Assembly (NCBI GenBank): GCA_023409435.1
Contig: JAEYHP010000055.1
Coordinates: 15,773 to 79,772, forward strand
Direction of reading: 5' to 3'
Length of the DNA: 64,000 nucleotides
DNA from: Bacillota bacterium
Lineage (GTDB): Bacteria > Bacillota > Clostridia > Christensenellales > CAG-138
In this document: positions 1-64,000 of the stretch, one piece after another
Numbering within the stretch: position 1 is the first letter of the stretch
How the letters are laid out: each line of letters begins with the position of its first letter
Position numbers and translations under genes: made by a program
Notes under the pieces: model-generated
Database searches by the model: none
What the model saw: only the letters and a program-made list of their open reading frames with translations
Told to the model about the DNA's origin: nothing

Positions 1-678
1 AATCTCGCCGAAAGCCTCCGCTATATCGCGGTGCTCGTACAGCCTTTCCTGACCGGAACGCCCAAGGAAATGTTCAAACAGCTGGGCGTCGCGGGGGAGG
101 AACTGACTTCCATGGACAGCCTGAAGAAATTCGGCGCGTTAAAGCCCGGTACGCGTGTGCAAAAGGGTGAGGCGCTGTTCCCGCGCATCGACGTCAAGAA
201 GGAGCTTGCGGAGCTGGAAACGGAGACCCTAGCCGCTCAGGCCGCAGCTGCTGCAAAGAACGTGGCCGCCGCAAAGCCGGAAGCCGCAAAGGTTGAGGCC
301 GCGCCTGCCGCGCCCGCAGAAAGCAAGCATGCGGACGAAGACCCGCTGCCCGAGATCGACTACGCGGATTTTGCTAAGCTGGATTTGCGCCTGGCGAAAG
401 TCCTTGCCTGCGAGGAAATCAAGCACAGCAAGAAGCTTCTTAAGCTTACCCTCAAAGTAGGCGAGGAAGAACGCACGGTGGTTTCCGGCATCAAGACCTG
501 GTATCAGACTGACGACCTTGTGGGCAAGACGGTGGTGCTGGTCGCAAACCTCAAACCCATCGTCCTTGCAGGCGTCGAAAGCCGCGGCATGATACTCTGC
601 GCTTCCGATCAGGAAGACGTCAACCTTTCCGCGCTGACCACGATGGCGGAGATGGCTGATGGTTTGAAAGTAAGATAA
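1..678 (+). CDS. metG: methionine--tRNA ligase, C-terminal fragment (5' end lies upstream of the window)
   Basis: The frame is open from base 1 to TAA 676-678. An Ala/Glu-rich linker is followed by the OB-fold tRNA-binding (Trbp111/EMAP-like) domain (DLRLAKVLACEEIKHSKKLLKLTLKVGEEERTVVSGIKTWY...VANLKP...GMILCASD), as in long-form MetRS. Confidence 0.85.
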   Translation, partial: NLAESLRYIAVLVQPFLTGTPKEMFKQLGVAGEELTSMDSLKKFGALKPGTRVQKGEALFPRIDVKKELAELETETLAAQAAAAAKNVAAAKPEAAKVEAAPAAPAESKHADEDPLPEIDYADFAKLDLRLAKVLACEEIKHSKKLLKLTLKVGEEERTVVSGIKTWYQTDDLVGKTVVLVANLKPIVLAGVESRGMILCASDQEDVNLSALTTMAEMADGLKVR

Positions 679-679
679 T

Positions 680-720
680 CTTCTCTTCTTTCCACGAAAG
701 AAGAGAAGCAGAAGAAAGCG
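680..720 (-). repeat. CTTTC-rich hairpin repeat, copy 1 (inverted relative to copies at 22856 and 60623)
   Basis: Palindrome cttctcttctttccacgaaagaagagaag plus flank cagaagaaagcg. The reverse complement aligns with gctttcttttgKttcttttctttcgtggaaagaaaagaa at the other two sites. Confidence 0.7.
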
Positions 721-726
721 TAACAT

Positions 727-764
727 TTGTCCAAGTGATGTAAGTCACTTGGACAAAATTTTAG
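727..764 (+). terminator. putative terminator hairpin downstream of metG
   Basis: Perfect 12-bp stem ttgtccaagtga / tcacttggacaa followed by aattttag. Confidence 0.45.
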
Positions 765-843
765 ACAATATATAGGTTTTTCTTTTGCAGCTTTTCTTTT
801 TGCAAAAAGAAAAGCGCGTACCCAATTACGAAAGAGGCATGCC

Positions 844-1611
844 ATGCGCTTATTTGACACCCACGCCCATCTGCTGGATGAGCGGTTTGACGAAGATCGG
901 GAGGCTATTATGGCGTCCCTGCCCGAAAAAAACATTGCGTACATGCTGGAGGCGTGCACACAGGTGCCGGACGCGGAGAAGACGCTCGCGTTTGCACATA
1001 AATACCCGTTTGTTGTGGCTGCGCTCGGCACGCACCCGCATGAGGCGGCGGGCATGGCGGATGCGCATCTGGCGCTGCTTGAAACGCTGCTCAGCGATGA
1101 AAAGGCTGTCGCCGCAGGCGAGATCGGCTTAGACTACCATTACGATTTCTCCCCGCGCGACGTACAGAAGAAATGGTTTTCAGAGCAGTTGACGCTTGCC
1201 CGCGCAAAGAAACTGCCCGCCGTACTGCATGTTCGCGAAGCCGACGGCGACGCGCTTAGTTTGCTGCGCGCGCAGAAGGACGGGCTGACGGGCGTCATGC
1301 ACTGCTTTTCGGGCAGCTATGAAACGGCGAAAGCCTGCCTCGATCTGGGTCTCTATATCGCGTTCGGCGGTGCGCTGACGTTTCAGAACGCAAAAAGGGC
1401 GCTTGAGATCGCAGCGAAGCTGCCCATGGACCGGCTTTTGATCGAGACCGACTGTCCCTACATGACGCCCGTGCCCTTCCGGGGTAAACGTAACGACCCC
1501 TCGCTTGTGCGGCTCGTATGCGAAAAGCTGGCGGAACTCAGGCAGATGGATGTGGAAGAGGTCGCGGAACTCACGCTGCAAAACGGGCTGCGGTTGTTCC
1601 AAATGGCCTGA
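844..1611 (+). CDS. tatD: TatD family metal-dependent hydrolase/DNase
   Basis: 255 aa. N-terminal MRLFDTHAHL motif, then GEIGLDYHY, VLHVREA, GVMHCFSG and LLIETDCPYMTP, all typical TatD metal-ligand motifs. RBS aaagagg lies 6 nt upstream. Confidence 0.9.
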   Translation: MRLFDTHAHLLDERFDEDREAIMASLPEKNIAYMLEACTQVPDAEKTLAFAHKYPFVVAALGTHPHEAAGMADAHLALLETLLSDEKAVAAGEIGLDYHYDFSPRDVQKKWFSEQLTLARAKKLPAVLHVREADGDALSLLRAQKDGLTGVMHCFSGSYETAKACLDLGLYIAFGGALTFQNAKRALEIAAKLPMDRLLIETDCPYMTPVPFRGKRNDPSLVRLVCEKLAELRQMDVEEVAELTLQNGLRLFQMA

Positions 1612-1656
1612 ATGCGGCGCCGGGCCTGGCAAACGGATGGATCGAGGGAATATTAA

Positions 1657-2199
1657 GTGGAGCAATATTACGTAAAGGAACTGAAAATAGAAGAACTGAA
1701 GGCGGGCCTGCTGTCCCGTTTTGACCGTTACCAGAAGGTCAAACGGGTTTGGTACAATGTGGCCGGAACCTGGGTGCTCAAAGACGACCCGTTTGTGGAG
1801 CAATGGAGCGATGAAAAGAAGGATGAAATTGTTCTTACGGAGATGGCCGAATGTGTGAATTCCAGCGGGGCAGTTTGGGGTGTGTTCAATCCGAACAGCG
1901 AGGTGATCGGGTTCGCGATCCTCTCCGCAGAGCCGCTTGGGAGCGGGAGGCAGTATTTGAAACTGGCACAGTTGCATATCTCCTATGGGCATCGGGGCGG
2001 GGGGATCGGAAAGAAGCTGTTTTTAGCCTGCGCACATAAGGCAAAGGAGATGGGGGCGTCAAAGCTTTATATTTCCGGGCATTCTTCGGAGGAAAGCCAG
2101 GGTTTCTATAAAGCCGTGGGCTGCGTGGACGTTGAGGAACCGGATCAACATTCAGTTGATTTGGAGCCGTATGACAGGCAATTGGAATATTGCTTATAG
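1657..2199 (+). CDS. GNAT family N-acetyltransferase
   Basis: 180 aa with a GTG start. Acetyl-CoA binding motif HRGGGIGKKLFLACAHKAKEMGASKLYIS and downstream QGFYKAVGC. Confidence 0.75.
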   Translation: MEQYYVKELKIEELKAGLLSRFDRYQKVKRVWYNVAGTWVLKDDPFVEQWSDEKKDEIVLTEMAECVNSSGAVWGVFNPNSEVIGFAILSAEPLGSGRQYLKLAQLHISYGHRGGGIGKKLFLACAHKAKEMGASKLYISGHSSEESQGFYKAVGCVDVEEPDQHSVDLEPYDRQLEYCL

Positions 2200-2229
2200 C
2201 CTTATTTGAAAGCAGATCAATAAGAAAAC

Positions 2230-2257
2230 AAAAGCGGAGGAATTTCCTCCGCTTTTG
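2230..2257. terminator. bidirectional terminator between convergent GNAT and beta-propeller genes
   Basis: aaaagcggaggaaatttcctccgctttt: a GC stem flanked by an A-run and a T-run. Confidence 0.7.
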
Positions 2258-2272
2258 CATTTGAGTCTGTTG

Positions 2273-4123
2273 CTAGCCGATCTTAATGCCGAGAATCTTC
2301 GGCGCTTCCCCGGACCCGGACAAACCGCGGGTACCTACCACCAGGTAATCCCCAAACACGGCGGGCGTGCTTTCGATGCGGGAGCCCATGTCGATCTCGT
2401 TGAGTACTTCGCCGGTACGCGCGTCGAACATCCGCATCATGCCGTTGCGGTCGCTCTGGAGCACATAGGCGTTTTCGTTCGCATCATAGATGACGACAGG
2501 CGAGCTCCAGAAATCGCGGTATTGCTCATAGCGCCATACTTCCTCGCCCGTCTCCTTGTTGTAGGCGACGAGCCTTCCGCCGTTGCCGGTCTTCGTTTCC
2601 CCGTTTTCCGTATAGGTCACGGGTACGAGCGTGGCATTGTAAATCACGAGGTTGCTAATGTTGCCATGGCCCACGTGCGGGGTTGTGAGCGTTCCGCCGT
2701 TGCTGGAGGTATTGCCATAGCGCGCCTCCCATTCTTTTTCCCATATGATTTTCCCGGTGCGCCCGTCTATCTTGCGGTGGTAGCTCTTGCCCCCGCCCGC
2801 GGCTTTCGCGCCGGGCTGCTTATCCACTTCGTTGGCGGTGTAGAGGTAGAACGTCTGGTTCGCGACGTCCTCTTCAATGACGATTGAGGTATCGCTGTCG
2901 TCCGTGACGTCCACCACGTACTGGAGTTTGAACGTGTTGAGGTCCAGGCATTGGAGCCTCCCGCCGTTGTCGGTAAAGAACGCATAGTTGTGGAACACGG
3001 CCACGGAGTTTTCAATGCCCGGCCAGCGCTTGTCGCTTTCATCCGCAAAGCCGTAGCCGTCGCCCTTGTAGCGGTACTTCTGCCGCGGGCCGGGGTTGAC
3101 GGAAACGGTGCCCGCGGCGGGGTCAAAGTTGGAGTTAAGCTTAAATGTGTTGAATACGCCGTTCTCGCCGGGGACGATGATGGTATCCGTCGCGGCGTTC
3201 ACAAGGGGGCTTGAGTCATACGCCTGCCAGCCGCGGTAGGAGAACGGGTCCTTGCCGCCAAACTTCCAGACAACCTTGTTCTGTATGAGGTCGATGATGC
3301 GGAACCATGCGCCGGTAGCGCCGTCCTCGGAGCTTGTGATGCCCTGGCCGGTATACAGCAGGGGATAGCCGCGCGGGTCAAGAGAGGCCGTGCCCTTGGT
3401 GACTACGCCGATGTTGATCGGGTCGCGCGTGGGTTCGCCGCTTTCCAGCTCCAGAAAATAGATGTGGCCGTCCATTGTGCAGTAGATGACTTCCACAAAA
3501 TTGTCCTTGTTCTTGAACTCGTCATACACGCCTAAGACTTTGCGGGTCTCTTCCGGCCACTGCACGATTAAAGGCATGCCCGTCCAGCCGGTACCCGTCC
3601 AGGTGCCCATGGAGGTGTTGAGCGAGCCGATCTCCTTTTCCCACACGCGGGTGAGCGAGTTTTCCGCTACCGTCTGTGTGCCGTAGGTGAATGTATTGCG
3701 GTAATTGCTGCCGCCGAACGTGATGAGGCCGGGCAGCGCGGTATAGGCTTTGTCGTCCCCGAAACGCATGTCCTCCCCGCGGTCAAACGTATCGGTCTCC
3801 TGCTCGTTGATCATCAGGCTTGTCTCAAAACCGAAGTTACTTGGGTTCGCTTCCGCCACCGGCTCTATGGAAAGGTCGGGTGCAAGCGTGGGTATCGGCG
3901 TGGGCGTGGGCGACGCTTCGGGCAGCGTTTCCCCGGGGGACGGCGCAGGCGTGGTGATGGGGAGTACGCCGTCAAGCGGGCCTTCCCCGTCGCCGCTTAA
4001 AAGCTGAATGCCAACGAGCACGATCGCGACGATGGCGCAGATCATGATAACAAACAACAAAAACCGTCTCCAGTTCACGGTACGGCTGCGGCGGAGCTGC
4101 CGCCCTCTGCGGCTTCTTCTCAT
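2273..4123 (-). CDS. membrane-anchored PQQ-like beta-propeller repeat protein
   Basis: The ATG at 4123 (RBS aaggagg 8 nt upstream) is preferred over the TTG at 4129. Basic N-terminus plus one TM (FLLFVIMICAIVAIVLVGIQLL), a Pro/Thr linker, then repeated propeller blades (WxxxxxG... e.g. VVWKFGG, EEVWRY, VVIYD...VLQSDRNGMMRMFDARTGEV). Confidence 0.7.
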   Translation of the reverse strand: MRRSRRGRQLRRSRTVNWRRFLLFVIMICAIVAIVLVGIQLLSGDGEGPLDGVLPITTPAPSPGETLPEASPTPTPIPTLAPDLSIEPVAEANPSNFGFETSLMINEQETDTFDRGEDMRFGDDKAYTALPGLITFGGSNYRNTFTYGTQTVAENSLTRVWEKEIGSLNTSMGTWTGTGWTGMPLIVQWPEETRKVLGVYDEFKNKDNFVEVIYCTMDGHIYFLELESGEPTRDPINIGVVTKGTASLDPRGYPLLYTGQGITSSEDGATGAWFRIIDLIQNKVVWKFGGKDPFSYRGWQAYDSSPLVNAATDTIIVPGENGVFNTFKLNSNFDPAAGTVSVNPGPRQKYRYKGDGYGFADESDKRWPGIENSVAVFHNYAFFTDNGGRLQCLDLNTFKLQYVVDVTDDSDTSIVIEEDVANQTFYLYTANEVDKQPGAKAAGGGKSYHRKIDGRTGKIIWEKEWEARYGNTSSNGGTLTTPHVGHGNISNLVIYNATLVPVTYTENGETKTGNGGRLVAYNKETGEEVWRYEQYRDFWSSPVVIYDANENAYVLQSDRNGMMRMFDARTGEVLNEIDMGSRIESTPAVFGDYLVVGTRGLSGSGEAPKILGIKIG

Positions 4124-4171
4124 GTGCAATTCCTCCTTATGGCGCGGATAATATGGAAGATCGTCCCATTG

Positions 4172-5047
4172 TTATCCGTTGTCTGCGTTCTTATAATACC
4201 GTATCAGCGCCTGTGTGCCAAGGTCCTGAAATCCGCGCTCGCACAAATCCCCATACATGGCGGCGACAGTGGAGAGCATGGGCAGCATCAGTTCCGCGTC
4301 CCGCGCTTCTCCGAGCGCGATATTCATATCCTTGACAAAATGCTTGATATAGAAACCCGGCGCGTCATTTTTGTGCAGCATCTTTGGCCCGTTGTTCGCA
4401 AGCTGAAAGCTCGAGGCCGCACCCCCGCTGATGGCGCTTACAACAGCCTCGGCATTAAGCCCGACCGCTTTCACATAGGAAATAGCCTCGCTTACGCCTG
4501 CGACCGCGCCCGCCACGGCAATTTGGTTCGCCATTTTGGTATGCTGCCCTGCGCCTGCCCCGCCGATGCGGGAAACGGCCTTACCCATGCAATTGAAAAG
4601 CGGCAGCGCTCGCCCATACGCTTCTTCGTCCCCGCCCGCCATAATGGCAAGCGTGGCATTCTTGGCGCCGATATCCCCGCCGGAAACGGGCGCGTCGAGC
4701 GCCGACAGCCCGCGCTGCTTCGCTTCTTCATAGATGCGCTTTGCGAGCCTGGGGCTGCTGGTGGTCATATCGATCAGCACCGTACCGGGTTTTGCCGCAG
4801 AAAACAACCCTTTTGCGCCGAAATACGTTTCCTCCACATCATGGGGGTAGCCAACCATGGTGATTGCGAATTCGGCGTCCTTTACGCAGTCTGCCGGGGT
4901 ATCTTTCCAGACCGCGCCTTTGTTCAGTAGCGTCTGCGCTTTTTCGCGGGTGCGGTTATACACAAAGAGCGCATGCCCCGCGTCCAACAGGTGGCCCGCC
5001 ATGGCTGCGCCCATAATGCCCGTACCGATAAAAGCGATTGCGGACAT
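4172..5047 (-). CDS. NAD(P)-dependent oxidoreductase, 3-hydroxyisobutyrate / 2-hydroxy-3-oxopropionate reductase family
   Basis: 291 aa. Rossmann motif IAFIGTGIMGAAMAGHL, then DAPVSGG and the conserved C-terminal KD...A helix bundle. RBS aaggagg. Confidence 0.85.
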   Translation of the reverse strand: MSAIAFIGTGIMGAAMAGHLLDAGHALFVYNRTREKAQTLLNKGAVWKDTPADCVKDAEFAITMVGYPHDVEETYFGAKGLFSAAKPGTVLIDMTTSSPRLAKRIYEEAKQRGLSALDAPVSGGDIGAKNATLAIMAGGDEEAYGRALPLFNCMGKAVSRIGGAGAGQHTKMANQIAVAGAVAGVSEAISYVKAVGLNAEAVVSAISGGAASSFQLANNGPKMLHKNDAPGFYIKHFVKDMNIALGEARDAELMLPMLSTVAAMYGDLCERGFQDLGTQALIRYYKNADNG

Positions 5048-5111
5048 AAGAATTCCTCCTTGCCTATATTGGAAGACGTTAATATCACAGGGAAATGTTT
5101 CCCTGAAATTT

Positions 5112-5150
5112 TGCTTTTGAAAAGGACGGCAGGCGCAGTATGCGCACCCG
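5112..5150 (-). terminator. putative terminator of the NlpC/P60 gene
   Basis: The minus strand reads aaaggacgggtgcgcatactgcgcctgccgtccttttcaaaag: an imperfect GC hairpin plus a T-run. Confidence 0.5.
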
Positions 5151-5219
5151 TCCTTTAGAGCTTAAAACGTGATTCGAGCAGGAATGCGGCGGGAGCATGC
5201 TCCCGCCGCATTATATTTT

Positions 5220-6425
5220 TTACCAGGGCCTCCGTGCGCAGACAAAGTGGCTCTTCCAGTAGGAGGTTGTGGCCGAGCGGCGCACCACCTTGCCGTTGGC
5301 AGAGGAAGCATCCACCATTTCGCCGTTGCCGATGTAGATGCCCACGTGGCCGACCTTAGTCTTTCCGTCATTGTAGAAGAATATCAGGTCGCCCTTTTTG
5401 AGATCACTGTAGCTTGTGATCTTCTGCCAGTCGCTCACGTTGGAGTAACCAGCCGCGTTGAGTCTTCTGCGGTTGGAGCCCGCTTCCTTGAGGCAGTAGT
5501 ACACGAGACCGGAGCAGTCGAACGTGTTCGGCCCCTCGTTGCCGAGTATGTATTTGTCCCCCAGCTGCTTTTTGGCAGTTTCGATCATGACGTCGATATT
5601 CGCCTTGCGCCGCTCTTCCTTGGCCATGTTCGGGCTCTGCTTGGCGTCGTCGGAGTTGATCATATCGAACGTCTTTTGCCCAGCTTTGCCGTCCGCATGC
5701 AGGCCGTTTTCCTTCTGGAAGGCCTTGACGGCCTCTATGGTTTCCGTGCCGTAATAGCCCGTGGTCTTGGAAAGGTAGCCAAGCGCTTTCAACTGGCGCT
5801 GGAAGTTGTCCACATCCGTGCCGCTTGTGCCTTCGAGCAGCGTATATTTCTGTGCTTCGTCGGAATAGATGAGCGCCAATGTCTGCGCCCCTGCGTAGCC
5901 GTCCTGCTCCAAATCGTGCTGGCGCTGGAAGAGCTGTACGGCGTACTTGGTGGCGGGGCCAAAGTGCTGCGTGGGTTCGTCGATATCGAGGTACCCAAGG
6001 TGCATCAACCGGTTCTGCAGGTCGGTGACAGCTTCGCTGTCCGCAACGCCTTCATAAAGCGAAGGGTCGGGCGTGGGCGTGGGAACGGGAGTCGGTTCGG
6101 GGGTGGGTTCGGGCGTTGCCGCCGGAAGCTCCAGCACCATGCTTTGCGTATCCGCTCCCGTATTGACGGAATCGCTCGCAAGCACAATGGGCGCAGGCGT
6201 TGCCGCCGCGTTGGCGGAGGCGGTCTTGCCGGGCGAAGCGATCAGAAGTATCGCGCCTACGACCACGCCTGCCGTCACCACGCCCGCCGTCACGCGGCCC
6301 GCGGGCCGGAGCGCCGAAAGGGCGTTGCGTATGCGGAGTATCAGTAACGCAAGCATGCGCGCTGCACGGTACCGGGTGCGTTTCACTGGGTTCAGACGGA
6401 TTTGTCTGCGTCGTCTGACAGCCAT
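5220..6425 (-). CDS. cell-wall hydrolase: TM anchor + three peptidoglycan-binding (PGBD1-like) repeats + C-terminal NlpC/P60 (C40) peptidase
   Basis: 401 aa. Repeated LQxxLxxLGYLxxxxxGxFGxxTxxAVxxFQ units. C40 catalytic region FDCSGLVYYCLKEAG...GHVGIYIGNGEMVDASS. RBS taaggaggg. Confidence 0.85.
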   Translation of the reverse strand: MAVRRRRQIRLNPVKRTRYRAARMLALLILRIRNALSALRPAGRVTAGVVTAGVVVGAILLIASPGKTASANAAATPAPIVLASDSVNTGADTQSMVLELPAATPEPTPEPTPVPTPTPDPSLYEGVADSEAVTDLQNRLMHLGYLDIDEPTQHFGPATKYAVQLFQRQHDLEQDGYAGAQTLALIYSDEAQKYTLLEGTSGTDVDNFQRQLKALGYLSKTTGYYGTETIEAVKAFQKENGLHADGKAGQKTFDMINSDDAKQSPNMAKEERRKANIDVMIETAKKQLGDKYILGNEGPNTFDCSGLVYYCLKEAGSNRRRLNAAGYSNVSDWQKITSYSDLKKGDLIFFYNDGKTKVGHVGIYIGNGEMVDASSANGKVVRRSATTSYWKSHFVCARRPW

Positions 6426-6638
6426 GCGTCCCTCCTTATATCAATCACGAATATTGCCTGTATTCCATATGGGTATTCCTGAAATCCATTCTATCCTTTT
6501 TTTCGACAAGAGGCAATTGCGCGGTGCATTTGTTTATGCCCTATTCATAATTTTAGCCCGTTTCCTCGCCCTGCGGGCGCTATTTGGGGGGCTACGGGCT
6601 TAAATGCACCTTTTTATGCAATAAGTGGGCATGACACC

Positions 6639-6666
6639 TTGACAAACAGCCCCAATCTTGCGCATA
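6639..6666 (+). promoter_or_regulatory. candidate sigma-A promoter for the glyQS leader
   Basis: TTGACA at 6639-6644. The best -10 candidates (catact / tactat) sit at an 18-20 nt spacing, so the assignment is tentative. Confidence 0.35.
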
Positions 6667-6669
6667 CTA

Positions 6670-6876
6670 TTTTAAGAAAAGCATACGGCGTGGATGGGAA
6701 TACGCGCGACAAAGCTGCTTACAGCGAGCCGGGGAAGGTGCAAGCCCGGCGGCAGAATACGCGCCTGGCGCCCGGAGCCGATTGTTCGATTAAGGTGGGC
6801 GGCGTTTGCCGCCAAAAAGGGTGGAACCGCGAGCATTGCCTCGTCCCTTTACGGGATGTGGGCAATTTTTTATTTT
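6670..6876 (+). promoter_or_regulatory. T-box leader (tRNA-sensing riboswitch) upstream of glyQS
   Basis: Conserved T-box core aaaagggtggaaccgcg at 6815-6832, followed by a terminator hairpin and the T-run caattttttatttt ending near 6875. A GGC-containing candidate specifier region is at ctggcgcc. Location is upstream of an aminoacyl-tRNA synthetase gene. Confidence 0.75.
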
Positions 6877-7150
6877 CACTGAAAATGCCCTTTGGGCATC
6901 TTCAGTGAGATTTCTCAAGGTTGGAATGCCGCTCATGGCGGCATGTCCTTCCACCGATTTGACGCACATGTCGTCAAATCGGATTGGAAGTGAGCAGGGG
7001 ATTGCGATCCCCCGCACCCCGTGGGAGGGCTTGCGCCATTCCCCTGCTGCCGGGACATCAGCGCCAAGCCTCCCTCTGACGAGGGAGGTGGCACGGCACA
7101 GCCATGCCGGAGGGAGAGAATTCCCCTCATCAGAGGGAGCCGAATAACTG
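6876..7150 (+). other. chain of at least 5 short GC-rich hairpins between the T-box terminator and the glyQS start
   Basis: Hairpins include cactgaaaatgccc/gggcatcttcagtg (6876-6906), ccgatttgacg/cgtcaaatcgg (6954-6982), aggggattgcgatcccc, cctccctctgacgagggagg and gagggagagaattcccctc. No credible ORF. Confidence 0.6.
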
Positions 7151-7217
7151 CTGCTCAAGGCGGCAATCCGTAGCTGTGTTTTTAAAAACTATGAAATCAA
7201 TCATACAGGAGGAACAT

Positions 7218-8603
7218 ATGGAAAAGACCATGGAAAAAATCGTGGCGCTGTGCAAGAACCGCGGGTTCATATTCCCCGGCTCCGAAATCTACGGGGGCTT
7301 AGCCAACGCGTGGGACTACGGCCCGCTGGGCGTGGAATTCAAAAACAACGTCAAGCGCGCCTGGTGGCGCAAGTTCGTGCAGGAAAGCCCCTACAACGTG
7401 GGCTTAGACGCGGCAATCTTAATGAATCCGCAGGTCTGGGTCGCATCCGGCCATGTGGGCGGCTTTTCCGATCCGCTGATGGACTGCAAGGCCTGCAAGG
7501 CCCGCTTCCGAGCGGATAAGCTCATTGAGGATTACGCGCACGAACATAGCCTCGATGTCCACCCCGATGGCTGGAACAACGCGCAGATGGAAGAGTACAT
7601 CCAGAAGCAGGGCATTTCCTGCCCCGAATGCGGCAAGGCGGAGTTTACCTCCATCCGTAAATTCAACCTCATGTTCAAGACGTTCCAGGGCGTAACGGAG
7701 GATAGCTCTTCTGAACTGTTCCTGCGTCCCGAGACCGCGCAGGGCATGTTCGTCAACTTCAAGAACGTGCAGCGCACCACCCGCAAGAAGATCCCCTTCG
7801 GCATCGCGCAGGTGGGCAAATCCTTCCGCAACGAAATCACGCCGGGCAACTTCACGTTCCGCACACGTGAGTTCGAGCAGATGGAGCTGGAGTTCTTCTG
7901 AGAACCCGGTACGGATTTGGAATGGTACGAGTATTGGAAGAGCTTCTGCAAGAACTGGCTGCTCGCTTTGGGTATGAAGCAGGAAAGCATGCGGCTTCGC
8001 GAGCATGAAAAGGAAGAGCTTTCCCACTACTCTAAGGGCACCACGGATATTGAGTTCCTCTTCCCGTTCGGCTGGGGCGAGCTTTGGGGCATTGCGGACC
8101 GTACGGATTTCGACTTAAAGCAGCACGCCAAGCACTCCGGAGAAAACATGGAGTACGTGGACCCGTTTGATAATCAGAAGAAGTACGTCCCCTACTGCGT
8201 GGAGCCCGCGTTGGGTGCGGACCGCGTGGCGCTTGCCTTCCTGTGCGACGCCTACGATGAGGAAACGCTTGAAGGTGGGGATGTTCGCACCGTGCTGCAC
8301 CTCCACCCCGCGCTTGCGCCCTACAAGGTCGCTATCCTGCCGCTGCAGAAGAAGCTTGGCGAGAAAGCGCAGGAAGTCTACGCAAAGCTTGCGAAGCACT
8401 GCATGGTGGATTACGACGAAAGCGGCGCAATCGGCCGCAGGTACCGCAGGCAGGACGAAATCGGCACCCCCATGTGCGTTACCGTGGATTTTGACACGCT
8501 CGAAGACGATACCGTCACCGTGCGAGATAGAGATACGATGCAGCAGATCCGCCTGCCCATCTCCGAGCTTCCCTCTTACGTGATGGCGAAGACGGAGTTT
8601 TAA
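7218..8603 (+). CDS. glyQS: glycine--tRNA ligase (single-chain GlyQS type), one frame interrupted by an in-frame TGA at 7899-7901
   Basis: ORFs 7104-7901 and 7917-8603 are in the same frame (both coordinates are 0 mod 3). The joined length is 461 codons. Sequence reads [34 protein letters not shown] ... [15 protein letters not shown][TGA][25 protein letters not shown] ... [15 protein letters not shown] aggagg before ATG 7218. Confidence 0.85.
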
Positions 8604-8626
8604 AGGGATCGCCTTGATACTTTTTC

Positions 8627-8774
8627 AGGGGCTTTGCCCCCGAATTCCCACCCAAGGGACATATCCCTTGGGAATCCCTTTTATCTGAAACGCTCCAAAT
8701 AGAGCGTTTCAGTGGATGGGTTCTTAGGGCCGTTACGGCCCTAAGCGGGTGTTTGAGGGCAGAGCCCTCAACGT
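8627..8774 (+). repeat. composite hairpin mosaic element, type 1 (modules G-H-F-A-B)
   Basis: Modules are G caggggctttgcccccg, H cccaagggacatatcccttggg, F ctgaaacgctccaaatagagcgtttcag, A gggttcttagggccgttacggccctaagcgg and B gtttgagggcagagccctcaacgt. The same module order occurs at 34113-34336 and, inverted, at 25626-25743. Confidence 0.8.
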
Positions 8775-9039
8775 ACCCCTTTGTTATACTCTGAGCGCCG
8801 GGGCTTTGCTCCGGCGCTGTTTTTTTACAGCGGAATGCATAATCCGGCGCGATATTGCATAGTATATAAGTTTACAGTAACGTACATTACGATGCGGTTT
8901 TTCGGCGTAATTTTAAAGATGTTGGACTTTCCTGAAGTACGGTCCCGCGTTTCATGCGGTGTCTGGTACATTACAAATAAACAAGAGCAATTCCTCTTTT
9001 TTCTTCATAAAAAGAGGTAGTATAAAAAAGATCGGAGGG

Positions 9040-9645
9040 ATGGATATGACTTGGGCGTCGGGTATTATCGCCATACTCGCAGGGCTTGTGATGTGTTTTT
9101 ACGGCTACCGCCTGTTTCGCGTATGGCTTGCGGTTACGGGCTTTATCGGCGGCGCTTATTTGGGGGATTACCTGGGCAAGGCGTATTTTGAAGGTGCGAT
9201 CTGGCCGGTGGTGCTCGCCATCGCCGTAGGTCTGCTGTTTGCGCTGCTTGCGTACGCACTCTACCGCCTGGGCGTGGTTTTGACGGGCGCAATCTTGGGC
9301 GCGGCGCTTGTGAATATGCTGATGTTTACATCCACCGGGATTGAGGCGGGCTGGCCGCTTGCCGTGGGCGCAATATTGGGCGCGATATTGGCCGGTGTAT
9401 TCATAAAGCCCTACATCATCATAGGCAGTTCCTTAAACGGCGCGTATTTCACCGTGCTTGGCGCATACTCCCTTATCCTGATGAGGGATATGACGCAGGA
9501 AAACCTGTTTGGGCAAAGCCTGCCGTGGTACGTGCTTTTAGCAGCGCTTGTGCTGGCGTTCTTTGGCATCATCGCACAGTTTGGTCTCAATAAGGGACGC
9601 GAGATTGGGGACATGGTAAAGAAAAAGCCGCCTTCGGGCGAATAG
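9040..9645 (+). CDS. DUF4203-like multi-pass membrane protein
   Basis: ATG 9040 with RBS cggaggg. About 6 TM helices rich in G/A/L (GIIAILAGLVMCFYGYRLFRVWLAVTGFIGGAYLG...). The upstream part of the ORF track entry has no RBS support. Confidence 0.6.
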   Translation: MDMTWASGIIAILAGLVMCFYGYRLFRVWLAVTGFIGGAYLGDYLGKAYFEGAIWPVVLAIAVGLLFALLAYALYRLGVVLTGAILGAALVNMLMFTSTGIEAGWPLAVGAILGAILAGVFIKPYIIIGSSLNGAYFTVLGAYSLILMRDMTQENLFGQSLPWYVLLAALVLAFFGIIAQFGLNKGREIGDMVKKKPPSGE

Positions 9646-9665
9646 AAAACGTAGGCCCCATTAAG

Positions 9666-9701
9666 GGCCCCGCGCAGTATTGCGCGGGGCCTGCTTGTTT
9701 T
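9666..9701 (+). terminator. rho-independent terminator (between convergent genes)
   Basis: Perfect palindrome ggccccgcgcagtattgcgcggggcc followed by tgcttgttttt. Confidence 0.75.
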
Positions 9702-12700
9702 TACACCGCCACCGCTTCCCCCGCGCCCAGCAGAACCACGTAGCGTTCAAGCACCGGAAGGCCGGAAAGCGTCTCAAGCGCCTCAGAATAAAGCGAAAGC
9801 TGGCCTGTGTGCTTCTTTGCCGCGTCAACCGGCGTTTCATGAGGGAGCAAAGCGTCGGTCTTATAATCCAGCAGCACCCATCCGCCATCTTCCAGAAAAC
9901 AGCAGTCGATCACGCCCTGTAGCAGCACCTGCTCGCCCGTGCCCTCCAAGGGCAGCCGTTCCACGTCCACGCTGGCGGCGAACTCCAGTTCTCGCTCCAC
10001 TTTGGAGGAGGAGCGCAGCCGCAGCCCCAGCGGGCTTTTCAAAAACGCGGCAATATCCCGCGCGTCCACGGCCTGCGCCTGTTGCTGGGATAATAGGCCC
10101 AGATCCACCATGCGGGCGATTTCATCCTGTACAAAAGAAGTCGCGTCCCCCGCGGGGATGCGGGAAAGGGAAATCTCCTTGAGTATGGCATGCGCGTACG
10201 TGCCGCGCTGTGCGCCCGTAATGCGCGCGGTTTTCCGCGCGAATGCGGGCGCTTCCCGCAAGGAAACGGGGTGCGCGTGCATCAGCTCGCTCACGCTGCG
10301 CTTGGTGGGGATATTGGCTGCTGCCATGTGCGGGTATGCCCAATCAAACCGCTCGCGGATAACGGCAAACAGCCGCGCTTGCTCTTCCTGCTCCGGCTGC
10401 GGTGCTTGCTGCCGCGGCGCGCTAAAGCCGGATACGGCTGCCCGCGTGGTGAACCGCACAGGCAGCGCTTCTGTCTGCATGGCCACGGGCAGCAGCCAGG
10501 ATAAAGCGTTTTTCGCTTTCGTGCAGTAAGCGGGGGTCAGCTCCGTCGCCTGCAACTCCTGCGCCGTTTCCCATGCGTTTTTCATGCTGCCGATGAGTAC
10601 CAGACGGTTTTTCGCCCGCGTCATGCCCACGTAGAGGATGCGCATTTCCTCGGCAAGCTGTTCGCGTAAGAGCCGGTTGGTGATGGCCTGCCGAAAAAGC
10701 GTGTCCCGCCGCACATGCCCTACGCGCACACGCAGCCCTAAACCCAAGTTGGGTTCCGCCACCAGATCGTCCTGCGCGGTGTGGCGGTTAAAATCCTTAC
10801 CCAGACCCGCGCAGAATACCACGGGAAACTCTAAGCCCTTGGAGCCGTGCATGGAAAGCACGCGCACCACGTCTGCGGCGCCCGCCTGCGCGCAGCCCAG
10901 GGTAGCCGTGGCCGCCGCCTTGTCCATGTACTGCAAAAAGCTCCAAAGGTCCAAAGGGAAACCTGCGTCCGCGTACGCCCGGGCGCGCCCAATCAGCGCG
11001 TCCAAATTCGCCTGGCGCTCCTTGCCGTTTGGCAGCGCGCCCACGCAATCGTAATACCCCGTTTCGTCCATCAGCCAGGCGATCAGCTCCGGCAGCGGCA
11101 CAAGCAGCGATTCTTTTTTATACTTCGTGAGTAGAAGAATCACCTGAAGCACGTGTGCGCCAAGCGGCGTATCATACTGGCTGCACATTGTCAGCCGGTC
11201 GATCCACGCCTCGGCGCCATAGTCGGTACGCAGCGTAATCAGTTCTTCAATCGTAAAATGGAACACGGGCGAACGCAGCACGCTGAGCATGGGGATATCC
11301 TGCCGCCGGTTGTCGATCACGCGCAGCAGGTTTAAAAACACCTGCACCTCTATGGCGTCAAAATATCCGCCCGTCAGGTGCACATACGCGGGGAAACCCA
11401 TTTTTGCGAGCGTCTGCGCCCACGCTTCCGCCGCCCTGCGCTGCGCCCGCATCAGTATGGCAAAGTCGGAATATTTTAATGGCCGCGTTCCTCCGTCTTT
11501 ATCCGGGCAGCGGGCAGTTTCCATCAGCTCTCGGATGCGCCGCGCCGCGAGCATGGCCTCGGCTTCGACGTCGTTGGCGATATACGCTTCCTCTTCCTCG
11601 CTTGTGCTTTCCTGCCGGTCTTCCTGTTCCGCATCGTCCGCGGGAACGGGTTCTTCCTCCGGCTTGTCCTCTGCTTCCTCCGGGCCCACGCTTGCGTCTC
11701 CACGTTCTATGACATGGCACTCCACACCCGCAAGCCCGCTGTTTTCCGGCATCTCCTCCGGGCATTTGAGCGCCGCGGTGTCGTCATAGTCTAGTTCTGC
11801 GACCTCTTCGGCCATGATGCGGGAGAACAGAGCGTTCACGGCGTTTATTATCGGGCGCTCGCTTCTGAAATTCGTATTGAGGTGGATCTGCCTGCCCGGC
11901 GCATCCGTTTCGCCCGTATAGGTGCTGAGTTTTTCTAAAAACAACCCCGGGTCGGCCTGACGGAAGCGGTAAATGGACTGTTTGACGTCCCCCACAAGGA
12001 ACACATTGTCCTCGCGGCGTACAGCCTCGATTAAACATTCCTGTATGCGGCTGCTGTCCTGGTACTCGTCTACGAAGATGTACCGGAAGCGGTTCCGGAG
12101 CGCGTTGCGGGTTTCTTCCTCCTCTAAAGCATGCAGCGCCAGGTGCTCCATGTCCGAGAAATCCACCACGCCGTGCCCGCGCTTTAATTCCGCGTACCGC
12201 GCGTCCACATCCCGCACAAACGCGCACAGCGCCCCGACCTGCGGCGCGATGGCGTTGAAAAACTCGGCTTCTTCTTCCAGAGACCGCGCAAGCAAATCCT
12301 GCTGCCGTTTGATCTCTTTTCTGGCTCTGTCCCGGAGCGCGGCGACCCGTTCTTTTAATTCCGGCTCCACGTCCCCGCGCGGCCACGCAAAGCGGCCGAA
12401 GGAGACGGACAATAGCTGTGCCCGGTACTGCGGCAGCGACTGTATTTTGCCTAAAAACAACGCGCCGACCTGCGCGAGCTCCATGTCAAGAAGCGAGCGG
12501 GTGGCCGCATACTCCGCCGGGGTCAGCTCCCGCGCGCGGCGCAGATTGTCATACTGGTTCCGCGCTTCGGCCCGCAAATCTTTACACAGCGCAAACAGCG
12601 CGGGGTGCTCCATAAATTCCGCGCCGGTGAGCGAATACTGCGTTTCCGCATGGGCAAGCCATTCCCATGGATCGGGCTGGGCCATCAAAAAGCGGTGGAG

Positions 12701-13216
12701 CTTGAGCGTGTGGGAAAATACGTTTTCCTCCCCGCCCGCCCCGTGCAACAGGGCGATAAACGCGGCATCCTCTGCCTCATACCGCTTTGCCGCCGTTTCC
12801 TCCAGCGCCTGCTGGAGCAGCATGGAGGACTGCACCTCGTCCGCCGGGCGGAAGCCGGGGTCCAACCCCAGCCGGTGGAAATTGCGCCTTAAAATATACA
12901 AACAAAACTTGTGCAGCGTGGAAATGTTGGCGCGGCCCACGGAAAGCGCCTCGCGCCGCAAGCGGGAGGCCGCTTCGGGGTCAATTTCATCTAATGCCGA
13001 TTTATACAGGCGCGCTGAAATGCGGCGCTTCATTTCTTCCGTGGCGGCTTCCGTGAACGTCACCACCAGGAACTGGTCGATATCCGTGCCCGCGCAAACA
13101 AGCCGGGCAATCCGCTCGGTCAGTACGGCAGTCTTTCCACTGCCCGCGGCTGCGCTGACCAGAAGATTGACGTTTTCGACTTGTATGGCGTCCTGCTGCG
13201 CTTTTGTCCATGGCAT
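9701..13216 (-). CDS. addA: ATP-dependent helicase/nuclease subunit A (AddA)
   Basis: ATG 13216 (MPWTKAQQDAI) with RBS taggagg. UvrD-type Walker A VSAAAGSGKT, then VDEYQD, TNFRS and the C-terminal RecB-family nuclease GVIDCCF...LLDYKTD. Lies directly downstream of addB. Confidence 0.92.
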   Translation of the reverse strand: MPWTKAQQDAIQVENVNLLVSAAAGSGKTAVLTERIARLVCAGTDIDQFLVVTFTEAATEEMKRRISARLYKSALDEIDPEAASRLRREALSVGRANISTLHKFCLYILRRNFHRLGLDPGFRPADEVQSSMLLQQALEETAAKRYEAEDAAFIALLHGAGGEENVFSHTLKLHRFLMAQPDPWEWLAHAETQYSLTGAEFMEHPALFALCKDLRAEARNQYDNLRRARELTPAEYAATRSLLDMELAQVGALFLGKIQSLPQYRAQLLSVSFGRFAWPRGDVEPELKERVAALRDRARKEIKRQQDLLARSLEEEAEFFNAIAPQVGALCAFVRDVDARYAELKRGHGVVDFSDMEHLALHALEEEETRNALRNRFRYIFVDEYQDSSRIQECLIEAVRREDNVFLVGDVKQSIYRFRQADPGLFLEKLSTYTGETDAPGRQIHLNTNFRSERPIINAVNALFSRIMAEEVAELDYDDTAALKCPEEMPENSGLAGVECHVIERGDASVGPEEAEDKPEEEPVPADDAEQEDRQESTSEEEEAYIANDVEAEAMLAARRIRELMETARCPDKDGGTRPLKYSDFAILMRAQRRAAEAWAQTLAKMGFPAYVHLTGGYFDAIEVQVFLNLLRVIDNRRQDIPMLSVLRSPVFHFTIEELITLRTDYGAEAWIDRLTMCSQYDTPLGAHVLQVILLLTKYKKESLLVPLPELIAWLMDETGYYDCVGALPNGKERQANLDALIGRARAYADAGFPLDLWSFLQYMDKAAATATLGCAQAGAADVVRVLSMHGSKGLEFPVVFCAGLGKDFNRHTAQDDLVAEPNLGLGLRVRVGHVRRDTLFRQAITNRLLREQLAEEMRILYVGMTRAKNRLVLIGSMKNAWETAQELQATELTPAYCTKAKNALSWLLPVAMQTEALPVRFTTRAAVSGFSAPRQQAPQPEQEEQARLFAVIRERFDWAYPHMAAANIPTKRSVSELMHAHPVSLREAPAFARKTARITGAQRGTYAHAILKEISLSRIPAGDATSFVQDEIARMVDLGLLSQQQAQAVDARDIAAFLKSPLGLRLRSSSKVERELEFAASVDVERLPLEGTGEQVLLQGVIDCCFLEDGGWVLLDYKTDALLPHETPVDAAKKHTGQLSLYSEALETLSGLPVLERYVVLLGAGEAVAV

Positions 13217-13257
13217 GGGCTGTCCTCCTAGGCGGGGATTGGCTATAAAATAAAAAA

Positions 13258-13315
13258 TGGGATCCAAGGGCCGTTACGGCCCTTGGCGGGGGATTGGGGG
13301 CGGAACCCCCAACGT
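13258..13315 (+). repeat. hairpin element, A-B core, located between addB and addA
   Basis: tgggatccaagggccgttacggcccttggcgggggattgggggcggaacccccaacgt. The stems differ from other copies by paired (compensatory) changes. Confidence 0.8.
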
Positions 13316-13353
13316 TTCTTAGAAGAGTTCGGGCAGAGCTCGCATCGTACCTG

Positions 13354-16300
13354 CTATTCCTGTTCCTGTGTTGTAAGCTGATCAAAGAACTCCTGCTTGC
13401 TGCGCTTCTTCAAGTCCCGCACGCGGCAGTTTGGAAGCCGCGCATCGAAACGGCAGACGCTTTTATAGTCGCAATATGCGCAGGCGGTACTCTTGCCCAT
13501 TTTAACGGGGGCGGCGGCGACACGGCCGGAAATGAGCTCCGCGGCGATCTCGCCGGTGCGTTTTACGGCAAAGGATAGGAGCTTTTGCATCTCGTCCGCG
13601 CTCAACAGCCGCGCGTGCTCCTTGATACTTGAATCTTTCTTGCGCTGCAAACCGTCCACCACTTCGGAAGCACCGGAAAGATCGCGCTCCGTGACGGAAA
13701 GGATTTGATCATCCCGCTGGAGCACGCCGATCAAACGCATTTTCTTTTGCAGCTTGTCTTCCCCGCCTTCGTCGGCGACGGGGTCCAGCACCGGCTGGTA
13801 GAACGCACCCGCGGGGGAGGCGTTTTCGGCTTTTATTGCGGCGGCAAGGTAGACGGGCAGTTGCAGCTTGAGGCCGTCGGCGATGCCTTCGTAGGATAAG
13901 CTGCGGTTGCCGGTCTTATAATCCACCACGCGGATCAGGCGCTCGCCGTTTTTTTCTGCGGCGTCCACGCGGTCGATTGCGCCGGAAAGCAACAGCTCTC
14001 CGCCGTCTGGAAGTGGTACCGTTACAGGCGGCAGCTCCTCGTCCGGTCCAAAGCGCAGTTCCAGTCCCACGGGCCGGAAGTCACCTTTTTTGAAGCTTTC
14101 GCACAGCGCCCAGGCGGTCTCCCGGACGGCGGCGATATAAAAGGAGGATAGCGCACGGGCGCGCGGGGTAGCAATCAGCATGCCGTCCTGGTAGCGGGCA
14201 AGGCAATCGGGCAGGATTCCATTCAGCAGCGCCTCGCAGTCCTCCCGCGCGATAATTGTCCAATCATAGCGGCGCTGGGCTTCCCGCACGAATGCTTCGA
14301 GCGCCATATGCGAAAAACTGCCGATATCGGATTTTTTTTCTTTGTATTCTTTGCGCGGCAAGGCTTTGAGCCCGTACTGTGCAAAGTGCTGGAACGGGCA
14401 GGTGCGGAAGGTTTCCAAGCGGCTCACCGTGCTGAACACGCGTTTTCCGTAAAGCTTGCGGGCAAGCGGCGCGCCGAAGGAAGGCGGCACGGTGGGCTCT
14501 TTTGCAAATGCCTCCGCCTGGGAAAGCCGCGCGGCGTATGTGCTATCCTGCGCAAAGTAGCCGCGCAGCGCGGCATCCAGCGGGTTCGAAGAGCTCAAGT
14601 TTTGCAGCAATTGCAAAAATCCGCTTTGCGGGCTCTGCGGCAGCGTTTTTATTGCGGTGGATTGCTCTATACAATTTGGGAACAGCTCGCGGATACGGTC
14701 GATCAGGCTGGCGGGCAGCAGCTCGCGCTTTCCGTCGGAATAGGAAAACCCGAACCACAGCCGCTCGCTGGCGCGCGAAAGCGCGCGATAAATCGAAAGT
14801 CTGTCCAGCTGCGCGCGGTACGCGGTGCTGCCCCAGGGGGCAAGGCCCATGCCTGAAAGCGCATTGAGTTCGTTGTCGTCTATAATCTCTTCGTCCATGC
14901 GCGGGGCGGGTAAGAGGCCTTCGTTGCAGCCGAGCAGAAACAGCGCCCGCACCTCGCGGCTTCGGGTGCGATTGAGGTCGCCGAATAGCACTTGGTCTGC
15001 CGTGGCGGGGATGATACCCACCTGGTAGGCCGAAAGCGCCTCGGTCAGGACCTCAATGTATTCCTGTTTGCCCATGTCGGCTTCGCCCAGTATGGCATAA
15101 AGCTGCTCAAAAAGCTGTATCAGCACGTCCCAGACCTGCGCGTGCTCTTCCATCAGCGCAAAGCGGTTCTCTTGACGAAGCTGGTCCACGCTTTCCAAAA
15201 GCCGCTGTTCCACATGCAGGTCCCTAAGATAGTCATAGAGCGCCTGCGTCTTTTCGCCCGCGGTCTTGCCCGTCATACCGGTCCTTAACCGGAGAAGCGG
15301 TTCAACGAGCGCAATTCGCGCGCGCTCCGCGGCTTCCTCCTCCGGTGGGAAGGAAGTCTCAAATATCTTACCGCCCAGCAGGCCGCGCCGGAGCACATAG
15401 TTTTCAAACGCCTCGGCGTCGCCAAGCGTGACGCCCGCGAGATTGGTCTTTAAAATGCGCAGCAGTTCCGCGCGGGGAAGCCCATTTGTTGCACGGGCGG
15501 CGGAGAGCATCAGTTCCACGCTGGGGTGGCCCTGCATGCTGCGGCGCGCGTCCATAAACAGCGGGATGTTCCTTCTTGCGAACGCGCGCGTCACAAGGTC
15601 CGCGTAGGCGTTCAAGTCGGAGGCGATCACGGCCATGTCCCGGTAGCGGATGCCGGAACGGGCGGAAGCGATCACAGCGTCCGCCAGCGCCTCTACCTCG
15701 CTTGCGCGGTCTACCGCGCCCAAAAGCGAAACAGCTTCGATTTTCCCTTCATACGGGTGCGGGGTATAGACATATAGGAATTCCTCCAGCCGCACAAGCT
15801 CCGGATGCCGGCTCCCGTGGTAGTTGGGAAGCTCCACGGTTTTTACGCTGCAGCCTATGGAATAGGCAAGCGCGCTTAGACGTTCATAGGCGGCGCGTTC
15901 GGGCGCAAACAGCGAAGCGTCCGGCGCACCTTCCTTCGGGTCCAGACACAGCGTGAAGGTGAGCGAATGCGCGGCGAGCATCAGGGACTGTAAAATTTCA
16001 TACAGCTGCTCGGTCAAAAGCTCAAACCCGTCGATATATACGTCCGCACCCCGCAGCATGGAGGAAGGGATGCGGTCGATCATCGCGCGCTTCGAGCCCT
16101 CGCTGTCGAGATAATGCTCGTCCAAGTATTCCTGTGTGGTACGGTAGAGGATTGCGATATCATGGAGTTTGCCGGAAAGCGCGTCGACCGCGGGGAGTTG
16201 TTCCGCGGCTTCCTGCAGCATGTCCGGCGTAATGAGAAACTGGCGGCATTTTGTAAACAGCGCGTCCATATGCGCGGCAAAGCCCGCGCGCCGCGCCACG

Positions 16301-16617
16301 GCGGAAAACACGGTAAGGTTGGAATATTCCCTGTGCACCGCGCGGCGCACGATCATCCGCCGCCCTTGGGCGCTCAAATGTTCCCGCGCGTCGGCCGCGG
16401 CGATGCGCTCTGTCAGACGTTCAAAGCTCAATACCTGTATGCCCAATAGACCGCCCAGATCTGTCGCCAGCGCGCGCTCCGTTTCAAACGTGAACTGCTC
16501 GGGCACAAGCAATATGGCGCGCTTTAACTGCTGCCTGAGCGCCGAAAGCTCCTGCTTGATAAAATAGGTCTTCCCCGAGCCTGCCCGGCCCAGCAAAAAG
16601 CGGACTTGTGCGGGCAT
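13354..16617 (-). CDS. addB: ATP-dependent helicase/deoxyribonuclease subunit B (AddB)
   Basis: 1087 aa. N-terminal Walker A LLGRAGSGKT. C-terminal nuclease/Fe-S region with C...CPFQHF ... DYKTG ... CAYCDYKSVC. Upstream partner of addA. Confidence 0.9.
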   Translation of the reverse strand: MPAQVRFLLGRAGSGKTYFIKQELSALRQQLKRAILLVPEQFTFETERALATDLGGLLGIQVLSFERLTERIAAADAREHLSAQGRRMIVRRAVHREYSNLTVFSAVARRAGFAAHMDALFTKCRQFLITPDMLQEAAEQLPAVDALSGKLHDIAILYRTTQEYLDEHYLDSEGSKRAMIDRIPSSMLRGADVYIDGFELLTEQLYEILQSLMLAAHSLTFTLCLDPKEGAPDASLFAPERAAYERLSALAYSIGCSVKTVELPNYHGSRHPELVRLEEFLYVYTPHPYEGKIEAVSLLGAVDRASEVEALADAVIASARSGIRYRDMAVIASDLNAYADLVTRAFARRNIPLFMDARRSMQGHPSVELMLSAARATNGLPRAELLRILKTNLAGVTLGDAEAFENYVLRRGLLGGKIFETSFPPEEEAAERARIALVEPLLRLRTGMTGKTAGEKTQALYDYLRDLHVEQRLLESVDQLRQENRFALMEEHAQVWDVLIQLFEQLYAILGEADMGKQEYIEVLTEALSAYQVGIIPATADQVLFGDLNRTRSREVRALFLLGCNEGLLPAPRMDEEIIDDNELNALSGMGLAPWGSTAYRAQLDRLSIYRALSRASERLWFGFSYSDGKRELLPASLIDRIRELFPNCIEQSTAIKTLPQSPQSGFLQLLQNLSSSNPLDAALRGYFAQDSTYAARLSQAEAFAKEPTVPPSFGAPLARKLYGKRVFSTVSRLETFRTCPFQHFAQYGLKALPRKEYKEKKSDIGSFSHMALEAFVREAQRRYDWTIIAREDCEALLNGILPDCLARYQDGMLIATPRARALSSFYIAAVRETAWALCESFKKGDFRPVGLELRFGPDEELPPVTVPLPDGGELLLSGAIDRVDAAEKNGERLIRVVDYKTGNRSLSYEGIADGLKLQLPVYLAAAIKAENASPAGAFYQPVLDPVADEGGEDKLQKKMRLIGVLQRDDQILSVTERDLSGASEVVDGLQRKKDSSIKEHARLLSADEMQKLLSFAVKRTGEIAAELISGRVAAAPVKMGKSTACAYCDYKSVCRFDARLPNCRVRDLKKRSKQEFFDQLTTQEQE

Positions 16618-16626
16618 ACTTCCTCC

Positions 16627-17184
16627 TTAAAGAGCGCCCAGCGCGGCCTTGTGCAGCGGCGTATATACCATGCGCCCGTCCTCGTTCCTGCTTTCAAACA
16701 GCACCAAGCGGTTGGCTGTGAATGCAACGCCTTCCTTCGCGTCCGCTAAGATGTTTCCGAGCGCCTCCGCATCCTCTATGTCGGGCAGGGTGCGCGCAAG
16801 CGTGATATGCGGCGTCAGGCGCTTGTGCCCGCCGGAAAGCGGAAACCCGCGCGCCGAAAGCTCCGCGGTGAGCGTTTCGTGCAGCCGATATAGTTCCGGC
16901 AAGTCGCCCGAAAGCGAAACATAGCCCGTGCGGCTGTTGCCGTGCACAAAGCTGCCGTAGGAGGAAAGGCGCAGCAAGAACGGGCGGATGCCGCGCACCG
17001 CCTCATCGCACGCAGCGGCGGCCCCGGTCAAATCGTTGCTCTCCCCTATAAAATGCAGCGTCAGGTGAAAATTCTCCCTGGGCACATAACGTCCCCCATT
17101 CGCAATAGAGCGCAGCCGGTTCTGCGCGAGCATAAGCGCTCTTGCTACATCAGGCGGAACGGGGATGGCGATAAACAAACGCAT
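16627..17184 (-). CDS. thpR: RNA 2',3'-cyclic phosphodiesterase (2H phosphoesterase, LigT/ThpR family)
   Basis: 185 aa with the two H-x-T-x motifs, HLTLHFIGE and HITLAR. RBS tatggagg. Confidence 0.85.
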   Translation of the reverse strand: MRLFIAIPVPPDVARALMLAQNRLRSIANGGRYVPRENFHLTLHFIGESNDLTGAAAACDEAVRGIRPFLLRLSSYGSFVHGNSRTGYVSLSGDLPELYRLHETLTAELSARGFPLSGGHKRLTPHITLARTLPDIEDAEALGNILADAKEGVAFTANRLVLFESRNEDGRMVYTPLHKAALGAL

Positions 17185-17337
17185 GATTGAACCTCCATAA
17201 AGCGGGTAACTATATTATAGCACAAGATAAGGGCAGATTCCGGAAGCAGGAAACAGAGATTTGACTTGACAAAATGCCCGTATTGTGTTAAAAAATCTAG
17301 TGAGTGAGAACGCTCAAATAGTAACCGGCAGAGAGGA

Positions 17338-17580
17338 GTGATTGCCGTGAAGATCAAGAACATCAACAACCCCAAGCGCTTTTTTGAGGTCCTCAATCAG
17401 TGCCATGGACGCGTAGAACTGATTACTTCCGAAGGCGACAGGCTCAACTTAAAGAGCACACTGTGCCAGTATATCGCGCTTACGCAGATGTTCAAGGACG
17501 CCCGCATCGACGATGTGGAGCTGATCGTCTCCGAACCCGAAGATTTCGCCAAGCTCTTGGAGTTCCTGGTACGCGGTTAA
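17338..17580 (+). CDS. hypothetical small protein (about 78-80 aa)
   Basis: GTG start at 17338 or 17347, after RBS agaggag. Followed by terminator 17637-17664. I recognise no family. Confidence 0.5.
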   Translation: MIAVKIKNINNPKRFFEVLNQCHGRVELITSEGDRLNLKSTLCQYIALTQMFKDARIDDVELIVSEPEDFAKLLEFLVRG

Positions 17581-17636
17581 GGGTCGGACACAAAAGCGTC
17601 GGCTGACGCCGACAATTTTATTTTTGTAAAAGTTTT

Positions 17637-17664
17637 GCGGAGAGGTTCCTCTCCGCTTTGTTTT
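17637..17664 (+). terminator. rho-independent terminator
   Basis: gcggagaggttcctctccgc followed by tttgtttt. Confidence 0.7.
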
Positions 17665-17713
17665 ATCTGAAATGGCAAATAAGTGGGCAAACGGCCCGCA
17701 TCCGCGGAGGCAT

Positions 17714-18490
17714 ATGCGGTATTTTGTGGTGGATGCGTTTTCGGAAAATTTATTCAGGAGGAATTCCGCGGGCGTATGCGTGCTGGATGCGCCCATATCC
17801 GCGGAGCTGATGCAGCGGATCGCTGCGGAAAACAACCTATCTGAGACAGCGTTTGTGCTGCGGACGGAGGGTCATTACAGCTTAAGGTGGTTCACACCCA
17901 AGGCGGAAATCGATCTTTGCGGCCACGCGACGCTGGGGACAGCGTTTGTCATCCGGAACTTTGTGGATAAAAATGTTGAACAGATGCACTTTGCAACCAA
18001 AAGCGGCATGCTGCATGTGCAGGTACAGGGCGACAAATACGTGCTGGATTTTCCCGCCCGCATGCCCAGGCCGGTTCCCGTTGCCAAAGAGATGGCGGAG
18101 GCGATCAAAGCGGAACCCATGGAGGCCCACCTTTCGCGGGATTTGATGCTGGTATTGAAAAGCGAGGAGGAGGTAATGTCCCTCCAGCCGGATTTTGAAA
18201 AGCTATCTCTTTTGGAACCCGGCCTTGGCGTGATCGTAACCGCAAAAGGGAAGCAGCACGATTTTGTTTCGCGGTGCTTTTTCCCCAAGCTGGGCGTCCC
18301 GGAAGATCCTGTTACCGGCTCTGCCCACTGTAATTTGATTCCCTATTGGGCGGAACGTCTTGGCCGCCAAAATCTTGTGGCGGCGCAGCTTTCCGCACGC
18401 GGCGGCGTGCTCTATTGCGAACACAAAGGCGACCGCGTGGAGATAGGCGGCAAGGCGGCGCTGTGCCTGCAAGGCGAACTGATAATATGA
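17714..18490 (+). CDS. PhzF family isomerase
   Basis: ATG 17714 (MRYFVVDAFSE...). Motifs NLSETAFV, DLCGHATL and DPVTGSAHC are typical of the PhzF/YddE family. Confidence 0.85.
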   Translation: MRYFVVDAFSENLFRRNSAGVCVLDAPISAELMQRIAAENNLSETAFVLRTEGHYSLRWFTPKAEIDLCGHATLGTAFVIRNFVDKNVEQMHFATKSGMLHVQVQGDKYVLDFPARMPRPVPVAKEMAEAIKAEPMEAHLSRDLMLVLKSEEEVMSLQPDFEKLSLLEPGLGVIVTAKGKQHDFVSRCFFPKLGVPEDPVTGSAHCNLIPYWAERLGRQNLVAAQLSARGGVLYCEHKGDRVEIGGKAALCLQGELII

Positions 18491-18521
18491 GATGGCTATT
18501 GATTGAAAAAGGGGTGAACGG

Positions 18522-19136
18522 ATGCAGATGGACCTCGACCGGTTGAAGGAAAGCTTTCGGAAAAGAAATATTGAAGTGATATTCTTTGAAACTCTGGATG
18601 CGGCTAAGTTCCATATCCTCAATACCGTTCCGGCAGAATGCACGGTTGGAATCGGGCATTCCGGCACGCTCCAGAATATGAATCTTACAAATGCCCTGCT
18701 GGAAAGGGGCAATACGGTCTATGATAAGGAGCTTGCGCATGATAGCGGCGAATGCAAGGCGTTAAAGAAAAAAGCGCTTCTTGCGGACTGGTACATTACA
18801 GGTTCCAATGCCGTATCCATGGATGGTAGGATTGTGAATGTGGACCACAGCGGCAACCGCGTGGCGGCAATTTCCTTTGGGCCGGATCACGTCATAATCG
18901 TTGTTGGCAAAAATAAGATCGCGCCCACCCTCGAGGAAGCAATCCAACGGGTAAAAAACATTGCCTGTCCGCTGAATGCGAAACGGGCAGGCTTTCATCC
19001 TCCGTGTGTCGCGTTAAACCGCTGCGTTGACTGTGTCTCAGAAGAAAGGGTATGCAACATCCTTTCCATTGTTGAAGGCCAGACGGACAGCAACAGAATA
19101 AAATTGCTTATCGTCGATGAAGAATGCGGGTTTTGA
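18522..19136 (+). CDS. LUD domain-containing protein (LutC/YkgG-like, DUF162)
   Basis: 204 aa. Contains GIGHSGTL, ITGSNAVSMDGRIVNVDHSGNRV and VIIVVGKNKI, plus a C-terminal Cys cluster CPLNAKRAG...CV..C..C. Confidence 0.7.
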   Translation: MQMDLDRLKESFRKRNIEVIFFETLDAAKFHILNTVPAECTVGIGHSGTLQNMNLTNALLERGNTVYDKELAHDSGECKALKKKALLADWYITGSNAVSMDGRIVNVDHSGNRVAAISFGPDHVIIVVGKNKIAPTLEEAIQRVKNIACPLNAKRAGFHPPCVALNRCVDCVSEERVCNILSIVEGQTDSNRIKLLIVDEECGF

Positions 19137-19382
19137 TTACAGCTCTCGCAGCACGAGTTCCGTCTGCCCCTGATTGAGGCCGATTTCAAGCCGCAATACT
19201 TTTGGGTGGGCGCGGTAGGTTTTACGCACAAAATCCCTAAGCGCCGTGCCGCGCTGGTAGCCGTGGATGACGCGGATGCGGTACGTCGCGTTTGTGGCTT
19301 TTTTGAGCGCGCTGTCGATGCAGGCCTTTGCCTGTATTGTCGTCATGCCGTGGATGTCGAGTTCCGTGATTCCCGCCTGCAA
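19137..19382 (-). CDS. Smr domain-containing protein
   Basis: ELDIHGMTTIQAKACID...RVIHGYQRGTALRDFV matches the Smr/MutS2 C-terminal domain. The in-frame TTG at 19382 has GGAGG 6 nt upstream. The longest ORF runs to 19463 but has no RBS. Confidence 0.65.
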   Translation of the reverse strand: MQAGITELDIHGMTTIQAKACIDSALKKATNATYRIRVIHGYQRGTALRDFVRKTYRAHPKVLRLEIGLNQGQTELVLREL

Positions 19383-19528
19383 TATAAACCTCCGCCCGAT
19401 GTCGTTCTTTTTCAGTATAAACGGGAAACATAGAGCGTGCATAGCCGCGGGCTGTATTTTCAAAAAGATTTGTTATATAATGCCCATAGAGCAAAATCAT
19501 CCATTGATACAAGGAGGCATTTTATAGT

Positions 19529-20188
19529 ATGGAAATCAACCGATATCTTGACTATGCCATATTGAAACCCGAAATGACCCAACAGGAAACGCGCGAGGCC
19601 ATACGGCTGGGCCTGGAATATGATGTTGCGACCATATGCGTCCATCCCCGCGATATTGAACTTGCAAAAGAGATGTGCAAGGGAACCAATACGGAAGTGA
19701 TCTGTGTGCTGGACTTTCCGCATGGCTGCGCCACCGCCGCCGCAAAGGAAGCGCTCGCGGGTATTTACGCCGACCAGGGCGTCACGGAGATCGACATGGT
19801 CATGAATTATGGCTATGCGCGCTCCGGCCTGTGGGATGAGGTGGAAGACGAGGTCCGCCGCGTCGTCCGTCAGGCGCATGCCCGCAACGTCATCGTCAAG
19901 GTGATATTCGAAACCAGCCAGCTCACCGTGGAAGAGATCAAAAAGGGCGTGGAAGTCTGCATCGCCGCGGGCGCGGATTTTGTGAAGACCTCCACCGGTT
20001 TTTATGGCGAAGGCGCAACCATGACCTCGGTAGGCGCGATGATTGAGGCCGCGCAGGGCCGCATCAAGGTCAAGCCCTCCGGCGGCATCCGCGAGCGGGC
20101 CGTAGTGGAAAAGTTTATCGAGATGGGCGCGGAGCGCATCGGCGCGGGCGCGGCTTCTGTCGCCGCTCTGTGTGGGGAGAAGAAGTAA
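19529..20188 (+). CDS. deoC: deoxyribose-phosphate aldolase
   Basis: 219 aa. Contains LDYAILKPE, ICVHP and FVKTSTGF (Schiff-base Lys), then KVKPSGGIR. Confidence 0.9.
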   Translation: MEINRYLDYAILKPEMTQQETREAIRLGLEYDVATICVHPRDIELAKEMCKGTNTEVICVLDFPHGCATAAAKEALAGIYADQGVTEIDMVMNYGYARSGLWDEVEDEVRRVVRQAHARNVIVKVIFETSQLTVEEIKKGVEVCIAAGADFVKTSTGFYGEGATMTSVGAMIEAAQGRIKVKPSGGIRERAVVEKFIEMGAERIGAGAASVAALCGEKK

Positions 20189-20210
20189 GAGTTTTTATAA
20201 GATATGCAAG

Positions 20211-20235
20211 AGCGGAGGCAATGCCTCCGCTTTTG
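20211..20235 (+). terminator. rho-independent terminator after deoC
   Basis: agcggaggcaatgcctccgct followed by tttg. Confidence 0.7.
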
Positions 20236-20250
20236 AGTATCTATAAACTC

Positions 20251-20504
20251 TGCTTTAGGGTTTCAGGGTATCGGCGTTTCCAGCGCCGACGGTTATTTTT
20301 CACTTTGGGGAAACTACGTTTCCCCAAGCCCCTTCCTTAAGAACGCGCCCGGCGGAGATGTGCCCCTCAGGTGGTGGTACATTATATATGTAGACCTTCT
20401 ACAGCCCAGCGTGAGGTGTTGTTATTGAAATTTCAGTAATCTGATATGGGTTCTTAGGGCCGTTACGGCCCTAAGCGGAGGTTTGGAGGCGGAGCCTCCA
20501 ACGT
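20251..20504 (+). repeat. composite hairpin mosaic element, type 2 (modules C-D-E ... A-B)
   Basis: Modules are C ggtatcggcgtttccagcgccgac, D ggggaaactacgtttcccc, E ccttccttaagaac, a variable spacer, then A gggttcttagggccgttacggccctaagcgg and B gtttggaggcggagcctccaacgt. The same order is seen at 30691-30894. Confidence 0.8.
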
Positions 20505-20511
20505 TTTCTGC

Positions 20512-21039
20512 CTATCTCTCGAACAAGTCATTCCCCAGCGCGTCGATCGCCACGATGGCGGGAACGCCGTCAAACATAAGCTTTGTAATCGCCTCCGCGC
20601 CAAGCTCCGGGAAGGCGACAGTTTCAGCCTCCACAATATGCCGGGCAATCATTATGCCTGCGCCTCCGGTGGCGGCGAAATACACGGCGTGGCCGCGCAT
20701 GGCTTCCTTTACTTCCGCGCTTCGCATGCCTTTCCCAATCATGGCGCTCATGCCGCGTTCGATGAGGGTGGGCGTATACGCGTCCACGCGCCCGCTGGTG
20801 GTGGGCCCGCAGGGGCCAATCACCTCGCCGGGGGCCGCGGGGCAGGGCCCGGCGTAATAGATGCATGCGCCTTGTAGCGGGATGGGCAGGCTTTCCCCGG
20901 CTTCGATCATGGCGTATAGCCGCTTATGTGCGGCGTCCCGCGCGGTATAGGCCGTGCCGTAGAGGGCGACGATGTCGCCCGCGCGCAGGGTGGAAATGGC
21001 GTCTTTGGAAAGCGGGAGGTCAACGCGTATTGCTTCCAT
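20512..21039 (-). CDS. class I (Fe-S) fumarate hydratase / hydro-lyase, beta subunit
   Basis: ATG 21039 (MEAIRVDLP...) with RBS ggagg. Contains GTAYTARDAAHKRL and GPCGPTTSGRVDAYTP...MIGKG. Confidence 0.85.
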   Translation of the reverse strand: MEAIRVDLPLSKDAISTLRAGDIVALYGTAYTARDAAHKRLYAMIEAGESLPIPLQGACIYYAGPCPAAPGEVIGPCGPTTSGRVDAYTPTLIERGMSAMIGKGMRSAEVKEAMRGHAVYFAATGGAGIMIARHIVEAETVAFPELGAEAITKLMFDGVPAIVAIDALGNDLFER

Positions 21040-21050
21040 CGTATTCCTCC

Positions 21051-21884
21051 TTACAGTACGGCGCTTGCGTGGCGCGCGCAATGGCACTGCACGTTTACGG
21101 CTACGGGCAAACCGGCGAGGTGCGTAGGCAGTTCGCCGATGTGTACGGCAAGCGCTGTCGTCTTCCCGCCCAAGCCCATGGGGCCGAGGCCAAGCGCGTT
21201 AATCCGCGCTAGCGTTTTCTGTTCCAAGGCGATAAGTTCCGGCGTTTCGGCAGCGGAATCGATCTCCCGCAGCAGTTGCCGTTTTGCTAAAAGTGCAGCC
21301 GCTTCCATGGTGCCGCCAATTCCCACGCCGAGTATCACAGGCGGGCACGCGTTCGCGGCGCCCAGACGCGCGGTCTCCACAATGGCGTCGGCGACTCCTT
21401 CCACCCCTTTGTTCGGGGTGAGCATGTAGAGCTTGCTCATGTTCTCGCTGCCAAAACCCTTGGGGGCGACGGTGATCGTTACCCGGTCTCCCGGCACAAA
21501 GCGGATATGCAAGATCGCGGGCGTATTGTCGCCCGTGTTTTTTCTTGCAAGCGCCGTAAGCGAAGATTTTCGCAATTACGCCTCCGTATATGCATGCCGC
21601 ACACCGGCGTTGACGGCGAAGTTGACGTCCCCTTCTATAAAAACATCCTGCCCGATATCGAGGAACACCACGGCAAGCCCCGTATCCTGGCAGCAGGGGC
21701 GGCGGGCGGCGCGGGCCATTTTCTCATTCTCTAATATCTGGCGCAGCGTTTCGCGGGCGGCGCCTTCTTCTTTTTCATGCGCCGATTTGAGGGCGGTCAG
21801 CACGTCCTCCGGCAGGCGGCACACTGCGTCCACGCACAAGCCCGCTACCGCGGCTTCTATCGCCTCGGCCCGTATGATACGCAT
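21051..21884 (-). CDS. class I (Fe-S) fumarate hydratase / hydro-lyase, alpha subunit, interrupted by an in-frame TAA at 21576-21578
   Basis: ORFs 21576-21923 and 21051-21575 are in one frame separated only by TAA: ...CCQDTGLAVVFLDIGQDV...RHAYTEA[TAA]LRKSSLTALARKNTGDNTPAILHI... Start at ATG 21884 with RBS ggagga. Confidence 0.8.
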
Positions 21885-22284
21885 ATACGTTCCTCCACAG
21901 TCCTTATGGGGATAGTATAGCATAAAAATGCACCGGGCCGTTTAAAAATCAAAGAAAAAGGCATACCGAATCGCACACCTTTTGTTTTCTGACGCTAAAC
22001 CTCCGGTTTAATAAAACTGCGCCTGAAATTTGAGGCGGATTTTACATACATCTTGCTCTCTGTACAGAAAAGGACGAAAATCGCCGCGCTCCGCATGGAA
22101 TTTTCACATCAGGCAATCGAAAACCGCGTTGACAAACGCATATTTTTATGTTTCAATAAATAAGGTTTTGTTTAGGAACAGTAAACTACGAGTTTAGAGT
22201 TTGTGCGAATGGCACAACGGCGCGGTTTTAAAGAGATATGCGCCATATATACGGCGCACAGGGCAAAAACGAAAGGAGGCGGCC

Positions 22285-22824
22285 ATGCAGATCGGCGAAA
22301 AGATCAAGCGCATGCGGGTGCGCTTAGGGCTCACGCAGGAAGAGCTGGCGGCCCGCACGGAGCTTAGTAAGGGCTTTATTTCCCAGCTTGAACGCGATTT
22401 GACCTCCCCCTCCATCGCCACGCTGATGGATATTTTAGAGGCGCTGGGCAGCGATATCGGGACATTCTTTCAGGAAACCCCGCCCGAGAAAGTGGTATAT
22501 ACCGCCGCGGACGTGTTCGTGAAGGAAGACGCGGAGAATTTAAGCTCCGTGAGCTGGCTTATTACAAACGCGCAGAAGAACGCGCTGGAACCCATACTTG
22601 TCACGCTTGACCCCGGCGGAAAGAGTTTTGTACATGATCCTCACGAGGGCGAGGAATTCGGCCACATACTCCAGGGCGCGGTTACGCTGTATCTGGGAGA
22701 AAAGAAGTACCGGTTGAAGAAGAACGACAGCTTCTATTTCCGGCCCCAGAGCGTGCACTACATTGAAAACAACGGCAAAAAAGAGGCGAATATCCTCTGG
22801 ATTTCAACTCCCCCCACGTTCTAA
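22285..22824 (+). CDS. XRE-family HTH + cupin domain transcriptional regulator (PuuR-like)
   Basis: ATG 22285 with RBS aaaggagg. The N-terminal HTH is IGEKIKRMRVRLGLTQEELAARTELSKGFISQLER. The C-terminal cupin is HEGEEFGHILQGAVTLYLG...FYFRPQSVHYIEN. Lies upstream of potABCD. Confidence 0.8.
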   Translation: MQIGEKIKRMRVRLGLTQEELAARTELSKGFISQLERDLTSPSIATLMDILEALGSDIGTFFQETPPEKVVYTAADVFVKEDAENLSSVSWLITNAQKNALEPILVTLDPGGKSFVHDPHEGEEFGHILQGAVTLYLGEKKYRLKKNDSFYFRPQSVHYIENNGKKEANILWISTPPTF

Positions 22825-22855
22825 GCGGCGGAAATAGACTTGCCTATATAGGTTA

Positions 22856-22897
22856 CGCTTTCTTTTGTTTCTTTTCTTTCGTGGAAAGAAAAGAAAC
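22856..22897 (+). repeat. CTTTC-rich hairpin repeat, copy 2 (33 nt upstream of potA)
   Basis: gctttcttttgtttcttttctttcgtggaaagaaaagaaac. Confidence 0.75.
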
Positions 22898-22929
22898 GCA
22901 CCTCTCTTATTCGTATGGAGGAACCCTAA

Positions 22930-23978
<1,049 letters not shown>

Positions 23979-23982
<4 letters not shown>

Positions 23983-24797
23983 AGCGCACGGTATTCGCCT
24001 ACCCCTACGTGGTATGGATGGCGATATTCATATTCGCCCCCATGCTGCTCATCGTCTATTACGCCTTCACAATGGAAGGCGGCTTTACGCTTGCAAATTT
24101 AGCTGGCGCTGCCGATCCGCTGTACCTGGAGGTTTTGTTGCGCTCCGTCTGGATGGCGCTGCGGGCGACGGCGATGTGCCTGCTCTTAGGCTACCCCATC
24201 GCCTACCTGCTTTCCCGCATGAAAAAGAGCACGGCTACCATACTTTCGGTGCTGTTTGTCGTACCCATGTGGATGAACTTCTTGCTGCGCACCTACGCGT
24301 GGCAGGTGCTGTTAAATTCCGGCGGCATTCTCAACAGCCTGCTTGCTGCGCTGGGCCTGCCACAGCATGAGTTTCTGTATACCGAGGGCGCTGTGATGCT
24401 CGGCATGGTGTATAATTTCCTGCCGTTCATGGTGCTACCCATACATACGGTGCTCACCAAAATGGACCGTTCGCACATTGAGGCCGCAAACGACCTTGGC
24501 GCGAACGGGTTCCAGACGTTTTTCAAGGTGGTGGTGCCGCTTTCCATGCCCGGCGTGATCTCGGGGATTACCATGGTGTTCATCCCGTCCATCACCACGT
24601 TTGCTATCTCCCGCCTCCTGGGCGGCGGCAAGTTCATGATGTATGGCGACCTCATTGAAAACCAGTTCCTGCTGATGCAGGATTGGGGCTCCGGCTCCGC
24701 TCTTTCCTTCATACTGCTCATCCTCGTGCTCATCAGCATGGCCATCATGCGCCGGGCGGAAGGCGCCGCAGGGCAGGAAGGGGGCATGCTCTGGTGA
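23979..24797 (+). CDS. potB: spermidine/putrescine ABC transporter permease
   Basis: 272 aa, 6 TM. EAA-type loop [26 protein letters not shown]. Its ATG overlaps the potA stop. Confidence 0.88.
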
Positions 24798-25612
24798 AAA
24801 AGCTGCGCACGTTTTTCAAGGGCACCTACCTCGGGCTGATGCTGCTGTTCCTCTACGCCCCCATCGCGGTGCTCATCGTGTATTCATTCAACGAAAGCAA
24901 GACGATGGGCCACTGGACGGCGTTTTCTTTCCGCTGGTACGAGGCGCTCTTCCACGATTCCATGGTCATGGAGGCGCTGACGGTCACGTTAACGGTTGCG
25001 ATCATCTCCGCGTTCGTTGCAACGGCCATCGGCACGTTCGCCGCCATAGGCATCCACTCCATGAAGAAGGCGCCCAGGGTGGTGGTGGAAAACATCAGCC
25101 AGCTTCCTGTCGTGAACCCGGACCTTGTCACGGGTATTTCGCTGATGATGCTGTTCGCGTTCATGAACTTAAAGGACAGCTACTTGCGCCTGCTTGTCGC
25201 GCATATCACGTTCAATATCCCGTACGTCATATTTTCCGTTATGCCCAAGCTCAAGCAAAGCTCCAACCAGCTGTACGAGGCCGCTTTGGACCTTGGATGT
25301 ACGCCGTTTGAGGCGCTGTGGAAAGTGATACTGCCGGATATCATGCCGGGCGTTGTTTCCGGTTTCATACTCGCATTCACGCTTTCTTTGGATGATTTTG
25401 TGGTGTCCTACTTCTCCACGCAGGGCGTGCAGAACCTTTCCATTTACATCTACTCCATCGCGCGCAAGGGCATCAACCCCAAGATCAACGCGCTTTCTAC
25501 GCTGATGTTTATCGCCGTGGTGACGCTGCTCTTAATCGTGAACCTGAAATCCATCCGCGAGGAGCGCGAGGCGGCCGCGCAAAGCAAGAAGGTCGCGAGC
25601 AAGAGTGTGTGA
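24794..25612 (+). CDS. potC: spermidine/putrescine ABC transporter permease
   Basis: The GTG start overlaps the potB stop (GTGA). Permease loop YEAALDLGCTPFEALWKVILPDIMPG. Confidence 0.85.
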   Translation: MKKLRTFFKGTYLGLMLLFLYAPIAVLIVYSFNESKTMGHWTAFSFRWYEALFHDSMVMEALTVTLTVAIISAFVATAIGTFAAIGIHSMKKAPRVVVENISQLPVVNPDLVTGISLMMLFAFMNLKDSYLRLLVAHITFNIPYVIFSVMPKLKQSSNQLYEAALDLGCTPFEALWKVILPDIMPGVVSGFILAFTLSLDDFVVSYFSTQGVQNLSIYIYSIARKGINPKINALSTLMFIAVVTLLLIVNLKSIREEREAAAQSKKVASKSV

Positions 25613-25625
25613 AAATGTGGTTTAT

Positions 25626-25743
25626 TTGGAGGCTCTGCCTCCAAGCCTCTGCTTAGGGTCGTAACGACCCTAAGCACCCAATTCTGAAATGCTTATTCTA
25701 AGGCATTTCAGAGAAAGGGATTCATAAGGGATGAAGCCCCTGA
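25626..25743 (-). repeat. composite hairpin mosaic element, type 1, inverted (between potC and potD)
   Basis: The reverse complement reads tgggtgcttagggtcgttacgaccctaagcagaggcttggaggcagagcctccaa (modules A-B). It is preceded on that strand by the F module ctgaaatgccttagaataagcatttcag and an H-like module. Confidence 0.75.
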
Positions 25744-25782
25744 AGAGAAGAACTCTAAATTTATATAGACGGAGGAAAAGAG

Positions 25783-26823
25783 ATGAAAAAGATTGCGGTT
25801 GTACTGGCGCTGGTTCTGCTCATTGGCGCAGTCGCGGGCTGCGGGAGCAAGACGGGTGAAGTGACGCTCAACGTGCTCAACTGGGGGGATTATATCGACG
25901 ATACCGTCATCGCCCAGTTTGAGGAGGAGAACCCCGGCATCAAGGTGAATTACCTGACGGCGGCGAGCAACGAGGAAATGCTCGTCAAGCTTTCGGCGCC
26001 GGATTCGATATTCGACGTCTGCTTCCCGTCGGATTACACCATCGAAAAAATGATCGCGCAGGGTATGCTGCATGAGATCAATAAGGAGAACATCCCCAAC
26101 ATTGAGAACATCGACGGGCGGTTTTTAAACCTGGATTTCGATCCTGGCAACAGGTACTCTGTACCCTATATGTGGGGTACCGTGGGCATTCTCTACAACA
26201 CCACCATGGTAACGGAACCCGTTACCAGCTGGCAGGCGCTTTGGGATGAACAGTATGCGGGCCAGATCTTGATGTACGACAGCCTCAGGGACAGCATCGG
26301 CGTCACGCTCAAAATGCTGGGTTACTCCGTCAATACCCGGAACGAGGCGGATATCATTGCCGCGCGGGACGCGCTTGTTGCGCAGAAGCCGCTTGTCAAG
26401 GCGTATCTGGACGACCCCATCAAGGAGAACATGATCAACGGCTCCGCGGCGCTTGCCGTGGTATATTCCGGGGACGCCGTCTACTGCATCGGCGAAAACC
26501 CGGATCTTGCGTATGTCGTGCCGCAGGAAGGCAGCAATTTGTGGTTTGATAACATCATCGTTCCCAAGACGTCGCAGCACCCGGAAGAGGCCGAGAAGTT
26601 CATCAACTTCCTGTGCGACGCGGAAGTGGCAAAAAAGAACACCGAGTACATCGGCTACTCCAGCCCCAACAAGGCAGCGGTCGCGCTGTTATCTGAGGAC
26701 TGGACGTCCGATGAAACCTACAATCCCCCGCAGGATGTGCTGGACCGCTGCGAGGTGTTTCGGGATCTCGGCGAGTTCATCAAGGTCTACAACGATGCAT
26801 GGAGCCATGTGAAGTCGGAGTAA
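25783..26823 (+). CDS. potD: spermidine/putrescine ABC transporter substrate-binding lipoprotein
   Basis: 346 aa. Lipobox LIGAVAGC. Contains LNVLNWGDYID and YSVPYMWGT, typical of PotD/PotF. Confidence 0.88.
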   Translation: MKKIAVVLALVLLIGAVAGCGSKTGEVTLNVLNWGDYIDDTVIAQFEEENPGIKVNYLTAASNEEMLVKLSAPDSIFDVCFPSDYTIEKMIAQGMLHEINKENIPNIENIDGRFLNLDFDPGNRYSVPYMWGTVGILYNTTMVTEPVTSWQALWDEQYAGQILMYDSLRDSIGVTLKMLGYSVNTRNEADIIAARDALVAQKPLVKAYLDDPIKENMINGSAALAVVYSGDAVYCIGENPDLAYVVPQEGSNLWFDNIIVPKTSQHPEEAEKFINFLCDAEVAKKNTEYIGYSSPNKAAVALLSEDWTSDETYNPPQDVLDRCEVFRDLGEFIKVYNDAWSHVKSE

Positions 26824-26905
26824 CAATTTCGGATAAAAGGATGAACCTTTCCGGGGCGCAGCTTGCGTCCTTGATGGGAGGCATCTTGGACACTAGGCTC
26901 GATGG

Positions 26906-27006
26906 CCTTCTTAAGGAAGGGGTGTGGGGAAACGCAGTTTCCCCATAGTAAAAAATAAGCGTCGGCGCCGAAAGCGCCGATACCTTGAAACCCTTAAGCA
27001 GGTTTC
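26906..27006 (-). repeat. hairpin mosaic element, modules C-D-E only, inverted
   Basis: ccttcttaaggaagggg...ggggaaacgcagtttcccc...gtcggcgccgaaagcgccgatacc is the reverse complement of the C-D-E block at 20251 and 30691. Confidence 0.75.
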
Positions 27007-27076
27007 TTAATACGAAAAAAGCGCCGACCGAAAGGTTGGCGCTTTTGTATGCAAGTTGGGTTCTTAGTAAAAGTCA

Positions 27077-28195
27077 TCAATGGCAGGCTTCTTCACCCAG
27101 CGTCAGGGCCTGCTGCATCAATACGGTAGCCAAGCCTTTTGCGCGGCTCCAGACGAGTTCGTCGAACTGCGCGTCCTCATGCGGCAGCGATCCGTTGCCC
27201 ACAGGGGTCAATTCAATGCAGAAGCCGGGGAGCAGATATTCCTGCCGGAACCAGTTTTCAAATCCCGCGGCGTATACCGCAGGGTCGGCGGACACTTCCA
27301 TCATAGAGTAGCCCGTCACTTCTGCAAGGGACTCTGCAATGGGCGCTGCGGCGGGGATCGCGTCCTCTGTGCCGCTGTCCGCCCAGTAAATGGTCTCGCC
27401 CTTGGTGTGGAAGGAGGCGGCCAATACAAACGTGTTCTCCTCGCACAGCTTCATCACAGCCTGTACCTCGGGTTCGGTGGCGGGGGCGGTGCCTTTGTAC
27501 ATTTCAGAGCTGGGCACGTCCGTGTTGCTCACCTTTTCCTCCCAGTGGCAGGGATATTGGCGGTTGAGGTCCACGCCGTTGATGTTGGCCTTCCATTCGC
27601 TGTAGGTACCCTGGAGCATGCGCATTGCCTTTACGGCCTCCGGATTTTTCGCTGCATCCGGCCCGTTTTGCACCAGGTTCACGCCGTCCGGGTTGACCAT
27701 GGGCACGATATATACCGTGACGGAATCGAGCAGGTTGTCTGTGCCCGCCTCGTAGGCTCCGGCGTACGCATCTACGGTTTCCATCAAAAACGTGCTGGTG
27801 ATGTATTCGCGCGCATGGTGCGTGCCAAGCAGCAGCAGTTTTGTTTCGCCTTTTCCGAGCTTTATGAGCGTAAGTTCCCTGCCTTCCACGGATTTGCCGA
27901 TGGAGGAAACCTCAATCAAGTCGGGGTACGCCTGGGCAAGTTCGTTCGTGTCCTCAAGCGTCATCTCATACGTATAGGTCTGGTTGGGGTTTATAAGGTT
28001 CTTTTCATCCTGCATGGGCGGCTCCGTCTGTTCGTTTTCCAAAGGCAGCGGGGTATCCGCCGCGCTTTCACCTTGCTGTGCCTGAGGTTCGTCTGAAGGG
28101 AAGTCGAGCGTGCCAGGGTCATTCGCGATTGGCGCGCATGCGGCGAGCAAGCAAACGAGCAGCGCGCATGCGGTAAGGGTCATCCATTTGCGCAT
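27077..28195 (-). CDS. M14 family zinc carboxypeptidase lipoprotein
   Basis: 372 aa. Lipobox LLAAC. Zn ligand motif GTHHAREYIT, then MVNPDG and SFHTKGETIYW. Confidence 0.85.
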   Translation of the reverse strand: MRKWMTLTACALLVCLLAACAPIANDPGTLDFPSDEPQAQQGESAADTPLPLENEQTEPPMQDEKNLINPNQTYTYEMTLEDTNELAQAYPDLIEVSSIGKSVEGRELTLIKLGKGETKLLLLGTHHAREYITSTFLMETVDAYAGAYEAGTDNLLDSVTVYIVPMVNPDGVNLVQNGPDAAKNPEAVKAMRMLQGTYSEWKANINGVDLNRQYPCHWEEKVSNTDVPSSEMYKGTAPATEPEVQAVMKLCEENTFVLAASFHTKGETIYWADSGTEDAIPAAAPIAESLAEVTGYSMMEVSADPAVYAAGFENWFRQEYLLPGFCIELTPVGNGSLPHEDAQFDELVWSRAKGLATVLMQQALTLGEEACH

Positions 28196-28413
28196 GGCAG
28201 TTTCCTTTTCTAGAATTTCAATATCTATTATAACGCATAAAATCGCGTTTTCGTTTCATGTTTTTTCTGGAATCCAGCGGACAATGCCGCTTCAAAAAGT
28301 GCCGGGCGGGGCAAATACGCCTATCTTAAAGGAAAAGAGCGTATGGCTTTTGCAGAGGTTGTCCAAACTAATTCCATGCATTTCCGTTATTTATATTGTA
28401 AAGGAGAAAAACC

Positions 28414-28569
28414 ATGTTCAACAGGAACGCCCTTTCGCCGGACGCGCAGCAGTACTTCAACTCTTTGCCGCTGTTTTTGCAGGAATCCATCATGCAAACA
28501 GGGATGGAGTTCAAAAACAAGCAGGAACTGGTCAATTTCTGCGAGTATGTGGATCATGATAATCCCTGA
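28414..28569 (+). CDS. hypothetical small protein (51 aa), absent from the ORF track (below its length cutoff)
   Basis: Strong RBS aaaggag 7 nt before ATG 28414. Translation is MFNRNALSPDAQQYFNSLPLFLQESIMQTGMEFKNKQELVNFCEYVDHDNP, ending at TGA 28567-28569. Confidence 0.45.
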   Translation: MFNRNALSPDAQQYFNSLPLFLQESIMQTGMEFKNKQELVNFCEYVDHDNP

Positions 28570-28709
28570 TTATGTAGAAAGAATGTAGGCGGCAAGACTT
28601 TGCCTTTTTCTTTTTTGAGTGATGCCACTTCTTCCCATCCGGCTTGCCGACTGGTCTTGCGCTGCGGTATACTAAACTTAAACAAAAGCAATGCCGGGGA
28701 GGACAAAGG

Positions 28710-29894
28710 ATGCCCACCATGCAGCCGCGCCGCAGAAAGAAGCGGCTCTCCATCCTGTGGTATTACCCCATTACGGCGGCAGCCGTCTGTTTTGGCGTGC
28801 TGCTCTTTGTGTTGTTGTATTCCGGCGGCGGCGCTTCCGCCTTGCGTCAAGGGGGGACAGAGACGCTTGCGGCGTCCCCTTCTTCCATAGAAACGGTTGA
28901 AAAAACGGCTGAGGCGAATAAAATCGCACCCTCGCCTTCGCCAAGCCCCGCTCCGCCTGCGGCGGATGCCGATATCGCGGGCAGGCTGTTCCCCTATGAG
29001 GAAGGTACGCTCTGGGGTTACCAAAACGCCAAGGGCGAGGTCGTTATACAGCCGCAGTTTTTGCGTGCGCTCGATTTTTTAGAAGGCCAGTACGCATTCG
29101 CGGCTGTAGAGCGGGACGGCGCGCTGCTGTACGGCCTGCTTTCGCGCAGCGGCGTGTGGGCGGTGGAGCCCCGGTGGAATGAAGTGCGAGGCTTTTCCGA
29201 AGGCCTTGCCGCGGTGGCGGAGGGCGATAAGTGGGGGTATATCGACGTTGCGGGTAACATAAAAATCCCCTGCGCATACCGGGAGGCCGGGGATTTTCAG
29301 GATGGCCGCGCGGCGGTGCGCCCCAATTCTACGTTCGGCTACATCGACCCGGATGGGGATATGGCAATCACGCCCCAGTTTGATGCGGCGGGCGAATTCG
29401 GCAGCGACATGGCGTTTGTAAGCGGCGAAGGCAAGAGCTACATCATAGACAAGGTCGGCAAGAAGATCGCAACGCTCAGCAGCGAAACCGGGACCGTCTA
29501 CCGGGAAGGCTTTGCCGCGGTGGACATCGGGGATGGATACGTGTTTTACAATACCTCGCGCAGGCGCGTGTTTTCAGAAATCTATCAGGATGCGGGCAAT
29601 TTTTCAGAAGGATATGCCGCAATCAAACAGGACGGGCTGTGGGGGTATATCAATACCGGCGGGGTGCTCCTTGTTCAGCCCAAGTACCAGGCTGCGGCCC
29701 CGTTTTCCCAAAGCCGCGCTCCCGTGCAGGACACAAGCGGCAAGTGGGGGTATATCGACAAAACCGGCGCGCACATCATCCCCTGCGTCTATGATGAGGC
29801 GGGGCCGTTCCTGCTTGATTACGCGGTGGTCAAAAAAGATGGAGTCGTGGGCATTGTAGACAGAAGCGGGGAGTTTTTGGAACTGTACCGTTAA
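28710..29894 (+). CDS. membrane-anchored WG (KWG) repeat-containing protein
   Basis: ATG 28710 with RBS ggggagga. One TM (ITAAAVCFGVLLFVLL) followed by about 8 repeats of WGY(I/Q)(D/N)xxGxxxIxPxYxxAxxFxxGxAxV. Confidence 0.8.
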   Translation: MPTMQPRRRKKRLSILWYYPITAAAVCFGVLLFVLLYSGGGASALRQGGTETLAASPSSIETVEKTAEANKIAPSPSPSPAPPAADADIAGRLFPYEEGTLWGYQNAKGEVVIQPQFLRALDFLEGQYAFAAVERDGALLYGLLSRSGVWAVEPRWNEVRGFSEGLAAVAEGDKWGYIDVAGNIKIPCAYREAGDFQDGRAAVRPNSTFGYIDPDGDMAITPQFDAAGEFGSDMAFVSGEGKSYIIDKVGKKIATLSSETGTVYREGFAAVDIGDGYVFYNTSRRRVFSEIYQDAGNFSEGYAAIKQDGLWGYINTGGVLLVQPKYQAAAPFSQSRAPVQDTSGKWGYIDKTGAHIIPCVYDEAGPFLLDYAVVKKDGVVGIVDRSGEFLELYR

Positions 29895-30565
29895 TCCTCC
29901 CTGCCCTTTGCATACAGCTTGAAGGCGCTCTTGTGGTAACTCAAGACGCCTTCTTTTTGCAGGCGCGAAAGCTCGGCGGACATCGCGCTCCGTTCCACGC
30001 AGAGATAATCCGCCAGCTCCTGTCTGTCAAACGGTATAATGAACTGCGCGCTTTTGTGGGCGTGCGCTTGTTCGTTTAAATAAGAGAGCAGCTTTTCCCG
30101 CGTGGTGCGCCGGGAAATGTGCTGGATCTTGCTGTTAAGCATCATGTTTTTTCGCGCGAGTATCCCCATCATGTTGCGGATCAGTTGCGTATGGAATGCG
30201 CACCCGTTGGCACAGGGCGATATGATGCGCGTATGGTCAAAAAACAGCACGGCGCAGTCGGACGCCGCTTCCACAGAGACCGGGAGGACCGGAGCGTTTG
30301 CGAACGCGAACGCCTCCGCAAAAAGATCGCCTGCGCCAAGCTGCGTCAAAAGCGTGCGCGTGCCGTAGAGATCCTCCCGCGTCACCTGTATGCGGCCGAC
30401 GAGAACCATGCCGAAGCCCGTTACGGGTTCGCCCGCGCGCAAAATGAAAGCGCCCTTTTCGTATTCGCGCGTCTTGGCGTGCAGGCAGCCCAAAAGCCCG
30501 AACAGTTCCGCTTCCTCTATGTTCTGAAAAAGCGGCGCGGCTTTTATGACCGGCAAGTGCTCCAT
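29891..30565 (-). CDS. Crp/Fnr family transcriptional regulator
   Basis: 224 aa. N-terminal cNMP-binding fold (FILRAGEPV...GAGDLFAEA). C-terminal HTH (FDRQELADYLCVERSAMSAELSRLQKEG). Confidence 0.85.
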   Translation of the reverse strand: MEHLPVIKAAPLFQNIEEAELFGLLGCLHAKTREYEKGAFILRAGEPVTGFGMVLVGRIQVTREDLYGTRTLLTQLGAGDLFAEAFAFANAPVLPVSVEAASDCAVLFFDHTRIISPCANGCAFHTQLIRNMMGILARKNMMLNSKIQHISRRTTREKLLSYLNEQAHAHKSAQFIIPFDRQELADYLCVERSAMSAELSRLQKEGVLSYHKSAFKLYAKGRED

Positions 30566-30649
30566 TTATGCTCCCCCCCTGCTTTGTTGGAAAACCAACC
30601 GTTTCTAAACAGTATATCCTTGCGGAGATTTGCGCGCAAGCGGGCATAA

Positions 30650-30678
30650 ACAAAAGCGGCCTTTTGGGCCGCTCTCGC
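30650..30678 (-). terminator. probable terminator of the gcv operon (distal to the repeat element)
   Basis: The minus strand reads gagcggcccaaaaggccgcttttgttt. Confidence 0.6.
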
Positions 30679-30690
30679 TTTGTAAGCAAT

Positions 30691-30894
30691 CCTGTTTAGG
30701 ATTTTAAGGTATCGGCGCTTTCAGCGCCGACGATTATTTTTTACTGCGGGGAAACTGCGTTTCCCCGCGCCCCTTCCTTAAGAACGGCGACTACTCGAAA
30801 ACTTTCTTTGGGAAAAACTTCGGGCGTTTCCGAGAGTGGGTTCTTAGGGCCGTTAGGACCCTAAGCGGAGGTTTGGAGGCAGACCCTCCAACGT
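30691..30894 (+). repeat. composite hairpin mosaic element, type 2 (C-D-E ... A-B), immediately 3' of gcvPB
   Basis: ggtatcggcgctttcagcgccgac, ggggaaactgcgtttcccc and ccttccttaagaac, a spacer, then gggttcttagggccgttaggaccctaagcgg and gtttggaggcagaccctccaacgt. Confidence 0.8.
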
Positions 30895-30898
30895 ATCC

Positions 30899-32353
30899 TT
30901 ATCCTTCGTCCTGCGGCAGCCAACGTACAACCGGCGTTCTCGCCGCACGCGTTTCGTCCGGCCTGCCGATAGGCGTGGTAACGGGCGCCAAGTGCAGGGC
31001 GTCCGGGTCGCGCTGTGCCAAATCCGCGATTTCGCACATGATGGAAACTAGCTGGTCCAGGTTTTCCCGGCTTTCGGTTTCCGTGGGCTCGAACATCATG
31101 GCCTCGTGCACGATCAGCGGGAAGTAGATTGTGGGCGGGTGGAACCCGCGGTCGATGATCGCCTTGGCGATGTCGAGCGTCCTCACGCCGTTTGCAAGCT
31201 GCTCGCGCGGCTGCACCACGCATTCATGCATACAAACTCTGTCGTGCGGCAGCGCGTAGCAGCCTTTCAGGCCATGCTGCACATAGTTCGCGTTGAGCAC
31301 CGCGTTTTCGCTTGCCTCGGTCAGTCCTTCCCCGCCAAGGGAAAGGATGTAGGCGTAGGCGCGGGCCAGTACGCCGAAATTGCCGAAGTACGGCTTCACG
31401 CGGCCTATGGAAAGCGGGCGGTCGAAGTCCGCGCGCACAGTTCCGTCTTCCCCGCAGAAAAGCACGGGGGCGGGCAGGAACGGGATGAGTTCCTTTTTCA
31501 CGCCCACCGGGCCCGCGCCGGGGCCGCCGCCGCCGTGCGGGGTGGAGAACGTCTTATGAAGGTTCAGATGCACTACGTCGAAGCCCATGTCGCCGGGGCG
31601 CACCTTGCCCATGATGGCGTTCATGTTCGCGCCGTCGTAGTAGAGTAGCCCGCCCGCCTCGTGCACAAGTGCTGCGATCTCCAGTATGTTGCGGTCAAAC
31701 AGCCCCAGCGTATTGGGGTTGGTCAGCATCAGGCCCGCGGTTTTGCCGGAAAGGCGCGTCTTCAACGCTTCCACGTCCACGCCGCCTTCGGCGTTGGAGG
31801 GGATCTCCATCGCCTTGAAGCCCGCAAGGGCTGCCGAAGCGGGGTTGGTGCCATGCGCGGAATCCGGCACGAGCATTTCCGTGCGCTCGGCATCATTGCG
31901 CAACTGATGGTACGCCTTGATGATCATCAGCCCCGTCAGCTCCCCATGCGCACCTGCGGCGGGCTGCAAGGTGAAGGCGTCCATGCCGGTGACTTCAGAG
32001 AGCGCGTCCTGGAGTTGCGCCATCATGGAAAACGCGCCTGAAAGGTCAACTTCGTCCAGCAGCGGGTGCAGGTCGCGGAACACGCCCGCGACCTCCTCGT
32101 TGATCTTGGGGTTGTACTTCATGGTGCAGGAGCCTAATGGATAGCTGCCGTTGTCCACGCCGAAATTGCGGCGGGAAAGGCGGACGTAATGGCGCACAAG
32201 CTCCACTTCGCTCAGTTCGGGGAGAGGCAAAGCATCGCCTAACAGTTCCTTGGGCAGCGGCGCGTCGAGCTGGGGCACGTCGAGCTGCGGCAGGTCTGCG
32301 GCGCGGCGGCCAGCTTTACTCAGTTCAAACAACAGCGGTACTGTGCTTCTCAT
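30899..32353 (-). CDS. gcvPB: glycine dehydrogenase (aminomethyl-transferring) subunit 2
   Basis: 484 aa. Contains [10 protein letters not shown] and [18 protein letters not shown] (PLP Lys). Its ATG overlaps the gcvPA stop (ATGA). Confidence 0.92.
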
Positions 32354-33684
32354 TTTGCCACCTCCTCGAGCGCGTTCAGGAACGCGTCCAGCTCTTCGCG
32401 CGTGTTCTGCTCCGTCGCGCAGTAGAGGATGCCGCTGTCTCCGGCATAATAGCGGTTGAGCGGCAGCCCGCCGATGAAACCGCGCGCTTTGAGCGCGTCG
32501 TTGATCGACTGCGCGTCCTTCCCGCAGTCGATAACGAACTCGTGGAAGAACGGCGAACTATACCTTGCACGCATACCGGGAATGTGGAGTATGCCCTCAT
32601 AAAGGTAATGCGCTTTCTGCAAACACTGCTCCGCTACCTCTCGCATGCCGCCCGGTCCCATGGCTGCAAGGTACACCGCGGCGCGCAGCGCGCACAGGCT
32701 CTGGTTGGAGCAGACGTTGGAGGAGGCCTTTTCTCTGCGGATATGCTGCTCGCGCGCCTGCAGCGTCAGCACATAGGCGCGTCTGCCTTCCCCATCCACC
32801 GTTTCTCCTGCTATTCTGCCGGGCAGGTGGCGGATGTACTGCTGTTTCGTTGCCATAAACCCAAGGTACGGCCCGCCAACAGAGAGCGGCAGCCCAAGCG
32901 GCTGGCCTTCCCCCACCGCGATATCCGCGCCGTAGTCCCCCGGGCGCTTCAATAACCCCAGCGAAATGGGGTTGACTACGGCGGTCAGAAGCGCGCCTTT
33001 TTCGTGCAGCGTTGTGGCGGTGCCTTCCATATCTTCCACAACGCCGAAGAAGTTGGGGTTTTGCAGCAGCAGGCCACCGGCGCCCTCGAGGTTGGCGGCT
33101 AACGCGTCAAAATCCGTCCTGCCTTCCCTGTCCAACGGGATCTCTGTAAGCTCAAAACCCACAAACCGCGCGTAGGTCTTTAAGATAGCGATATATTCCG
33201 GATTGAGACCGGCGGAATAGAGCGCCTTATTCTTGCGCGTGATGCCGCGCAGCATGACCATGGCCTCCGCGCAGGCGGAGCCGCCGTCGTATACCGAGGC
33301 GTTGGAGGCATCCAGCCCCGTCAACTGGCAGATAAGCGTCTGGTACTCGAATATTGCCTGCAGCATGCCCTGGCTCATTTCGGGCTGGTAGGGCGTGTAC
33401 GCGGTGTAGAATTCCGAGCGGGAGGCCATGGCGTCCACCACCGAGGGGATGTAGTGCCTGTACGCACCCGCGCCGCGGAAAAGCGGAAGTTCTCCCGCCT
33501 TGCTCGCAAACGCCTGGAACGCGCGCCGTACCTCCTGCTCGCTCTTGCCCTTGGGCAGGTCGAGCGGGCGGCCGAGCCGCGCTTTTTCGGGAATGTCGGA
33601 AAACAGCTCGTCGATGCTCTCTAGCCCTATGGCGTTGAGCATCTCACGCTGTTCTTCCCTTGTGTTTGGAACGTAACTGCGCAT
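32350..33684 (-). CDS. gcvPA: glycine dehydrogenase (aminomethyl-transferring) subunit 1
   Basis: 444 aa. Contains [32 protein letters not shown] and [11 protein letters not shown]. Confidence 0.92.
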
Positions 33685-33696
33685 GGGTTTTCTCCC

Positions 33697-34071
33697 TTAT
33701 AGCGTCGCCACAAACGCGTCGTATTCCACGGCAGATAAAAGCGCCGCTTCGTCCACCTCGCTTGCCGCAAGCACCACAATGAACTCTTCATACGGCGCAC
33801 TGTTCAGGCGCTCGGGTTCGTCCTCGAGCGGTTTGTTCACTTCCAGCACCTCGCCGCCCACCGGCGTATAGACGTTGGATACCGCCTTGACGGATTCTAC
33901 CACCGCCACGCTGTCCCCGGGGTTTATGGTATCCCCGACCTGCGGCAGCTCCACATACACGATATCCCCCAGCGCTTCCTGTGCGTGCGCCGTGATGCCA
34001 AGGCGCGCCTTGCCATCCTCAAAGATTACCCATTCATGCTCCTTGGTGTACTTGCGGTCGTTCGGCGTCAT
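33697..34071 (-). CDS. gcvH: glycine cleavage system protein H
   Basis: 124 aa. Contains YTKEHEW and the lipoyl-Lys motif VESVKAVS. Confidence 0.92.
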   Translation of the reverse strand: MTPNDRKYTKEHEWVIFEDGKARLGITAHAQEALGDIVYVELPQVGDTINPGDSVAVVESVKAVSNVYTPVGGEVLEVNKPLEDEPERLNSAPYEEFIVVLAASEVDEAALLSAVEYDAFVATL

Positions 34072-34112
34072 GGACTGTACCTCCTATAATTATTGATTCG
34101 AGTTTCTATTTC

Positions 34113-34336
34113 CGGGGGCTTTGCCCCCCGAGCCCCCACATAAGGGACGTAACGTCCCTTATGAATCCCCAAATGGGTTCCAAGGGTCGTTACGACCCTT
34201 GGCGGGAGTTTGGGGGCCGAGCTGAGCGCCGCCAGTGGCGGAGCAAGCGCAGTGGAGGCCCAGTGAGCAAAGGAACGCAGGCCGTTAGGGTCTGCGAGAC
34301 TATTGCGAACTGTGGGCCCGCCAGGCAGAGCCCTCA
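34113..34336 (+). repeat. composite hairpin mosaic element, type 1 with long-form B module, inserted between gcvT and gcvH
   Basis: G cgggggctttgccccccg, H cataagggacgtaacgtcccttatg and A gggttccaagggtcgttacgacccttggcggg. The B stem (tttgggggc ... gagccctca) is split by an insert of about 110 nt that shares blocks (agcgccgccWgtggcgg, cccagtgagcaa, attgcgaactgtgg) with 43037-43187. Confidence 0.75.
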
Positions 34337-34346
34337 TGCGCATTTC

Positions 34347-35426
34347 TTACTTCCCTCTTTTATAAAACGGCAGCGAAACCTGCTCCGCCTGCAGCGGGCG
34401 GTTGCGCACCACAATGAAAAATGCCGTTTCGGCTGCGGCGCCCGCATCCACAAGCGCCATGGCATAGCTTGCGCCGAGCGTAGGCGAAGGCACGCCGGAT
34501 GTGGTGACGCCGACTTTTTTTCCATTTACAAGAACATCTTCCCCGCCCCTTGCAATGCCGCGGTCGGTAAGCTTTAACCCGATACGCACGCGCGCGGGCA
34601 CTTCCACCAGCCCTTCCCGGCCGATGAATTCGCCTTTGTCGAGCTTGATGGCAAACAAGAGTCCGGCCTCGCGCGGGGTGATGTCCTTCCCCAGTTCGTG
34701 CCCGTACAGCGGCATGCCCGCCTCAAAGCGCAGCGTATCCCGGGCGCCGAGGCCGCAGGGCAGCGCACCGTAAGGCTTCCCCGCTTCCAGCAGCAGGCCC
34801 CAAAGCGCTTCCCCGTTCTTTGCGGGGCAGTACAGTTCCAGCCCGTCCTCGCCGGTGTAGCCGGTACGGGAAACGATGGCGGGAACGCCGCAGACATGAA
34901 GTTCAGAAAACGAATAGTTTTTGTCGGGCAGCGACCCATCGCAGAGTGGGGACAGGATTTCGTTCGCCTTTGGCCCCTGGAGCGCGATCTGCGCGAAGGC
35001 GGCGGACAGGTTATCGAGCGCAACATCAAACCATTCCGCGTTCTGCCGCATCCACTCAAAATCCTTTTGTGTGTTGGAGGCATTGACCACCACAAGGTAG
35101 CGTTCTTCGCTGAATTTATAGACGATCACGTCGTCCACCGTGCCGCCGTCCGGATAGCACATGGGCGAGTATCGGCAGCGGAGCGGTAACATGGACGCGA
35201 TGCTGTTGGTCAGAAGATGGTCTAAATAGCTTTCCGCGTCCCTGCCTGTAACAAAAATTTCCCCCATATGCGAGACGTCGAACAGTCCCGCGCGCTCGCG
35301 CACGGCCTTGTGCTCCTCCAGCACCGAGGAATACTGCACCGGCAGCGCCCAGCCGCCAAAATCGATGAGTTTGCCGCCGAGCGCGACATGCGCCTGGTAC
35401 AGCGGCGTTTGTTTTAGATCCTCCAT
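34347..35426 (-). CDS. gcvT: glycine cleavage system aminomethyltransferase T
   Basis: 359 aa. Contains TPLYQAHVALGGKLIDFGGWALPVQY and FDVSHMGE. RBS aggagg. Confidence 0.92.
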   Translation of the reverse strand: MEDLKQTPLYQAHVALGGKLIDFGGWALPVQYSSVLEEHKAVRERAGLFDVSHMGEIFVTGRDAESYLDHLLTNSIASMLPLRCRYSPMCYPDGGTVDDVIVYKFSEERYLVVVNASNTQKDFEWMRQNAEWFDVALDNLSAAFAQIALQGPKANEILSPLCDGSLPDKNYSFSELHVCGVPAIVSRTGYTGEDGLELYCPAKNGEALWGLLLEAGKPYGALPCGLGARDTLRFEAGMPLYGHELGKDITPREAGLLFAIKLDKGEFIGREGLVEVPARVRIGLKLTDRGIARGGEDVLVNGKKVGVTTSGVPSPTLGASYAMALVDAGAAAETAFFIVVRNRPLQAEQVSLPFYKRGK

Positions 35427-35463
35427 AGGAACCTCCTGATATCAATATGTGCAAAAAAAGGAC

Positions 35464-35680
35464 ATAAAAAGAGCGCGCAAAAAGAAATTGCGCGCTCCGT
35501 CCTTGCACCTGAGAGATTCCCCTGTTACGTTCTAAAAGATGAACAAGGTTGCCCCATCGGCGCCGCCATAGTAAGGCGGCTTTCCGGAGGTTTGTCCGGG
35601 TACGGTTCTTTTGCCTGAGAGTTTTTGCCCTTCCCCTTCGGCGCCGCGCTATGCGGTCTCTCCCGAACCCATCATCCACA
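35464..35680 (-). promoter_or_regulatory. tandem glycine riboswitch with terminator-type expression platform, upstream of gcvT
   Basis: On the minus strand, aptamer 1 is cgggagagaccgc...gcgccgaaggggaagggcaa. Aptamer 2 is ctccggaaagccgcc...ggcggcgccgatggggcaacc. The terminator is gagcgcgcaatttctttttgcgcgctcttttt (35464-35499). Confidence 0.85.
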
Positions 35681-35859
35681 GTATGCTGTTTTCCCAACTT
35701 TTTATAGTATAGCAAGAAGCGCGCGGGATGAAAAGCAAAATTCCGTTCAGATGCGATGAAAGCGTCTCGTTAAATTTTAAACCCGAAATTCCCCTTTGCG
35801 CTGCCAAAAGAAGAGGCTATACTGGTCTTTGTAGGCATCATAATACGGGAGGAATACAT

Positions 35860-36963
35860 ATGGCTTCCAAGGTTTACTTTTCAGATCTTCGGGTCCCGGT
35901 GGGGAAAAGCATACTCACAAAGCTCAAAGAACTGTTGATCGCCGCAGGCATCAAAGAGATCGATTTTACGCGCAAATACGCCGCCATCAAAATCCATTTC
36001 GGCGAGCCGGGCAATGTTTCCTATATCCGCCCCAACTACGCCAAAGTGGTGGCGGACCTCATAACGGAGCTTGGCGGCAGGCCGTTCTTAACGGATTGCA
36101 ACACGCTCTATGTCGGCCGCCGCAAAAATGCGCTTGATCATATTTCATCCGCGTATGAAAATGGGTTCACGCCATTTTCCACCGGCTGCCATGTGCTGAT
36201 TGCGGACGGTTTAAAGGGCACGGACGAAGCCCGCATCCCCATACCCGGCGGCGAAATTTTAGGCGAGGCCCGCATCGGCCGCGCCATCATGGACGCGGAC
36301 GTGTTCATATCCCTCAACCACTTCAAGGGGCATGAGGGCACCGGCTTTGGCGGCGCGCTCAAAAATATCGGCATGGGCTGCGGTTCCCGCGCGGGGAAAA
36401 TGGCCATGCATTCGAGCGGCAAGGCCGCGGCGGACCCGGACGTATGTATCAACTGCAAAGAATGCGCTACCGTTTGTGCGCACGATGCGCAGTCGTTCGA
36501 TACCGGCGTATGTATCATAGACCCCGAAAAGTGCGTGGGCTGCGGCAGATGCCTGGGCGTATGTCCTGTGGACGCGATCTACGCGCCGGAGGGTTCCGCA
36601 AACGACCTGCTCAATAAAAAGATCGCGGAGTACACCAAGGCGGTGCTTTATAACCGGCCCAACTTCCACATCAACCTGGTGATGAACGTCTCCCCCTTCT
36701 GCGACTGCCACGATGGAAACGATGCGCCTATCGTGCCGGATATCGGCCTGTTCGCCTCGTTCGATCCCGTGGCGCTCGACGTCGCCTGCGCGGACGCCGT
36801 GAATGCAGAGAAGCCCATACGCAACAGTTACTTAGGTGAAGCCGCGCATACGCACGGGGACCATTTTACGGATATGTTCCCGGAGACCTCCTGGCGCGTC
36901 GGCGTGGAACATGCGAAAAAGATCGGCATCGGCACGGCGGAATATACGCTGGTTAAGGTTTGA
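35860..36963 (+). CDS. DUF362 domain protein with 4Fe-4S dicluster ferredoxin insert
   Basis: ATG 35860 with RBS gggagg. Contains MASKVYFSDLR...IKIHFGEPGN...TDCNTLY and two CxxCxxCxxxCP motifs (CINCKECATVCAHDA, CVGCGRCLGVCPVDA). Confidence 0.8.
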   Translation: MASKVYFSDLRVPVGKSILTKLKELLIAAGIKEIDFTRKYAAIKIHFGEPGNVSYIRPNYAKVVADLITELGGRPFLTDCNTLYVGRRKNALDHISSAYENGFTPFSTGCHVLIADGLKGTDEARIPIPGGEILGEARIGRAIMDADVFISLNHFKGHEGTGFGGALKNIGMGCGSRAGKMAMHSSGKAAADPDVCINCKECATVCAHDAQSFDTGVCIIDPEKCVGCGRCLGVCPVDAIYAPEGSANDLLNKKIAEYTKAVLYNRPNFHINLVMNVSPFCDCHDGNDAPIVPDIGLFASFDPVALDVACADAVNAEKPIRNSYLGEAAHTHGDHFTDMFPETSWRVGVEHAKKIGIGTAEYTLVKV

Positions 36964-37039
36964 GGAATTTTCTCAATAACAAAAACAAAGGGAGGGCAAA
37001 CGCCCTCCCTTCCGCGTATCCATATCATTGGCGCATGCC

Positions 37040-37969
37040 TCAACGCACGTCATTCCCCAACCTTCTAAAAATAATATGCCGGGTGAGCATATCCAGTGTA
37101 ATCAACAGGCGGTTCTTTTGGATTTGATCAGAATTCAATTCAACCATGATAGGGGATGTGAAATCATCGGCTTGCGCCAAATTGACTTCGGTTAAACCGC
37201 GCAGGGGCAATTCCATGTTATCCAGTAAAAGCGTAACATCTTTTTTCAGCATACCTGGCTCTTCAGGACCCACGCGAAACGCGCTGTTTTCATTGTGCAG
37301 ATAGGAATGGTTTTTCCCCGTATCGAGATAAACGGTTACAGGTTCTCCGCTGAGGGTTGCTTCAAAAAATAGAAGATTTTCGAGACCATGCTGTGTCGAT
37401 TGGCATAGAGGTAAAACCACATATTTTTTCATGTCAAGCTTGCTATAGTCAATAGGGCGGTTTGTGACGGCTATTTTTCTCCCCGTATAGTCGAGCGTAA
37501 CTACTTGCGATGAAAAATATTCCAGCCCAATAAGGCCGTCAAATTTTACGGAAGAGAACATGTTCCAATCCGCCAAAGTTGTCTCAATTTGCGTATGTTC
37601 TTTGCCAAACACAGTAAACTCTTTTAGTAAAACAGATTTTGACCATCCGCGATGTGAGCCGTCACGGTTTAATTGTTCGGTCTGGCCAAGGAGGGTGTAG
37701 CCTATTTTCCCTTCTAGCGAACTGGTCAATAAAAGACCGGAACTGCAACCTGTATCAAATGTAAAAAGAAATTTATTGCCTTCAATTGAGATTGGTATGA
37801 CGGGGCAACCTAGATTATCCAGGCTCAGATCGTAAATTTCCTCCTTCTGATAGCTAAAATCCTGTACCCAGCTTTCATCAGCTGTTACTGCTAAAAAATA
37901 TGGAAATAAAAAGTATCCTCCGATAACCAGAATGAAAAGAATTAAAAGAATGGATAGGAGTTTTTTCAT
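37040..37969 (-). CDS. membrane-anchored retropepsin-like aspartic protease with two DTG half-domains
   Basis: 309 aa. N-terminal TM (LLSILLILFILVIGGYFLF). Two motifs, FTFDTGCSSGLLL and VYLDTGKNHSYL. The gene is visibly AT-richer than its neighbours. RBS ggag. Confidence 0.6.
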   Translation of the reverse strand: MKKLLSILLILFILVIGGYFLFPYFLAVTADESWVQDFSYQKEEIYDLSLDNLGCPVIPISIEGNKFLFTFDTGCSSGLLLTSSLEGKIGYTLLGQTEQLNRDGSHRGWSKSVLLKEFTVFGKEHTQIETTLADWNMFSSVKFDGLIGLEYFSSQVVTLDYTGRKIAVTNRPIDYSKLDMKKYVVLPLCQSTQHGLENLLFFEATLSGEPVTVYLDTGKNHSYLHNENSAFRVGPEEPGMLKKDVTLLLDNMELPLRGLTEVNLAQADDFTSPIMVELNSDQIQKNRLLITLDMLTRHIIFRRLGNDVR

Positions 37970-38154
37970 AAATAATCTCCGCTAAAAAAGAATACTGTAC
38001 GGAGTGTTCAACGAAAAGCAACTTAGAAAAACCACTTTTAATTTGTCCCATCTGACGACATTTGCCTCAGATGGGACACCTTGTGCTCAGGGCTGTACCG
38101 TCAGCCCTGAACAGAAAAACTCACCTAAATGGCATGGCCATTTAGGCGAAATTG

Positions 38155-38865
38155 CTACGCGATCGCCAGCGCGATATGCATCATATCCAGGAACGTGTTC
38201 TGCCGTTCCTCCGCCGTGCACTCCTCGCCCGTGAAGGGGAGGTCGGAGATGGTGCACATGCACAGCGCGTTTTTGCCCGCGCGTGCGGCGTTGCAGTAGA
38301 GCGCGGCCGCTTCCATTTCCACGGCCAGCACGCCCATCTTGCACCAGTCGCCTAAAGAGTTAGAATCGTCGTAGAACGTATCGGAGGATAGTATGGTGCC
38401 CGCCATCATGCGGGAACCGCGCCGTTCGCCTTCCTCCACCGCGGCTTTGACTAAACGATAGCTCGCCGTGGGCGCGAACGTCCCGGGAAGATTGTATTGC
38501 GAGGCGTAATTGGAGTTGGTGCAGGCGGAAAGCGCCACCACGATGTCCCTAAGCTTCAAACTGGAGTGTATGCCGCCCGCCGAGCCGATGCGTATGATGT
38601 TTTCCACGCCGAATTTATTGAACAATTCAAAGGAATAAATGCCAATGGAGGGCATGCCCATGCCGCTGGCCATAACGGATACCCGCTTGCCCTCATAAGT
38701 GCCGGTGTAGCCCTGTATGCCGCGGATGTTGTTGAAGAGCTTCGCATCGGTTAACAGCGTTTCCGCAATGAATTTTGCGCGCAGCGGGTCGCCCGGCATC
38801 AGCACCGTTTTTGCGATGTCCTCCTTGGCACAGGCGATGTGCGGGGTCTTTATCGTATCGTTCAT
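38155..38865 (-). CDS. deoD: purine-nucleoside phosphorylase (DeoD type)
   Basis: ATG 38865 with RBS aggagg gives 236 aa. Contains TPHIACAKEDIAKTVLMPGDPLRAKFIAE, GMGMPS and AVEMEAAALY. The longer ORF in the track has no upstream RBS and would overlap the divergent neighbour. Confidence 0.9.
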   Translation of the reverse strand: MNDTIKTPHIACAKEDIAKTVLMPGDPLRAKFIAETLLTDAKLFNNIRGIQGYTGTYEGKRVSVMASGMGMPSIGIYSFELFNKFGVENIIRIGSAGGIHSSLKLRDIVVALSACTNSNYASQYNLPGTFAPTASYRLVKAAVEEGERRGSRMMAGTILSSDTFYDDSNSLGDWCKMGVLAVEMEAAALYCNAARAGKNALCMCTISDLPFTGEECTAEERQNTFLDMMHIALAIA

Positions 38866-39008
38866 GGATGGCCCTCCTGATGTTTTCTTTCTAGTATAAC
38901 ATAAATTATCCCATAAAAACCGGATAGGGGAATCGGCGTAAGCCCGGTTTCCGCATAACGGACCCGCGCCGAGCATAACATGCTGCATCCGGATATTGGG
39001 AGGCAAGC

Positions 39009-39530
39009 ATGGAACAAAGGGACTCATCCGGCTTACGGACAGTACCGTATGACAGGGAAAAGGCGGTGGCGTATGCGCGCAGGTGGGCCATGAGCAGGAA
39101 CCCGGCGTATTATGATTTTTCCGGGCTGGGGGGGGACTGCACGAATTTCGCCTCCCAATGCGTGTATGCGGGCGCAGGGCAGATGAACTTCAGGCCCACG
39201 GTGGGTTGGTATTACCGGAACGCCAACAATCGCTCCCCAAGCTGGACGGGCGTGGAATACTTTTATAACTTTATGGTCAACAACAGACGGGAAGGCCCGT
39301 TCATGCAGCTGGTGCCGCTGGAGGGGCTGCAGCCCGGCGACGTGATACAGATCAAGTTTAGAGAACCGTACTTTTCACATAACCCCGTGGTGCTTTCCGT
39401 CGGTTCTCCGCCCGATCCATCAAATATTCTCATCGCCGCCCACACCATCGATTCGCTTGACCGGGCTTTGGATACGTATACTTATATTGCGCTGCGTCCT
39501 ATGCATGTGCTGGGGGTGCGCAAGTGGTAA
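39009..39530 (+). CDS. putative amidase-domain protein (permuted papain-like, Amidase_6-type)
   Basis: 173 aa. Contains YDREKAVAYARRWA...YYDFSGLGGDCTNFASQCVYAGG...SWTGVEYFYNF... and the C-terminal H (AAHT). RBS gggagg. Confidence 0.65.
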   Translation: MEQRDSSGLRTVPYDREKAVAYARRWAMSRNPAYYDFSGLGGDCTNFASQCVYAGAGQMNFRPTVGWYYRNANNRSPSWTGVEYFYNFMVNNRREGPFMQLVPLEGLQPGDVIQIKFREPYFSHNPVVLSVGSPPDPSNILIAAHTIDSLDRALDTYTYIALRPMHVLGVRKW

Positions 39531-39664
39531 CAGCGGATATTTTGATTTGCGGCAAGTGAGTAATCGCTCATAGTTATACGTTTCAAGAATCTGACAAAAA
39601 TCCGCATAATACTTCCCCACAGAATCCGCCCGCAGCATGGAAATGCCCAAAGATAGGGCGTTTC

Positions 39665-39693
39665 TTGCGTTTTGCGGCAAGACGTGTTATACT
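39665..39693 (+). promoter_or_regulatory. candidate sigma-A promoter for the tri-domain gene
   Basis: TTGCGT, a 17-nt spacer, then TATACT. Confidence 0.4.
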
Positions 39694-39779
39694 TTGCTGT
39701 GTATACTCATTGCATGCTTTCTTTTTTTTTGCGCATGCACGGCATTATAACGCATATTAATTCTGTGGGAGGAATAATT

Positions 39780-42700
39780 ATGCACTCAATCGGGGAAACC
39801 ACGCATACTCTGAAATCGGGGACGCATACGCTGGAAGCCATCTACAACACGATCGTTTCTCACGGGGACGCGCCAAGCGCGCAGTACGACAAGAACGGCG
39901 AAATCCGCTACATCACATTCAGCGAGTACGACCGGCGCGTGCGCCACGCGGCTGCGGGGCTTCAAAAGATATTGGGCGTGCCGGAAAAGCCGCTCTATAT
40001 CGGCATCCGCATGGACAATTCGCCGGACTACGCTACGGTGTTCTGGGGCGCCATCATGGCGGGCTACCAGCCCGTGCTCATCGACTTCCGGTCGGACGCC
40101 AAGCAGACCGAGCATATCGTCAGGCAGACGCAGTCAGTCGCGGTCATCACGCTGGATCAGATCGCCCTGCCCGCAGGCGTGCATTTAATCGACCCAGCGC
40201 CGCTGCTGCAGGATTGCGAAGGCGAGGTCCGAGGCGGGTTCGCAAACCGCGTCGCCATGTGCACCTCCGGCACCACGGCTTCTTCCAAGGTATATGTATA
40301 CGACGGCCAGGCCCTTACCATACAGTTGCTGGACTTTCTGGCGCTTGCCCGGCTGTCCCCGGAGTTTTTGAACGACAAGCCGCACAGGGTGCTTGCGTTC
40401 CTGCCCTTCCACCACATTTTCGGCTTTATGACGATGATGATGGCGTATACGGTGTTCGGTAAGACAATCGTGTTCCCAAAGGACCGCACCAGCAAATCCG
40501 TGCAGGAGGCGTGCAGGCTCCACCATATCACGCACCTGTTCAACGTACCGCTTTTCTGGAACTCCGTGGCGCAGAAGCTTGCGCGCGCGGCTCGGCAAAA
40601 GGGCGAGGAGAAAGAACGCAAGCTCAATAAGCTGGTGGAAAGCTCCGTCAAGAACCAGCGCGTGTTCGGCAAGGCCGCGCGGGTGTATTATTCAAACCTC
40701 ACCTATGGCATTCGCAAAAACCTGTTGGGTACGCACCTGAACTGCGGCATCAGCGGCGGCGGGCGCATATTGCCCGATACGCTCAAGCTGCTAAACGGCA
40801 TCGGCTGCCCGCTCGTGAACGGCTTTGGCATGACGGAAGTTGGTATCTCCTCCGTGCAGGTGTTCAACAGCGTAGACGATCAGCTCAATGGCTGCGTGGG
40901 CAGGCCCATGCAGAGCGTCAAAATCAAAATCAAGCCGCGCGAAGGGGACAAAGCCTCCGTCGGCGAGCTCTTTATCAAATCCGCCGCCATGCACATCGGC
41001 CGTATGGTGGAAGGCGAGCTCGTCAAAGCGGAACTCGATGAGGAAGGCTATTTTGCCACGGGCGATATCGCCCGCTTTGAAGGCGGCAAGCTCTGGATAG
41101 AAGGGCGCGTAAAGGACGTCATCATCAACGAAAGCGGCGAAAACGTCTACCCGGACGAGCTGGAGGACGCGTTCGCGGGGATAGACGAAATTCAGCAGGT
41201 CTGCGCGTTCGGTGCGGATTTCGGCGGCCCGTATGAGGACATCACGCTGGTGGTGTACGCGGAAAACATCCAGAAGGACCGCGCGCGCATGGACGCGCTC
41301 ATCAACGCCCTTTCCGTACGCAACGCCCAGTTGCCCATTTATAAACGGGTGCGCCGCTGCTTCTTCTCACTGGCCGCGCTGCCGCTTACTGCCTCCCTCA
41401 AGGTCAAGCGCGTGCGCGTGAAGGAGGACCTCGCGGCAGGCCGGTTTGACGCCGTTGAGGTGGATCTTGCCAAACGCCGCGTATGCGGCAGCATATCCGT
41501 CGCGGGTGCAGGCGCTGAGGTGGAAAAGAGCGAGGCGTATCTCGCCATACTGAACAAGATCAAGGAGTTCTTTGCCGAAGAGCTCTGCCTGAACGTGGAG
41601 GATATCACCGACCGCGCGCACTTTGTATACGACCTGGGCGGGGACAGCCTTGCGTCTTTGGGCGTGTTCACAAAGATCGAGGAATACTTCAAAATACTCA
41701 TCACGGATGACGAATACATCGGCTGCACGTGTGCGGAGGACGCGGCGCTGCTGCTGCTTGCAAAACAGCAGGGCGGCAAGCTGGGCGGCAAAAAGCGGAT
41801 ATCCGCATTTGAGGAAACGCCGGAATGGCAGGCGCTTGAAGCCCGTCTCAAAGAAACGGAGACGATGGGCAACCCCTACTTCATCGCCCACGATTCGCCG
41901 CTGAAGGATACCTCGCTCATACATGGCAAAGAGGTCATCAACTACGGCTCCTACAACTACGTGTGCCTGTCCGGCCACCCGCGTACGGTGAAGGCCGCGC
42001 AGGACGCGGCGACGAAGTACGGCACCTCCGCCAGCGGCAGCCGCTTGCTTGCGGGCGAAAAGACGCTGCACCAGGAGCTTGAAAAAGCGATTGCGGAATG
42101 GAAGCACACCGAAGCCGCGCTTGTGCTGGTGGGCGGCCACAGCACCAACGTGACGTTCGTGGGCAATTTCTGCAACGAGCGGGACCTCATACTCTACGAC
42201 GCGCTTTCCCACAACTCCATCGTACAGGGCTGCCAGCTTTCCACCGCGCACACCAAGGGCTTCCCGCATAACGATTATGTGGCGCTGGAAAACATCCTGC
42301 GCGCCAACCGGGATTCGTATGAAAAGGTGCTCATCGTTGTTGAGGGCGCGTACTCCATGGACGGCGATATCGCGCCCGTGCCGGAATTCGTGCGCATCAA
42401 AAAGGAGTACGGCTGCTTCCTGATGGTGGACGAAGCACATTCCTCCTGCGTCATCGGCGCGCACGGCGGCGGCGTGGACGAACACTTTGGCCTTGCCCCC
42501 GATGATATCGATATCAAGATGGGCACGCTTTCTAAAGGCCTGGGCACCTGCGGCGGGTACCTCGCGGGCAAGCGGGAACTGATCGAATACCAGCGCTACA
42601 ACGTGCCGGGCTTTGTGTTCTCCGTGGGCCTCTCTCCCATGCTGACAGCCGCTACGCTCGAAGGCGTCCGCATCCTGCAGGAGGACAATTCCCTGGTGCA

Positions 42701-43028
42701 GAGCTTGCAGCAGAACATCAGGGATTTCATGGAGGCCGCCCACTCCTATGGGTTCGATACCTGCCTCGCGGGCGAAACCGCCATCGCGCCCATCCTGATC
42801 GGCGCGGATATGGACGCGTTCGCGCTTTCCGCGGAGCTGTTGAAGGAAGGCATATTCGTGCCCCCCGCCGTCTACCCCGCCGTGCCCAAAGGCCAGGCGC
42901 GCCTGCGGTTCTGCCTCACCAGCGCCCATAAGCGCGGGCAGGCGGAGTTTGCTATGCAGATGCTCGACCGGCTGATCAAGGAGCACGGCTACCGCGTGCC
43001 GCGGAAGGAATATCAGACGAAGGGCTAA
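39780..43028 (+). CDS. tri-domain enzyme: AMP-forming acyl adenylation/ligase domain + acyl carrier protein + PLP-dependent alpha-oxoamine synthase (SPT/KBL/BioF class)
   Basis: ATG 39780 with RBS gggagg gives 1082 aa. Adenylation motifs are TSGTTASSK (about 40262-40289), GFGMTE and ATGDIARFEGGKLWIEGRVKD. The ACP phosphopantetheine site is DLGGDSLASLG (Ser codon 41646-41648). AOS motifs are NYGSYNYVCLSGHP, DEAHS and the PLP-Lys GTLSKGLGTCGGY (Lys codon 42534-42536). Confidence 0.85.
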   Translation: MHSIGETTHTLKSGTHTLEAIYNTIVSHGDAPSAQYDKNGEIRYITFSEYDRRVRHAAAGLQKILGVPEKPLYIGIRMDNSPDYATVFWGAIMAGYQPVLIDFRSDAKQTEHIVRQTQSVAVITLDQIALPAGVHLIDPAPLLQDCEGEVRGGFANRVAMCTSGTTASSKVYVYDGQALTIQLLDFLALARLSPEFLNDKPHRVLAFLPFHHIFGFMTMMMAYTVFGKTIVFPKDRTSKSVQEACRLHHITHLFNVPLFWNSVAQKLARAARQKGEEKERKLNKLVESSVKNQRVFGKAARVYYSNLTYGIRKNLLGTHLNCGISGGGRILPDTLKLLNGIGCPLVNGFGMTEVGISSVQVFNSVDDQLNGCVGRPMQSVKIKIKPREGDKASVGELFIKSAAMHIGRMVEGELVKAELDEEGYFATGDIARFEGGKLWIEGRVKDVIINESGENVYPDELEDAFAGIDEIQQVCAFGADFGGPYEDITLVVYAENIQKDRARMDALINALSVRNAQLPIYKRVRRCFFSLAALPLTASLKVKRVRVKEDLAAGRFDAVEVDLAKRRVCGSISVAGAGAEVEKSEAYLAILNKIKEFFAEELCLNVEDITDRAHFVYDLGGDSLASLGVFTKIEEYFKILITDDEYIGCTCAEDAALLLLAKQQGGKLGGKKRISAFEETPEWQALEARLKETETMGNPYFIAHDSPLKDTSLIHGKEVINYGSYNYVCLSGHPRTVKAAQDAATKYGTSASGSRLLAGEKTLHQELEKAIAEWKHTEAALVLVGGHSTNVTFVGNFCNERDLILYDALSHNSIVQGCQLSTAHTKGFPHNDYVALENILRANRDSYEKVLIVVEGAYSMDGDIAPVPEFVRIKKEYGCFLMVDEAHSSCVIGAHGGGVDEHFGLAPDDIDIKMGTLSKGLGTCGGYLAGKRELIEYQRYNVPGFVFSVGLSPMLTAATLEGVRILQEDNSLVQSLQQNIRDFMEAAHSYGFDTCLAGETAIAPILIGADMDAFALSAELLKEGIFVPPAVYPAVPKGQARLRFCLTSAHKRGQAEFAMQMLDRLIKEHGYRVPRKEYQTKG

Positions 43029-43036
43029 AGTGGAGT

Positions 43037-43292
43037 ACGTTGGGGGCTCTAACCACAGTTCGCAATGGGCGCACAGAATCATTCTGCGCTTCCTTGCTCA
43101 CTGGGACTGCGCCTCGCTCCTCCCGCCACAGGCGGCGCTTGGCTACGTCCCCCCATACCCTCGCTTAGGGCCGTAGGCAAGGTACCCGGGGTTCTAAACC
43201 GATTCACAGGATCGGTTTTCACCCTTCGGGCACCGAACCCGCTTTCCTCAGGAAAGCCCCTAAGAACCCAATTTGGGGGATAAACCCCCTGC
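43037..43292 (-). repeat. hairpin mosaic element, long-form B + A modules inverted, plus further hairpins
   Basis: The reverse complement of 43037-43187 aligns block-wise with 34175-34336. Additional hairpins are aaccgattcacaggatcggtt, gctttcctcaggaaagc and gggggataaaccccc. Confidence 0.7.
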
Positions 43293-43313
43293 AAAAAACC
43301 ATACCAATACTCT

Positions 43314-43346
43314 GGAGAAATCCCAACTGGGATTTCTCTTTTTTTC
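43314..43346 (+). terminator. rho-independent terminator after the tri-domain gene
   Basis: ggagaaatcccaactgggatttctc followed by ttttttt. Confidence 0.75.
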
Positions 43347-43416
43347 TGCACATTTGCTCTTGACGTTACATAATGTGTAATGTTATGATTCGTGTAACAA
43401 AGTGAGGAGATGCGAT

Positions 43417-43977
43417 ATGGACACCATCGTACTGTCAGGCAAAAAGGAACTGGATATCTACATCAACCCGCAGCGGCAAAAACTGCTGCGCTGCATGCAC
43501 ATTAAGGGCGTGCCTATGAATCCAAAGCAGCTTGCGGACGAAATCGGCATTTCGGCTTCTTCGGTGCAGCACCATATCAAAAAGCTGGTGGAGCTTGGAA
43601 TCGTGGAGCTGGACCATACCGCGCGCATCCGGGGCATTACGGCGAGCTACTATAAGGTGCTGCCCAAGACCATCAGCATCGGCGGCAAGAATGCGGATAA
43701 AAATGACGAGCAGCGCCTCGCGATCATGCAGAACTCCATAAACGCCATATTTTCCGGCTTCACGGAGTATTGCAAAAGCAACAGGGCGAGAATGGAGCAG
43801 GATGCGCAGCATGGCGACATGCTCACGGGCATTATCCGCCTTAAACAGGAGGAAGCAAAGGAGCTCTATGGCATTATACGGGCGTTTTTAGACAGCCATG
43901 AGCAAACAGAGAATAGAGACGCAGCGCCCTGGGAGTACGCGCTGATCGCCTACCCGGTGGAGGCAAAGGATGCGTAG
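43417..43977 (+). CDS. ArsR-like winged-helix transcriptional regulator
   Basis: ATG 43417 with RBS gaggag. Contains NPQRQKLLRCMHIKGVPMNPKQLADEIGISASSVQHHIKKLVELGIV. Its stop overlaps the start of the MFS gene. Confidence 0.7.
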   Translation: MDTIVLSGKKELDIYINPQRQKLLRCMHIKGVPMNPKQLADEIGISASSVQHHIKKLVELGIVELDHTARIRGITASYYKVLPKTISIGGKNADKNDEQRLAIMQNSINAIFSGFTEYCKSNRARMEQDAQHGDMLTGIIRLKQEEAKELYGIIRAFLDSHEQTENRDAAPWEYALIAYPVEAKDA

Positions 43978-45217
43978 AAGTTTTCAGATCATCGTATTCC
44001 TCAAGAGCTTCGCCACCGGCGTCATGGCCCCGGTGCTGACTTTGGCGCTGCTTGCGCACGGCGCTTCCATCAGCACAGTATCTTTGCTGCTGGGCGCATA
44101 TTCCTTTACGGTGATCGCCGCGGAGTTTCCAAGCGGCGTGTTTGCGGACCTGTGCGGGAGAAAGAAGGCGTTTCTGCTTTCTGCCTTACTCGCCCTGCTT
44201 TGCTATTGCCTGCTGCTGGTTTCAAAGACGGTTCCCTTCCTGTTCGTCGCCATGGTCATACACGGGCTTTCCCGCGCGTTTTCTTCGGGCAGCATCGACG
44301 CGCTGGCAATCGACGATGCGGTTTCAAACGGCAGCGCGCTTGCCAAAGTAACGGCGCGGCTCGCCATACTGGAAAGTGCGGGCCTTGCGGCGGGCGCTTT
44401 ATCGGGCGGCTTTTTATCCGGCTTGGGCGTGCTGTATGAAGGCAACCTCATGGCCAACCTTGCGATCTATGTGCTGCTGTCTCTTTTGACGGTATGCTGC
44501 GTGCGGGAACAGCCGCGCGTTCAGGCGGAACAGGCAGGCGGCTTCCGGCGGTTCCGGCTGCATGTAAAGGAAAGCCTTTCCTTTGCGGCGCAAAGGGGCA
44601 TGGTAAGGATGCTGTTTGTGTTTTCGTTTATTACGGGCTTTGCGCTGATCTCTATCGAGACCTATTGGCAGCCCGCGCTCAACGCGCTTTCCCCTGCCCC
44701 CTGGCTCTTGGGCGTGGTAAGCTTTGCGGGGTTTTTCTGCGTAATATTTGGCAGTAAAGCGATCGAACGCCTGCTTATAAAGCGCCCTGGCGGCGGCCCG
44801 GCGCTGCTGCTTGGGTGTAAGGCGCTGGTTGGAATCTGCTTCATATTGCTCGTCTCCCAATTCCGGGCGCACTTCTTTATCGCTATATATATGCTTGCCT
44901 ACTTGTTCCTGGGCGGCGGCAGCGTGGCGGAAAGCACGCTGCTGAACCGGGCGGCTCCGGCCAGCCAGCGGGCGAGCATACTCTCCCTGTTTTCCTTCGT
45001 GCTGCAAGTCGGCGCGCTTGTTGCGTCCCTGTGCGGCTATGTGGTGAGCGCCCAGACGAATTTCCGCAACATGTGGCTGATTGCGGGCGCGCTGCTCCTG
45101 CTTGGCGCGGCGGCATTCGCCTTGATTTATGCACAGCGCCGGAAGATTGAGAAAAAAGAGCCGGAGTCGCCCGCAAAAAATCAAACGAGAGAAGCGCCCG
45201 AGGCCGTAGAACCTTAA
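43970..45217 (+). CDS. MFS transporter
   Basis: 415 aa, about 12 TM. Contains the MFS loop motif GVFADLCGRKKAF. Translationally coupled to the regulator. Confidence 0.8.
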   Translation: MRRSFQIIVFLKSFATGVMAPVLTLALLAHGASISTVSLLLGAYSFTVIAAEFPSGVFADLCGRKKAFLLSALLALLCYCLLLVSKTVPFLFVAMVIHGLSRAFSSGSIDALAIDDAVSNGSALAKVTARLAILESAGLAAGALSGGFLSGLGVLYEGNLMANLAIYVLLSLLTVCCVREQPRVQAEQAGGFRRFRLHVKESLSFAAQRGMVRMLFVFSFITGFALISIETYWQPALNALSPAPWLLGVVSFAGFFCVIFGSKAIERLLIKRPGGGPALLLGCKALVGICFILLVSQFRAHFFIAIYMLAYLFLGGGSVAESTLLNRAAPASQRASILSLFSFVLQVGALVASLCGYVVSAQTNFRNMWLIAGALLLLGAAAFALIYAQRRKIEKKEPESPAKNQTREAPEAVEP

Positions 45218-45349
45218 CAACGCTTCTCACAGCACAATAAGACTTTCCTGTGGTATAGTGGTAGCATCGGAGAACCGGAGCGGAGCATGGGGATACCCCC
45301 ATCCCCCGCTCTGTTTTGTTTTACCTACAAATATAAAGGGGGAAGCACG

Positions 45350-46810
45350 ATGGCAAAGAATACAGGGAAAAATGGGTCTACACCACTATCGGCAATCGGT
45401 GTGGCCTTGGCGGCCCAAAATGTCAACTCGTTAATGCCCAGTTCTAACAACCAGGTTGATTTATTGGCATTGCAGAAGTGGTTGATAAAACCAAATGAGA
45501 AGGTAATTGCTGAGGGAGTACCAGAAACAAAAAGAATACTGGAACAAGCCAAAAATATGGGTCGTCCAAATCCCGTTACCATTGAAGAAATGCAAGCAGA
45601 AAAGGCGAGCATGAGGGAGTTCCAAAAACAACGGGAGGCGGCTCAAAGGCAGCAAGAGTTATTGAAAAAGACGGCGGGTTCGCAGAAGGGAAATCCAGTT
45701 AGCATGTTCTTGCCTACATATGGCAGCGAGGCAGATCTGACGGAATTGGAAGGTGCATTGATAAAGGCTACTCCGATAGCAATGGAAAATCGTACTGAGG
45801 ACGCACGGGGAATCCTAAGTCAAAGGCACGGGAGACCTGCTACCATTGAAGAGCTTCAAGCGGAAAAGGCGAGCATGAGAGAATTCCAAAGGCAACAGGA
45901 GGAAAATAAAAGGCGGCAGGAGTTGATGGATAAGGCGAATAATTCGTATACGGGGTCAGGAACTAGCTCGACGCTGCCTAGGACAAATGGCAAGACCAAT
46001 GTGCCGGATATAGAAGGGGCGTTAATAAAGCCCAATCCTATAGCAATGGAAAATCGTACCGAGGACGCGCGGGGAATCCTGAGTCAAAGGCACGGGAGAC
46101 CTGCTACCATTGAAGAGCTTCAAGCGGAAAAGGCGAGCATGAGAGAATTTCAAGGGCAACGGGAGGAAAATCAAAGATGGCAGGAGTTATTGGATAAAAG
46201 TTTAGAATCCTATACGGGACCGGGAACCATGCCCCGCTACGCTGGTAATGAAAGTCAGATGCAGGGACCGTTTATTATAAACGATGAGACGATTGCAAAC
46301 GGAACGCAGAATGCAAAAGAAATTCTTGAGCAAACAAAAGATAGACCGATAACCAATATCGAGTCTTTAGATTTATCCTTCCTACCATCATTTAAAGACT
46401 TCGTTGTAGAGCCGTTGGATTTGTCATTAGAAGTTATGGAAAATTTTAGTAAATCTGGTGCTATTAGAAAAGCAGCAAAGGTGGGAGGAAAAGCGCTTAC
46501 TATTGTAAGTGATGTCTATGATATTACAGCAGCAGTATCTGCTGATCTTACAGACTCTGATAAAAAAATAGGAAAGAAAACCGCTGCTGCTGTTGGCGGA
46601 GCAGCATCAAGCGCAGTATTTGGCGCGTTGGGAGCTGCCGCGTTTTCAATATTAGCAGCGGGAGCGGCAGGGGCACTTATGGGATCAGTAATTCCAGGTC
46701 CCGGAACGATAGTCGGGTTTATTGGTGGACTTGTAGGGGGAATGATAGGGGCTGCTGCGGGAGAAGAATTCAGCGATTGGGTAATTAATCAAATCGATTG
46801 GGACGAATGA
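45350..46810 (+). CDS. repeat-containing protein with C-terminal glycine-zipper membrane module (toxin/bacteriocin-like, family not recognised)
   Basis: ATG 45350 with RBS aggggga gives 486 aa. Three or more 88-aa repeats. The C-terminus reads KKTAAAVGGAASSAVFGALGAAAFSILAAGAAGALMGSVIPGPGTIVGFIGGLVGGMIGAAAGEEFSDWVINQIDWDE. AT-richer than flanking genes. Confidence 0.7.
   Translation: MAKNTGKNGSTPLSAIGVALAAQNVNSLMPSSNNQVDLLALQKWLIKPNEKVIAEGVPETKRILEQAKNMGRPNPVTIEEMQAEKASMREFQKQREAAQRQQELLKKTAGSQKGNPVSMFLPTYGSEADLTELEGALIKATPIAMENRTEDARGILSQRHGRPATIEELQAEKASMREFQRQQEENKRRQELMDKANNSYTGSGTSSTLPRTNGKTNVPDIEGALIKPNPIAMENRTEDARGILSQRHGRPATIEELQAEKASMREFQGQREENQRWQELLDKSLESYTGPGTMPRYAGNESQMQGPFIINDETIANGTQNAKEILEQTKDRPITNIESLDLSFLPSFKDFVVEPLDLSLEVMENFSKSGAIRKAAKVGGKALTIVSDVYDITAAVSADLTDSDKKIGKKTAAAVGGAASSAVFGALGAAAFSILAAGAAGALMGSVIPGPGTIVGFIGGLVGGMIGAAAGEEFSDWVINQIDWDE
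45749..46276 (+). repeat. tandem 264-bp (88-codon) in-frame repeat, two near-identical copies
   Basis: Unit starts at 45749 and 46013 (gaaggKgcRtt...). There are long identical runs, e.g. aaggcacgggagacctgctaccattgaagagcttcaagcggaaaaggcgagcatgagagaatt in both copies. A diverged copy lies upstream (about 45479-45720) and a degenerate one downstream. Confidence 0.85.
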
Positions 46811-46843
46811 GGAAAACAACAAACAACAGGAGGTAATTAATTT

Positions 46844-47095
46844 ATGACCTATTATCCGATCGGCACCGTTGTGCTTTTGGTGGGCGGGAATCGCCCTCTT
46901 ATGATTTTTGGGCGCAGGCAGATACAGTCCACGACCAATAAGGAATGGGACTATGTAGCCTGCCTGTATCCTGAGGGAAACATGGGCGACCAATACAATA
47001 TCTTTTTCGAGCATGAGGAAATCGCTACCGTGCTCCATCCGGGCTGGGTATCTGAGTATGAATACGAAATGCAGCGGATATTGAACCAGGCATAG
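46844..47095 (+). CDS. DUF4176 domain-containing small protein
   Basis: 83 aa. MTYYPIGTVVLLVGGNRPLMIFGRRQ...WDYVACLYPEGNMGDQYNIFFEHEEI fits the DUF4176 pattern (LPxGSVVxLxxGxxxLMIxGR...DYxxxxYPEG...xFxxxxI). RBS aggagg. Confidence 0.75.
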   Translation: MTYYPIGTVVLLVGGNRPLMIFGRRQIQSTTNKEWDYVACLYPEGNMGDQYNIFFEHEEIATVLHPGWVSEYEYEMQRILNQA

Positions 47096-47112
47096 ACGAA
47101 TATATGTAAAGC

Positions 47113-47139
47113 AAAAGCGGGGCCATGCGCCCCGCTTTT
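47113..47139 (+). terminator. rho-independent terminator
   Basis: aaaagcggggccatgcgccccgctttt. Confidence 0.8.
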
Positions 47140-47226
47140 GTCATTTCACGCATTATCTAAATTCGCACTTTTCGAACCATTGTTCTTGTGGTACTATATA
47201 GAAAATTGTTTACAAGGTGGATCGCT

Positions 47227-47868
47227 ATGGACATAGTGAAAAGAATATTCCAACGGTTTATCAAGCACGCCCCCAAATCTGAGCCGGAGGCAAGATACCT
47301 GTCGAAGCTGAGAGCGGTTGTATCCGAAGATAGCGTATTCTTTGCCGTACCGGGATATGAGTTGGGCGACTTTTTCAATAAGGAAGTCTTTGATTACCTC
47401 ATGGTAGACATGATGTATGACTTACTGCAAGGGAGCGACGCTGTTTTTTGCGTGCACGCTGCTTTTTACGACAGTTGGCAGAGCGAGTGGGTTGAGGAGG
47501 TGGCAAAAGCGTATTACGCGGATTCTTTTGATCAAGTAGATCGTGCACGAAACAGGTATGTGCTGCTGGGCGAGGCTTCCAAATCCGTTTTGACGACCCT
47601 ATATGAATGCTCGTCAGATTTATTTGATTTAGCGCAACTTTGCAGGATTTATGCTGTAAGCCGGGAAACAGAATTGACAAGGGAGAACCTGCAGGAGGTG
47701 GAAAAGAATTACCGGTTCTATATCTATCCTACTGGAGATAAAGACGGAATTGGCGTAAAAATAGACCCTTCCCAAACCAGCATGCAGGATATATTGGATA
47801 ACGTCCGTAATGCGGCAAAAAAGTACTGCATCTCAATACGCGTGGAAGACAAAGAACAAACAGTCTAA
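47227..47868 (+). CDS. hypothetical soluble protein (213 aa), island cassette 1
   Basis: ATG 47227 with RBS aaggtgg. No TM and no motif I recognise. Own terminator downstream. Confidence 0.6.
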   Translation: MDIVKRIFQRFIKHAPKSEPEARYLSKLRAVVSEDSVFFAVPGYELGDFFNKEVFDYLMVDMMYDLLQGSDAVFCVHAAFYDSWQSEWVEEVAKAYYADSFDQVDRARNRYVLLGEASKSVLTTLYECSSDLFDLAQLCRIYAVSRETELTRENLQEVEKNYRFYIYPTGDKDGIGVKIDPSQTSMQDILDNVRNAAKKYCISIRVEDKEQTV

Positions 47869-47872
47869 AGCT

Positions 47873-47900
47873 GAGCGGGGCAACGCGCCCCGCTTTTTTT
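47873..47900 (+). terminator. rho-independent terminator (near-copy of 47113-47139)
   Basis: gagcggggcaacgcgccccgcttttttt. Confidence 0.8.
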
Positions 47901-47977
47901 GTACAGTGCGAGCTATTGCAATGTTTACGAACAAACGTACTTATGGTACAATGTTCCAAATGATGGAGGAAAGCTAC

Positions 47978-48772
47978 ATGTTCAGAAAAAAGGAAACGTA
48001 CCGGGTAACAGGCGAAGACGTGATTGCATTAAAGGACGAGTATTTTCTGGACCATTATCCTTCAAAGCTTAGGTGCGAATTGCAGCATGGAAATACAGAA
48101 CGGTGGAATCTTGCCGGGCCGGAAATTGAAAATGAGATATGCAGGGACTTTTTTCGCTGTACCGTTGAACTCATGGATGCATTGGCGCAGGGACATAGTG
48201 CCGTTACGGTAATTACGAGTTTGGACTGGATGAAAGAAAAAGAGAGGGAATACGCAAAGGTCAGCCTGTCAAAGAGGCTGTTTGGCGATCCGTATAGGGT
48301 CAAATTGCCCACGCTTGTTCCGGATACGGAATTTGAAAAGCGTTTGGCGGAGCTCTATGATCAATTTCAGAAGCATGGCAGGCTGCTGCCCTGCATTTAT
48401 GGAAAGAGCGTGGCGTTGCTTTCGGATCATATCCCTAAAGAAGTATTCGCAAAGTTCTTTGGGGATATCTATGGCTGGTTTGCAGAAGAACACAACATCC
48501 GCATCTATAAAGCCCCGTTTGAAGAACTCAACGGCAGGTCAGGCCACGAGGTTTTGGAGTATGCAAATTATATGAAGCCGATGCTTGATATGGCAATCAC
48601 GTTTTATCCCACTCTTGACTTTGAATATGATCCAGAACAAATCACTTTTAATGCCATTGCGGAAACCGCAAAGAAAGTGATGAACCGTATGGGTAAGAAG
48701 CTAGGTATCGATGTTTTTGAAGATTACGGAATCATTATTTCAAGAGATAGAGCAGACAGCCATGAAACTTAA
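47978..48772 (+). CDS. hypothetical soluble protein (264 aa), island cassette 2
   Basis: ATG 47978 with RBS ggagga 7 nt upstream. The C-terminal part (FYPTLDFEYDPEQITFNAIAETAKKVMNRMGKKLGIDVFED) weakly resembles the C-terminus of cassette 1 (FYIYPTGDKDGIGVKIDPSQTSMQDILDNVRNAAKKYCISIRVED). Confidence 0.6.
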   Translation: MFRKKETYRVTGEDVIALKDEYFLDHYPSKLRCELQHGNTERWNLAGPEIENEICRDFFRCTVELMDALAQGHSAVTVITSLDWMKEKEREYAKVSLSKRLFGDPYRVKLPTLVPDTEFEKRLAELYDQFQKHGRLLPCIYGKSVALLSDHIPKEVFAKFFGDIYGWFAEEHNIRIYKAPFEELNGRSGHEVLEYANYMKPMLDMAITFYPTLDFEYDPEQITFNAIAETAKKVMNRMGKKLGIDVFEDYGIIISRDRADSHET

Positions 48773-49253
48773 TATCCTCTCCTTTGTTCGTATCGTTGGC
48801 ACAATCTTTCTTGTTCTCTATGGAGCGATTGTGGTGCCCCTGCTCTATGAAATTCTGCAAACCGGAACAACGCTTGGCGAGTTTGAGATGAACATTATGC
48901 TCCCGTTTGTGCTTGTTCTTGCTGCGGTGATTCTTCTTGTCCTTTATGTCAAGCGACAGAAAGCAAAACAGAACATTCCTCCTTTTTATGCCACGCTTAG
49001 TGTGCCTTTCAATCAAGCAATTAAATGGATTGCCTTGGCCGTTCCGGTAGTTTTACTCCCGATGCTGCTGCTGGGGCTGAACTTTCTCATCAACGGCTCC
49101 ATGGAAATGTATCCGTCGGAAGAACGGCAGGATACGGCCAGACTTGTCGGGTTTCTCCTTACTTACTTCTGGAGCGCATTGGCGGTTACCTGCCTTTGCC
49201 TTTTTCTTAAGATTTCGGCCTATATCCGCAGGCAAAAAGCGCCTGATGCATAA
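48762..49253 (+). CDS. 4-TM membrane protein (163 aa), candidate immunity-type protein
   Basis: ATG 48762 overlaps the upstream stop (48770-48772). It has 4 hydrophobic segments (IVGTIFLVLYGAIVVPLL, IMLPFVLVLAAVILLVLYV, IALAVPVVLLPMLLLGLNFLI, LVGFLLTYFWSALAVTCLCLFL). Confidence 0.6.
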   Translation: MKLNILSFVRIVGTIFLVLYGAIVVPLLYEILQTGTTLGEFEMNIMLPFVLVLAAVILLVLYVKRQKAKQNIPPFYATLSVPFNQAIKWIALAVPVVLLPMLLLGLNFLINGSMEMYPSEERQDTARLVGFLLTYFWSALAVTCLCLFLKISAYIRRQKAPDA

Positions 49254-49313
49254 ATGCTTTATGGGTCAAAAAAAAACGGAAGGCCAAAGCTTTCCGCTCT
49301 TTTGCATTATTCC

Positions 49314-50276
49314 CTACTTAATATCCCCATGCCCGTGCCGGTACATCTGGCGGTTGTCAAGCGCCCATACGCGCTCGGAAAATCCGCCCTTGGGCACGCC
49401 GGAAAGCGCGTCGAACATTTCATAGAGCCTACTATCCAGCATGTCGAGGTGCGCGAGCATCTCCGCTTCCGGGAACATCGGCCCCTTGGGGCTGCCGTAT
49501 TCCGGCACACTGTGGTGGGCAAGTATCATGTGCTGGATCAGCATGCAAAGCTCCTGCGGGATATCTAAAAGCTCGCACGCCGAGCCCACGGCGCTTACGC
49601 CCAGGCTGATGTGGCCGATCAACTGCCCCGCGGGCGTATAGCCTCCCGCAAGGCCCAGCGCGCCCGTATCCATTTCTTGCAGCTTGGCGATGTCGTGCAA
49701 GATCGCCCCCGCGTACACAAGCTCCGCGTCGATCATGGGGTAAAGCGGGGTCAGCGCCTTCGCCGCCTGCACAATGGCGAGCGTATGGTGTAACAACCCC
49801 CCGCGCGTGGCGTGATGAAGTTTTACCGCCGCGGGCGCGCGCAAAAGCTGCTCCTTGTTGGTGCGCAAAAGATACTGCACCAGCCGCCGGAGGTCGTCGT
49901 CCAAAAACGCCTCCGCCGTTTCAAACAGCTCGGAATACATCCATTCCGGGTCGAACGGCGCGCAGGGCACCAAAAGCGACATATCCACCGCGTCCGCCTG
50001 TGTGGCGGCGCGCATTTTATCTACCTTAAGCTGCTCCGCGTCTTTCCAGACGTTGATGCTGCCCTTTAGCCATATGACCTGGTCCGCGTCGAACACGCCA
50101 TGCTGCTGGGCGCTGTAATCCCACAGCTTGGCGTCCGTTTCGCCCTCGCAGTCGGCCAGCACCAGGTCAAGGTACGCACTGCCCTTGATGTTGGTCTTCA
50201 CCTGTACGCTTTTGATAATGCAATGGCCCTCGACGTTCGCGCCCTCCGCCATGCTCAAAAGCCGCATCCTGCCCAT
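49314..50276 (-). CDS. yhaM: 3'-5' exoribonuclease YhaM family (OB-fold + HD domain)
   Basis: ATG 50276. OB-fold N-terminus (CIIKSVQVKTNIKGSAYLDLVLADCEG) and HD domain (HHATRGGLLHHTL ... ILHDIAKL ... ILAHH). Confidence 0.8.
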   Translation of the reverse strand: MGRMRLLSMAEGANVEGHCIIKSVQVKTNIKGSAYLDLVLADCEGETDAKLWDYSAQQHGVFDADQVIWLKGSINVWKDAEQLKVDKMRAATQADAVDMSLLVPCAPFDPEWMYSELFETAEAFLDDDLRRLVQYLLRTNKEQLLRAPAAVKLHHATRGGLLHHTLAIVQAAKALTPLYPMIDAELVYAGAILHDIAKLQEMDTGALGLAGGYTPAGQLIGHISLGVSAVGSACELLDIPQELCMLIQHMILAHHSVPEYGSPKGPMFPEAEMLAHLDMLDSRLYEMFDALSGVPKGGFSERVWALDNRQMYRHGHGDIK

Positions 50277-50443
50277 ACTTTCTCCCCCCGCCAGTACGGC
50301 GCTGCATAAACAGCGCCGCACACATACATCTCTTTTTTACCAGTATAGCAGACGAAGGCAAAAAGGAAAACGCGAATCTTGGAAAAACCCGTAAATATGG
50401 ACTCTTTACATGAAAAAAATCCCCGTGGAATGGGAATTTGGCA

Positions 50444-50472
50444 TTGACACAATGTAAGGATTGTGTTAGATT
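50444..50472 (+). promoter_or_regulatory. sigma-A promoter upstream of rpmG-secE-nusG
   Basis: TTGACA, a 17-nt spacer, then TGtTAGATT (extended -10). Confidence 0.55.
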
Positions 50473-50570
50473 TGAAAAGGTCACCCCGAAAGGGGCTTTC
50501 TTTTGATGAGCCAAATTTGTTTGGGCGAACGGCGCGGGCACGGCCGTTTGAATTCCGGGAGGTAAGGATT

Positions 50571-50720
50571 ATGCGCGTTAAGATCACGTTGGCCTGCACC
50601 GAGTGCAAGCAGAGGAACTACAACACATTCAAAAACAAGAAAAATGATCCGGACAGGCTGGAGTTCAGCAAGTATTGCCGCTTCTGCCGCAAGCATACCG
50701 TCCACAGGGAATCCAAGTAA
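50571..50720 (+). CDS. rpmG: 50S ribosomal protein L33
   Basis: 49 aa: [49 protein letters not shown]. Confidence 0.92.
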
Positions 50721-50774
50721 GCCTTCATAAGCCTATAAATTGGATGAAAATAACAGCAATGGGGGATACTATCC

Positions 50775-51038
50775 ATGGCAAACGAAATAAAGCCTGCCGA
50801 TAAAAAAGCAGCCGAAAAGCATCCGGCCAAGGCGAAGAAGCCTTCTCGCTTCCATCCGTTGCGTTACCTCAAGGAGGTTGCGGGCGAAGTAAAGAAGCTC
50901 AGTTGGCCCACGTTCAAAGATCTTCTTTCCCGCACCGGCGCCGTGGTCGCGTTTGTCGCCGTCATGGCTGTGCTCATCGGCGTATTGGATCTGCTGTTCT
51001 CGCAGGGCATCAAGCTCATCGCGCTCATCGGCGCGTAA
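50775..51038 (+). CDS. secE: preprotein translocase subunit SecE
   Basis: 87 aa. Basic N-terminus, then YLKEVAGEVKKLSWPT and a single C-terminal TM. Position between rpmG and nusG. Confidence 0.88.
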   Translation: MANEIKPADKKAAEKHPAKAKKPSRFHPLRYLKEVAGEVKKLSWPTFKDLLSRTGAVVAFVAVMAVLIGVLDLLFSQGIKLIALIGA

Positions 51039-51093
51039 GCTAATCGCCGGAGCGCCGTTTGGCGCATGTTTTTGGAAAGGAGGCCGGAGTACT

Positions 51094-51612
51094 GTGGAAG
51101 AAGCCAAGTGGTATGTTGTGCATACTTATTCCGGCTACGAAAACAAGGTAAAAGAAGACCTTGAAAAGTCCGTGGAGAACATGGGCCTGCAGGAACAGAT
51201 CCTGGAGGTCAAGTATCCCACGGAGGATACCATAGAGGTCGGCAAAAACGGCAAGAAAAAGACGATGCAGCGCAAGGTCTACCCCGGCTACGTCATGGTC
51301 AAAATGATCATGAACGACAAGACGTGGTATGTCGTGCGCAACACCCGCGGCGTGACGGGCTTCGTGGGGCCGGGCAGCAAGCCCATTCCCCTTACGGATG
51401 AAGAAGTCACGGCCATGGGCGTGGAGCGCATCCCCATCGTGCTCAATATCGAGGTGGGCGAAAACGTGCGCGTCGTTTCCGGGCCTTTGGAAAAATTCAT
51501 CGGCCGCGTCGAAGCGCTGGATGCCGAGCGTCAGAAGATCAAGCTTACCGTCTCTATGTTTGGCCGCGAAACGCCCGTGGAGCTGGACTTTATTCAGGTT
51601 CAGAAGCTCTAA
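51094..51612 (+). CDS. nusG: transcription termination/antitermination factor NusG
   Basis: GTG 51094 with RBS aaaggagg 9 nt upstream. Contains KWYVVHTYSGYENKV, YPGYVMVKM and the KOW motif GENVRVVSGPLEKFIGRV. Confidence 0.9.
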   Translation: MEEAKWYVVHTYSGYENKVKEDLEKSVENMGLQEQILEVKYPTEDTIEVGKNGKKKTMQRKVYPGYVMVKMIMNDKTWYVVRNTRGVTGFVGPGSKPIPLTDEEVTAMGVERIPIVLNIEVGENVRVVSGPLEKFIGRVEALDAERQKIKLTVSMFGRETPVELDFIQVQKL

Positions 51613-51718
51613 GGCACAAAACAGGGTTCAAAAAATCCATCGGGTTTTTTGATATAAGTGGGAGGGGGCGGCACCCCGTTTACCACGAACTACAAATTTT
51701 CAGTAGGAGGAAACTGCA

Positions 51719-52144
51719 ATGGCAAAGAAGATCACAGGCTATGTGAAGCTTCAAATCCCTGCCGGCAAAGCGACGCCGGCGCCGCCGGTCGGCCCTGCGC
51801 TGGGCCAGCATGGCGTAAACATTATGGGCTTCTGCAAGGAGTTCAACGAGCGCACCGCAAAACAGGTGGGGCTTATCATCCCCATCGTCATCACCGTATA
51901 TGCGGACCGTTCCTTCACCTTCATCACCAAGACCCCTCCCGCCGCGGTCCTCATTAAGAAGGCCGTAGGCATCGAGAGCGGTTCCGGCGTTCCCAACAAG
52001 ACCAAGGTCGCCACCATCACCAAGGCGCAGGTCAGGGAAATCGCGGAGCTGAAAATGCCGGACCTCAACGCAGCAAGCGTAGAGGCCGCCATGAGCATGG
52101 TAGCCGGCACGGCGCGCAGCATGGGCGTCGTGGTGAGCGACTAA
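51719..52144 (+). CDS. rplK: 50S ribosomal protein L11
   Basis: 141 aa: [43 protein letters not shown]. Confidence 0.95.
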
Positions 52145-52160
52145 GAGGGGAGGAGAAGTT

Positions 52161-52853
52161 ATGAAGCACGGCAAGAAATATCAGGATAGCAAGAAGCTGA
52201 TCGACTCCACCCGCCAGTACGACACACGCGAGGGTTTGGACCTTTTGCTGCAGACAGCGAAAGCCAAGTTTGACGAATCCGTGGAAGTTCACGTCCGCCT
52301 GGGCGTCGACTCCCGCCATGCGGATCAGCAGGTCCGCGGCGCGGTCGTCCTGCCGCACGGCACGGGCAAGACCGTTCGCGTGCTTGTATTCGCCAAGGCC
52401 GATAAAGCGCGTGAAGCTTTGGAAGCTGGCGCGGATTTCGTGGGCGATGAGGATCTCGTCAAGAAGATCCAGACGGAAAACTGGTTCGGGTTTGACGTTT
52501 GCGTCGCCACGCCGGACATGATGGGTCTCGTCGGCCGCATCGGCCGCGTGCTCGGCCCCAAGGGCCTCATGCCTAACCCCAAGAGCGGCACCGTCACCAT
52601 GGACGTCGCGAAAGCCGTCAAGGACATCAAGGCCGGTAAGGTCGAATACCGTTTGGATAAGACCAACATCGTCCACTGCCCTGTCGGCAAGGCTTCCTTC
52701 GGCGCGGAAAAGCTCGAGGAGAACGTCAACACGCTGATGGAGGCAATCATCAAGGCTAAGCCGTCCGCCGCGAAGGGCACCTACCTCAAGAGCGTAGTGC
52801 TGTCCTCCACGATGGGCCCTGGCGTCAAGTTCAACCCCCTGCGCTTCAGCTAA
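52161..52853 (+). CDS. rplA: 50S ribosomal protein L1
   Basis: 230 aa. Contains [14 protein letters not shown] and [15 protein letters not shown]. Confidence 0.95.
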
Positions 52854-52867
52854 GTTCGTTTGAGGCG

Positions 52868-53030
52868 TTGACAAATACGCCGGAGCTGTGATATACTCCG
52901 TTCCGGTCACATACGTTTTTTCGCCATAGACAGCAGGTGCGGTAACCGCTTAATTTCCTGCCGAGGTGAGCATAAGCGTTTTTAACGCGCTCCCTTATGT
53001 CTATTGGCAAAGGGAGCGCGTTTTTTATGG
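52868..53030 (+). promoter_or_regulatory. promoter plus ribosomal protein L10 leader (autoregulatory attenuator) upstream of rplJ-rplL
   Basis: TTGACA, a 17-18 nt spacer, then TGaTATACT. The leader has agacagcaggtgcggtaaccgcttaatttcctgccgaggtg (L10-binding-site-like). The terminator hairpin is acgcgctccctt...aagggagcgcgtttttt (52985-53026). Confidence 0.65.
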
Positions 53031-53092
53031 TTGTCGTCCGGCTTTTATAAGCCGGTAAAGCAATACAGTATGGAAAAGAAGGAGGTGAAACC

Positions 53093-53617
53093 ATGGCAAA
53101 CGTTCAAATCATAGAGTTGAAGGCTGCCAAGGTCGCCGAAGTACAGGAAAAGCTCCAAAAGGCCAAGTCCGTGATCGTTTTTGATTATCGCGGCCTTACC
53201 GTGGAAGAGGTCACCGGGCTTCGAAACGAAATGCGTAAAGCGGGCATCGATTACCTGGTGCTCAAGAACGGCGTTGTGGAACGTGCAGCGAACCTTGTGG
53301 GTATCGACGCGTCCATCAACGATCTGTTGAAAGGGCCCAGCGCATTCGCAATCGCGTATGAGGATGCAGTGGCTCCCGCCAAGATCCTCAAGGATTTCGT
53401 CAAGAAGGTCAAGAAGTGCGCCATCAAAGGCGGCGTCGTGGAAGGCAAAGTGGAAAATGCGGACGTCATCAATGCGATCGCAGACCTGCCCTCCCGCGAA
53501 GTGCTCATCGCCCGTCTGCTGGGCAGCATGATGTCCCCCATATCCGGTCTCGCCATCGTGCTCGACCAGATCGCAAAGAAACAGGGCGGCGGCGCAGAAG
53601 CCCCCGCTGCGGAATAA
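53093..53617 (+). CDS. rplJ: 50S ribosomal protein L10
   Basis: 174 aa. Contains VIVFDYRGLTVEEVTGLRNEMRKAG...LVLKN. Confidence 0.93.
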   Translation: MANVQIIELKAAKVAEVQEKLQKAKSVIVFDYRGLTVEEVTGLRNEMRKAGIDYLVLKNGVVERAANLVGIDASINDLLKGPSAFAIAYEDAVAPAKILKDFVKKVKKCAIKGGVVEGKVENADVINAIADLPSREVLIARLLGSMMSPISGLAIVLDQIAKKQGGGAEAPAAE

Positions 53618-53662
53618 CAGCCGCGTAACACAAAAACTTTTAGTAGAAAAAGGAGAAGTACC

Positions 53663-54031
53663 ATGAATAAGGAGCAATTGATTGCCGATATCAAGGCGAT
53701 GTCCGTGTTGGAGCTTTCCGAGCTCGTAAAGGCGCTTGAAGAGGAGTTCGGCGTATCCGCCGCGGCTACCGCCGTTGCTGTTGCAGGCCCCGCCGCCGTT
53801 GCCGAAGTTGTGGAAGAGAAGACCGAGTTCGACGCCATTCTCAAGGAAGTCGGCCCCGAAAAGATCAAGGTCATCAAGGTTGTGCGCGAGCTGACCGGCC
53901 TTGGCCTCAAGGAAGCCAAAGACCTCGTGGACAACGCGCCCAAGCCCATCAAGGAAGCCGCGTCCAAGGAAGAGTGCGAGAAGATCGCCGCCGCGTTCAA
54001 GGAAGTTGGCGCGACTGTCGAAATCAAATAA
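53663..54031 (+). CDS. rplL: 50S ribosomal protein L7/L12
   Basis: 122 aa. Contains [22 protein letters not shown] and [23 protein letters not shown]. Confidence 0.95.
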
Positions 54032-54044
54032 GTTTTCCAAGATC

Positions 54045-54080
54045 AAAGACCCGAACGGCATTTGTCGTTCGGGTCTTTTT
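54045..54080 (+). terminator. rho-independent terminator after rplL
   Basis: aaagacccgaacggcatttgtcgttcgggtcttttt. Confidence 0.8.
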
Positions 54081-54094
54081 AGTATCAATAACTT

Positions 54095-54292
54095 GCTTAG
54101 GGGTTCAAGGTATCGGCGCTTACAGCGCCGCGTCCTCGGCGGGAGACGCTTCGGACAAGGCTTGCGGGCTGCCGCACTAATTTTATTATTTTGGGAAACT
54201 GCGTGCCCCCGAATGGTACATTCGGAGATCTTGCATGGATGATGTGCGGCCAAAGGCTGCACAACTGATCCCCACGCTCCTTCCTTAAGAAT
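54095..54292 (+). repeat. hairpin mosaic element, C-D-E block expanded by inserted hairpins
   Basis: ggtatcggcgcttacagcgccg ... gggaaactgcgtgccccc ... ccttccttaagaa, with extra palindromes (gaatggtacattc, gtgcggccaaaggctgcac) between modules. Confidence 0.65.
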
Positions 54293-54442
54293 GTCCGTCG
54301 CCGGGGTACGGGAGCAATGTTCGCTTTTGATATGCTCATTCAAGTGGCTCCTGCCTACTGCCCGGATTTTTGTTTTACCTATTGTTGCTCACGAACAATA
54401 AAAAAGCCCGCGTTTTCGCAGGCTTTTTCTTGTATTTTTTTA

Positions 54443-54952
54443 TTAACCCGCCGGGGAAGCTGCGGCGCCGTTGGGGGAAGCGCCGGGGGAAGCAGCGGGA
54501 GAGGTATCAGGGGAAGTGCCGGGCGAGGCAGCCGTGGCGGGCAGTATCGTGCCGTCAGGCAGAATGTAAGCCATTCCGGTCGTACCGTCCGCAGCCGTAT
54601 ACTCTACGACATACGCCTGCTGTGTGCCCTGCAGGCCGTGCTTGATGCCTGAAATGGTTGCACCGGGGTATTGTGCCATCAGCGCCGCCTTGATATCCGG
54701 CACGTCGCTTTCATTCACAACGGTACCCTCCGCAAAATCGGGGATTGTCGCACCTGCTGTTCCGCCCGCGTTTCCGCCGGTCCCGTTTCCGCCCACGTCT
54801 GCGGTGGTTCCGGGGCCGCCCGGTATATCAGGGGAAACATCCGGGGTCAGGTCGGGCAGGAGGCTTGGCGTATTCGAGGGCGCAGGCGTCGGCGTACAGC
54901 CGGCCGCAGCGACGAGGAGCAGCACAAGCCCTATGCAAAAAATGCGTTTCAT
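54443..54952 (-). CDS. lipoprotein with low-complexity Pro/Thr/Gly linker and PepSY-like domain
   Basis: ATG 54952 with RBS aggagg. Lipobox LVAAAGC. The core reads DIKAALMAQYPGATISGIKHGLQGTQQAYVVEYTAADGTTGMAYILPDG. Confidence 0.6.
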   Translation of the reverse strand: MKRIFCIGLVLLLVAAAGCTPTPAPSNTPSLLPDLTPDVSPDIPGGPGTTADVGGNGTGGNAGGTAGATIPDFAEGTVVNESDVPDIKAALMAQYPGATISGIKHGLQGTQQAYVVEYTAADGTTGMAYILPDGTILPATAASPGTSPDTSPAASPGASPNGAAASPAG

Positions 54953-55151
54953 AGTTTTCCTCCTTTGATTACTGGCGCGCTTTTTGGGCACGCTGCGGGT
55001 TATCCCGCTGTTATTCGGGAATAGTATGCCCATACGCGATGAAATGTAAACTTTTTAGGTCTGCCCGGAACCGCAAGGGCATGCTCTGCGTATAAGAAAT
55101 GTACAACAGGATGCGGACATTCGGCTGCAGCACAGGAAAACAGGAGGAACC

Positions 55152-56462
55152 ATGAAAAAGAAAACAAAGTTTTTGGCGTTCGGGCTTGCAGCCATTCTGC
55201 TATTCGCGTTTGGGTGCGCGGCCCCGCAACCAATTGAAACTCCTGCACCGACAGATTCGGCGCCCGTAAGCGCGGAACCGCTGAAAGTTCCCGCGCTCAA
55301 CCCGGCGAAGCCGCTATTGACACCGGAGTATGACAACGCGGATACAAAAAAGGCGGGAAGCGGCGTGAACGAATTCACGCTTGCGCTGATGCGGAAGCTG
55401 CATAAAAAAGGGGAAAACATGGTCGTTTCCCCGTTCTCCGTCTGGCTGACGCTTGCGGCGCTTGCAAACGCCACCAGCTCAAACGCCCTGCCACAGCTTC
55501 TGGAGGCTCTGGGCGTAAGCGACCTTACGGTAGGGGAACTCAACGCTTCCGTTTCCCGTATGCTATATGAGCTGACCGGCAACGAAGGCGAAACATACAA
55601 CCCTCTTTCCATCGCGAATGCGTTGTTTGTAGACGAATCGGTCACGCTTAAGAAAGAGTTTGCGCAGCAGTTCCTGGATTATTACCGCGGTACTGCCATG
55701 AATGTGGATATGCAAAGCCCCGAGGCGATCAAAGCCATCAACGATTGGGCAAGCGAGCATACCAACGGCCTCATCACGGATATCGTCAAAGAGATCCCGG
55801 AAGATACCATCGTGGCTTTGGCGAACGCCATCTACTTCAGCGACCGCTGGGCTGTGGAGTTTGACGAAGCGCAGACAACGGATATGACGTTCCACGGAGC
55901 GGAAAAGGATGCAACCGTGCCCTTCATGCTGCGTGAAGGCGACGCGATCCCCTATTATGAGGATGAAACGCTGCAGGCTATCAACCTTTCGTTCAAAACC
56001 GGAAGCGGCATGTATATCCTGCTGCCCAAGGACGGCGACGCAGACACATTGATTGATACCATGGACGCCGAACGGTTTTTAGAGATTATTGCGGATACCA
56101 AGCCGTCCACCGGCAAGCTTCTTTTGCCCAGGTTCTCGCTGACTTCGGATTTTAAACTCAACGACGCGTTAAAAGAACTGGGCGTGCCGCTGCTGGATCC
56201 CGCCGGTCCCAGACTGACCGGGCTGGTGGAAGAAACGGACGCATTCATTAATGCTTCGCTGCATCAGGCGACGATCAGCGTGGATGAAAAGGGTACCACT
56301 GCCGCCGCCGTAACGGTGGAACTGATGCAACCGACCTCCATGCCGCTGCCCACCGAGCCGTTCAGTATGGTATGCGACAAACCCTTTGTGTTCATCCTGT
56401 ACCGGTGGACGCCCGAAGGCGGAGAGCAGGCGCTCTTTACGGGCGTGGTGAACCAGCTGTAA
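55152..56462 (+). CDS. serpin family lipoprotein (inhibitory-type hinge)
   Basis: 436 aa. Lipobox LFAFGC. Contains SPFSVWLTLAALANA and the reactive-centre-loop hinge DEKGTTAAAVTVELMQPTSMP, followed by FSMVCDKPFVFILY. Confidence 0.85.
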   Translation: MKKKTKFLAFGLAAILLFAFGCAAPQPIETPAPTDSAPVSAEPLKVPALNPAKPLLTPEYDNADTKKAGSGVNEFTLALMRKLHKKGENMVVSPFSVWLTLAALANATSSNALPQLLEALGVSDLTVGELNASVSRMLYELTGNEGETYNPLSIANALFVDESVTLKKEFAQQFLDYYRGTAMNVDMQSPEAIKAINDWASEHTNGLITDIVKEIPEDTIVALANAIYFSDRWAVEFDEAQTTDMTFHGAEKDATVPFMLREGDAIPYYEDETLQAINLSFKTGSGMYILLPKDGDADTLIDTMDAERFLEIIADTKPSTGKLLLPRFSLTSDFKLNDALKELGVPLLDPAGPRLTGLVEETDAFINASLHQATISVDEKGTTAAAVTVELMQPTSMPLPTEPFSMVCDKPFVFILYRWTPEGGEQALFTGVVNQL

Positions 56463-56625
56463 GTAAGCTTGAAAGCTTGTTTACATATCGTTCATGGCAT
56501 ATAAGCTTCCACCATTTGCAAACCCGTTGCCGTTTTGCTATGCTATATCTATCTATGTAGCAAAGGCACAACGGATGGAAGGGGGCGCGGCGGGAACGGA
56601 TGGATCCTGCTTAGCGGCAAAGGGT

Positions 56626-57141
56626 ATGGAAAAGCCAACCTTGGAAGCGCTTTACGAAGCGCACGCCAGGACCGTTTACTGGGCGGCCTACGGCGTCTCG
56701 CGCGATGCGGAGGCGGCGGCGGACGCCGTACAGAACGCGTTTTTGAGCGCGCACCGCAATATGGAAACTTTAAATACGATGACAAACGAGCAAGCCCGCG
56801 CGTGGCTGTACCGCGTGGCGGTGAACAGCTCCATTGATATGCTTCGCCGCAACCGCCGCAGCATCCCCACGGAGGATGCGGGCGTAGCGGAACCGGACAT
56901 GGGGCCGGGGCCGGAAGCGCAGGCCGAACAGAACGAAACGCGTGAGGTGGTCAAAAAAGCGTTAGACAATCTGCCCGAAAAATACCGGGAACCATTGTTC
57001 CTCTATTATTTTGCGGAATTGGATTATCACCAGATCGCGGCGCTTTTGCAAACGAGTGAAGGCACGCTCAAAAGCCGCATGTCCCGCGGACGCGATATGC
57101 TTAAAAACGAACTCAGGAAAGGAGGCGGGCTGTATGCGTAA
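56626..57141 (+). CDS. ECF-type sigma-70 family RNA polymerase sigma factor
   Basis: Region 2 (YEAHARTVYWAAYGVSRDAEAAADAVQNAFLSAH...WLYRVAVNSSIDMLRR) and region 4 (LPEKYREPLFLYYFAELDYHQIAALLQTSEGTLKSRMSRGR). The start is ambiguous (ATG 56575 or 56626; the ORF track start is 56494). Confidence 0.8.
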   Translation: MEKPTLEALYEAHARTVYWAAYGVSRDAEAAADAVQNAFLSAHRNMETLNTMTNEQARAWLYRVAVNSSIDMLRRNRRSIPTEDAGVAEPDMGPGPEAQAEQNETREVVKKALDNLPEKYREPLFLYYFAELDYHQIAALLQTSEGTLKSRMSRGRDMLKNELRKGGGLYA

Positions 57142-57961
57142 AGAAAAGGACAATCGCGAACTTAATATCGATCTTCTGCTGCGCAACGTAGCGGAAAAAG
57201 AAAACGAAGCCCTGCCTCTTGAGGACTGGAAGCGCCAGCTGTTTAAAAAGATTGAAAGCGATGAACCGCATCGGGAAGAACAGCCCGCTGCGGAGGACGA
57301 ATTATCCATGGTGGATGAGCTTGCGGCGCGCAGGCACAGGAACATGCGCAGGTTCACAATCGGCTTTTCCACCGTGGCGGCTGCGCTCCTCATCGTATTG
57401 GGAACGCGCCAGTATTGGCAGGAAGATTTCAAGGCGAAATCCGCGCTGCCGCAGGAGGAAATCCGCATGGCGGCGGAAGCGGCGCCCTATGACGCCGCAC
57501 CGTCCGAGGCTGCGCTGCCCGAGGCGCTCTACGCTGCGCCCGAAGCCCCTGCCCTGGAAGCTCCCGCGTCCACGGAAGCGCCTGCGGCGGATATGGCGGG
57601 TACGGGCACACCCGCTCCCGTTGCTCCCGCGCCTTCCATACCGACGGATAATGCTGCGGGCAGCGCCCAAGCGGGCATACTCTCCGGGCCTGCGGAGCTT
57701 ACGCCTGAGCAGAAAAAGGCCATAGACGTACTCAATGCCGCACTCCCTACGGAGCGGGGTAAGGTAGACCCTGCCACGGCGATTGTCGTGCGGCTTGAGC
57801 TCGTCACACTAAAAGTCCGCCCGCTTTCCGGCGGAGAAACGCAGGAAGTGACGCGTACGCTGGTCTATCAGATCACGGTAGGAGCGGATACCGGAGCGGC
57901 AATCACCTATGCGGTGGACGCCGAGACCTATGAGGTCCTGGGCGAAATCGTCGAGGAGTAG
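57134..57961 (+). CDS. putative anti-sigma factor: single-pass membrane protein with Ala/Pro-rich linker and C-terminal PepSY-like domain
   Basis: ATG 57134 overlaps the sigma factor stop. TM is FTIGFSTVAAALLIVLG. Position and coupling suggest an anti-sigma role. No zinc-finger motif seen. Confidence 0.5.
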   Translation: MRKEKDNRELNIDLLLRNVAEKENEALPLEDWKRQLFKKIESDEPHREEQPAAEDELSMVDELAARRHRNMRRFTIGFSTVAAALLIVLGTRQYWQEDFKAKSALPQEEIRMAAEAAPYDAAPSEAALPEALYAAPEAPALEAPASTEAPAADMAGTGTPAPVAPAPSIPTDNAAGSAQAGILSGPAELTPEQKKAIDVLNAALPTERGKVDPATAIVVRLELVTLKVRPLSGGETQEVTRTLVYQITVGADTGAAITYAVDAETYEVLGEIVEE

Positions 57962-57964
57962 CGC

Positions 57965-58333
57965 ATGGAACTAAAACTCCTTGGCGGGGAATTTTCCGTC
58001 TGCAAGCTGAATGGGCCGGAGGAAGTGGATTTTAGTGCGCCGTTTCTGTTTATCGGCAAAACGGATGAGGAAATTTCCCTTGTATGCCCCACGGAATACG
58101 CGCCGCAAAATGCGGCTGCCGCCGAGCACGGCTGGCGCGGCATGCGTATCTGCGGAGAACTGGATTTTTCGCTTACCGGCATATTGGCCCGGCTTGCTGG
58201 TATTTTGGCGCAAAACGGCATTCCGATATTTGCGGTCTCCACCTATAATACGGATTATATCTTCATAAAAAACGATACCCTGTTCCATGCTGTGGATTGT
58301 TTACAGCAGGCAGGGTATCTCTTCGTTTCATAA
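57965..58333 (+). CDS. ACT domain-containing protein (ACT_7-like)
   Basis: 122 aa. Contains GEFSVCKL...ISLVCP...WRGMRICGELDFSLTGILARLAGILAQNGIPIFAVSTYNTDYIFI. Confidence 0.7.
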   Translation: MELKLLGGEFSVCKLNGPEEVDFSAPFLFIGKTDEEISLVCPTEYAPQNAAAAEHGWRGMRICGELDFSLTGILARLAGILAQNGIPIFAVSTYNTDYIFIKNDTLFHAVDCLQQAGYLFVS

Positions 58334-58344
58334 CCGGGTAGGTT

Positions 58345-59034
58345 TCAGGCCTGTTCTTCTTCCTCATAGGGCATGACGTCGCCGCCAATAAAGCTCCGCC
58401 CCGCCGCGTTGCAGGCAGTGAGCACGGAATAGCTTCCGGCCGTTGGGTCCAGCACCCAGTCATTCTCCTCCGTTACCGCCTGGATCAACCGCGTCTGCAG
58501 GCCTACGGGTTTTGCGTGCGGGTGACATTTCGAGGCGGGTTCATGCCAAACGTCCGGCAGCGTATGGTCCCGCCATACGCCCTTGGCGCGCTTGGGGCGT
58601 TTCTGAAGGACGATCAGGTATTCGGCGGTCCGCCGCGTGCGGTATCCCATGCCGATACGCCCCTTGTCCCACACGATCATATCCACCGTCTCAAGTCGCG
58701 TGTCCTCCATCCAGCATGGAATTCCCTCGCACAGGTGGAATTTATCCACCCACAAAAATAGGTGGCCGCTTTTTTTCAATACCCGATCAAACTCCAATAA
58801 AAAGTCGCGGATGAGCGGTTCCTGCATTTGCGGCAGCTTTGCGCGTTCCATGCCTCTTGTGACGCCCTCGTTGCCGTAACTGAGCTTATCTAATACGCCC
58901 CGGTATTGCGGGTCGAAGAATGCCGCGGAAATGCTTTCCTCCCGGATTGCGCCCAACAGAAGCAACCCATCGACGCAGTTGCGCCCACAGGGACGGATCC
59001 GGCAGTTGGGAACCAACGGGGAGGAAAAGGTCAT
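58345..59034 (-). CDS. beta-class (N4/N6) DNA methyltransferase, no restriction partner in view
   Basis: ATG 59034 with RBS aggag 6 nt upstream. The catalytic motif FFDPQY (a DPPY variant) precedes HPHAKPVGLQTRLI and the AdoMet motif VLDPTAGSYSV. Confidence 0.75.
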   Translation of the reverse strand: MTFSSPLVPNCRIRPCGRNCVDGLLLLGAIREESISAAFFDPQYRGVLDKLSYGNEGVTRGMERAKLPQMQEPLIRDFLLEFDRVLKKSGHLFLWVDKFHLCEGIPCWMEDTRLETVDMIVWDKGRIGMGYRTRRTAEYLIVLQKRPKRAKGVWRDHTLPDVWHEPASKCHPHAKPVGLQTRLIQAVTEENDWVLDPTAGSYSVLTACNAAGRSFIGGDVMPYEEEEQA

Positions 59035-59221
59035 GCGGCGCTCCTGCAAAGAAATTTGGGCAGTAGAGTCGATTCAGGTAGATTCAGCTTATTGTACCAT
59101 ATAGTAGTTCGCACGCAATTATTTTTCCAAGAAATTATTAGCAAATTGTTTGTCGAAATCCCAGGTGAGTACGCACTATCCATCGTTTTCGCTTCAGAGG
59201 ATAAAAGCACTGCCGCCGCGC

Positions 59222-59527
59222 TTGCAAAATTCCACGTATTTGTGCTAGAATATTCTCCATACAGGCAATGCGATGACGGAGCCGGGCACTTTTGCTGTGC
59301 ATGGAAAGAGAACGCTGCCGGGAAACCCCCGTGCTGAAAGCAGCGTATGCGGCAAATGATGCGCCCTTTCTCTCCCGAGCGTCCCCGGTGAAGCCCGGTC
59401 TTGGGTGCGTAGTCGGCGGCGGGTAAGCCCGATACAGCGGCAAAGGCTCCGTTTTGCGGGGTGAATTTGGGTGGTACCACGAACGCATGATGCGCATCGT
59501 CCCTTCACGGGACGGTGCGTTTTTTTA
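59222..59527 (+). promoter_or_regulatory. promoter plus T-box leader upstream of pheS-pheT
   Basis: TTGCAA, an 18-nt spacer, then TGcTAGAAT (59222-59251). T-box core aatttgggtggtaccacg at 59464-59481. Terminator gcatcgtcccttcacgggacggtgcgttttttt to 59527. A UUC-containing candidate specifier lies in ccctttctctc. Confidence 0.8.
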
Positions 59528-59562
59528 TTGCAATTATGAATGGATGACAGGAGGCAGGAACG

Positions 59563-60585
59563 ATGCTTGAAACGTTAAAATCCATAGGAGAGCAGGCCTG
59601 GGCGCGCCTGCGGGAAGCCAAGGGGGAAGGCGACATCGAAGCCCTCATGGTAAGTGTGCTTGGCCGCAACGGGACTTTGACCGAGGTGCTGCGCACCATG
59701 GGCAAGCTAGGCCGTGAAGCCCGCGCGGAACTGGGGCAGGAAGCAAACAGATTGAAGCGGGAACTGGAAACGGCAATTTCCGAAAAGCGCGCCGCCATCG
59801 CCGCGGCGGAAAAAGAGCTGCGCTTTCAGCGCGAAACGCTGGATATTACCGAACCCGGCAAGCGGATATTGCCGCGCGGCAGGCTCCACCCCATGACGCA
59901 GACCTACCGGGAAATTCGGGACGCGCTCATCGGCATGGGCTTTATCACGTTTGACGGCCCGGAAGTGGAACTGGATCAATACAATTTCGAGCTGCCCAAC
60001 ATGCCCCCGGACCACCCTGCCCGGGATATGCAGGACACATTCTATATCAACGACAACGTGGTGCTTCGGACCCATACCACCAACTGCGAGCCGAGGGCGC
60101 TGCTGACTATGGAGCCGCCGTTCCGCGTCGTCATCCCCGGCCGCTGCTTCCGCGTGGACGAAGTGGATGCCAGCCACTCCCCGATCTTCATGCAGATGGA
60201 AGGCCTGGTGGTAGATAAAAACATCACCCTGGCGGATCTGAAGGGCACTCTGGAGGCATTCGTGCACGCCGTGTTCGGCGAGGACGTCAAGACAAGGTTC
60301 CGCCCGAGCTATTTCCCGTTCACGGAGCCTTCCGCGGAGCTGGACATCTCCTGCACCATATGCGGCGGCAAAGGCTGCCGCGTGTGCAAGCATACCGGCT
60401 GGCTGGAAATATTGGGCTGCGGCGTCACCAACCCGCACGAAATCGAAAACTGCGGCCTCGACCCGCACGAGTGGAGCGCGTTCGCGTTCGGCCTGGGCGT
60501 GGACCGTGTGACGAGCCTGAAGTACGGCATTACCGACATCCGGCTTGAGTATGAGAACGACGCCCGCTTCCTGAGTCAGTTTTGA
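59563..60585 (+). CDS. pheS: phenylalanine--tRNA ligase alpha subunit
   Basis: 340 aa. Contains HPARDMQDTFY, LRTHTT, FRVDEVDASHSPIFMQMEG, YFPFTEPS and GFAFGLGVDR. Confidence 0.95.
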   Translation: MLETLKSIGEQAWARLREAKGEGDIEALMVSVLGRNGTLTEVLRTMGKLGREARAELGQEANRLKRELETAISEKRAAIAAAEKELRFQRETLDITEPGKRILPRGRLHPMTQTYREIRDALIGMGFITFDGPEVELDQYNFELPNMPPDHPARDMQDTFYINDNVVLRTHTTNCEPRALLTMEPPFRVVIPGRCFRVDEVDASHSPIFMQMEGLVVDKNITLADLKGTLEAFVHAVFGEDVKTRFRPSYFPFTEPSAELDISCTICGGKGCRVCKHTGWLEILGCGVTNPHEIENCGLDPHEWSAFAFGLGVDRVTSLKYGITDIRLEYENDARFLSQF

Positions 60586-60622
60586 TAGATAATGAAAGGT
60601 ATAGTCCCTATAGAATAATGTC

Positions 60623-60664
60623 CGCTTTCTTTTGGTTCTTTTCTTTCGTGGAAAGAAAAGAACC
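60623..60664 (+). repeat. CTTTC-rich hairpin repeat, copy 3 (between pheS and pheT)
   Basis: gctttcttttggttcttttctttcgtggaaagaaaagaacc. Confidence 0.75.
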
Positions 60665-60689
60665 GTCCCCCAAATCTCTGTAAGGAGGA

Positions 60690-63107
60690 TTGACTGATAT
60701 GAAATTGCCTTTGAAATGGCTCAAGGAATATATCGAATACGACGTGACCCATGAGGAATTCGTGGAAAAAATGATGTGGCGCGGGTTCGAAGTTGCGGAT
60801 GTCCTGCCCGAGCTTCCGGACGTTTCCGGCGTCGTGGCCGGACGCGTGCTAAAGGTTGAAGAACATCCCAATGCGGAAAAGCTGCATGTCTGTACCGTGG
60901 ACGCGGGCGAAGGAAGCCTGCGTACCATCGTCTGCGGCGCACCCAACGTATACGAGGGTATGATCGCCCCCGTGGCGCTGCCAGGTGCTACGCTGCCCGG
61001 CGGAATTAGCATATCCCCCACCGTCATGCGCGGGGTGGAGAGCGCTGGCATGCTGTGTTCCGGCAAGGAACTCGGGATAACGGACGCCGATTACCCCGGC
61101 AGCGAGGTGCACGGCCTGCTGGATATTCAGGGCGAGCACGTGCCCGGCCAGCCCATCGCCGCGGCGCTGGGATTGGATGATGTGGTATTCAACATCGAAC
61201 TTACGCCCAACCGGCCGGATTGCCAGAGCATACTGGGTATCTGCCGGGAGGTGGCGGCGGCGCTCGACAAACCTTTCCAAGAACCCGCCATTAAGTCGGT
61301 CAAGGGCGAAGGCCGTGCGGAAGAGTACGCGAAAGTGACGGTGCTGAACACCGAGCTTTGCCCCCGCTACGCCGCGCGCGTGGTGACGGATATCAAAATC
61401 GAGCCTTCCCCCGCCTGGATGCAGAAAAAGCTTCGCAGCGTGGGCCTCAGGCCCATCAACAACATCGTGGACATCACCAACTACGTGATGATCGAATACG
61501 GCCACCCCATGCACGCGTTCGACCTCGCCTGCGTGGCGGACGCGCATATCGTTGTGCGTAACGCGCACGAAAATGAGACCGTACGGACGCTGGACAGCAA
61601 AGACAGGCCCGTGGATCCTTCCATGCTGCTGATCGCGGACCCGCAGAAGGGTGTCGGCATTGCGGGTGTCATGGGCGGCGAGAATTCCGAAATCAAGCCG
61701 GAAACCAAGGCCGTGCTGTTTGAAAGCGCCGTGTTCAAAAACAGCAACATCCGCGCCACCGCAAGGAAGCTCAGGCATATGACGGACGCCGCCGCCCGCT
61801 TCATCAAGGGCGTGGAGCCGGTGAACGCCGGGCTGGCTTTAGACCGCGCCATCGAGCTGGTGGAGGAATTAAAAGCCGGGCGCGTTATCGGCGACGTCAT
61901 CGACGTCTGCGCCGCGAACCTGCATAACCGCGAAGTTAACATCGACGTCGCGCATGTCAACCGCATTTTGAACACCGCCTTTACCGGCAAGGAAATGGCG
62001 GATATGCTGTCTACAATCAATATCTCCTCTACGCCGCGCGGCCAAAAGCTGCTTGTGAGCGTGCCGCATTACCGCACGGATATCGAAAGCGGCATCGAGG
62101 CGGATTGGGATATCGCCGAGGAAATCGCCCGCATCTACGGGTATTACAACATCGCGCCCACCCTCATGCGCGGGGACACGTTCCGCGGCAGGCTGACCCC
62201 GAACTTCCGGCTGGATGATGCCGTCAAGGACAGCCTTGTCGCGCTTGGCGGATATGAAATGTACAACTATAACTTCACCGGTCCCGCGGCGCTTGAAGCG
62301 CTGCGCCTCCCGGCGGAGGATGAAAAGCGTAAGGCCGTGCGCATCGTAAACCCCTTTGGCGAGGATCAGAGCCTCATGCGCACCACGCTGTACATCGGCA
62401 TGCTCAAGTCCGCCGCGCTCAACATCAACCGCCGCACCAGTCAGGGCCGCTTCTTTGAAGTGGGCAACGTCCATATCGACAACAACGATGTGCTGGCCGA
62501 AGAGCGCAAACTGGTGGGCCTCTTATTCATGGGCGAAGGGGAAGACTTCTTCACGCTCAAGGGTGCCGTGGAGCAGCTTCTTGAAGTCCTTCAAATTCCG
62601 GACGTCCGCTTCGTGCGCGGCGGCGGCGCGTACCTGCATCCCGGCCGCGCGGCGCTTGTGTATTCCAGTGATACGCTTGTAGGCGAGCTTGGCGAGGTCC
62701 ATCCGGATACGGCCGCCGCCTTCGATATCGACGCCCGCGTGTACGTTGCGGAACTCTCATTCGCTTCCCTCTTCGCGCTTTCTACCCGCTCCCGCACCTA
62801 CAAGGCGCTGCCGCGCTATCCCGTGGTGCAGCGTGATCTCGCGGTGCTTGTGGAAGAAAGCGTAACGGCGGAAACATTGAAGGCCGCAATCGAAAAAGCC
62901 GGAGGCCTGCCCACAGGCGTGCTGGTGGAGAGCGTGCAGCTATTCGACGTGTTCCGCGGCGGCACAGTGCCCCCGGGTAAGAAAAGCATGGCTTATTCCT
63001 TCACGCTCCGCGCGGAGGACAGAACGCTCAATGACGAGGACATTACGGCTTCCGTGAAAGCGATACTTGATTCGCTCTCTGCCGCGGGCGGCAAGCTCAG
63101 GGAGTGA
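60690..63107 (+). CDS. pheT: phenylalanine--tRNA ligase beta subunit
   Basis: 805 aa. N-terminal MKLPLKWLKEYIEYD, a tRNA-binding OB domain, B3/4 and B5 domains, and a C-terminal FDX-ACB-like domain (YPVVQRDLAVLV...). Confidence 0.95.
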   Translation: MTDMKLPLKWLKEYIEYDVTHEEFVEKMMWRGFEVADVLPELPDVSGVVAGRVLKVEEHPNAEKLHVCTVDAGEGSLRTIVCGAPNVYEGMIAPVALPGATLPGGISISPTVMRGVESAGMLCSGKELGITDADYPGSEVHGLLDIQGEHVPGQPIAAALGLDDVVFNIELTPNRPDCQSILGICREVAAALDKPFQEPAIKSVKGEGRAEEYAKVTVLNTELCPRYAARVVTDIKIEPSPAWMQKKLRSVGLRPINNIVDITNYVMIEYGHPMHAFDLACVADAHIVVRNAHENETVRTLDSKDRPVDPSMLLIADPQKGVGIAGVMGGENSEIKPETKAVLFESAVFKNSNIRATARKLRHMTDAAARFIKGVEPVNAGLALDRAIELVEELKAGRVIGDVIDVCAANLHNREVNIDVAHVNRILNTAFTGKEMADMLSTINISSTPRGQKLLVSVPHYRTDIESGIEADWDIAEEIARIYGYYNIAPTLMRGDTFRGRLTPNFRLDDAVKDSLVALGGYEMYNYNFTGPAALEALRLPAEDEKRKAVRIVNPFGEDQSLMRTTLYIGMLKSAALNINRRTSQGRFFEVGNVHIDNNDVLAEERKLVGLLFMGEGEDFFTLKGAVEQLLEVLQIPDVRFVRGGGAYLHPGRAALVYSSDTLVGELGEVHPDTAAAFDIDARVYVAELSFASLFALSTRSRTYKALPRYPVVQRDLAVLVEESVTAETLKAAIEKAGGLPTGVLVESVQLFDVFRGGTVPPGKKSMAYSFTLRAEDRTLNDEDITASVKAILDSLSAAGGKLRE

Positions 63108-63154
63108 ATAATGAATAATTATTGAGACTCCTTACAGAATTTCAATGAATTAAC

Positions 63155-63190
63155 AAAGGCTCCGTTTCTCACAAGAAATGCGGAGCCTTT
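63155..63190. terminator. bidirectional terminator between pheT and the convergent gene
   Basis: aaaggctccg ... cggagccttt: a 10-bp stem with A/T flanks. Confidence 0.6.
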
Positions 63191-63268
63191 CGCATGGTCT
63201 GTTTTCATTACAAGCAGTCTGTTTTTACCTAAACGGACAATTGCGTTGGTTTTTAAATAGCCCCAAAA

Positions 63269-64000
63269 TTAACTTTTCGGTAAATAAGATATGGAATACT
63301 CCGGCGGCGGGAAATCGTCCGGCAGGATGGTCTCATCCCCATCCTTCAGCTTCGAAAGCACGGTGAAGCCCCATTCGGAGTCGGAGCGTTTGACAATCAG
63401 CCTATAATTGTCGGCGATGATGCCTTTCTTGCTGATTGACGCTCCAGACATCCATCTGTCGTCCACATCAAAGGAAAGATAAAAGGTATCATTGCCAAGA
63501 TATTGGTATGCGCTCAAGTAATACTCCGGGTATTCCGGGTCACCGGCCCATATATAGTACGTGCCGTCTTTGCAAATGATCCGCTCATCTTCTTCGTCCC
63601 CATAGTTTGCGTTTGCATCCGGGATATCCATGTTAATGATACTGCGGACCAGCGCGGATGCTTTTTTAGAAGAAAAGGATAATTGATACTCCCCTATGTC
63701 ATCCGGAGGAGAAGGTAGTTTCTCATAGAATGCCTGATGATAGTAACTGTACAGGATGGAAATGCTATTCCATTTTTCAAGCTCATCAGGGTGAAAATAG
63801 GGGTCAATATAAGAAACCCTGTCGGCGAGGTCGTTCAGTTTCGTACTTTCCAAGGCGTTAATTTCCTGCTGCGTTATATCTTTCTCCATTCTTTGTTTCA
63901 GCCATTTGGTGGCGCGCGCATTGATATGCTGCTGTTCATTATAGAATGCGGACCGGTTGATCAAATGAGCAATGCCTTCGGGTCGGCAAACATCGGGCAG
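63269..64000 (-). CDS. hypothetical protein, 5' end possibly beyond the window
   Basis: The frame stays open upstream of the TTG at 63964 up to the window edge. AT-richer composition. No motif recognised. Confidence 0.5.
   Translation of the reverse strand: MPDVCRPEGIAHLINRSAFYNEQQHINARATKWLKQRMEKDITQQEINALESTKLNDLADRVSYIDPYFHPDELEKWNSISILYSYYHQAFYEKLPSPPDDIGEYQLSFSSKKASALVRSIINMDIPDANANYGDEEDERIICKDGTYYIWAGDPEYPEYYLSAYQYLGNDTFYLSFDVDDRWMSGASISKKGIIADNYRLIVKRSDSEWGFTVLSKLKDGDETILPDDFPPPEYSISYLPKS

Follow-up and report, generated by a model that had tools for sequence, protein, structure and literature searches.

The AasR/AcpR/SPT system of Rhodobacteria (Caulobacter CC_1165/1163/1162; E. coli BL21 ECD_02851/02853/02854) sends free fatty acids into long-chain-base synthesis. 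A carrier protein reserved for this route is charged by its own acyl-activating enzyme, and the PLP-dependent alpha-oxoamine synthase (AOS), a serine palmitoyltransferase (SPT), prefers the resulting acyl-carrier thioester as its donor when making 3-oxosphinganine (PMC9386255). Both acyl-CoA and acyl-ACP have been described as SPT donor substrates (PMC11087976). Carrier-bound donors are also established for SgaAB of Pseudomonas fluorescens MYb115, where an iterative type I PKS assembles the acyl chain and a separate AOS with SPT activity condenses it (PMC12134224). In Bacteroidota, SPT stands alone (S. multivorum, PDB 3a2b/8guh, PMC10196870), and a 3-ketodihydrosphingosine reductase, KdsR, is known from B. 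thetaiotaomicron (BT_0972, PMC9278070). ThAOS of Thermus thermophilus (PDB 7poa/8s1y, PMC11906848) is likewise a stand-alone enzyme and uses acyl-CoA. BioWF is a naturally occurring protein in which an AOS is fused to a domain for ATP-dependent acid activation; it joins a pimeloyl-CoA synthetase to AONS and serves biotin synthesis (PMC9544090).

A protein encoded in the window (the whole 64-kb stretch of DNA analysed) repeats the logic of AasR/AcpR/SPT functionally, but carries the three functions on one polypeptide and belongs to a Gram-positive host, an uncultured Clostridia relative from the gut. It differs from SgaAB in that its adenylating domain would load a ready-made acid and its AOS is fused, and from BioWF in that the latter has a different activating fold, lacks a carrier domain, proceeds through a free CoA thioester and acts in biotin synthesis; bio genes do not accompany the present family. 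Milano et al. (2013) listed A-CP-AOS proteins from other phyla (Microscilla A1ZVW4, Blastopirellula A3ZWL3 and Synechococcus PCC 7002 B1XHP8) with no product assigned; the template for modelling their AOS was S. multivorum SPT, with 42% identity (PMC3870968). Their Pfam architecture (AMP-binding, PP-binding, Aminotran_1_2) is identical to that of the window protein.

Organisation of the three-domain gene

The features of the locus, all on the forward strand, are as follows.

39639..39665 (+): hairpin resembling a terminator, following the Amidase_6 gene upstream; stem of 10 bp and a weak T run (pattern match only)
39767..39772 (+): ribosome-binding site GGGAGG, 7 nt 5′ of the ATG (read directly from the sequence)
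39780..43028 (+): gene for the tri-domain enzyme (adenylation, carrier, AOS), from domain matches and homologues
39780..41459 (+): adenylate-forming (ANL) acid-activating domain, residues 1–560 (Pfam AMP-binding and motifs)
41556..41744 (+): carrier (PP-binding) domain, residues 593–655 (Pfam PP-binding, 1e-8)
41877..43025 (+): PLP-dependent AOS domain, residues ~700–1082 (Pfam Aminotran_1_2 and alignment)
43314..43339 (+): terminator-like hairpin in the gap separating the tri-domain gene from the regulator; 11-bp stem plus T7
43360..43389 (+): sigma-70-like promoter before the regulator-MFS pair, TTGACG-18-TATGAT with TG; 10/12 matches (pattern match only)
43417..45217 (+): cassette of an ArsR/MarR-type winged-helix regulator and an MFS efflux-type transporter (Pfam, NCBIfam)

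The open reading frame spans 39672–43028, and the ATG at 39780 is the realistic start, giving a protein of 1082 aa. The hairpin preceding it suggests that the gene has its own transcription start, and it appears to be transcribed alone. Pfam detects all three domains predicted originally, with AMP-binding matching residues 29–404 (E = 2e-41) and Aminotran_1_2 residues 718–1058 (E = 3e-43). The fusion is therefore real; its supposed rarity is not, as the architecture is common to more than 100 protein clusters and was already catalogued, without function, in 2013 (PMC3870968). Identical copies of the protein are encoded on other contigs, there are >100 full-length homologues (identity 45–93%), and the protein belongs to a large uncharacterised family of Clostridia. 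Carriers that have been cultured include Clostridium thermarum, Caloramator quimbayensis and Helcococcus bovis.

The ANL domain carries motifs A3 (TSGTT, 162–166, within TSGTTASSK, 162–170), A5 (GFGMTE, 348–353), A7 (TGD, 427–429, within ATGD, 426–429) and A8 (GRVKD, 442–446), together with the A10 lysine (K541). It also has LPFHHIFGF at residues 208–216, which we take to be a motif of the acyl-CoA-ligase type. Ser623 (nt 41646–41648), within GGDSL (620–624), is where phosphopantetheine attaches, and G621-D622-S623-L624 is invariant in 119 sequences. In the AOS domain, the best-conserved portion of the protein across 119 homologues, the key residues are GSYNY (723–727), the PLP-stacking His811, DEAHS (884–888, with Asp884 and His887), the PLP-binding Lys919 in GTLSKGLG (915–922; nt 42534–42536) and Arg1043. 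These were aligned one by one to ThAOS, S. multivorum SPT and human SPTLC2; His138, Asp210, His213 and Lys244 of the S. multivorum enzyme correspond to His811, Asp884, His887 and Lys919. Every motif quoted in the original prediction is thus present, no catalytic residue is lost on alignment, and the catalytic motifs of all three domains are invariant or nearly so among the 119 full-length homologues; the three-step chemistry proposed for the protein follows from them.

Affinities of the three domains

Of the proteins with solved structures, MenE, 4CL and FadD13 are nearest to the adenylating domain (165–172 bits), and since MenE and 4CL lead, homology of this domain cannot separate fatty acids from aryl or dicarboxylic acids. 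E. coli B AasR scores only 64 bits, the carrier domain gives a bare match to AcpR (31 bits), the AOS is only 34% identical to the E. coli B SPT, and the reductase found beside relatives of the protein (below) is a classical SDR, unrelated to the Epi/CerR type. The view that the protein is the fused equivalent, by descent, of the alphaproteobacterial trio does not hold; it is analogous in function to AasR/AcpR/SPT, but does not consist of their orthologues fused together. The rest of the adenylating-domain clade consists mostly of A-ACP didomain proteins of ~650 aa, which adjoin PlsC acyltransferases (11 loci), DegV/FakA (6 loci) and LplT-like MFS_2 transporters (3 loci), so that the nearest relatives of this domain sit in fatty-acid/phospholipid acylation clusters.

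Among solved structures, the AOS domain scores highest against ThAOS (236 bits, 36% identity), S. multivorum SPT (225 bits) and human SPTLC2 (206 bits), lower against KBL (195–180 bits), and much lower against E. coli BioF (159 bits) and CqsA, by phmmer. BLASTP identities follow a similar order (S. multivorum SPT 36%, Kbl 32%, BioF 29%). In a neighbour-joining tree, fused and split forms make up a single AOS clade, separated from all references at 100% bootstrap; ThAOS falls with Kbl outside this clade, and the nearest reference is SPTLC2, with a support of only 50%. By these sequence comparisons, BioF is more distant from the AOS than the serine palmitoyltransferases and Thermus AOS are. Clustering with BioF or KBL, named originally as grounds for rejecting the idea, is not seen by phmmer, BLASTP or tree. 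The domain nonetheless lies under every curated NCBIfam cut-off, including those of all three SPT models (NF047600, 297 against 640), and its highest scores are to TIGR00858 bioF (352, cut-off 426) and a BioF/Kbl-related model (323). An SPT-like sequence without SPT activity has been described, Nostoc Npun_R3567 (PMC8895605).

Gene neighbourhoods

The tri-domain gene lies in conserved housekeeping synteny, with the gcv operon on one side and nusG/ribosomal-protein genes on the other. The regulator downstream (43417–43977, 186 aa from the gene caller's start; the longest ORF begins at 43402) shares 8 nt with the MFS gene (43970–45217), an overlap that would allow the translational coupling proposed originally. 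The suggested link of this pair to the tri-domain gene is not supported. Terminator- and promoter-like sites lie between them; the cassette (43051–45212) is missing from L002 (~93% nt identity) and L004, is shifted by 2–3 genes in L005, L008 and L116, and was never seen next to distant homologues. It is judged to be separately transcribed, strain-variable and outside the tri-domain system.

No SDR was detectable anywhere in the window by tblastn, and no GNAT was present among the larger ORFs scanned, in keeping with the earlier statement that ketoreductase and N-acyltransferase genes are absent there. The window has no other lipid gene either, and no reductase, N-acyltransferase or other lipid gene was found within ~10 kb of the gene in 9 close relatives. 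Further out in the family, a KdsR-like SDR gene lies ≤150 nt from the homologous gene in half of the more distant (non-clade) loci (14 of 28), in three different relative orientations, and also adjoins split ACP-AOS and AOS-only forms. It is the sole neighbour recurring across clades, and lends support to the sphingoid-base idea. The best NCBIfam model for all 14 SDRs is NF049977 KdsR (181–350 bits), all falling below its cut-off of 400 and most leading generic SDR models by only 2–20 bits. At L034 and L046, gene and SDR adjoin an acyl-CoA synthetase and a 2-oxoacid_dh-type acyltransferase, with a PlsC-like gene in addition at L034; the same two genes, without the SDR, are next to the gene at L036. 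Throughout the family, neither SYNY (within GSYNY) nor GSR (within SGSRLL) varies, so the window enzyme should share a substrate class with its SDR-linked members.

Proposed reaction and alternative products

The tri-domain enzyme is probably a self-contained loading and condensing enzyme that makes a sphingoid-base-like amino ketone from a fatty acid. The domain order, the intact catalytic residues, the conservation in the family and the gene neighbourhoods are observed; which acid, which amino acid and which final lipid are involved is inferred, as follows. A free carboxylic acid, most probably a fatty acid of medium or long chain length, would be adenylated by the N-terminal ANL domain, which would then load the acyl group onto the phosphopantetheine arm at Ser623. 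In the PLP domain (Lys919), a small amino acid would be bound as an external aldimine; L-serine is most likely, with alanine or glycine possible. A decarboxylative Claisen condensation with the tethered thioester would yield a 2-amino-3-ketoalkane (a 3-ketosphinganine-like long-chain base). The KdsR-like SDR encoded next to the gene in roughly half of the more distant relatives would convert the ketone to an amino alcohol; in the source organism, any such reductase would lie beyond the window. The route draws its parts from different lineages: the A-T loading didomain is in the NRPS/PKS style, the AOS belongs to a clade of its own and the reductase is of the Bacteroidota type. Most of the support for the sphingoid-base reading comes from the relatives.

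Instead of a membrane lipid, the product could be a small alpha-amino ketone that is secreted or serves as a signal (for example, on the way to alkyl-pyrazines or to alpha-hydroxyketone autoinducers of the CqsA/LqsA type), made by a minimal NRPS/PKS-like assembly line and exported by the regulator-MFS pair. The same A-T clade does feed NRPS and aminotransferase lines (P0194, A-ACP-C-A; P0140, A-ACP-Aminotran_3), an efflux-type transporter with its regulator follows the gene, and reductase and acyltransferase are absent nearby. This outcome, transporter included, is nevertheless unlikely, given that CqsA is the weakest AOS-type match (69 bits; CqsA-type model NF005526, 151 against a cut-off of 428), that the cassette is transcribed separately and varies by strain, that the gene is in housekeeping synteny and not in a biosynthetic island, and that no partner other than a KdsR-like reductase is conserved. 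Somewhat more doubtful is the same chemistry with alanine or glycine, leading to 1-deoxy- or 1-desoxymethyl-type long-chain amino ketones or alcohols and not to true sphingoid bases. Inspection of the substrate-binding residues, proposed originally, gave a divided answer: GSYNY and GSR agree with SPTLC2 and SPT, whereas the loop YPAVPKGQARLR resembles KBL and ThAOS and not the RPPATP loop of Sphingomonas SPT. The two leading NCBIfam scores, to bioF and the BioF/Kbl-related model, also favour alanine or glycine, and SPT itself accepts both (PMC10196870); the tree position next to SPTLC2, though at 50% support, and the partner reductase closest to KdsR speak for serine. Because S. multivorum SPT reads the serine side chain mainly through the PLP phosphate and water (PMC10196870), sequence alone cannot decide the amino acid.

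A role in biotin synthesis, in which pimelate would be activated, loaded on the built-in ACP and condensed with alanine to 8-amino-7-oxononanoate by an ANL-based counterpart of BioW-BioF, is very improbable. BioA, BioB, BioC and BioD gave no tblastn match in the window or ~110 related loci, the conserved partner is an SDR, without a role in that pathway, and the adenylating domain is not BioW by Pfam. The bioF model that gives the best NCBIfam match falls short of its cut-off, and E. coli BioF is the most distant AOS reference except CqsA (159–160 bits, 29% identity), against which stand the JGI label of homologues ('8-amino-7-oxononanoate synthase/acyl carrier protein') and the existence of acid-activating BioW-BioF fusions, one from a member of the Clostridia (PMC9544090).

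In the searchable literature, no report of sphingoid lipids in Clostridia was found, in agreement with the earlier remark that such lipids are poorly documented in Gram-positive anaerobes. If the sphingoid-base reading of the tri-domain enzyme is correct, Gram-positive gut anaerobes may make sphingoid-like lipids.

The tri-domain gene and its chromosomal setting

The gene occupies an ORF of nt 39672–43028, and its start is convincingly placed at the ATG at 39780, which has the sequence GGGAGG seven bases to its 5′ side. Its 1082 aa product carries three domains recognised by Pfam, and every motif quoted for it in the original prediction is present at the predicted position.

Pfam domains in the product of 39780–43028 (+)
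residues 29–404, AMP-binding domain (2e-41)
residues 593–655, PP-binding domain (1e-8)
residues 718–1058, Aminotran_1_2 domain (3e-43)

The motif set of the ANL superfamily is complete: A3 (T/S-S-G-T-T) is seen as TSGTT at residues 162–166, A5 (G-x-T-E) as GFGMTE at 348–353, A7 (T-G-D) at 427–429, the A8 hinge (G-R-x-K-D) as GRVKD at 442–446, and the A10 catalytic lysine as K541. In an alignment of 119 full-length homologues, TSGTT, GxGMTE, TGD, GRxKD and Lys541 are invariant or nearly so. The carrier domain has the serine of the (L)GxDS(L/I) motif in a GGDSL sequence (620–624), of which G621–L624 are invariant, and Ser623 is the predicted phosphopantetheine site. The residues characteristic of alpha-oxoamine synthases (AOS) are also invariant in the 119 homologues, i.e., the PLP lysine (Lys919), the stacking histidine (His811), the Asp/His pair at pyridine N1 and O3′ (Asp884/His887), and the arginine for the substrate carboxylate (Arg1043). 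These align with Lys244, His138, Asp210/His213 and the SLIRF arginine of the Sphingobacterium multivorum serine palmitoyltransferase (SmSPT; PMC10196870). Conservation is highest in the AOS part (mean column identity 0.79) and lowest in the linkers. The tri-functional protein is real and intact, and all three of its parts are under selection.

A word-indexed search with the tri-domain protein recovered 1323 proteins (E ≤ 1e-10). Nearly all of the best 120 are 1060–1140 aa long with the identical order of three domains, and their sources include Christensenellales, Oscillospiraceae, Lachnospiraceae, Clostridium thermarum, Caloramator quimbayensis and others. Identical or near-identical genes occur in uncultured Bacillota MAGs, part of them labelled Feifaniaceae (Clostridia). 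Two contigs of horse-faeces MAGs labelled Bacteroidales (L018 and L021) carry full-length homologues of 42–43% identity, which could reflect mis-binning or lateral transfer. The architecture was recorded in a 2013 survey without an assigned product (PMC3870968). Full-text literature searches returned this catalogue and papers on analogous systems; they gave no biochemical study or characterised enzyme of the adenylation–carrier–AOS (A-ACP-AOS) type, nor did any describe sphingoid synthesis by Clostridia.

The window is an ordinary stretch of chromosome. It carries TatD, AddAB, a polyamine-type ABC transporter and a glycine-cleavage operon behind a tandem glycine riboswitch, then genes for a DUF362 Fe-S protein, a purine nucleoside phosphorylase and an Amidase_6 protein, followed by the tri-domain gene. 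Beyond this lie an HD protein, nusG, ribosomal proteins L11/L1/L10/L12, a serpin, a sigma factor and pheST. Synteny upstream of the tri-domain gene is maintained in all close relatives. The window had been predicted to lack a ketoreductase and an N-acyltransferase, and this was borne out: tblastn found no short-chain reductase (SDR) in the 64 kb, and no GNAT, PPTase or biotin genes were seen among the larger ORFs. No tdh was present among the neighbouring genes scanned.

Other features of the window
35495–35675 (−), two adjacent glycine riboswitch aptamers (63.7 and 50.2 bits) upstream of gcvT-gcvH-gcvP, in the standard tandem arrangement
52906–53034 (+), ribosomal protein L10 leader (RF00557, 70 bits) in the rplK-rplA-rplJ-rplL region, ordinary in kind
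55152–56462 (+), 436 aa serpin (Pfam Serpin, 3e-79), followed by an ECF-type sigma factor gene

Serpins are uncommon in bacteria.

Affinities of the AOS and adenylating domains

The AOS domain reaches the curated cut-off of no NCBIfam model, and among solved structures it is nearest to the AOS of Thermus thermophilus (ThAOS) and to SmSPT.

Scores of the AOS domain on NCBIfam models, with curated cut-offs
bioF TIGR00858, 352 (cut-off 426)
KBL NF005394, 301 (cut-off 460)
KBL TIGR01822, 260 (cut-off 493)
SPT NF047600, 297 (cut-off 640)
SPT NF047599, 275 (cut-off 500)
SPT NF047603, 217 (cut-off 670)
CqsA/LqsA NF005526, 151 (cut-off 428)

Scores of solved structures against the AOS domain
ThAOS, 236 bits
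S. multivorum SPT, 225 bits
human SPTLC2, 206 bits
KBLs, 195–180 bits
Sphingomonas SPTs, 193–176 bits
CapB, 179 bits
SulA, 168 bits
ALAS, 165 bits
E. coli BioF, 159 bits
CqsA, 69 bits

A neighbour-joining tree was built with E. coli B SPT, Kbl and BioF (from BL21), ThAOS, SmSPT, SpSPT and SPTLC2 as references, the last four transcribed from HMMER alignments, and with one non-AOS outlier left out. Fused and split members of the family form one clade, set apart from all of the references at 100% support (200 bootstraps) and outside the bacterial SPT group; the nearest reference is SPTLC2, with 50% support only. Clustering with BioF or KBL, named in the original prediction as grounds for giving it up, was thus not seen; with so few references, the tree says no more than that the family does not nest within BioF/KBL. 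The active-site motifs are mixed, with GSYNY and GSR as in SPTLC2/SPT and the YPAVPKGQARLR loop as in KBL/ThAOS. In SmSPT, serine is recognised mostly via water and the PLP phosphate (PMC10196870).

A role in biotin synthesis was rejected, since tblastn gave no BioA, BioB, BioC or BioD match in the window and about 110 loci, and the bioF score falls short (352 against 426). The E. coli BioF is also the most distant reference apart from CqsA, which further argues against BioF identity. KBL is a stand-alone enzyme that uses acetyl-CoA, whereas the window AOS is fused to an A-ACP loading unit. An autoinducer synthase of the CqsA/LqsA type is disfavoured on these sequence comparisons.

Residues 1–560, covering the adenylating domain, were searched against 1.84 billion cluster representatives and matched 371 clusters at E ≤ 1e-30. 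The best 150 of these are mostly A-ACP didomain proteins of 640–690 aa, with about 20 tri-domain proteins and a few A-ACP-Aminotran_3 or A-ACP-C-A assembly lines; the A-ACP unit is thus a modular loading didomain. A profile of the adenylating clade scores best on MenE (172), 4CL (164), FadD13 (163) and the LgrA A-PCP (162), but only 64 bits on the AasR of E. coli B, and the domain is therefore not an AasR orthologue. The protein had been proposed as the fused equivalent of the alphaproteobacterial trio of acyl-activating enzyme, carrier protein and SPT (AasR/AcpR/SPT), a view that does not hold for an adenylating domain closer to MenE/4CL/FadD13. Orthology to AasR, AcpR and the reductase Epi was rejected after comparison with the E. 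coli BL21 cluster.

Eleven metagenome loci have an A-ACP didomain gene directly adjacent to a PlsC-type acyltransferase gene, six have one near genes for DegV/FakA fatty-acid kinase, and three have one next to an LplT-like MFS_2 transporter gene; by gene content, this is a setting of putative fatty-acid scavenging and lipid acylation. The adenylating domain also contains LPFHHIFGF, which we take to be a motif of acyl-CoA-ligase type. Gene context and motif together make a fatty acid the most likely substrate. The didomain relatives are only about 28–31% identical to the window domain. The proteins nearest to that domain (about 650 aa; L053, L054–L061, L043 and L044) are encoded in conserved clusters with the PlsC-type, DegV/FakA and MFS_2 genes. 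These clusters look like an uncharacterised system that would charge a carrier of its own with fatty acids for use in lipid acylation.

Genes beside the tri-domain gene and its homologues

The two genes following the tri-domain gene were originally read as fitting export of a small amphiphile. They probably form one unit, as they overlap by 8 nt, and lie 388 nt away with terminator- and promoter-like sequences of their own in the spacer.

Features downstream of the tri-domain gene
43314–43339, terminator-like hairpin (11 bp stem and T run)
43360–43389, good sigma-70-like promoter
43417–43977, winged-helix regulator
43970–45217, MFS transporter
45287–49253 (+), four ORFs (507, 226, 320 and 180 aa) of lower GC (about 45%), with no Pfam or NCBIfam match

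In the close relative L002 (about 93% nt identity across the tri-domain gene), the base corresponding to window 43050 is joined directly to 45213, so that the whole cassette (43051–45212), with the GC-rich spacer of 350 nt upstream of it, is cleanly present in the one and absent from the other. A strong terminator-like hairpin stands at the end of this spacer, which matches no Rfam family. The cassette is also missing from L004, is displaced from the tri-domain gene by two or three intervening genes in three other close relatives (L005, L008 and L116), and was never found beside distant homologues. Given this variability, displacement and absence, the pair is treated as an unrelated efflux-type cassette, and its proposed role as exporter was rejected as unsupported. 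Between the tri-domain gene and the HD/nusG genes, the entire stretch forms an island of lower GC that varies among strains, and the four ORFs within it are rearranged, replaced or missing in close relatives (L002–L008 and L116).

A different neighbour recurs elsewhere in the family. In Clostridium thermarum and Caloramator, an SDR gene adjoins the tri-domain gene, and a tblastn search over all fetched loci placed such a gene within 150 nt in 14 of the 28 loci outside the window's clade; its position varies between upstream in the same orientation, downstream, and divergent. Split forms have it as a neighbour too, namely the ACP-AOS of L023 and L028 and the lone AOS of L027 from Helcococcus bovis. 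Clustering of all neighbours identified this SDR as the only gene family recurring next to the gene across clades. NF049977, the model for 3-ketodihydrosphingosine reductase of BT_0972 type (KdsR; PMC9278070), is the best NCBIfam model for all 14 SDRs, none of which reaches its cut-off of 400 bits: those of the two cultured species score 349–350 bits, with an 80–85 bit margin over the next model, and the remainder 181–237 bits with small margins. The L027 locus (9974–11988; H. bovis KG197, a cultured Gram-positive coccus) has an ABC transporter ATPase and a 545 aa protein without Pfam match, then a stand-alone AOS 66% identical to the window AOS domain, followed directly by the KdsR-like SDR.

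This two-gene module of AOS and KdsR-like reductase is absent from the window and its clade (none of nine close loci). In known producers, SPT and reductase genes are not always clustered: C. crescentus and E. coli BL21 alone have the five dihydroceramide genes together (PMC9386255). Since the same active-site motifs occur unchanged throughout the family, and the window AOS shares 58–66% identity with that of SDR-linked members, the same product class is expected for the window enzyme.

Genes that may serve later acylation steps were seen in some relatives. L034 and L046 have, beside the tri-domain gene and SDR, an acyl-CoA synthetase of about 570 aa and a 2-oxoacid_dh-type acyltransferase of about 296 aa, with an additional PlsC-type acyltransferase in L034; in L036, the pair lies beside the tri-domain gene without an SDR.

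Regions with the synthetase/acyltransferase pair
L034, 369–8010
L046, 4405–11300
L121–L123, 5264–9167

The pair recurs in L121–L123 (43–44% and 28–32% identity) beside a GNAT with homology to YghO of E. coli, which is the N-acyltransferase ('aca') that dihydroceramide synthesis requires (PMC9386255), and the pair may be an N-acylation module. In L012 (7606–8757), the gene for a YghO-like GNAT of about 375 aa (30% identity to E. coli YghO over its full length) precedes the tri-domain gene by 1.2 kb. The family is very widespread in Clostridia (>6900 matches). In L012 and in the loci of its close relatives P0273 and P0279 (L124–L126), the GNAT comes after a LytR-CpsA-Psr gene, and the latter loci have no tri-domain gene nearby; the Feifaniaceae-labelled copy P0362 (L118–L120) has a different, housekeeping context. 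The L012 GNAT was rejected as a linked ceramide synthase, given the size of its family, the non-conserved adjacency, and the same context elsewhere without a tri-domain gene. An indirect connection is the synthetase/acyltransferase pair itself, which accompanies this kind of GNAT in L121–L123 and the tri-domain gene in L034, L036 and L046. Together with that pair, the YghO-like GNAT is a weak lead towards ceramide synthesis, not evidence for it.

Predicted product and significance

Most likely, the N-terminal domain would activate a fatty acid, the acyl chain would be tethered on the enzyme's own carrier, and condensation with serine (or alanine or glycine) would give a 3-keto long-chain base, which in many relatives the KdsR-like reductase would reduce. 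The working principle would be that of the AasR/AcpR/SPT route (PMC9386255) and of SgaAB (PMC12134224), but the window protein is assembled from different parts. The analysis establishes the architecture, the intact catalytic residues, their conservation, the gene neighbourhoods and the missing link to the MFS cassette, whereas substrates, product and any part played in membrane lipids are inferred. SPT activity on L-serine and a long-chain acyl thioester receives indirect support from the KdsR-like neighbour at 14 of 28 loci and from the GSYNY and GSR motifs shared with SPTLC2/SPT. In the window's clade, the product may instead be a secreted small molecule, a role kept in view there because no reductase is linked to the gene.

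We consider it possible, though a little short of probable, that many Clostridia of gut, rumen and digesters make sphingoid bases, perhaps N-acylated to ceramide-like lipids, by a pathway assembled independently of the proteobacterial and Bacteroidota ones. Its parts would be the fused A-ACP-AOS, the KdsR-like reductase and possibly an acyl-CoA synthetase with 2-oxoacid_dh-, PlsC- or YghO/bCerS-like acyltransferases, and its carriers Christensenellales, Oscillospirales, and some Clostridiaceae, Lachnospiraceae and Peptoniphilaceae such as Helcococcus. The proposal is open to direct testing, as the cultured C. thermarum, C. quimbayensis and H. bovis are carriers. The enzyme family would represent a third, independently built solution for the pathway's first step, and a single-polypeptide design that needs no acyl-CoA could serve as a biocatalyst for amino-ketone synthesis.

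Gut microbial sphingolipids affect host immunity and ceramide pools, and in the literature searched they are attributed almost entirely to Bacteroidota (PMC7235224, PMC10626005, PMC11087976). A widespread clostridial family, predicted to activate free fatty acids for condensation with an amino acid and often encoded beside a KdsR-like reductase, points to a second, unrecognised group of producers. If this reading is true, Bacteroidota would no longer be the sole known microbial source of sphingolipids in the gut.
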